From: Gammaproteobacteria bacterium
GTDB taxonomy: Bacteria > Pseudomonadota > Gammaproteobacteria > GCA-001735895
Direction of reading: 5' to 3'
Length of the DNA stretch: 28,726 nt
Assembly (NCBI GenBank): GCA_050298595.1
Contig: JBNKUM010000038.1
Span: 1 to 28,726 of the forward strand
Every line of letters begins with the position of its first letter. Positions within the stretch are counted from its first letter, which is position 1. Position numbers and translations under genes: made by a program. Below are positions 1-28,726 of the stretch, piece after piece. The notes under the pieces are model-generated. The model worked only from the letters and a program-made list of their open reading frames with translations, was not told the DNA's origin and made no database searches.

Positions 1-782
1 TAAAGAGTAAAAACCTGATTTGCAGTTAAGGCATTGATAGTCTCACTGCCTGAAGTTGCTTTTGATCCTGACCAGTCACCCGCAGCGCTACAACTACTGG
101 CATTCGTACTGCTCCAGGTTAATATTGTGTCGCCATTATACGCTACACTCAAAGGACTTGCTGTCAGGCTTAAGGTTGGGGTTGTATCTGCTACCACAGT
201 GACGCTAACCGAATCATTTACGACTCCTCCCGGACCTGAGCAGGAAAGATTAAAGGTATTGTTATTGACTATGGAGTTGATCACTTCTGAACCTGAAGCA
301 GCTTTGCTGCCTGACCAGTCTCCTGAAGCTGTACACTCAGTAGCATTGGTGGAGGACCAGCTCAGCGTGGTTGAAGAATTCATATTAACCGCGCTTGACG
401 AAGCTGAAAATGTCAGGGTTGGTACGACTACGTCTCCAACATAAACAATAACTGTATCGCTGACTGCCGTAGCTTCGCTCATACAGCTCAGAGTAAATGT
501 GCTGTCCTCACTCAGCTGATCGATCACCTCAGAACCAGTGACCGACTTATTCCCTGACCAATCCCCAATAGCCACACAATTAGAGGCATTATCGACCATC
601 CAGGTTAATGTAACACTCCCGTTATTACTGATATTGGTTAGATTACTTTCAAGTGTGACTCTTGCACTTACGTCGTCACTACCATCCCTTGTTGTAATCG
701 TCATTTCACCATCGCATCCCGTTAGAAACCACGAAAGCATGATTGAAAAAAGGATAAATTTAAAATTAGAATATCGCATCAT
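1..782 (-). CDS. Surface lipoprotein with tandem 81-aa Cys/Trp beta-sandwich (Ig-like) repeats; runs off window start
   Basis: Hand translation from ATG 782: MMRYSNFKFILFSIMLSWFLTG-C-DGEM (signal peptide II, lipobox LTGC). Repeats TWMVDNASNCVAIGDWSGNK, SWSSTNATECTASGDWSGSK, TWSSTNASSCSAAGDWSGSK; no stop seen before position 1. Confidence 0.88.
   Translation of the reverse strand, partial: MMRYSNFKFILFSIMLSWFLTGCDGEMTITTRDGSDDVSARVTLESNLTNISNNGSVTLTWMVDNASNCVAIGDWSGNKSVTGSEVIDQLSEDSTFTLSCMSEATAVSDTVIVYVGDVVVPTLTFSASSSAVNMNSSTTLSWSSTNATECTASGDWSGSKAASGSEVINSIVNNNTFNLSCSGPGGVVNDSVSVTVVADTTPTLSLTASPLSVAYNGDTILTWSSTNASSCSAAGDWSGSKATSGSETINALTANQVFTL
68..563 (-). repeat. Intragenic tandem repeat, 243-bp period
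   Basis: ctgacca(g/a)tc (the DWS codons on the minus strand) at 68, 311 and 554, exactly 243 bp apart. Confidence 0.9.
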
Positions 783-991
783 TCTGTACCTGACCTGTAA
801 AATGAGTCGAACTCAAAAAACAAATATCAGTTCGAAATTGTTAATAAACTCTGAATTTAAAAACGGGAATGTGGAGCCGGAGTGGCTACCAAAAAGAAAT
901 ACAAACAGAGAGTGCCAATTAAATCCCTTCAGGCATTTCCAGTAGAATAGTGATACGACTTAATTCCAACCAGTTACTGTTTTTCTATGAT

Positions 992-1078
992 CTCTGGTAA
1001 CCCGGCTGTCTTAGTGAAATTCACCTTAGACCCGTGGCATTGCGTCCCAGTCTTTCAACTGGTTTGCCTTTTTCAGAT
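992..1078 (-). ncRNA. c-di-GMP-I (GEMM-I) riboswitch
   Basis: Minus strand reads GGCAAACCAGTTGAAAGACTGGGACGCAATGCCACGGGTCTAAGGTGAATTTCACTAAGACAGCCGGGTTACCAG. It has GGCAAACC, the GAAA tetraloop, GGGACGCAA, the CTAA receptor and GGGTTACC, matching the Vc2-type consensus, and lies in the lipoprotein leader. Confidence 0.93.
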
Positions 1079-1084
1079 ATGCGT

Positions 1085-1114
1085 AATATAACGGAAAAGC
1101 TTACTAAATTGCAA
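1085..1114 (-). promoter_or_regulatory. Putative sigma70 promoter for the riboswitch-lipoprotein transcript
   Basis: Minus strand TTGCAA-N18-TATATT, placing the start near 1078 at the aptamer 5' end. Confidence 0.45.
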
Positions 1115-1136
1115 AAATGTGACGAAGTTCACTGAA
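1115..1136. promoter_or_regulatory. Putative CRP-family binding site
   Basis: AAA-TGTGA-CGAAGT-TCACT (core 1118-1133) matches TGTGA-N6-TCACA at 9/10 and abuts the putative -35. Confidence 0.5.
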
Positions 1137-1741
1137 TCGGTTTTGAAAGGCGGTTAAATCTCGATAGATTCGTGCTTCTTAAAGGGGTTTTTCTGCTTTA
1201 TTCCTTATCGCAGAACCCGTTATGAGTATTAGTTCTTGTGCCCAGGCTATAATAATTCAGCTTAAAAGCAATTCCTTAAGATTAAATTACAGATATGAAC
1301 GTTATAAAATCTACAAATAAGGCTGATTAAATTTCCTAATATAAGTTTAATAACGTACACAATTTCTGAAGTTCTTTCTTCCAGTACACCCAATGGGGTT
1401 ACCCAAATTACCCAGAATTATCGTCGAAACACAGTCCGAAGGCTGATTAAAATCATCTGATAGAGCCCCTCTAATCAGTATTTCTGCGCAGATGCGAATA
1501 TCGCCTCTATCCATACCAAAGCCAGTTTTACCTTCTTACTGCCATATAATGACAAGCTCTTTAATTTCATCGTCATAACATCCAGCGGTATAGCAGGCTC
1601 ATCTTTGAGAAAATGTTCGCTGAACTGCAACTTATTCCTGATTTATTTTTAATCCCTGGCTGATAATATACTGACCCTAAGCCTTAACTAATAAGATGAC
1701 CCCGCCAATTAACTTCGACGAGTAGTACCGTCGGTGACATA

Positions 1742-3595
1742 ATGACTGATAGCAAAAAAATAATTCTTGGCCTTTCCGCTTTTTACCATGACAGTGCCGC
1801 CGCTCTGGTGGTTGACGGTGAAATAATCGCCGCTGCGCAAGAAGAGCGTTATACCCGAAAAAAACATGACCCCGGCTTTCCTGAAAATGCTATTCGCTAT
1901 TGCTTGCAAGAAGCAGGAATTACGCTTGGAGATGTAACTCAGGTTGTTTTTTACGATAAACCTCTGGTGAAATTTGAGCGCTTGCTAGAAACCTATATTC
2001 ACTACGCGCCCAGAGGTTTCCATTCGTTTTTGGCGGCTATGCCCGTGTGGCTTAAGGAAAAACTTTTTTTAAAAGCAACCTTAAAAAAATCCCTTGCCGC
2101 CATGAATGGTATTAAAGAGCACGATTTACCGCAGCTTTTATTTAACGACCATCATCGTTCTCACGCCGCATCCGCGTTCTATCCAAGCCCCTACGAAAAG
2201 GCTGCAGTGATGTGTCTGGATGGCGTAGGCGAATGGGCTACCAGCACGGTATGGTTGGGTGAAGGGCACAGTTTAACGCCTCAGTGGGAAATCGATTTTC
2301 CTCACTCCTTAGGGTTACTGTATTCCGCTTTTACTTATTACACAGGATTTAAAGTGAATGCGGGTGAATACAAGTTAATGGGTTTAGCGCCTTACGGTGA
2401 GCCCACTTATGTCGATTTAATTTTTGATAATATTATCGATGTTAAAGAAGATGGCACCTTCAAGCTGGACATGAGTTACTTTAATTATGCTACCGGCCTA
2501 ACCATGGTGAATAAAAAATTCTGCGATCTATTCGGAGGACCTGCTAGAAAACCTGAATCGGAATTACGGCAAAAAGAAATGGACATTGCGCGTTCTATTC
2601 AAGTGGTCACCGAAGAAATAATTCTTAAATTGGCTGCCACAGTAAAGCTCGAGACCGGCTGCGATAATTTATGTCTGGCTGGTGGCGTCGCCTTAAATTG
2701 TGTAGCAAATGGGCGCTTGCTTCGCGAAGGCGCTTTTAAAAATATCTGGATTCAACCTGCAGCGGGAGATGCAGGTGGTGCTTTGGGTGCAGCACTTAGT
2801 GTCTGGTACGAATATTTAGGTAACGAACGCAAAGTGAATCTGAAGGATTCCATGCAGGGCAGTTATTTAGGCAATAAATTTAGCAACGACGAAGTGCAAA
2901 CCGCATTAGATAAATGTGGTGCAAAATATCAACGGCTTGACGACGCACAGTTAATGCCAGAACTGGCCACAATTTTAGCAGATGAAAAAATTATTGGCTG
3001 GTGCCAGGGCCGAATGGAGTTTGGGCCGCGTTCCTTAGGTGGGCGCTCAATTTTGGGCGATCCACGTAGCCCAAAAACACAATCGACGATGAATTTAAAA
3101 ATTAAATACCGAGAATCTTTTCGACCGTTCGCACCCGCCGTAAAGGCTGAAAAAGTGAATGAGTGGTTCGAGATTAATGAGCGCAGCCCTTATATGCTGT
3201 TGGTGGCACCGGTAAAACAGGAAAAATGTTTTGCCATAACCGAAGAACAGGAAAAACTGTTTGGTATCGAAAAATTGAATATACCACGCTCCGAAATCCC
3301 TGCTGTTACTCATGTAGATCATTCTGCGCGTGTACAAACGATTCACAGTGAGACCAATCCACGTTTTTATCATTTGATCGATCAGTTTGAACAAATAACT
3401 AACTGTCCTGTATTGGTAAATACATCGTTTAACGTGCGTGGCGAACCCATTGTGTGTACGCCGAAAGATGCTTACCGCTGTTTTATGCGCACTGAAATGG
3501 ACTGTTTAGTCGTAGAAAATTTTCTGATGTATAAACAGGAGCAACCCAAATGGGAAGAGCAAGGGGATTGGCGCAATGAATTTGAACTGGATTAA
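1742..3595 (+). CDS. O-carbamoyltransferase, NodU/CmcH/TobZ family (SxtI-like)
   Basis: ILGLSAFYHDSAA, AQEERYTRKKHD, HHRSHAASAF, DGVGE, GEYKLMGLAPYG, AGGVALNCVANG, GRMEFGPRSLGGRS and LVNTSFN; 617 aa. Confidence 0.95.
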   Translation: MTDSKKIILGLSAFYHDSAAALVVDGEIIAAAQEERYTRKKHDPGFPENAIRYCLQEAGITLGDVTQVVFYDKPLVKFERLLETYIHYAPRGFHSFLAAMPVWLKEKLFLKATLKKSLAAMNGIKEHDLPQLLFNDHHRSHAASAFYPSPYEKAAVMCLDGVGEWATSTVWLGEGHSLTPQWEIDFPHSLGLLYSAFTYYTGFKVNAGEYKLMGLAPYGEPTYVDLIFDNIIDVKEDGTFKLDMSYFNYATGLTMVNKKFCDLFGGPARKPESELRQKEMDIARSIQVVTEEIILKLAATVKLETGCDNLCLAGGVALNCVANGRLLREGAFKNIWIQPAAGDAGGALGAALSVWYEYLGNERKVNLKDSMQGSYLGNKFSNDEVQTALDKCGAKYQRLDDAQLMPELATILADEKIIGWCQGRMEFGPRSLGGRSILGDPRSPKTQSTMNLKIKYRESFRPFAPAVKAEKVNEWFEINERSPYMLLVAPVKQEKCFAITEEQEKLFGIEKLNIPRSEIPAVTHVDHSARVQTIHSETNPRFYHLIDQFEQITNCPVLVNTSFNVRGEPIVCTPKDAYRCFMRTEMDCLVVENFLMYKQEQPKWEEQGDWRNEFELD

Positions 3596-3607
3596 TTGGG
3601 AAAGTAT

Positions 3608-4015
3608 ATGAATATGCAAACGAACAATAACCCCACACTAAAGCAATTGCGTGAATTTGGATTTGTAACTGGCGCGATATTGGTTGGCTTGTTTGGTTTA
3701 CTTTTACCCTGGATTTTTGATCACGCTATACCTCGTTGGCCCTGGATAATCGCAGCGTTACTGATAATTTGGGCGCTTGTTCATACTAGAAGTTTAATTT
3801 ATGTTTATCGACCATGGCTGAAGTTTGGCGCGATTATGGGCTTGATTAACTCCCGCATTATTTTAGGGATCATTTTTTTTCTTATCGTAACACCGGTCGG
3901 TTGGGTTATACGGTTGTTTGGTAAACGCTTGCTGGAAAAGACAGTAGACGATAGCCAGAGTTACCGCGTTACCAGTACAAAGCCGGACAATAAACATATG
4001 GAGAATCCATACTGA
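3608..4015 (+). CDS. SxtJ-family membrane protein
   Basis: LREFG motif, hydrophobic helices, W-x-K-F-G-x3-G-x-INSRIILGIIFFLIVTPVG, C-terminal MENPY; directly after the carbamoyltransferase. ATG 3608 preferred to TTG 3596. Confidence 0.85.
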   Translation: MNMQTNNNPTLKQLREFGFVTGAILVGLFGLLLPWIFDHAIPRWPWIIAALLIIWALVHTRSLIYVYRPWLKFGAIMGLINSRIILGIIFFLIVTPVGWVIRLFGKRLLEKTVDDSQSYRVTSTKPDNKHMENPY

Positions 4016-4167
4016 TGTTTGATTTACTGGCTGATTTGTGGGGCTTTATGAAAGCCCGTAAGAAATTCTGGTTAGGCCCTATTATTGCGGTATTACTGCT
4101 GTTGGGTGTTTTAATTGTTTTTGCTCAGGGATCGGCTGTTGCCCCCTTTATTTATACTCTTTTCTAG
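4015..4167 (+). CDS. DUF5989/SxtK-family 50-aa membrane peptide (not in ORF track)
   Basis: TGATG overlap with the SxtJ stop; MFDLLADLWGFMKARKKFWLGPIIAVLLLLGVLIVFAQGSAVAPFIYTLF* has the RKKFWL and APFIYTLF signatures. Confidence 0.92.
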   Translation: MFDLLADLWGFMKARKKFWLGPIIAVLLLLGVLIVFAQGSAVAPFIYTLF

Positions 4168-4205
4168 CTGGCGTACTTCTGAGTTTCGCTTTGATTCAGC
4201 AAAAT

Positions 4206-4243
4206 AAAAAAAGCGAGATCCCATAAAGGCGCTCGCTTTTTTT
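4206..4243. terminator. Bidirectional intrinsic terminator
   Basis: A7-GCGAG, 14-nt loop, CTCGC-T7 between convergent genes. Confidence 0.75.
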
Positions 4244-4268
4244 GTCGTCCAGATAAGATGCGCCTGTG

Positions 4269-5330
4269 TTATGTATTATCCGTCCAAAGGGTTTGAATTT
4301 TTTCAGCAATAGCTTCACCTGCGCAACGGTTGCCAAGAGAGTTGGGGTGATAGCGATCGTAGCTTATGGTGTTGCCTTTTGGCGCTTTCTTTTTACATTC
4401 TCGGAAAGTTTCTAATAAATCCAAATGGTGAAAACCATGCTTTTCAGAAATTGCCTCGATTTTTTTGTGCTCTTCAGCAAAAGCGTATTCGCCCTCTAAG
4501 CCCTGATCATTTTTATCAAAATCAGGGAACACTGTAAGTAATACTTCAAAGTTGTGAGTTTTGCCTAGCTGGGCCAGCTCTGCAAACGAGTCTTCAACTG
4601 TGTCGGAGTAAAATTGTTTAATGACGTCCCCACTTTTTTCAGCTGCAACGGTATCTTCCGTAAACAATGGTGGTAGTACTTTGTAGGTAATCATACGCAG
4701 GAAATCACTCTGCTTAACAATGGGATTTACTCGTGCGCGACTTAACACGCTATTGCCCGAAACTTTGCGTTCTTCTGCAAGCAGTAACCCGAGAATATTA
4801 CCATCGTCCTGTGACCGGTCGTTTAAGCAATAGGCCACTACTACCAGGTCTGGCTTGTATTGCAGCCCTCGTACTTTTAGCGTTTCCACCTCCTGGCGAG
4901 TATTGTAACCCGACACACCAAAATTCATAACATCAGTTTTGTGGCCCATTTTATTCAGGCTATTTTCCATTATTGTGGTGAAAATATTTTTGTCTTCGTT
5001 AATCCACAGGCCTGCTGTTATGCTATCGCCGATAACGGCTACGCGTTTGCTGCCGGGTTCTTTTATAAGCCTGTGATCATAGTCGCGGTAGCCCATATTA
5101 TTACTCGCACCGCGGTAGCCGTAATACCGTACAGACAGGTTTTCACCTTTGAGGTTGGGTATAGGCTCATAACCGATTACAGGGTTGTCTGACTGGCGCA
5201 CTCGCCATTTTTCGACGTAAACAACCTCTGGGGCCAGACCCAACATCCGCACGACAATCTCGCAGATGCCAAAAGCAAAAACAAGACTAATAACGACGAG
5301 CAGGGAATTCCCTATAATTTTCTTATACAT
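4269..5330 (-). CDS. Membrane-anchored SGNH/GDSL hydrolase or acyltransferase
   Basis: N-terminal TM ending EIVVR, GYRD, VIGDSITAG (block I), NFGVSGYNT (II), CLND (III), DRYHPN (V). Confidence 0.9.
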   Translation of the reverse strand: MYKKIIGNSLLVVISLVFAFGICEIVVRMLGLAPEVVYVEKWRVRQSDNPVIGYEPIPNLKGENLSVRYYGYRGASNNMGYRDYDHRLIKEPGSKRVAVIGDSITAGLWINEDKNIFTTIMENSLNKMGHKTDVMNFGVSGYNTRQEVETLKVRGLQYKPDLVVVAYCLNDRSQDDGNILGLLLAEERKVSGNSVLSRARVNPIVKQSDFLRMITYKVLPPLFTEDTVAAEKSGDVIKQFYSDTVEDSFAELAQLGKTHNFEVLLTVFPDFDKNDQGLEGEYAFAEEHKKIEAISEKHGFHHLDLLETFRECKKKAPKGNTISYDRYHPNSLGNRCAGEAIAEKIQTLWTDNT

Positions 5331-5698
5331 TTTGTATCTCTATTAGCTGGTGTGTAGAGGGTTATTTAATGTTCTATTTTCTTCCTGTCTATTAAAATAT
5401 CTCCCAATAAATAAGCAGTATACGTGTAGTCCCTGGCTTTTATTGGCTCGCATTAGTCATAGCTTAATGAAGGTACGTCTCGCTACCTTATATTAATCAG
5501 GCAGTTATTTTTGCCTGGTTAATAGTATTGAAATGCGACGTTCATTTTATCAGCTTGACCCCCAAGGGGGATGGTCAAATTGCCGAAATTTTTCATAATT
5601 ATGCGAGCGAAAAAATCCCGAACGCGGATGAACAACTATATTTTTATGGAACTTTTACACAAAAATTAGCATACCGCATACAGGGATAATCAATATTA

Positions 5699-5793
5699 TA
5701 GGTAGCTCTGATCAATTACGTTGTATCCCTGGTCCTCAGGCTGATATCCAATCAAGGCGCAGAGACAAAACTTAATTAATCAGAGGTGCCTTA
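5699..5793. mobile_element. Degenerate MITE-like element (~95 bp)
   Basis: Imperfect terminal inverted repeats: TAGGTAGCTCTGATCAATTACGTT versus the reverse complement of the right end, TAAGGCACCTCTGATTAATTAAGTT; TA at both ends. Confidence 0.45.
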
Positions 5794-5834
5794 AACCTGA
5801 TAGAGTCCCTTATTTATACAAATTTCATTTGAAT

Positions 5835-6497
5835 ATGGATACTCACAATTGGCCTGACCCTTCTGAAGATAAGCGGCGACTGAGTAACGCTTTTACCGTT
5901 GCGCTGTTATTTACGCTACTGCTATGGGTATTAAAATTTACAGAATATTTTACAGCTATCGATTTTATCCGGCTCGGTATCTACCCGCGCCGTGCGACCG
6001 GTCTAATCGGAATAATCTGTGCGCCCTTAATACATAGCTCCTTCGCACATCTGTTCGCCAATACAGCACCTATCATTTTGATTGGGACCATGCTTCTTTA
6101 CGGTTATCCACGCGCTGCCAGAGTATTGTTGCCAGTTGTTTATCTAGGCAACGGTATTAGCGTGTGGCTGTTTGCCCGTGAGTCATATCATATTGGGGCT
6201 AGCGGACTCGCTTTCGGTATGCTGTTTTTTGTTTTTACGGTTGGTATTCTTCGCTGGGACCGGCGAGCCATAGCGCTATCACTGGTAGTATTTTTTCTTT
6301 ATGGAGGGATGATCTTGGGGGTTTTACCCATCCAGCAGGACATATCCTTCGAGTCACATTTGAGTGGTGCTCTGATAGGTATAATGCTTGCCTTCCGTCT
6401 CAGGCAGCATGACCCAGCAGCACCGCGTAAGCAGTACAGCTGGGAACAGGAGGATGAAGAAGCTGATGATAACGAGGACCGGCCAGACCGATTATAG
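5835..6497 (+). CDS. Rhomboid family intramembrane serine protease
   Basis: PLIHSSFAHLFAN, HIGASG (catalytic Ser), ISFESHLSGA (catalytic His), about 6 TM. Confidence 0.93.
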   Translation: MDTHNWPDPSEDKRRLSNAFTVALLFTLLLWVLKFTEYFTAIDFIRLGIYPRRATGLIGIICAPLIHSSFAHLFANTAPIILIGTMLLYGYPRAARVLLPVVYLGNGISVWLFARESYHIGASGLAFGMLFFVFTVGILRWDRRAIALSLVVFFLYGGMILGVLPIQQDISFESHLSGALIGIMLAFRLRQHDPAAPRKQYSWEQEDEEADDNEDRPDRL

Positions 6498-6573
6498 CCT
6501 GAAGCCAGGCATTGCCCTTTTGATTTTCTTCCTTTGTATTTGCTGCAACCTGCCCTGGCTTCCTGAATTCCCG

Positions 6574-6875
6574 TCACCGCCTGATAGATAGCTTGATGAA
6601 GCTGAAGTATGCGTCATATGGGTAGACTATGTATTCGCTGTTAGTTTCTGGAATGTATTGCGCAAGAAAGTCCGAATCTTCAGCTTGAGGTAAATCACCA
6701 ATATCCACGCCGACCGACAGTATAAGTGTCGGAGTCATTAATGCTTGCAGGCTGTAAGAAAACCACGGGCTAAACCCAAATCCAGAGAAACAACACAAGT
6801 GATGCGCTCGTCTTTTAAACCGCCTATCGACTAACCTTTTTGCTCCTTATCTAAACACAACTCTGACCCGAATGT
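6574..6875 (-). pseudogene. C-terminal remnant of an alpha/beta hydrolase (dienelactone-hydrolase-like)
   Basis: After an in-frame TAG, SIGGLKDERITCVVSLDLGLARGF, then a frameshift into SLQALMTPTLILSVGVDIGDLPQAEDSDFLAQYIP...DAYFSFI (HFSF-like motif with His lost). Confidence 0.6.
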
Positions 6876-7011
6876 CCGTAATGTATTGGATACATTAACC
6901 CTTTATAGCTATATTAGATGTATATATGTACTCATTAGTGTTTTGGCATTTTACATTCCTGGCTGGGGCTAAGCAACCTGGACAGAATCTCTGATATGAA
7001 GGTTTAATAAT

Positions 7012-7482
7012 ATGAAAAAAGCATCTGGTTTTACTCTTATTGAGCTGGTGGTGGTTATTGTTCTCTTAGGCATTTTATCTGCCGTAGCACTCGGTAAATT
7101 TGTATCACTAGGTTCAAATGCGAGAGTGGCTACAGTTCAAGCACTAGCTAGTGAACTTCGCTCTACTGCCGAGATTGCTCATGTTAAGTGTATAGTGACA
7201 CCCGCTTGCGATGAGAATGCTTCGACGGCGCTATTCATTATGGATGATGGTAATACCTATCGATTCAATTATGGTTGGCCTGATGCCGGAAATACGGTAG
7301 TGGGTTTGCAAATTGATGCTTTAATCATCACAACGGGTTATAGAATATCTGAGATATCAAATAGTACTACCCTGTTTGAGATTGTTAGCGCAACAGATCC
7401 GGCTAACTGTTCTGTAGCTTATACAGATGCTTTTCATGGTGGCGGTGAAATAGCAATAACTCCTAAAACTTCTGGTTGCTAA
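7012..7482 (+). CDS. Type IV prepilin, MshA-like
   Basis: MKKASG|FTLIELVVVIVLLGILSAVA methylation motif, 'L..NARVA' helix, C-terminal NCSVAY...SGC Cys pair. Confidence 0.88.
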   Translation: MKKASGFTLIELVVVIVLLGILSAVALGKFVSLGSNARVATVQALASELRSTAEIAHVKCIVTPACDENASTALFIMDDGNTYRFNYGWPDAGNTVVGLQIDALIITTGYRISEISNSTTLFEIVSATDPANCSVAYTDAFHGGGEIAITPKTSGC

Positions 7483-7698
7483 GCATATCTACAGGGCCTC
7501 ATATTCAGCGACAAATTCTCATTACCTTATACCTGAATCCGTTGCTTCAAGGCGATCCTGGATTGAAAAACATCTAGATCGATTATTGCATAGATAAGCT
7601 TTCAGACTCACCTTATCGAAAGCGGTTCCAAAGTGTTGCGAGCCGGTATCAAGGGGTCTTCGATCAACGATTATGCCCCCTTAATGAGCTGCGTATCT

Positions 7699-8373
7699 TT
7701 ACAACGGAGGATCTACCCTGTCTGATACTGAATTATTCACTCTGAACCATCCTGCGATAGAATAGCGATCGCGTGTAGCTGGGACTACCTCATGCGGAAA
7801 CTCTTCACTCAGAAAAACCACTATACTGCCCATCATTGGCAGTACCCTTATTCCCTCTTTGTCACTATCATCCAGGTACATCACCAGCTCACCACCATCA
7901 GTGTTAAGCCAGCCGGGGTTCAGGTAAACAACGATGGTTAGCACACGATTCGACTCCCCCCTGAAAGCATCGTAATGCCTTTTATAAAAATCGCCAGGCG
8001 CATAGTGGGCAAAATGGCTTTCGAAAGAGAACAGGCCCAAAAACAGGCGCCGATTCAGAAACTTTTTTAATTTGTCCGTCCACCCCAGCCACTGCCTTCC
8101 CGCTGACGATTCTCCAGTGATCCAGCAGATGACGTCGGTTCTGACAAACTCGTTGGTTAGATAGGCATCACCTCTCCCAATTCCCGCCCTGGCGTATTTT
8201 TCAGCATCCATAGTCTGCTGATGATTATACAGTGAATCAGCAAGCTCCAACGGTAAAGCGAGCGGACAGATACTGTAACCCTGTGCTTGAAGATCCAATG
8301 CAATACGCGTAAAAAGTGTTTCATCTACAGTATTATCATCGCCTAAACCTGCCAGAGATTTTGCTTCTATCAA
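7699..8373 (-). CDS. 2OG-Fe(II) oxygenase, SM-20/EGL-9 prolyl-hydroxylase-like
   Basis: VRTDVICW, YKRHYDAF (HxD), YLNPGW...GGEL, FPHEVVPATRDRYSIAGWF; TTG start with AGGAG RBS. Confidence 0.9.
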   Translation of the reverse strand: MIEAKSLAGLGDDNTVDETLFTRIALDLQAQGYSICPLALPLELADSLYNHQQTMDAEKYARAGIGRGDAYLTNEFVRTDVICWITGESSAGRQWLGWTDKLKKFLNRRLFLGLFSFESHFAHYAPGDFYKRHYDAFRGESNRVLTIVVYLNPGWLNTDGGELVMYLDDSDKEGIRVLPMMGSIVVFLSEEFPHEVVPATRDRYSIAGWFRVNNSVSDRVDPPL

Positions 8374-8913
8374 AGCGTTTGCTCCTTAAATCAATAATTT
8401 AACTTACTCAGCGCTGTCAGTCGATGCTTTTAATCAAGTATCAAGAGTTCAGACACTGACGGCCCCTCTCAAAACTCATCAGCAAACGGCACAGTTCACC
8501 TGCTCTGATAGCAAGTACAAAGTATCCAGTTATTAATTTTTGTTAAATATACCAAGATCGCAACAAATCACTAATCTACCAATAAAGATGCAGGGATTTA
8601 CTCATCAATCTTCAAAAAATCATTGAAACCGGTAGAACAGGCTGCTCGGCTACTTGTTTCCTGACGGGGTAGCAAGGGTATGAAATTCGCAAAAGGACAG
8701 TTTCAGCCGGAAAAACCAGGGGCTTAAATCGATGACGGCTGGGTAGACTTGTGTTACGAGTGGATCAATAACTCCTGGTTTCTTCCTTGATATGCAGAGG
8801 GGAGGGCGTTTATTCTTTCTTATACTTCAAGGGCGGCCTATGTGTGGAGTTCTGCTTGCCTGTAACTGTGTAATAATGCCGCTTGTGCTGAACTGTGTTT
8901 AAAAAGGTATCCC

Positions 8914-10185
8914 ATGGAAAAGAGTGAAAAGTCGATCCGCCAGACCCTGTTGCTGGAGAAAAGCGGTAAACAGCATCCGCGCTGGCAGATGTGGGGTGGT
9001 GCTGTTGCGACACTGCTGATTTTGTTCTTGCTCTTCAATCTGTTTTTTTCCAATAGCAATGGAGCTGTTACCTACAAAACCGCCGAGGCGAAGCGTGGCG
9101 ATCTGACGCTTAACGTAACTGCCACAGGGACGCTACAACCGGTTAGTCAGGTGGACGTGGGTAGTGAACTCTCCGGTACCATTTCCAGCATTAAAGTCGA
9201 TTTCAATGATACGGTAGAGAAGGATCAGATACTGGCACAGCTTGATACCACCTCGCTTGAAAGCCGTATCTCCGAGGGCAGGGCATCGCTGCAACAGGCA
9301 GATGCCAAGGTGCAGGACGCGCTCGCCACCGAGCAGGAGATGAAGGTCAAGTTAAAGCGCTGCAAAGAGCTGGCAAAGAGCAAGATGTGTTCCGCCAACG
9401 ATGTCGATATTGCGGCGGCGGCCCTCTCCCGCGCTGTTGCCGCTGTGGCCAGCGCCAGGGCCCAGGTCGCACTGGCCAGGGCCACCCTGGAAGGCTATGA
9501 GACCAATCTGCAAAAGGCGACGATCCGTTCGCCGATTAAAGGTATCGTGCTGGATCGCAAGGTAGAGCCGGGACAGACCGTGGCCGCTTCCTTACAGACA
9601 CCGGTGTTGTTCACTCTGGCGGAAGACCTGACCAGGATGGAATTGCTGGTCGCCATTGATGAGGCTGACATCGGTCGTATCCAGGATGGGATGAAAGCAC
9701 AGTTCAGCGTAGATGCCTATCAGGATAAACGCTTCGAAGCCACCATCACACAGATACGTCACGCGCCGCAGACGGTGGACGGCGTTGTGACCTACGAAAC
9801 AGTACTGGCCGTAGATAACCCGGAGCAGCAACTGCTTCCCGGCATGACTGCTACAGCCGATATCCGCACCCGTCATCTGCAGGACGTACTGTTGGTCCCC
9901 AATGCAGTGTTCCGCTATAGCCCGCCGACGGCTGCCAGCAAGGTAGAGAGTAGCGGTGGCAGTATTTTCAGCCGTTTGTTCCGTCGACCACGGATGTCGC
10001 GTAGTAGCGGCAAGAAGGTCGAGGAAAACAGCCATGAGCGCAAGGTCTGGCTGTTGCGTGACGGTAAGCCGGAAGCGCTAACGATCACCATTGGTGCCAG
10101 TGATGGTATCCACACCGAGATCACTGGCGGAGCGCTGGAAGTCGGTATGGCGTTGATCACCGACAGTACGGCAGATAGAAAATGA
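8914..10185 (+). CDS. MacA-like periplasmic adaptor (membrane fusion protein)
   Basis: N-terminal TM, ATGTLQP..VDVGSELSG, coiled hairpin, IRSPIKGIV, GQTVAASLQTPVLF, LLPGMTA. Confidence 0.93.
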   Translation: MEKSEKSIRQTLLLEKSGKQHPRWQMWGGAVATLLILFLLFNLFFSNSNGAVTYKTAEAKRGDLTLNVTATGTLQPVSQVDVGSELSGTISSIKVDFNDTVEKDQILAQLDTTSLESRISEGRASLQQADAKVQDALATEQEMKVKLKRCKELAKSKMCSANDVDIAAAALSRAVAAVASARAQVALARATLEGYETNLQKATIRSPIKGIVLDRKVEPGQTVAASLQTPVLFTLAEDLTRMELLVAIDEADIGRIQDGMKAQFSVDAYQDKRFEATITQIRHAPQTVDGVVTYETVLAVDNPEQQLLPGMTATADIRTRHLQDVLLVPNAVFRYSPPTAASKVESSGGSIFSRLFRRPRMSRSSGKKVEENSHERKVWLLRDGKPEALTITIGASDGIHTEITGGALEVGMALITDSTADRK

Positions 10186-10883
10186 GTGCATCACTGATCG
10201 AGCTTACGGGCGTTACCAAGATCTACGGCAAAGGGCAGGCAGCGATGCGAGCCCTTGATGGCATCGACCTGAGCATTCAACAGGGCGAGTTCGTCGCGGT
10301 CATGGGACCCAGTGGATCGGGCAAATCGACCTGTATGAATATTCTGGGATGTCTCGATACCCCCACCGATGGGCAGTTCCACTTTCAGGGAGTCGAGGTG
10401 GGCGGCTTGAGTAATGATCAACGCGCCCTGCTGCGGCGCAATTATCTCGGTTTTGTCTTTCAGGGATTTAACCTGCTCAACCGTACCTCAGCGCAGGAGA
10501 ATGTGGAGCTGCCTCTGATCTATCGCGGCATGCCGAGCGAGGAGCGTCACCGCCTCAGCAGAGAAGCACTGGATCAGGTCGGCCTCAAGGGCTGGGAAAA
10601 CCACACCCGTGGCGAGCTCTCCGGTGGACAGCAGCAGCGTGTAGCCATCGCCCGCGCCATTGTTACCCGCCCCGCCGTACTGCTGGCCGATGAACCCACC
10701 GGTAACCTCGATACTGAACGTAGCCACGAGATCATGGAGCTGCTTACCAGCTTCAATCGGGAACTCGGCATCACCATTGTGATGGTGACCCACGAGGCGG
10801 AGATTGCAGAGTATGCCGCGCGGGTGATCAGTTTCCGTGATGGCCGCATGTCCGATGATAAACAGCAGGGGAGGATACACTAA
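10182..10883 (+). CDS. ABC ATP-binding protein, MacB/LolD type
   Basis: GPSGSGKST, GFVFQGFNLL, LSGGQQQRVAIARA, LLADEPTGNLD, VTH; ATGA overlap. Confidence 0.96.
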   Translation: MSASLIELTGVTKIYGKGQAAMRALDGIDLSIQQGEFVAVMGPSGSGKSTCMNILGCLDTPTDGQFHFQGVEVGGLSNDQRALLRRNYLGFVFQGFNLLNRTSAQENVELPLIYRGMPSEERHRLSREALDQVGLKGWENHTRGELSGGQQQRVAIARAIVTRPAVLLADEPTGNLDTERSHEIMELLTSFNRELGITIVMVTHEAEIAEYAARVISFRDGRMSDDKQQGRIH

Positions 10884-12088
10884 TGCTGTGGAATGCCCTG
10901 TTACTGGCGCTACGCTCTATTCGGCGCAACGTGCTGCGTTCATTTCTGACAACTCTCGGTATCGTCATCGGGGTCGCCTCGGTGATCATCATGGTCAACC
11001 TCGGTAGTGGCGCGACGCTGCAGGTGAAACAGCAAATCGAAAGCCTCGGCAGCAACCTGCTGTTTCTCGGTGTCGGTCAACGTCTTGGTCACGGCCAGCG
11101 CACCAAAGGGTCACCCTTCGATCTGGCAGATGTGGAGGCTGTGGCGCGTGATGTGCCCGGTATCGCCGAGGTAGCTCCTAGCTCTTCGCAGGCGATGGTG
11201 GTGATATATGGTAACGAAAACTGGAGTACCAGCGTCAACGGTAGCGACAATCGTTATTTTACCGTCGGTAACTGGAGCCTGAAGTCGGGACGTTATTTCA
11301 ATACTAACGAGCTAGGTGGTGGTAAAGGCGTCTGTGTCATCGGCGAAACGGTGCGTGAGAAACTGTTCGGTGCACAGGACCCGATTGGTAGCAAAATCCG
11401 CCTGAAAAAAGTCTCCTGCGAGGTAATTGGTCTGCTGAAGAGCAAAGGTCAGTCGGCGGGTGGTTCAGATCAGGACGATACCATCATCCTGCCCCTGCGT
11501 TTTTTCTGGCGGCGTATTGCCGGTAATCAGGACGTCAATCGCATCCTCATCTCCGCACGCGACGGCGTCTCCACCACCAGGGTGGCAAAAGATATCACCA
11601 GTGTGATGCGTGAACGCCGTCGCATCGCCTCGGGTGAGGATGACGACTTTAGCGTGATGGATCTGCAGGAAATCACCAGCACCCTTACCAACACCACCAG
11701 GGTGCTCACTGCTCTGCTCGGTGCAGTGGCGGGAGTAAGTCTGCTGGTGGGTGGTATTGGTATCATGAATATCATGCTGGTGTCGGTTACTGAGCGTACC
11801 CGAGAGATTGGTATTCGTCTTGCGATCGGTGCGCTTGAAAAGGATGTGCTCACCCAGTTCCTGGTCGAGGCGGTGGTGCTCTCCTCCATCGGCGGGCTGT
11901 TCGGCATTATACTGGCATTGGCTGTCACCTGGTTTATCGCCAACGCTTTAGGGATGCCCTTTGTGGTGGAAGTGGGGATGACCTTCTTCGCCTTCCTCTT
12001 CTCTATGGTGATTGGTGTGGCGTTTGGTTACTTCCCTGCGCGTAAGGCGGCAAGGCTGGATCCGATCGATGCGTTAAGGCATGAATAA
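10883..12088 (+). CDS. MacB/FtsX-family ABC permease
   Basis: RSFLTTLGIVIGVASVI, large periplasmic domain, GGIGIMNIMLVSVTERTREIGIRLAIGA, PARKAARLDPIDALRHE. Confidence 0.96.
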   Translation: MLWNALLLALRSIRRNVLRSFLTTLGIVIGVASVIIMVNLGSGATLQVKQQIESLGSNLLFLGVGQRLGHGQRTKGSPFDLADVEAVARDVPGIAEVAPSSSQAMVVIYGNENWSTSVNGSDNRYFTVGNWSLKSGRYFNTNELGGGKGVCVIGETVREKLFGAQDPIGSKIRLKKVSCEVIGLLKSKGQSAGGSDQDDTIILPLRFFWRRIAGNQDVNRILISARDGVSTTRVAKDITSVMRERRRIASGEDDDFSVMDLQEITSTLTNTTRVLTALLGAVAGVSLLVGGIGIMNIMLVSVTERTREIGIRLAIGALEKDVLTQFLVEAVVLSSIGGLFGIILALAVTWFIANALGMPFVVEVGMTFFAFLFSMVIGVAFGYFPARKAARLDPIDALRHE

Positions 12089-12211
12089 AAAAGATTGAAC
12101 CGCCAAGTAACGCAAAGGAAATACAAGAAAACTGTCGTATGAAATGTTCAACTGCGGATCCCGGGATAATGGCAATAATAGTTTTCAGGTTCTAGTGCAG
12201 TGTCCATTAGT

Positions 12212-12691
12212 TTAATCAATACTTTTTACTAATGTACAGTGTCTATTTCTAAAGCCATTATTATGATAAAAAAACATAGCCTCAGTATTGAAGCTAAACA
12301 CCGTAAGGCTGATTTCTTTTGCACCCATTTCTTTAAACCATTGCTCTGCAGTTCGGAATAAAATATTACCGACGCCCATTCTTTTATATTTTGGCTTAAC
12401 AACAATATCTGTTATATGACCATACTGGTAGCTATACAGAACGGGATGATTCATTTTTTTAACTTCAGCATGAATAAAGCCAATGATCTCATCCTCAATA
12501 CAGGCTACAAAAATTTTTATATTTTTATCGTTTAACAAACTTCCAAAATATGAAAGTGGCCTTTTAATTTCACTTGCGGGTTTAAATAGCTCTGGATGAG
12601 CATCATGATGAGTTTGATCTACATGAGCATAGATCTCTTGCAAATATTCATAATCATCAATAATCGATTCTCTTATTCGCGGCGTATTCAT
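12212..12691 (-). CDS. GNAT acetyltransferase
   Basis: IVVKPKYKRMGVGNILF acetyl-CoA motif; LTVFSFNTEAMFFYHNNGF. Confidence 0.9.
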   Translation of the reverse strand: MNTPRIRESIIDDYEYLQEIYAHVDQTHHDAHPELFKPASEIKRPLSYFGSLLNDKNIKIFVACIEDEIIGFIHAEVKKMNHPVLYSYQYGHITDIVVKPKYKRMGVGNILFRTAEQWFKEMGAKEISLTVFSFNTEAMFFYHNNGFRNRHCTLVKSID

Positions 12692-12748
12692 TCTATTTTT
12701 AAAACATAAAAATATGATTAATGTGACTTACTGTCACGCTATCATTTT

Positions 12749-13618
12749 TTAGATATTTATCCTAATTGATTTCATGACGATGGCTTCTCCGCCTACCATC
12801 AGCTTAGTAATTTTATTATCAACCAAATTCAGTTTAGCAGTGATCAGGCTCGGTGACGCAGGCGTCATCAGGTGGCCCTGCTCAATTAAAAATTCATCCT
12901 GGCCTATTTTCAGCTTGTCATAAAGAAAACAGGCTAAAGGGCCTGCTGCCATACCGGTAGCTGACTCTTCATTGATGCCAAAGCGTGGTGCAAACATTCT
13001 TGCTCCAGCAGCCCTACCTGACTTCCTGGTTGATTGAGAAAAAATGTAGTAACCAATCAAATCATAATCTTCGCTGATTTGATTGATAGCATCAAAATCA
13101 GGAGTGATTTGCAAAACTGCATCTTCATTTTTCATTGAAATAACCACAAATGAGTTGCCGGTATTAACGATAACAGGCCTGATATTTTCGATAAGGTAAT
13201 GATCTGAAATACCTAACGAATTTAAAACAGAGTCTACTTGATTCCCAATATCCTGATAATTTGGAGATAGCTGCTGCATAAATGCCCTATCGCCATCAAT
13301 TAAAATTTCCCTTTTACCATCAATCGTTTCTTTTGAGTAGGCACCTTCCTGTATACGGTTAAGTTTTCTCAGATAACTAAAGGTTGCAATTGTCGCGTGA
13401 CCACAATGTGCTATCTGTCGAGTTGGGGTAAAAAAGTCTAACTTGAATGTGGCAGAATTTGAGCTAGAAACAAATGCTGTCTCAGAAAGGCCTATTTTGG
13501 AGGCAATACTTAACTTCTGCTGATCATTTAAATCATCAGCATCCAACACCACTCCAGCGGGATTTCCACCAATGCCATCATCTGTAAAAGCATTAACAAT
13601 TTGTACTTGAATGTTCAT
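12749..13618 (-). CDS. PhzF/DAP-epimerase-like isomerase
   Basis: VNAFT..GGNPAGVV, LSETAFV, FFTPTRQIAHCGHATIA, RMFAP..GINEESATG. Confidence 0.92.
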   Translation of the reverse strand: MNIQVQIVNAFTDDGIGGNPAGVVLDADDLNDQQKLSIASKIGLSETAFVSSSNSATFKLDFFTPTRQIAHCGHATIATFSYLRKLNRIQEGAYSKETIDGKREILIDGDRAFMQQLSPNYQDIGNQVDSVLNSLGISDHYLIENIRPVIVNTGNSFVVISMKNEDAVLQITPDFDAINQISEDYDLIGYYIFSQSTRKSGRAAGARMFAPRFGINEESATGMAAGPLACFLYDKLKIGQDEFLIEQGHLMTPASPSLITAKLNLVDNKITKLMVGGEAIVMKSIRINI

Positions 13619-13672
13619 AATGTTCTCTAAAACAAGTTCCGATGATCGAAGCAGGCTTTTTTAATGGGCTTG

Positions 13673-14065
13673 CTAAGCAGCTTTCCATTTTTTCGATACG
13701 ATAAGCAGGTAAATCACTACTAAGGTCTGAAAACCCGCCCCAGCAAGGCTAAACATTTGAAAATATATGAGCAACAGATGGCTAAACACCGTTGAACCCA
13801 CATAGCAATAGACCCCAACTTTTTTCATTTTCAATATCAGGGAAAAGCTAATGAGGTCAATAATTGAAGACAGTATTGCAAAGCAATCAAACAAAAACCA
13901 TACATCATCCGTACTAGCTAGAATGCCATAGGTTCGAAAACTTATATTTCCGACTGCTAGTGCAATACCAACGAGGCAAATTACTGAGACCATAACGGGT
14001 CTAGTCGCTATGGTATTCTGATCGGATGTCAAGGCTAGTCTTTCTACTGAAGTTTCATTTTCCAT
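13673..14065 (-). CDS. Hypothetical 4-TM membrane protein
   Basis: RPVMVSVIC start, four hydrophobic segments, KMKKVGV loop. Confidence 0.7.
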   Translation of the reverse strand: MENETSVERLALTSDQNTIATRPVMVSVICLVGIALAVGNISFRTYGILASTDDVWFLFDCFAILSSIIDLISFSLILKMKKVGVYCYVGSTVFSHLLLIYFQMFSLAGAGFQTLVVIYLLIVSKKWKAA

Positions 14066-14149
14066 AGTTAATTCTGTGTTACTGGTGTTTAATGTTCCAG
14101 CTCAGTTGGCTGACTGGTAGCAATTTTTGGTGAAGATGTTTTTAGGCCT

Positions 14150-14287
14150 CTAATCTCCACCACAATCCTTGCCTCCACCAAAATTTTCAAAAAAACCACT
14201 GGAATCTGACGAATGTCCCGAGTCACATCCACATCCTGAACACAATCCTGAATCGATTGGGTATGTCCTGAAAACTTTATATTTCAT
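14150..14287 (-). CDS. 45-aa Gly/Ser/Cys/Asp-rich small ORF or remnant (not in ORF track)
   Basis: MKYKVFRTYPIDSGLCSGCGCDSGHSSDSSGFFENFGGGKDCGGD*; same strand as its neighbours, but the AGGA directly abuts the ATG. Confidence 0.35.
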   Translation of the reverse strand: MKYKVFRTYPIDSGLCSGCGCDSGHSSDSSGFFENFGGGKDCGGD

Positions 14288-14311
14288 TCCTGATCATGCT
14301 ATTAACTAGTT

Positions 14312-14830
14312 TTATTCCGGTCCCAGTTTATTTAATGCCTTGTCATACATGCCAGCTAATAATAAATCTCCGCTAGCGTTTACACGAAACTGTCCAAACC
14401 TTGCCTTTTCATAATATTCTGCATGTCCTTCCTGAAAGAAAAAGGCGTTAGTCGCAAATTTTACTGCTCCATTACGAACACGGTAACGCATCAGCATTTC
14501 ATCTTCAGATAAGACCTGATCTTGATAAATGCTTTTAAAGGTAGCAATGTGTTTATCATTCAGAGTAACTATTACATAGCCGTCGGACGTATCAGCGTTA
14601 TGCCGCCTTGAGTTATATTCCTGTGTTTTTGGAAGCGCGTCATTGACATCATTAGCCATTGCAAAACGCAGCGCCATATAATCACCCTGCATTAAAGAGC
14701 GCGGATCAACAGGTGCGAGATTTAGGTATACGACCTTGCCTTCTGCCAGATGTTTTTCCTTTGCGAATATCAACCAGTTCACTACAGCCAGTACCAGCAC
14801 CAGCGCTAGCAGAGCAATTATCTTACGCAT
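14312..14830 (-). CDS. GDYXXLXY domain protein
   Basis: N-terminal TM; LAPVDPRSLMQGDYMALRF; AFFFQEG. Confidence 0.93.
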   Translation of the reverse strand: MRKIIALLALVLVLAVVNWLIFAKEKHLAEGKVVYLNLAPVDPRSLMQGDYMALRFAMANDVNDALPKTQEYNSRRHNADTSDGYVIVTLNDKHIATFKSIYQDQVLSEDEMLMRYRVRNGAVKFATNAFFFQEGHAEYYEKARFGQFRVNASGDLLLAGMYDKALNKLGPE

Positions 14831-15896
14831 GCTCCGCCTCCTTTTTCCTGATTAAAATATTCAACATGAGCCAGCGCATGATGAGTAGTGTTATACCAAT
14901 CACAAACAAGGACTGTGATTTTTCTAGCAGGGTGACATTGAGAAAGTAATAGTAGGATGAGATAAAAAATAATAACGACACTATACCCATACCGATGAGT
15001 ATTCGGTTTGACCCCAGAAAACCTAGTAACAGAATCGCTATACCCACATTTAGTCCCAGCATTTCAAAGGAGGCGGCACATAATAGCAGGGTTGCCAGTA
15101 ATGCTGTTGCGGGAATTTTTTCAAGCATATCTGCATAGTATCTTTGCAGGATATTCCACACCAGATAAAGCATTACCACAGCGATCAGGACATTTCCGAG
15201 CCAGGGCGGAAGTAATAACTCTCCAGAGCGATACAAACTGAAAAAGTTATTGAATATAAATCCATACATAAGGCCTCCTTTGTACAATAGTAATGCCAGT
15301 ATCAGGCCATAACCAATTGCTCTGAAAGCACTCATTAATCTTACCCATCGAAATTCATTAACCCAGCACACAACTATCATCAGCAACACAGTCCCTGTAA
15401 TAAATTGAGGTAATCCCATCCTGGCCATAAATATTGAAAAAGAACAGGTTGCTGCAAAAGAGGTTAATACTCGATGGATAAAATTTGGGATCAGTAGGGT
15501 TAGTAGAATTTGTAACACAGCCACAAACATCCAGAACAATGCACTGTCATCATCAACCAATCCATAGATAGAAAAGATCAGCAGCGCCTGTCCCGCTAAA
15601 CTGGCTGTCAGAGCCAGATGTTCTACAAATTCATTTTTTGCGGAACGCAATGCAGCAAAAGAAATGCCGATGACGACAGTTCCAACGAATAAACCTGCTG
15701 AACTATTGTCAAAAACGTCACTTAAAACCAGGCCCAGAAAAACTAGCAAAAACAAGGAGGCTATCCAGCCTGAAAATGCCAGTAATACTTTTACATACCA
15801 GGGTGATTGTAGTTTTTCTATTGCTAATGGGAGGGCTCCCTGTACCAGATTGGACTCAAGCAATAACGCCCATAACTGTTGTGTTTGCAGCTTCAT
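14823..15896 (-). CDS. DUF4401 membrane protein
   Basis: SPWYVKVLLAFSGWIASLF, many TMs, SSYYYFLNVTLLEKS; overlaps the GDYXXLXY gene. Confidence 0.85.
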   Translation of the reverse strand: MKLQTQQLWALLLESNLVQGALPLAIEKLQSPWYVKVLLAFSGWIASLFLLVFLGLVLSDVFDNSSAGLFVGTVVIGISFAALRSAKNEFVEHLALTASLAGQALLIFSIYGLVDDDSALFWMFVAVLQILLTLLIPNFIHRVLTSFAATCSFSIFMARMGLPQFITGTVLLMIVVCWVNEFRWVRLMSAFRAIGYGLILALLLYKGGLMYGFIFNNFFSLYRSGELLLPPWLGNVLIAVVMLYLVWNILQRYYADMLEKIPATALLATLLLCAASFEMLGLNVGIAILLLGFLGSNRILIGMGIVSLLFFISSYYYFLNVTLLEKSQSLFVIGITLLIMRWLMLNILIRKKEAEHA

Positions 15897-16858
15897 GAAT
15901 GGAGCTCCTGATGCACGCTTTTCAGCCAGAATGCTGCACCAGCGCCCATACCTATGACTATTAGTGCTAACACAAAGAGTCCACCCAGATCAAAGTCATT
16001 TAGTAGTACCATGCCCATTGAGGGAATTGCTATCGTAATAGCTGACAGGCAAAGACCTGCGAGCATAAATAAATCGGGAAGTAGTTTTCGATAAACCAGA
16101 TACATGAATAGCATCCATCCCAGCCACATGCTAAACGGCATCTGCATGGGTTTCTCCTGAATAATGGCATTCAAAACCAGCCAGCTCAGAGAGCTTCCAC
16201 TACTTACAGCAATCAGGCGAATCGCCCAGCGTTCACTCAACCAGTCCCAACGCCTGGCTGATAATTCCCAGATCACCAGAACCAGAGTATTAAAGCCGAA
16301 CATCAGCCATAACAAATCAAGATCATTGCGTATAAACCAGAACGAACGCCCGAAGGTATTGAAATATAAAGCTATTGACGTGTTCATCAGCACTACCCAG
16401 ACTATCCAGATAGCGGCAAAGCGACTGATGATTGCCCAGGGAAGCATCAGCAGACCCCAGTAGAAGAAGAGCTGCCAGGGGTCAGCACCAGTCTGGTAAA
16501 CCTGCCCATACAATGCCAGCAATACACCCAACAATATTGTCGCGATTAGCAACAACACCTTGCCGCCGATTTTTTCTTCCCCCAGCAAACAATAAGCGCC
16601 AACAGCGAGAGCAATCAAGGCCTCTACCATGCCAAACTTTGCAAAATAACCCAATGCCGTCCAGTTAAATGCAATAAAAAACATAACCGCAAAAGCCAGT
16701 GTCAGTCCACCCAACCAGAGTAATAGCCGATCAAGAAAAAGTTGCCAGCTACTGACATCAGGTGTGACTTTAGTTGCAATTAGAGCGGTTGCGATTTTGT
16801 CCTGCGGGATATTCCCGTGCTCTATAAATTGAATGATTTGATTGCGTGTTGATATCAT
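15893..16858 (-). CDS. DUF2157 membrane protein
   Basis: FFIAFNW..LGYFAKF, LALYGQVYQTGADPWQLF..W; ATG 16858 preferred to the track start 16924. Confidence 0.88.
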   Translation of the reverse strand: MISTRNQIIQFIEHGNIPQDKIATALIATKVTPDVSSWQLFLDRLLLWLGGLTLAFAVMFFIAFNWTALGYFAKFGMVEALIALAVGAYCLLGEEKIGGKVLLLIATILLGVLLALYGQVYQTGADPWQLFFYWGLLMLPWAIISRFAAIWIVWVVLMNTSIALYFNTFGRSFWFIRNDLDLLWLMFGFNTLVLVIWELSARRWDWLSERWAIRLIAVSSGSSLSWLVLNAIIQEKPMQMPFSMWLGWMLFMYLVYRKLLPDLFMLAGLCLSAITIAIPSMGMVLLNDFDLGGLFVLALIVIGMGAGAAFWLKSVHQELHS

Positions 16859-17021
16859 AGTACGGTAGTTAACTCCTTCGTAATTATACTTTCCAATCTG
16901 GCCAGCGTTCGACGATGGCATCAAACTAACGAAGCTGCGCTATTGTATCTTAAGGCTGACTGGCTATACCATCTGCGAGCGTAATAGATTCTTTATTGTG
17001 TTGTGGCTACATTAATGCAGC

Positions 17022-18875
17022 TTATATTCGCTCGAGCAATTGCTCAATTTGCTGCACGCTAGCCGGTCTTTGCCGATAAAAACCCTGAATCAAATCACAG
17101 CCGAACTGCAGCAATATATCCTGCTGCTGCCTGTTTTCAACACCTTCGGCAACCACACTCATACCCAGATTTTTTCCCATGGTGATTACTGTTTTTACTA
17201 ACGCCTGATCTTTTTCATCCTGTTCCAGATTCATCACAAATGAACGGTCAATCTTGAGCTTATCTATGGGTAATTTTTTCAACTGACTGAGCGATGAATA
17301 GCCGATACCAAAGTCATCCATTGCAAATGAAACACCCGTTTCACGCATCTTATTAAGTTCGGCAATCCCCTCATCACCCCGTTTCATCAGTAGCGTTTCA
17401 GTAATCTCCAACTCCAGCTTTTGTGCTGGAAACCCAGTTTCATCCAGCAGCTGGACAAGCCATTCGGCACAACCTGGTTTTAACTGAGCCACCGACAGAT
17501 TCAGTGAAATATTCGGTAGACTAAAACCCTGATTAATCCACTCGACTCCCTGTCGACAGGCTTTTGCAAAAATAACCCGGCTTAATTCGTTGATAAGTTG
17601 TGACTGTTCGGCAATTGGAATAAACTCGCCTGGCAGTAAAAAACCTCTTACAGGATGATTCCAGCGTATCAGCATTTCTAATGATTCAATGTCATTGTTG
17701 TCACCCCTGTATTGCGGCTGAAAATAGAGTTCAAATTCATCCTTTGTCAGCGCTGCGCGGATTTCCTGTTCCAGCTGTACCTTTTGCAATATCTTCTCGC
17801 CCAGCTCCTTTCTGAAGTAGTGAATTGCATTTTTACCTGAGGCCTTGGCCTGGTACATGGCGATATCCGCATTTTTCATCAATTCTGCTGACGTTGAACC
17901 ATCATCTGGATACAGACTGATGCCGATACTGAACTGCACGGTTAATTTGCGTCCATCAAACTCCATCTGCTCACTAAATTTACTCAGAATTTTTTCTGCA
18001 ATCATCTCAACTGCAAGCTTGTTTTTAAAGTTTTCCAGTATCAGTAAAAATTCATCACCACCATGACGTGCTACGATATCACCCTCACGCAGACAGCTCT
18101 TGATACACTCCATTGAGCGCAATAAAACTTTATCACCGAAATCATGACCATAGCTATCGTTAATATCCTTGAAGTTATCCATATCAATAAACATTAACGC
18201 CAGACTGTTCTGATTACGATCCGCATTGCTGATTGCATGCTGGATTTGTGAATCAATAAAAGGTCGGTTTGGTAACCCGGTCAACGCATCATGATGAGCA
18301 ATCTGCCACAATTGTTCCTGCTGCTCATTTCGATGTAGGATAATACTCACCATATTTGCACACACCTGAAGCAGGCCTTTCTGGAAGGCTGTAGGCTCAC
18401 GCACCTCAAAACTACTCAGTGCGAAGCTACCAATCGCAGAATCATCATCGTAAAAGATTGGCTGTGACCAGCAGGCAGATATCTGGTACTTCTCAGCTAC
18501 GTTTTTAATACTTCCCCATCTTTTATCCTGCAAGGTATTGCAAACGTAAGTAGCTTCACCAGTAAAAACAGCATGCCCACAGGAACCACCGTCTAATGCA
18601 GGCCTCAAACCCTGTAAATCATCTATCACAGGTTGAGGTACGCTAGGGGCTGCCTTTACAGTCAGGGCAGATTGTGATTCATCAAAAAGCATGATACTAG
18701 CCAGCGCATTGGGTACCAGAGCTTCCGCACAACGGCAGAGATCATCGAGTAAGGAGAGAGAAGGTTTCTGAGATTTTACTATTTTATCAAGAATTTGATT
18801 CTGCAGGTTAAGCAGATCATTTTGCTGGGCAATATTATCGGTTAACAGGGCAATGTCTATTGAGTGATTTGACAT
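17022..18875 (-). CDS. GAF-GGDEF-EAL c-di-GMP signalling protein
   Basis: GAF (GSCGHAVF, ACWSQPI), HDALTGLPNR, DMDNFKDINDSYGH, RxxD-x5-GGDEF, EMLIRW, LELEITE, DDFGIGYSSL, KIDRSF, VAEGVE, QGF. Confidence 0.95.
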   Translation of the reverse strand: MSNHSIDIALLTDNIAQQNDLLNLQNQILDKIVKSQKPSLSLLDDLCRCAEALVPNALASIMLFDESQSALTVKAAPSVPQPVIDDLQGLRPALDGGSCGHAVFTGEATYVCNTLQDKRWGSIKNVAEKYQISACWSQPIFYDDDSAIGSFALSSFEVREPTAFQKGLLQVCANMVSIILHRNEQQEQLWQIAHHDALTGLPNRPFIDSQIQHAISNADRNQNSLALMFIDMDNFKDINDSYGHDFGDKVLLRSMECIKSCLREGDIVARHGGDEFLLILENFKNKLAVEMIAEKILSKFSEQMEFDGRKLTVQFSIGISLYPDDGSTSAELMKNADIAMYQAKASGKNAIHYFRKELGEKILQKVQLEQEIRAALTKDEFELYFQPQYRGDNNDIESLEMLIRWNHPVRGFLLPGEFIPIAEQSQLINELSRVIFAKACRQGVEWINQGFSLPNISLNLSVAQLKPGCAEWLVQLLDETGFPAQKLELEITETLLMKRGDEGIAELNKMRETGVSFAMDDFGIGYSSLSQLKKLPIDKLKIDRSFVMNLEQDEKDQALVKTVITMGKNLGMSVVAEGVENRQQQDILLQFGCDLIQGFYRQRPASVQQIEQLLERI

Positions 18876-19067
18876 AGTGCTGGCGTGTTTTCCATGGTTG
18901 GTATTTAACTATAGCAACTTGATAGCAATTTGCACTATTGGCATGAAGAGCAGTGTATGAATCAGAAAAAAAGCTCTAGCTCATAAAGTGACTCTTTAGC
19001 CTTTTCTGTCAGGTCCATAGCTTGCTACCACTTGCTGAAAAACTGTTTTGAAAATATGCCCCCCTAT

Positions 19068-19256
19068 TTATTCATCATCTCTACTAATCAATAGTGAAAT
19101 CATGCCTTCAACATCAATAGAAACATTTAGGTTTATAGGTTGGCAACAGACCAGGCAGTCTTCTATATAGCTTTGATTATCAACTGAGTCATCGATAAAT
19201 ATGGTTATATTTTCACCGCAATAAGGGCAGGAAATTTCTTTTTCTGGCAGTGTCAT
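19068..19256 (-). CDS. CPXCG motif small Cys-rich protein
   Basis: ISCPYCGE...QSYIEDCLVCCQPI. Confidence 0.9.
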   Translation of the reverse strand: MTLPEKEISCPYCGENITIFIDDSVDNQSYIEDCLVCCQPINLNVSIDVEGMISLLISRDDE

Positions 19257-19290
19257 TATTTATAAACCCATAATCAGAGAACAAGCAGGT

Positions 19291-19632
19291 TCATTTCCAT
19301 TCCACAATCTCACCCTTCTCTACAACCATTCCAGATTCCACAATATGCGTCATTACATGAACGGTGTTGATATCGATATTAAAGTAGCGGGTCAGCGCAT
19401 ATGCTAATCCTGTTTGTAATAAATTAATATCCTGTTTAGACCACATTGATGGCAGGTATAAAACGGCCATTATGTTATAGGCATTGCCGCGCTGTTCCAG
19501 GCACTGGGTTATATTGACCGTCATATGTTCGGATGACAAGCCTGATTCTGCCGCCCACAGTTCAATCAAGCTTTCGCTACTGCGAACTTTTTGATAACAA
19601 CCCTTTTGAACTAAACAATTGGCTACAGGCAT
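19291..19632 (-). CDS. Hypothetical protein, possible tautomerase-superfamily fold
   Basis: Met-Pro start, two apparent beta-alpha-beta units, GMVVEKG tail. Confidence 0.6.
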   Translation of the reverse strand: MPVANCLVQKGCYQKVRSSESLIELWAAESGLSSEHMTVNITQCLEQRGNAYNIMAVLYLPSMWSKQDINLLQTGLAYALTRYFNIDINTVHVMTHIVESGMVVEKGEIVEWK

Positions 19633-19692
19633 TTTGTATTCCCATGCAAATGGCTTGTTTGACGATATAGCGTGTTTTACTTTACTCTCCTA

Positions 19693-20307
19693 TCAACGCT
19701 CAGACAATGCCAGCTTAAAGCCTAACAGTGCAAAACTAAGCGCAAATGTGCGCTGAATATATTTTGTTATTTTTGGTGAGTTAACAATAAATCGACTGGC
19801 ACTATTTGCTAGCAGTCCATATAGAATAAAAACAGTCAATGTCATCAGCATAAAGACTCCACCCAGTACTAGCATGTTGATCACAGGTACTTTTGCATTT
19901 GATGGAATAAACTGCGGTAGGAACGCGAGGAAAAAAAGTGTTAGCTTTGGATTTAGGATATTGATTAGAAATGCTTTCAGGCTGATCGATAAACCATTTA
20001 TTCCAGACTTTTCATTTTGCAGTTTTATAGCACCGGTCTCTTTCCACATTGACCATGCTAAATACAACAGATAGGCAACCCCCGCATATTTTATGATTGT
20101 GAAAGCGATAGCGCTGGTATGGATAATAACGGCTAAGCCCAGTATGCATGCAATCAGGGATGGGATTATGCCTGCTGTACATCCCAACGCTGCAAACATG
20201 CTGGCTCTGACCCCCTTAAACAATCCGGTTGACAGGGTATAGATAACACCCGTACCAGGGATCAATACCACGATTAAAGATGTGATTAGAAATTCTGAGC
20301 TTATCAT
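19693..20307 (-). CDS. LysE/RhtB family translocator
   Basis: LIPGTG, IKYAGVAYLLYLAW, NILNPK..FFLAFLPQF; GGAG RBS. Confidence 0.93.
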   Translation of the reverse strand: MISSEFLITSLIVVLIPGTGVIYTLSTGLFKGVRASMFAALGCTAGIIPSLIACILGLAVIIHTSAIAFTIIKYAGVAYLLYLAWSMWKETGAIKLQNEKSGINGLSISLKAFLINILNPKLTLFFLAFLPQFIPSNAKVPVINMLVLGGVFMLMTLTVFILYGLLANSASRFIVNSPKITKYIQRTFALSFALLGFKLALSER

Positions 20308-20358
20308 TTATTCCTCCAACTTTATTAAGAGAGCTTCTGATCAAATCGTGAACAATAG

Positions 20359-20755
20359 CTATCTATCGTGCATCAGCCAGGAAAAGGATTCTGTTACAAA
20401 CTCTCGTCCCTTTCCAAAGATACATTCTCCATGCGAGAGAATCACGTTTTCAAAATCCCAGTTCAGGATCCCCCCCCAATGAAGCTCTTGCCTGCTCTCT
20501 GCTACCAAGATAGAAGCTTAAGCGACAGTATACCGGCATTTATCCATGCGGATACAGAATGCCTGCAAATCGCGCAAGACCGCGATACCAGAAATTTAAA
20601 TTAAATCCGTTTGTAGCAGGGTTTCGACAACTTGTGATAAAAGACAATCTCTTGCATGGCGGGACTGCCACGAAATATCGTCTGTTCGACCTCCTGTTTC
20701 CATTCTTTTTCCGGCTATTCTAGCAGCGGTGCGTGAACTTCAATATCCTGGCGCT
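20359..20755 (-). pseudogene. DUF4336-family pseudogene, 5' part missing
   Basis: KRQDIEVHAPLLE*PEKEWKQEVEQTIFRGSPAMQEIVFYHKLSK, frameshift, TDLI*, then GLARFAGILYPHG*MP..RLSF..REQARASLGGILNWDFENVILSHGE..GREFVTESFSWL. Confidence 0.75.
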
Positions 20756-20817
20756 TATATTGGCTACGGATAGATTAAAAAGGATCAATGTACCAAACTG
20801 CAAAATAAGTGCCTTTT

Positions 20818-21290
20818 CTACAAATCAACCTTGACTGCTGAAGCCGCCTTCAGAGCTTTTTGTTTAGCATTTTCAATATCCGCAGCCCTGGCCAGAGCAA
20901 CACCCATACGACGTTTTCCTTTAACTTCAGGTTTTCCAAACTGGCGTATCTGGGTATCAGAATCTTCCAGTGCGGTCTCGTGATTACGGAAGTGTACAGT
21001 ATTAGAATCACCCTGCACCAGGTTAACCGCTGATGCTGAAGGACCGTGTTGCATAATGTTTGGGATAGGCCGACCTAAAATCACACGCGTGGCTCATCCC
21101 CATCAAGCATGGAAAAACTGTATGATCGATCAGCCACCTGTATTGCAGGTGCATTTTCATAACGATCACAGGCAATCACTTCACAGCCAAAACGCTGTAA
21201 CTCAATAACAACTTCCTTGCCCAGCTCGCCAGAATCACAAAAAAGAACTTTAGTTGCCGAAGATGAGGAAGGTGTACCGATGGTTAATAT
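20818..21290 (-). pseudogene. purT: Formate-dependent GAR transformylase pseudogene with large internal deletion
   Basis: N-terminus IGTP...[46 protein letters not shown] joined out of frame to C-terminus ILGRPI..GPSASAV..RQFGKPEV.GKRRMGVALA; ATP-grasp core absent. Confidence 0.9.
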
Positions 21291-21371
21291 GGGATAGGGA
21301 TAGCTTGAGGCAGATAATTCTGGGGAGAGTGTGTTCAGTTGACTGGTAAATAAAAGCGTCATTAATGAGAA

Positions 21372-21411
21372 CACACTAACCCCCAGATAGTATTATCCGG
21401 GGGTTAGTGTG
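21372..21411 (-). terminator. Strong hairpin after the CbiM-like gene
   Basis: Perfect 13-bp stem CACACTAACCCCC/GGGGGTTAGTGTG just past the stop; weak U-tract. Confidence 0.6.
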
Positions 21412-21418
21412 GTTAGCT

Positions 21419-22099
21419 TTAAATATTTGTTTGATAAAGCCTTTTATGGAAAAGACCGCTGTCTTTTAGGCCATGTAGTGACTTCGCCATTGCCAGTACA
21501 GCAAGATCGATTAATGGCTCGGCCAGGATCACGAGTGCATAGGAAGCACCAAAACTTGCAACATTAGCCATATTTTCGGCACCAAAACCCTGGCCATAAA
21601 CTGCCCAGAACGCTACCCAGGAGATAACACCACCCTGAAAAGCTGCCGACAGAGACAATGCCTGTTTATAAGTAACATCCTTATAAGCTGTATTGGCCGG
21701 AATAATACGATGCGCCAGAGCGCTGACTGCCAGTAAAGGTACCAGCAGACTGGTGACATTCATGCCATACTGTGGAAGGTCGCCCGGTGCAAAAAATACA
21801 CCCTGAGTCAACAGGCCTAAAGCAAGACCGATAGCAGCCGGCGCTGCGCCAAACATCAGAAACAATGTCGACCCAAGTATCAGATGGACCTCGGAGACAC
21901 CGACAGCATAATGTGGAAATACCTGAAAAAAGCAGAAAACTGATACTGTTGTTATCAGTGTACGTATAGCCATTGCCGATAAACCGTCCTGCTTTATCGA
22001 CTGGATTGCCAGCTTCGCTGTATAAGCCATGGCTCCTCCAGCGGTAACATATCCAAGAGTCATTTTTGCGCCTTCAACGACGCCGGGTTCTATATGCAT
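21419..22099 (-). CDS. CbiM-like ECF cobalt/nickel transporter S component, stand-alone
   Basis: N-terminal MHIEPG metal motif, VGVSEVHLILG, QG..FAP.DLPQYGMN. Confidence 0.85.
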   Translation of the reverse strand: MHIEPGVVEGAKMTLGYVTAGGAMAYTAKLAIQSIKQDGLSAMAIRTLITTVSVFCFFQVFPHYAVGVSEVHLILGSTLFLMFGAAPAAIGLALGLLTQGVFFAPGDLPQYGMNVTSLLVPLLAVSALAHRIIPANTAYKDVTYKQALSLSAAFQGGVISWVAFWAVYGQGFGAENMANVASFGASYALVILAEPLIDLAVLAMAKSLHGLKDSGLFHKRLYQTNI

Positions 22100-22476
22100 T
22101 TGTTTATCCTCATTTTATTTTCACTCAAAGTCCGCGCTACCTTCAACCGCAGTTGTGGCATCTATTGGTACAAACCCACGATGCATAAGCTATACACCGG
22201 TTGCGTGAAACTATCTAACTGGACCCGATAATTGTCCAATACCTAATTCCGATACGTTCTATAGGCGGAAACTATAGTTATCTACTCATAACCAAAAAAT
22301 CTGTCCCTTTTAAGCATCTACCTTCGCCTTCGTTTCTGTGTCGGTTGCAGGAATAAACTCCTTTCCTGTCTGACCCTGGGTATTTATGTGGATAACTTGT
22401 CGCTTTATGAATCAACCTGATTTTTTAAAACGCGTCTATTCAGTGCTGGATGGAATGCTGGCTAAAAACAGAACGT

Positions 22477-23385
22477 TCAAATTTCTGGTATATGCCTGAT
22501 TCGTTCACGGTGAAAGATATACAATCCGCTAGCAACCAGTATCGCGGCTCCAGTCCAGGTAGTGGGCAGTGGAATATCATCAAACAGTAACCAGCCCAGC
22601 AGTGTTGCAGCGATCAACTCCGAATATTGAAAAGGAGCCAGTATTGATGCATCAGCATGACGAAATGCTGAGGTAACTACCAGATGCCCAATCGCAGCCA
22701 GAAGGCCAACCAGACCCAGGCGCCACCATTGCCATGCCTCGGGCCAGGCCAGATGAAAAATTTCGTAATCAAAAGGCTGCATCACTAACACAAATAACAG
22801 GGTTAACACGCTGCCAAATATGCCGGAATAGAACTGCATGGTTAAAGGCTTGATGCCACCACCTTCACCGCTACGCGCGAGTTTTCGTGTGTACATCAGG
22901 TAGAATGCGAAACCCAGAGCAGTGAGTAGCGGCAGGAAGGTGCGCCAGCCAAATAGCTCCTGGCCCGGCTGGATGATAATGACTGCACCCGAAAAACCCA
23001 CCGCCACTGCAAGCAATCGATGCCAGCCAACGACTTCATTCAAAATCCACGGCGCTAACAGGGTGACCAGCAATGGCATCACAAAAAAGATCGCCAGCGC
23101 ATCGGCTATAGGCATTACCTGTATGGCCGTAAAGAAACACAGGGTGGCGAAAAACAGGCTGAAAGATCGCTTTATATGCAAGATCAATTCCCTGCCTTTG
23201 GGGATATATAAGGTTTTCCAAACCAGCGGCAACAGGAACAGGCTTTGAAATGCAAAACGTGCTAACACGATCAAACTGGATGCAATGCTTTCACCCATAG
23301 ACTTGGCAGCAGCATCCATCATAGGAAGAATAATACAGCCCAGAAGCATTAACTGGATACCGCGTGTTTGATTCTGATACTGCAT
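22477..23385 (-). CDS. DMT/EamA transporter
   Basis: About 10 TM; MDAAAK, LNEVVGWHR, ADASILAPFQYSEL, SGLYIFHRE. Confidence 0.93.
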   Translation of the reverse strand: MQYQNQTRGIQLMLLGCIILPMMDAAAKSMGESIASSLIVLARFAFQSLFLLPLVWKTLYIPKGRELILHIKRSFSLFFATLCFFTAIQVMPIADALAIFFVMPLLVTLLAPWILNEVVGWHRLLAVAVGFSGAVIIIQPGQELFGWRTFLPLLTALGFAFYLMYTRKLARSGEGGGIKPLTMQFYSGIFGSVLTLLFVLVMQPFDYEIFHLAWPEAWQWWRLGLVGLLAAIGHLVVTSAFRHADASILAPFQYSELIAATLLGWLLFDDIPLPTTWTGAAILVASGLYIFHRERIRHIPEI

Positions 23386-23502
23386 GCCAATAAGATTTCG
23401 GTATAATCAAAATCGGAATGTAATTCAGCGCAGCAACACAAACAAGCATTATTATTAATTTTCTATTCATTAGCACTCCGCCCCCAAAATACAGGAAATA
23501 TC

Positions 23503-24345
23503 ATGCAACAACCCGATGATGCCGACAATCGCAGATCGTCACAGCCCATTATCTGTTACCGGGTAGATAAGTTGCCCGCGCCTGATATGGACCTATATCA
23601 ACAGGCGCGTAACCAGTTGAGTAAAATCGATGAAATCATCGTTCCGCCTCGTGATGCCAAAGCCTTTACAATTCCGGCTGGACATTTTTTTCGTATCAAT
23701 AGTGTCGAAGGCCCACAGGTAGGTGACCTTAACCTGTGGAATCGACATGATTTAAACGAACGCTTTTTCAGCGGAAAAACCCGCCAGCTACACGCCAGTC
23801 ATGTTACTCGTGGTCATCGCCTGTGGAGCAACCTGCCGCATCTGCGACCACTGGCAACCATTACTTACGACAGCCTGGAATGGTATGGCTGGGATGACGA
23901 TGGTGCCGGTGTGCACGATGTCATCGGCACCCGTTGCGACCCCTATACCAATCGACTTTTGAATGCTGTGGATTACCATCACTGCTGCCATTCCAACCTG
24001 ACACGAGCGCTGGCTGATTTCACAAAAATGTCATTAGCTGAAGCAGAGACTCATGTACACGATGTGCTGAATGTATTTATGTGTACAGGTTTCACGCAGG
24101 ATACGCATCAGTATTTCATGAAAGCCAGCCCCGTAAGACCTGGAGACTGCATCGAGTTTTTTGCTGAAATCGACCTGCTTGCTGCATTGTCGACCTGCCC
24201 GGGTGGTGACTGTGGCAGCAGTCATAGTGATGACAGCACGGCCTGTTATCCTTTGCAGGTTGAGATCTTTAAATCCAGTCACCCGGACCTGAACAACTGG
24301 GACTCTCCTGCAGTGAGTGCCTATGATGGCAGTCATGGTATTTGA
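23503..24345 (+). CDS. DUF1989 (urea carboxylase-associated) family protein
   Basis: EGPQVGDLNLWN, ERFFSGKTR, HDVIGTRCDPY, CCHSNL, HDVLNVFM, LSTCPGGDC; AGGA RBS. Confidence 0.9.
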   Translation: MQQPDDADNRRSSQPIICYRVDKLPAPDMDLYQQARNQLSKIDEIIVPPRDAKAFTIPAGHFFRINSVEGPQVGDLNLWNRHDLNERFFSGKTRQLHASHVTRGHRLWSNLPHLRPLATITYDSLEWYGWDDDGAGVHDVIGTRCDPYTNRLLNAVDYHHCCHSNLTRALADFTKMSLAEAETHVHDVLNVFMCTGFTQDTHQYFMKASPVRPGDCIEFFAEIDLLAALSTCPGGDCGSSHSDDSTACYPLQVEIFKSSHPDLNNWDSPAVSAYDGSHGI

Positions 24346-24456
24346 TAATTTCTTGACTATGCTCAGCTACGCCTAAACAAATAGCGATAGCTCTAATCAC
24401 AACAGTGATCTACAGTAAACACCTCAGCATTGATATCTAGTATTGAGGATTTAACC

Positions 24457-25455
24457 ATGATGATACAAACACCATATTTATTGTTCCTCGGTGATGCCGC
24501 CGACCCTCTCGCCGCCAAGGTGGCTCAGGGTATCTGTGACTGGCGACCTGAAAATGCCTTAGGCCAGTATCGCATGCCCGGCTGTAATGCTGACCTGGGG
24601 TTGACGGATATGAGCATCAGCGATGCCGTAGCCGCTGGAGCCAAAACTCTGATTATCGGCGTGGCTAATCGCGGCGGGGTGATTTCTCAGGCCTGGATTG
24701 AGGTCCTGCAGGATGCGCTCGCTCAGGGTATGGATGTAGCAGCAGGATTACATAATAAGCTGGTCGATGTCCCCGAGCTTAAGGCAGACGCCGAGCGTCT
24801 GGGTCGCCAGCTATTCGATGTGCGCCATCCTACGCAAACCTTTGAGGTTGCTGCAGGGGTAAAACGCCCTGGCAAACGCCTGTTACCTGTGGGTACCGAT
24901 TGTTCCTGCGGCAAGATGTACACTGCCCTCGCGATAGAAAAAGAAATGCGCCAGCGCGGTATGAATGCCGATTTTCGCGCTACCGGTCAAACTGGGATAC
25001 TGATTACCGGCAGAGGCGTCTCTATCGATGCGGTAGTGGCTGATTTTATCTCCGGCGCTGTGGAGTGGCTAAGCCCGGCCAATGACCCGAACCACTGGGA
25101 TCTGGTGGAAGGACAGGGGTCACTATTCCACGCCTCTTTCGCTGGTGTCACCATGGGCCTGATCCTCGGCGCTCAGCCGGATGCACTGGTGCTCTGTCAC
25201 GAACCGACGCGTACTCACATGCGCGGGCTACCCTCCTTCCCGCTACCCAGTCTTGAAGATGCGATGGATGCTGCACTGCGAGCTGCCAGACTCACCAACC
25301 CGGATGCAAAATTTGTCGGTATTGCGGTGAATACCTCAAAAATGTCCGAACAGGAAGCCGAAGCCTACCTGCAGAAAACTGAGCACAAACATGGACTGGT
25401 GACGGTAGATCCAGTACGTCAAGGTGTGGCTCGCATCGTTGATCAGCTGGTTTAA
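24457..25455 (+). CDS. dgcN: D-glutamate N-acetyltransferase (DUF1611)
   Basis: PYLLFLGD, AAKVAQG..DWRP, GTDCSCGKMYTAL, FRATGQTG, DAVVADFISGA, EGQGSLFH; GAGG RBS before ATG 24457. Confidence 0.9.
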   Translation: MMIQTPYLLFLGDAADPLAAKVAQGICDWRPENALGQYRMPGCNADLGLTDMSISDAVAAGAKTLIIGVANRGGVISQAWIEVLQDALAQGMDVAAGLHNKLVDVPELKADAERLGRQLFDVRHPTQTFEVAAGVKRPGKRLLPVGTDCSCGKMYTALAIEKEMRQRGMNADFRATGQTGILITGRGVSIDAVVADFISGAVEWLSPANDPNHWDLVEGQGSLFHASFAGVTMGLILGAQPDALVLCHEPTRTHMRGLPSFPLPSLEDAMDAALRAARLTNPDAKFVGIAVNTSKMSEQEAEAYLQKTEHKHGLVTVDPVRQGVARIVDQLV

Positions 25456-25462
25456 TCCAGAC

Positions 25463-26443
25463 ATGATCGATCTTAAGGTCACCGCCGAATCCTGGCCGAT
25501 TCGCGGCAAGTTTACCATTTCGCGTGGCGCCAAAACCGAGGCCAGGGTGGTCGTGGTCGAGCTGCGTGATGGGCCTTTGCGTGGCCATGGAGAATGTGTT
25601 CCCTATGCACGTTATGGTGAAAGCTGCGAATCAGTCATCGCACAAATCGAAGCGCTTGCAGAAGATATATGTCAGGGCATGGATCAATATCAACTGCAAT
25701 CCCGACTAGCCGCTGGTGCAGCACGTAATGCGGTGGATTGCGCGTTGTGGGATTTACAGGCAAAGCGCAGCGGCAAACGGGTAGCGGAACTCCTCCAGCC
25801 AGGCGCGTTAAAGCCTCTAACCACTGCTTATACGCTATCACTCGATAGTCCTGAAAATATGCACCAGGCCGCTCTGGATAATGCCTTTCGCCCCCTGCTA
25901 AAACTTAAACTGGCGGGTGAGGGTGATATAGAAAGGGTTCAGGCAGTACGCTCAGCAGCACCCAATGCCCAACTCATCGTTGATGCCAATGAAGGCTGGG
26001 ATGCACAGAGTTATCAGCGCATGGTGCCTCAGTTAAAAGCACTTGGGGTATCCATGATTGAACAGCCACTACCGGCGGGAAATGACGAATTGCTGCGCTC
26101 AGTAGAAAGACCTATAACCCTCTGTGCCGATGAATCCTGCCATGCCAGCGATTCACTGGCGGACATAGTCGGCAAATACGATATGATCAATATCAAACTC
26201 GACAAAACTGGCGGATTAACCGAGGCTATTAAGCTGCGGAAGGCCGCAGAACAAGAGGGTTTACAGATTATGGTCGGTTGCATGCTGGCGACTTCCCTGG
26301 CCATGGCTCCTGCCATGTTAGTGGCACAGGATGTCGCCATTGTCGATCTTGATGGGCCATTGTTGCTGGAGCGTGACCGAAAACCCGGCCTGAAATTCAG
26401 CGACAACCTGATGTACCCTCCTGAAGCTGAATTATGGGGTTAA
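25463..26443 (+). CDS. dgcA: N-acetyl-D-Glu racemase / L-Ala-D/L-Glu epimerase (enolase superfamily)
   Basis: FTISRGAK, GECVPYARYGE, AARNAVDCALWDL, LKLKL, VDANEGW, EQP, ADES, NIKLDKTGGL, DLDG; follows dgcN. Confidence 0.9.
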   Translation: MIDLKVTAESWPIRGKFTISRGAKTEARVVVVELRDGPLRGHGECVPYARYGESCESVIAQIEALAEDICQGMDQYQLQSRLAAGAARNAVDCALWDLQAKRSGKRVAELLQPGALKPLTTAYTLSLDSPENMHQAALDNAFRPLLKLKLAGEGDIERVQAVRSAAPNAQLIVDANEGWDAQSYQRMVPQLKALGVSMIEQPLPAGNDELLRSVERPITLCADESCHASDSLADIVGKYDMINIKLDKTGGLTEAIKLRKAAEQEGLQIMVGCMLATSLAMAPAMLVAQDVAIVDLDGPLLLERDRKPGLKFSDNLMYPPEAELWG

Positions 26444-26468
26444 CTGTGAATATTCTGGAGATCAAACA

Positions 26469-27323
26469 ATGAATCGTATTGTTTACGTAAATGGCGAATA
26501 CCTGCCTGAAGATGAGGCCAAAATCTCGGTTTTCGACCGGGGCTTTCTATTTGCCGACGGAGTATACGAAGTAACTTCGGTGCTCAAGGGGCAGCTAATC
26601 GATAATGCAGGGCATCTGGCGCGTCTACATCGCTCGCTGAAAGAACTGGATATGGCAGCACCTGCCAGCGATGGTGATATTGAACACATTCAGAAAAAGC
26701 TGATAGAAAAAAATCATATCGAGCAGGGACTGGTTTACCTGCAGGTGACACGTGGGGCTGCAGATCGTGATTTTGCCTACCCAAAAGGTGTTCCTTCATC
26801 TTTGGTAATGTTTACCCAGTCAAAAAATGTTATTGAAAATCCGCTGGCCGATACTGGCATGTCGGTGATTTCGGTAGCCGATATACGCTGGCAGCGTCGT
26901 GATATCAAAACCGTAGGATTGCTTGCTCCCTGTATGGCAAAGATGGAAGCCAAACATGCAGGAGCCGACGATGCCTGGCTGGTGGAGGATGGTTATGTCA
27001 CTGAGGGCAGTTCTAACAATGCCTACATTATTGATGCCAATGGCACATTAGTGACACGACATCTGGGGCATGAGATTTTAGCCGGCATAACCCGTAAGGC
27101 GGTTTTGAGACTGGCTGAGGAAGAGAATATTTGTATTGAAGAGCGCTTATTTAGTATGGATGAGGCTTATGCGGCACGAGAGGCGTTTATTACCTCAGCG
27201 ACTACGTTTGTGATGCCGGTGACGAGTATTGATGGGAGGGTTATTGGGGATGGAAAGCCTGGGAAGCTGACACTTCGATTGAGGGAGATTTATATTCGGA
27301 CTATGTTGGAGTCGATTGCGTAG
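26469..27323 (+). CDS. dat: D-amino-acid transaminase (PLP class IV)
   Basis: SVFDRGFLFADGVYEV, YLQVTRG..RDF, RWQRRDIKT (PLP Lys), TEGSSNN, ILAGITR. Confidence 0.92.
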   Translation: MNRIVYVNGEYLPEDEAKISVFDRGFLFADGVYEVTSVLKGQLIDNAGHLARLHRSLKELDMAAPASDGDIEHIQKKLIEKNHIEQGLVYLQVTRGAADRDFAYPKGVPSSLVMFTQSKNVIENPLADTGMSVISVADIRWQRRDIKTVGLLAPCMAKMEAKHAGADDAWLVEDGYVTEGSSNNAYIIDANGTLVTRHLGHEILAGITRKAVLRLAEEENICIEERLFSMDEAYAAREAFITSATTFVMPVTSIDGRVIGDGKPGKLTLRLREIYIRTMLESIA

Positions 27324-27513
27324 TTGGGTGATACGGTCATTGCGAACACCCAAAGGGCATAAACTTCGTGAGGCACGAGTACTACAGGGAGGTAGCGTTT
27401 ACAGAGCCCGGGGATGTAATCTCTTTTTATAAAAATAGCACCTGACCGGATAAGGGCTTGAGAAACAATAATCCAGAAAGTTGAGTTAAATAATAAGTCA
27501 GGGGAAACCTGGA

Positions 27514-28116
27514 TCAACTATCTAACATCGGCACCCACCCAGGAATAGTCTCCACCCGTTCCAACCAGGCATATACCGCCGAATAAGGCTCCAAAGAAAA
27601 TTCTGCCTCATCCGCCAACCTGACGTACGGATAACAGGCAATATCCGCTATCGTCGGATACTCCGCTGCCAGCCAGTCATGCTGACTTAATTGCCTTTCC
27701 ATCGCCTCAAGCCCCGGCTTCGCATCTGCATAGCAGGTCGCCAGATCAAATGGTCGTTTAAACAACAAAGCTGCACGCGCACGTGCGAGTCCATACAGCA
27801 ATTCATTTTCCGACACCGCCAACCATTGCATCACGCGAGCTTCACCCAGAGCATCCGCTGGCAGCCATTGAGTATCACCATAACGTCGCACCAGATAGAC
27901 CAGTATTGCCATCGAATCCCAGATCAATTCATCGCCATCGATCAAAACCGGAATCTGGCCACGTGGATTTATCTGCTTGAATTCATCGGTCAGGGTTTCC
28001 CCCTTGCTGCTATCGATAAGGATGGTTTCATATTCCAGTTTCAGTATCGACAGCATGAGTCGTATCTTGTAGCTATTGCCAGAACGCGGCAGGTTATAGA
28101 GTTTGATGATAGACAT
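27514..28116 (-). CDS. Glutathione S-transferase
   Basis: SGNSYKIRL, NPRGQIPVL, WDSMAIL, PTIADIACYPY. Confidence 0.93.
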   Translation of the reverse strand: MSIIKLYNLPRSGNSYKIRLMLSILKLEYETILIDSSKGETLTDEFKQINPRGQIPVLIDGDELIWDSMAILVYLVRRYGDTQWLPADALGEARVMQWLAVSENELLYGLARARAALLFKRPFDLATCYADAKPGLEAMERQLSQHDWLAAEYPTIADIACYPYVRLADEAEFSLEPYSAVYAWLERVETIPGWVPMLDS

Positions 28117-28131
28117 AGTTATTTTTCCCTT

Positions 28132-28533
28132 TCAGAGTTCCTTTGACTCTTTTAATCGTGACTTCTGAGTTCTCCCGTGAAATCCCCAGGCGTCGGCTCG
28201 AACATCATGCAGAACGATATAACTGGCTTCTGTAAGAGCCCCCAGTATCTCCTGCATATCAGAAAACACTGCCTTTATGTATTGCGCTTTTTGTTTCCTG
28301 GTATTGCTACCTTCTGTAATTTTGACGTCCAGAAAAAATGTAATTTCCTTTTTGTCACTCACCGGAATCCCACCAACAAACCACTGTCTTGGCCGAGTAT
28401 ATTCGATATCGATTGCTGTGACTTCGGGATTTTTACCGAGAATATCTCGGGTATGCGCCATCAGACTGGCAGCGATACTTTCTGTATGGGCTGATGATTC
28501 GGCCGCTGCGATGCGTAGGTGTAGATAAGGCAT
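28132..28533 (-). CDS. 4-oxalocrotonate tautomerase family protein
   Basis: Pro-1 (MPYL), LGKNPEVT, WFVGG, ITEGSNT..QK, AWGFHGRTQ; GGAG RBS. Confidence 0.88.
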   Translation of the reverse strand: MPYLHLRIAAAESSAHTESIAASLMAHTRDILGKNPEVTAIDIEYTRPRQWFVGGIPVSDKKEITFFLDVKITEGSNTRKQKAQYIKAVFSDMQEILGALTEASYIVLHDVRADAWGFHGRTQKSRLKESKEL

Positions 28534-28628
28534 ACGGGGTTCTCCAGTGATTGACTCAATAGATAAACAGCGTAGTCTTACTTAGGCTATTAGAGAAACG
28601 ATTTAATTGAATAACACCTATTCGAATC

Positions 28629-28726
28629 ATGAATACTAGAGACCTGAGTCCTGAATTATTACGTGCCTTTGTTGCGGTAGTTGATGGGGGCGGTTTTACC
28701 CGAGCCGCTTACCGTTTGAATAGTAC
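28629..28726 (+). CDS. LysR transcriptional regulator, N-terminus only (not in ORF track)
   Basis: MNTRDLSPELLRAFVAVVDGGGFTRAAYRLNS HTH start, divergent from the tautomerase-GST pair. Confidence 0.9.
   Translation, partial: MNTRDLSPELLRAFVAVVDGGGFTRAAYRLNS

Follow-up and report, generated by a model that had tools for sequence, protein, structure and literature searches.

A conserved gene trio of carbamoyltransferase, SxtJ and DUF5989 with a facultative SGNH-fold neighbor: a candidate membrane-associated carbamoylation module

The gene trio encoding a carbamoyltransferase (CT), an SxtJ-like small membrane protein (J) and a DUF5989/SxtK-like micropeptide (K) is best explained as the core of a membrane-associated carbamoylation module, of which a membrane-anchored enzyme of the SGNH/GDSL fold is a frequent fourth member. 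The evidence comes from the arrangement of these genes in one gammaproteobacterial locus, the conservation of a tyrosine-containing tail on the micropeptide, and the distribution of SGNH genes around K in many genomes.

The four genes that the initial annotation had placed in the window, which is the whole 28,726-nucleotide stretch of DNA that was analyzed, were recovered as open reading frames with matching Pfam families. The CT gene lies at 1742-3595 on the + strand and encodes 617 amino acids (Carbam_trans_N, 8.5e-118; Carbam_trans_C, 5.6e-75). The J frame, at 3596-4015 on the + strand (SxtJ, PF19588, 3.7e-16), directly abuts the CT stop codon and opens at a TTG at 3596, although the first ATG, at 3608, is the likely start and yields a protein of 135 amino acids. 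The K gene, at 4015-4167 on the + strand, encodes 50 amino acids (DUF5989, PF19451, 3e-26), and its start shares 1 base with the stop of J (TGATG), in agreement with the earlier description of the three genes as closely spaced and partly coupled. The SGNH gene, at 4269-5330 on the − strand (353 amino acids; Lipase_GDSL_2, 3.3e-14), is convergent with K, with a stop-to-stop gap of 101 nt, and is therefore transcribed separately. Between the two stop codons an inverted repeat consisting of an A-run, a GC stem and a T-run was read by eye at about 4205-4243, and it may be a two-way terminator; it was absent from the output of a consensus terminator scan because its loop exceeds the length that the scan permits. 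No polysaccharide genes were found within the window. Other sxt genes were also absent from it, and so the locus is not a toxin cluster. The window also contains a gene for a 2OG-Fe(II) oxygenase at 7699-8373.

Both Pfam domains of the CT were matched at full length, the Kae1-like N domain at residues 8-352 and the YrdC-like C domain at residues 409-598. The protein matched the solved enzymes NovN, GdmN and TobZ full length, with E values from 2.4e-89 (NovN) to 3e-79, and the alignment to NovN spanned residues 13-599. Identification as NodU proper was rejected because the score was 147.5 bits relative to the NodU equivalog cut-off of 1000. Of the 80 K loci, 68 have a CT no more than 1 kb from K. 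Although TobZ, NovN and GdmN have both Pfam domains in common with the CT, they are without J and K partners, whereas the J/K-linked CTs constitute a clade of their own: in a quick tree, 19 of 20 (the window CT and 18 others) grouped together with an SH-aLRT value of 96. The second CT of the same genome is located in an exosortase-type polysaccharide locus that lacks J and K. The solved relatives carbamoylate their final substrates directly and work free of partners, which favors a rival explanation in which J and K are a tether or adaptor that holds the CT at the inner membrane face, where a membrane-bound or exported substrate would be carbamoylated directly, with the SGNH enzyme coming into play at a later, separate step as an esterase or decarbamoylase.

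A J-profile match was found in 72 of the 80 K loci. The AF2 model of J (pLDDT 88.9) has helices at residues 11-37, 44-58 and 61-103, the only near-invariant residues are W70 and P96, and no conserved polar or catalytic residue was found in the membrane part of the protein, as would be expected of a tether. The initial annotation had cast SxtJ as a stand-in for an MBOAT; this idea was not borne out, because a catalytic residue was lacking and no MBOAT-like fold was found for J. Furthermore, a search of the 98.6% complete genome from which the window was taken gave no MBOAT (PF03062), and there was none among the K-locus neighbors that were read. Therefore, there is no evident conduit across the membrane. 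SxtJ is more likely to be a scaffold tying the peptide K to the CT than a catalyst.

The sequence of K contains a basic RKK segment, then one hydrophobic helix, and then a tail that ends FIYTLF-stop, as had been noticed at the outset; the tail is uncharged. It belongs to a family with 3014 cluster representatives at E ≤ 1e-3, and no mention of DUF5989 was found in the searched literature. All 80 loci, which come from many phyla, have a tail of the form F-[IV]-Y-x-x-F, with F(-6), Y(-4) and F(-1) kept in every locus and no tail ending in Trp, and pattern matching found a tail of this type in 144 of 150 DUF5989 cluster representatives. Hence the tyrosine is conserved in the family, a point on which the relay proposed in the initial annotation depended. 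In a 13-sequence alignment, T48 was also invariant. Among the 30,319 complete ORFs of at least 40 amino acids in the whole genome, four end in F.Y..F, and K is the sole one with a membrane-helix-like stretch before the motif.

The tail and the N-terminal RKK-W stretch (LW.FM..RKK.W) are among the best-conserved segments of K across phyla. The N-terminal 19 residues have on average 4.5 K+R and all 80 tails are free of charge, and therefore the predicted topology is N-in/C-out. By this charge distribution, the tail is predicted to be outside the membrane, so that the earlier expectation of a non-cytoplasmic C terminus holds as a prediction. The conservation of the tail argues for a function on the tail's side of the membrane. 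The basic N-terminal stretch would suit docking on the cytoplasmic side of the membrane, in line with the tether explanation, but that explanation leaves unaccounted for an invariant uncharged tail that is on the far side and is always the end of the protein.

The form of K resembles that of DltX, a single-helix membrane microprotein of some 50 residues with its C terminus outside; the invariant tyrosine of DltX carries an acyl group to an anchored SGNH-fold enzyme (PMC12148441). The initial annotation had named a FIYNEF-type tail for DltX; the published C-terminal motif of DltX is FXYXXF and the tail of Neisseria PatA is FIYANF (PMC12148441). The likeness of K to DltX comprises a basic N terminus, one helix, a short uncharged linker and the terminal FXYXXF. 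The tail of DltX binds in a pocket of DltD, and the membrane helices of the two proteins are in contact (PMC13653941). A further likeness to the Dlt system is that a cytoplasmic ATP-dependent enzyme activates the transferred group. In contrast to Dlt, a teichoic-acid D-alanylation system in which DltX is encoded with the MBOAT DltB and the loading pair DltA/DltC, the locus has no MBOAT and no carrier protein, the group would be carbamoyl rather than an amino-acyl ester, and the SGNH enzyme is not DltD-like by fold ranking. The PatA hexapeptide is acetylated on its Tyr and passes the group to an SGNH transferase that is periplasmic and anchored by its N terminus (PMC12148441). The PatA/PatB system and other MBOAT-SGNH O-acetylation pairs share with K the form of the C-terminal hexapeptide, but in PatA/PatB the motif is part of the MBOAT, in which an invariant His catalyzes loading, whereas here it is on a free micropeptide and the sole upstream enzyme is a soluble carbamoyltransferase. 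The suggested family likeness between DUF5989 and DltX did not emerge from profile searches: for K and two relatives, only DUF5989 was matched in Pfam at E ≤ 10, and no DltX model was matched in Pfam (where we take PF12459 to be the DltX family) or NCBIfam. Because the HMMER filters discard most weak matches, a very distant kinship of K and DltX could still exist.

The linkage of SGNH genes to K was quantified in the 80 K loci. It was found that 51 SGNH-profile ORFs were present in the 375.6 kb within 2.5 kb of K, relative to 3-4 per 280-299 kb at distances of 5-10 kb, which corresponds to densities of 1.36 and 0.11-0.13 per 10 kb, respectively, or an approximately 12-fold difference. The distance from K to an SGNH gene was at most 150 nt in 21 of the 80 loci and at most 2.5 kb in 40; the other 40 had none within 2.5 kb, and there K is flanked by unrelated housekeeping genes. 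Thirty-one of the linked SGNH ORFs were on the same strand as K, and an N-terminal hydrophobic anchor, the Ser and the His were each present in 48 of the 51. Therefore, the genomic linkage between SGNH and DUF5989 that the initial annotation had supposed stands as a local enrichment but not as a constant feature.

Two ORFs of the window's genome matched the K-linked SGNH profile, the strong match (6e-73) being the one 101 nt from K, and in three K-positive relatives the best genome-wide match was 49 nt, 1.9 kb and 1.8 kb from K. The two closest relatives of the window SGNH (59% and 55% identity) have the same convergent layout with K-J-CT. In one locus (L058), K is beside an SGNH gene with no CT or J found in the locus, while a CT is present elsewhere in the genome. 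More distant relatives of the window SGNH (27-43% identity) mostly occur without K, which was absent from 27 and present in 5 of the 32 loci with at least 2 kb on either side; for this reason, the conserved SGNH anchor residues E24 and R28 are not K-specific. These results establish that the association of SGNH with K is real but facultative. An optional SGNH that is widespread without K is compatible with the tether explanation, but the 12-fold enrichment at K and the arrangement in L058 are left unaccounted for, and overall we find that explanation doubtful.

It could also be argued that the SGNH gene is simply an unrelated neighbor and that the likeness of the K tail to an acyl-shuttle motif is a coincidence. 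This argument could draw on the SGNH gene being a convergent, separate transcription unit with a hairpin in between, on the presence of K at only 5 of 32 loci with SGNH relatives, on a window without polysaccharide genes, and on K lacking a match to the DltX family models. We nevertheless judge it very improbable, given the distance-binned enrichment, the layout common to the two closest SGNH relatives, the proximity of the best genome-wide SGNH match to K in four genomes, and the occurrence of the I-J-K-L order in published sxt clusters.

In those saxitoxin clusters, the four protein families SxtI-SxtJ-SxtK-SxtL and their order are the same as in the window locus. The order sxtI-sxtJ-sxtK-sxtL(GDSL) is that of a published sxt gene table (PMC2679770), and the four genes have one phylogenetic origin in common with copies in Lyngbya and Trichodesmium (PMC2684587), for which we found the K-SGNH arrangement in loci L052 and L067. 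The Lyngbya wollei sxt cluster has a truncated sxtI and also lacks sxtL (PMC3037375). Annotation of sxtL as a decarbamoylase (PMC2679770, PMC3037375) is in line with the tether explanation.

As for the SGNH enzyme itself, blocks I (GDS), II (G), III (N) and V (DxxH) are all present. In 118 homologs, G101-D102-S103, G141 and H328 were invariant, and N170, D171 and D325 were conserved in at least 90%, which upholds the earlier observation of an intact Ser and DxxH. The putative catalytic residues are Ser103, Asp325 and His328. The model has an N-terminal helix at residues 2-30 and an extra β-strand region at about residues 35-92, and the enzyme is predicted to be anchored in the inner membrane with the catalytic domain outside. 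The PDB entries closest to it in sequence are ordinary esterases, as the tether explanation would have it. The nearest solved structure by fold is CgnD, a hydrolase, although the SGNH profile gave no sequence match to CgnD at E ≤ 1. DltD, PatB, AlgX and OatA were absent among the best 50 fold matches, and so a DltD- or PatB-like fold was rejected.

The substrate of CgnD is a short basic peptide that has a Tyr close to the C terminus, and the pathway to which CgnD belongs includes a carbamoyltransferase (PMC10070186). Therefore, the fold subtype of the SGNH enzyme does handle Tyr-bearing peptide tails. The likeness to the crocagin pathway lies in the presence of a short basic Tyr peptide (CgnA), an SGNH protein (CgnD) and a carbamoyltransferase (CgnI) in one pathway (PMC10070186). 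In contrast to K, which is membrane-bound and ends Y-T-L-F, CgnA is soluble and ends Ile-Tyr-Trp, and CgnD is soluble whereas the SGNH enzyme here is membrane-anchored. Crocagin clusters are defined by the peptide-binding proteins CgnB/CgnE and the dioxygenase CgnC.

The crocagin parallel raises the possibility of a RiPP-like maturation, in which K would be a precursor with its invariant C-terminal residues as the substrate, the CT would carbamoylate a hydroxyl of the tail (Tyr47 or Thr48), and the CgnD-like SGNH enzyme would cut off the modified tail, much as the Ile-Tyr-Trp core of crocagin is released by CgnD. The 21-residue basic CgnA precursor, with its C-terminal Tyr-containing core, is similarly paired with CgnD and CgnI, and carbamoylation before cleavage is allowed by the authors (PMC10070186); the invariance of T48 would also fit. 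However, K ends in Y-x-x-F and not Tyr-Trp, no CgnB/CgnE genes or dioxygenase recurred in the K-locus neighbor lists that were read, and half of the K loci have no nearby SGNH. A membrane-helix leader and the near-identity of all 50 residues across phyla would be odd for a precursor, the lack of a sequence match to CgnD also counts against this route, and the topology is again mismatched, with the enzyme inside and the tail outside. Maturation of this kind is therefore unlikely.

Returning to K as a carrier, a tyrosine carbamoyl relay via the K tail to the SGNH enzyme is plausible, if short of probable. The tail tyrosine would be the working end of the peptide. The cytoplasmic CT, dependent on ATP and carbamoyl phosphate, would make the carbamoyl group, which the tyrosine would accept as a tyrosine carbamate; the tail would then swing into the SGNH active site, the carbamoyl group would pass to Ser103, and Ser103 would hand it on to a hydroxyl of an extracytoplasmic acceptor. 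The logic of such a relay would be that of DltX-DltD and PatA-PatB, minus the MBOAT, and the K-linked SGNH proteins have the features of a shuttle partner in that they are predicted to be extracytoplasmic, anchored and with an intact nucleophile (48 of 51 for each of the last two). Counting against the relay, the CT is cytoplasmic but the K tail would, by prediction, lie on the outer side. The solved CT relatives act directly on their final substrates, J has neither a catalytic residue nor an MBOAT-like fold, half of the K loci have no SGNH gene nearby, relatives of the window SGNH mostly occur without K, its neighbor by fold is a hydrolase, and its gene is transcribed separately. Moreover, carbamoyl-serine enzymes are usually long-lived, as is seen with carbamate inhibitors of serine hydrolases, and so onward transfer from the SGNH enzyme is not a given. 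No paper on a tyrosine carbamoyl relay was found in the searched literature.

More broadly, we tentatively suggest that DUF5989/SxtK peptides, with more than 3000 cluster representatives across phyla, might be MBOAT-less tyrosine carbamoyl shuttles that run from a cytoplasmic adenylate-forming CT, through an SxtJ complex, to outward-facing CgnD-like SGNH transferases and thence to envelope or exported molecules.

Ever since saxitoxin clusters were described, SxtJ and SxtK have accompanied the CT as "unknown" proteins, and in a 2026 preprint they are still "unknown" and hypothesized to be partners of SxtI (bioRxiv 10.64898/2026.06.11.731795). Even if the relay is wrong, the results establish that this CT clade is an obligate three-protein membrane system, that the outside tail of K must serve some specific function, and that the SGNH association, although facultative, is real. 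If the tail tyrosine carries or receives a carbamoyl group, the acyl-tyrosine shuttle, which so far is known from MBOAT systems only, would be extended to another chemistry and another loading enzyme. It would also give a function to a very common gene trio of many bacterial phyla and put in a new light what this SGNH subtype does; its single studied member, CgnD, shows odd behavior in vitro. If the shuttle reading is true, SxtJ, SxtK and SxtL of the published saxitoxin clusters would be reassigned, and they would be linked to CgnA, CgnD and CgnI of crocagin as one ancient enzyme-peptide system.

The gene for the TobZ/NovN-type O-carbamoyltransferase (CT, 617 aa) occupies window positions 1742-3595 on the + strand and is followed on the same strand by the genes for the SxtJ-like membrane protein (J, 3596 or 3608 to 4015) and the 50-aa DUF5989/SxtK-like peptide (K, 4015-4167). 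The gene for the membrane-anchored SGNH/GDSL enzyme (SGNH, 353 aa), at 4269-5330 on the - strand, is convergent with K. These positions were taken from the ORF list and the sequence, and all four families were confirmed by a Pfam search. The CT stop codon directly abuts the J frame, the J stop and the K start overlap by one base, and the 101-nt gap between K and SGNH contains an inverted repeat consisting of an A-run, a stem and a T-run, which is missing from the output of a consensus terminator scan.

The window is one entire contig of 28.7 kb out of an assembly totalling 5.49 Mb, and its other genes encode a rhomboid, a pilin-like protein, a 2OG oxygenase, a MacAB-like exporter, a GGDEF-EAL protein and further unrelated products; no polysaccharide cluster was found on this contig by Pfam search and gene reading. 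The rhomboid-family protease gene (5829-6497, +) lies directly after the SGNH gene. A P4H-type 2OG-Fe(II) oxygenase is encoded 2.4 kb from the SGNH gene (7699-8373, -) and is mentioned solely because crocagin-type pathways employ a dioxygenase. The segment 9000-12100, which spans a three-gene HlyD/ABC ATPase/MacB-FtsX exporter operon, has a G+C content of 0.55-0.57 compared to about 0.42 nearby, and may have been acquired horizontally. An open-ended ORF at 3-782 (-) has no Pfam match; behind a lipoprotein-like N terminus it repeats a unit of about 70 residues at least three times, and every unit contains two conserved Cys residues and the motif GDWSG.K. Three genes at 14312-16924 (-), beside the gene of a GAF-GGDEF-EAL protein, encode DUF2157, DUF4401 and GDYXXLXY membrane proteins of unknown function.

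Homologues of K were sought with phmmer against 1.84 billion representative sequences, and 3014 proteins were found at E ≤ 1e-3, with 55-84% identity in the best 150, of which 144 carried the pattern P-F-I-Y-x-x-F; in some homologues the sequence runs past this pattern, which looks like noise. For loci sampled from genome assemblies of many phyla (541 confirmed, of which the best 80 were used), the C-terminal hexapeptide of K was FIYTLF in 65, FIYTIF in 6, FVYTLF in 4 and FIYALF in 2, with FIYTMF, FIYAVF and FIYSIF occurring once each. The initial annotation had made the Tyr of this tail the carrier of a carbamoyl group on the outer side of the membrane. It was found that the Phe, Tyr and Phe of the tail are fixed in 80/80 loci, the final 12 residues are uncharged in every one, and the N-terminal 19 residues contain a mean of 4.5 Lys plus Arg, a charge distribution that by the positive-inside rule predicts a cytoplasmic N terminus and a tail outside; conservation of the Tyr and the predicted side of the C terminus thus both agree with that proposal. 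Of 30,319 ORFs in the genome of the window, 4 end in F.Y..F, and K is the only one with a helix-like stretch before the motif. K resembles DltX, the acyl-Tyr shuttle microprotein, in architecture and in its hexapeptide, but homology to DltX is not detectable: K had no match to the DltX models, and a K profile searched against PDB sequences returned only noise from membrane helices (DsbB scored best, E 0.066) and did not recover DltX.

Apparent fusions of K were also considered. Long ORFs of 85-494 aa containing K in high-GC loci are not fusions but other-frame artefacts, and a 565-aa ORF in one locus (L161) was rejected as a fusion for the same reason. The SxtJ domain was absent from 20 long K representatives. 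Among 183 hits obtained when longer forms were sought, about 8 had SxtJ and DUF5989 within one ORF; four of these (P0337, P0350, P0352 and P0336) resemble in-frame read-through, and the remaining cases resemble frameshifts. These few and uncertain one-ORF cases do no more than suggest that the C-terminal tail of J and the N terminus of K are on the same side of the membrane.

The partners of K were counted with ORFs from all six frames and with profiles refined iteratively on these same loci, after initial crude gene calls had been discarded because long other-frame ORFs in high-GC DNA were misleading. CT was within 1 kb of K in 68/80 loci, and in 52/58 where both flanks were at least 3 kb, and J was present in 72/80. 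Five whole genomes with a K locus lacking a nearby CT were searched, and CT was found elsewhere in all five; in Trichodesmium erythraeum IMS101 (L052), CT lies about 22 kb from J-K. The distribution of the module (CT, J and K) is patchy: of 41 related genomes 6 have it, and among 13 further members of the genus it occurs in 1.

Starting from CT instead, the enzyme was found in 31 of 151 genomes evenly sampled from the class. Thirty CT loci were fetched, of which 19 contained J and 10 contained neither J nor K (18 and 9 without the two genomes flagged as unpublished, G068 with the linked locus L186 and G170 with the non-linked locus L192, both of which are in the tree). Among the 19 J-bearing loci, K was seen in 14, was cut off by the locus edge in 3 and was not seen in 2. 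A quick IQ-TREE tree placed all 19 J-linked CTs in one clade with an SH-aLRT value of 96. The remaining locus, L191 (G179:C2), encodes a divergent CT on a long branch outside this clade, an adjacent SGNH, and a divergent K-like peptide that ends in APFVYTLF and differs at its N terminus; J was not detected there. The window's own genome has a second CT (contig C19, 38285-40105, -; locus L282) without J or K and on a very long branch of the quick tree. Its neighbours encode an exosortase (EpsH), a FemAB-like GNAT, an ABC exporter and an LPG-synthase-like membrane protein, and this locus looks like a polysaccharide or exosortase system.

A structural model of J (pLDDT 88.9) consists of three helices (residues 11-37, 44-58 and 61-103), and a fold search with it gave no meaningful match. 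The only near-invariant residues are W70 and P96, and the membrane part has no conserved His, Ser, Cys or Asp. This and the lack of a fold match speak against the earlier suggestion that SxtJ stands in for an MBOAT. Lys/Arg clusters are located at the N terminus, at residues 60-83 and in the C-terminal tail, and no three-helix topology satisfies the positive-inside rule.

Linkage between K and SGNH was quantified with a profile seeded with the window's SGNH and iterated on the 80 K loci (ORFs of at least 150 aa), which collected 72 ORFs, including 48 assigned by Pfam to Lipase_GDSL_2, 10 to ALGX, 3 to DUF1574 and 1 to DltD. Of the 80 loci, 21 had an SGNH ORF no more than 150 nt from K; the number rose to 30 at a limit of 1 kb and to 40 at 2.5 kb, and among loci with full flanks 31/58 had one inside the 2.5-kb limit; 31 of the linked SGNH genes were on the same strand as K and 9 on the opposite strand. 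With the distance bins as an internal control for enrichment, the density per 10 kb was 1.36 at 0-2.5 kb, 0.71 at 2.5-5 kb, 0.13 at 5-7.5 kb and 0.11 at 7.5-10 kb. The co-occurrence that the initial annotation had proposed to measure is therefore evident close to K, and it is highly improbable that SGNH and K are neighbours by chance. Of the 51 SGNH ORFs within 2.5 kb of K, 48 carry a hydrophobic segment at the N terminus, 48 retain the block I Ser (GDS 36, GGS 11, GSS 1) and 48 the His; the Asp is variable. The profile has only two matches among the ORFs of the window's genome, and the strong match adjoins K. Five further K-positive relatives were searched genome-wide: in three, the best hit lay at distances from K of 49 nt, 1.9 kb and 1.8 kb, and in the other two the assembly breaks at K; some of these genomes may have fed the profile, so this check is not fully independent. 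In cyanobacteria (L052, and L067-L071 and L079 from Lyngbya/Microcoleus), SGNH paralogues stand in tandem arrays after J-K: L052 has six, and the Microcoleus group has one of the GDS type and two of the GGS type (ALGX-like).

The reverse comparison used 80 metagenome loci encoding relatives of the window's SGNH (27-59% identity). K was present in 6/80, and in 5/32 where each side was at least 2 kb, and in the two closest relatives (59 and 55%) SGNH converges with K-J-CT just as it does in the window. The neighbours of SGNH genes without K were mixed: they included no recurring small Tyr-tailed ORF (apparent clusters turned out to be frame shadows of adjacent genes) and nothing that ended in an MBOAT-type tail, and neither MBOAT nor AT3 was among the top 25 families when 93 neighbours were surveyed. 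A search of 40 related genomes with the window's SGNH protein as the query gave no relative at E ≤ 1e-10, and the flanks of K loci lacking SGNH contain unrelated housekeeping genes. Because K is rare in the SGNH-relative loci and half of the K loci lack SGNH within 2.5 kb, SGNH is a frequent partner but not a constant one, and its family extends beyond the module. The genomic linkage to SGNH anticipated earlier holds as local enrichment, but not as a constant association.

The SGNH model (pLDDT 94.9, pTM 0.91) has an N-terminal helix (residues 2-30), three short strands (35-56) and then the SGNH core. Cys312 and Cys336 are conserved within the close SGNH subfamily only, and for this reason the pair was dropped as a sign of periplasmic location. 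The top Foldseek match was the crocagin SGNH hydrolase CgnD (E 3.8e-10); DltD, PatB, AlgX and OatA were absent from the best 50 rows but may still be relatives. CgnD slowly releases the C-terminal Ile-Tyr-Trp core of the 21-residue basic precursor CgnA, the pathway includes a carbamoyltransferase, CgnI, and the authors detected no binding that could be measured, describe the serine of CgnD as badly positioned, and consider that carbamoylation may come first (PMC10070186). This fold result gave rise to an alternative reading in which K undergoes RiPP-like peptide maturation, which we regard as unlikely.

K itself occurred in 2 viral contigs only. When 80 phage loci encoding a related CT (38-61% identity) were scanned, the bacterial SGNH profile gave 2 hits and the J profile 1, and crude pattern scans yielded one clear Tyr-tailed ORF, the rest being noise. 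This ORF, in the viral contig locus L280, overlaps the end of the CT gene and encodes a soluble, very basic protein of 40 aa ending in KKRDPFVYKSF. It shares the P-F-[IV]-Y-x-x-F tail form with K but lacks the membrane helix.

SxtJ and SxtK are called unknown in sxt papers, and the conservative view of that literature, a tether plus an esterase, is possible but rather doubtful. In the literature searched, DUF5989 was not mentioned, and no paper was found for "acyl shuttle" together with "carbamoyl" or for "O-carbamoyltransferase" with "polysaccharide" and "periplasm". Among the matches listed, none united a carbamoyltransferase, SGNH and DltX, and none, judged by its title or abstract, linked a Tyr shuttle with the transfer of carbamoyl groups.

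Because an invariant, uncharged tail is predicted on the far side of the membrane and the only recognisable enzyme of the module is cytoplasmic, something specific would happen to the tail outside. The outward-facing SGNH is its most likely partner, given the local enrichment, the intact nucleophiles and a fold subtype that acts on a Tyr-bearing peptide end. On the strength of the invariant, predicted outside tail and the local enrichment of outward-facing SGNH enzymes, we tentatively rank first, as a hypothesis somewhat less likely than not, a relay in which a carbamoyl group on Tyr47 of K would pass to Ser103 of SGNH and on to an extracytoplasmic acceptor; the facultative nature of SGNH speaks against this relay, and no conduit across the membrane is evident. 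Judged from gene neighbourhoods and the tree, the CT clade of the module appears to be an obligate three-protein membrane system with J and K, to which SGNH is a facultative addition.
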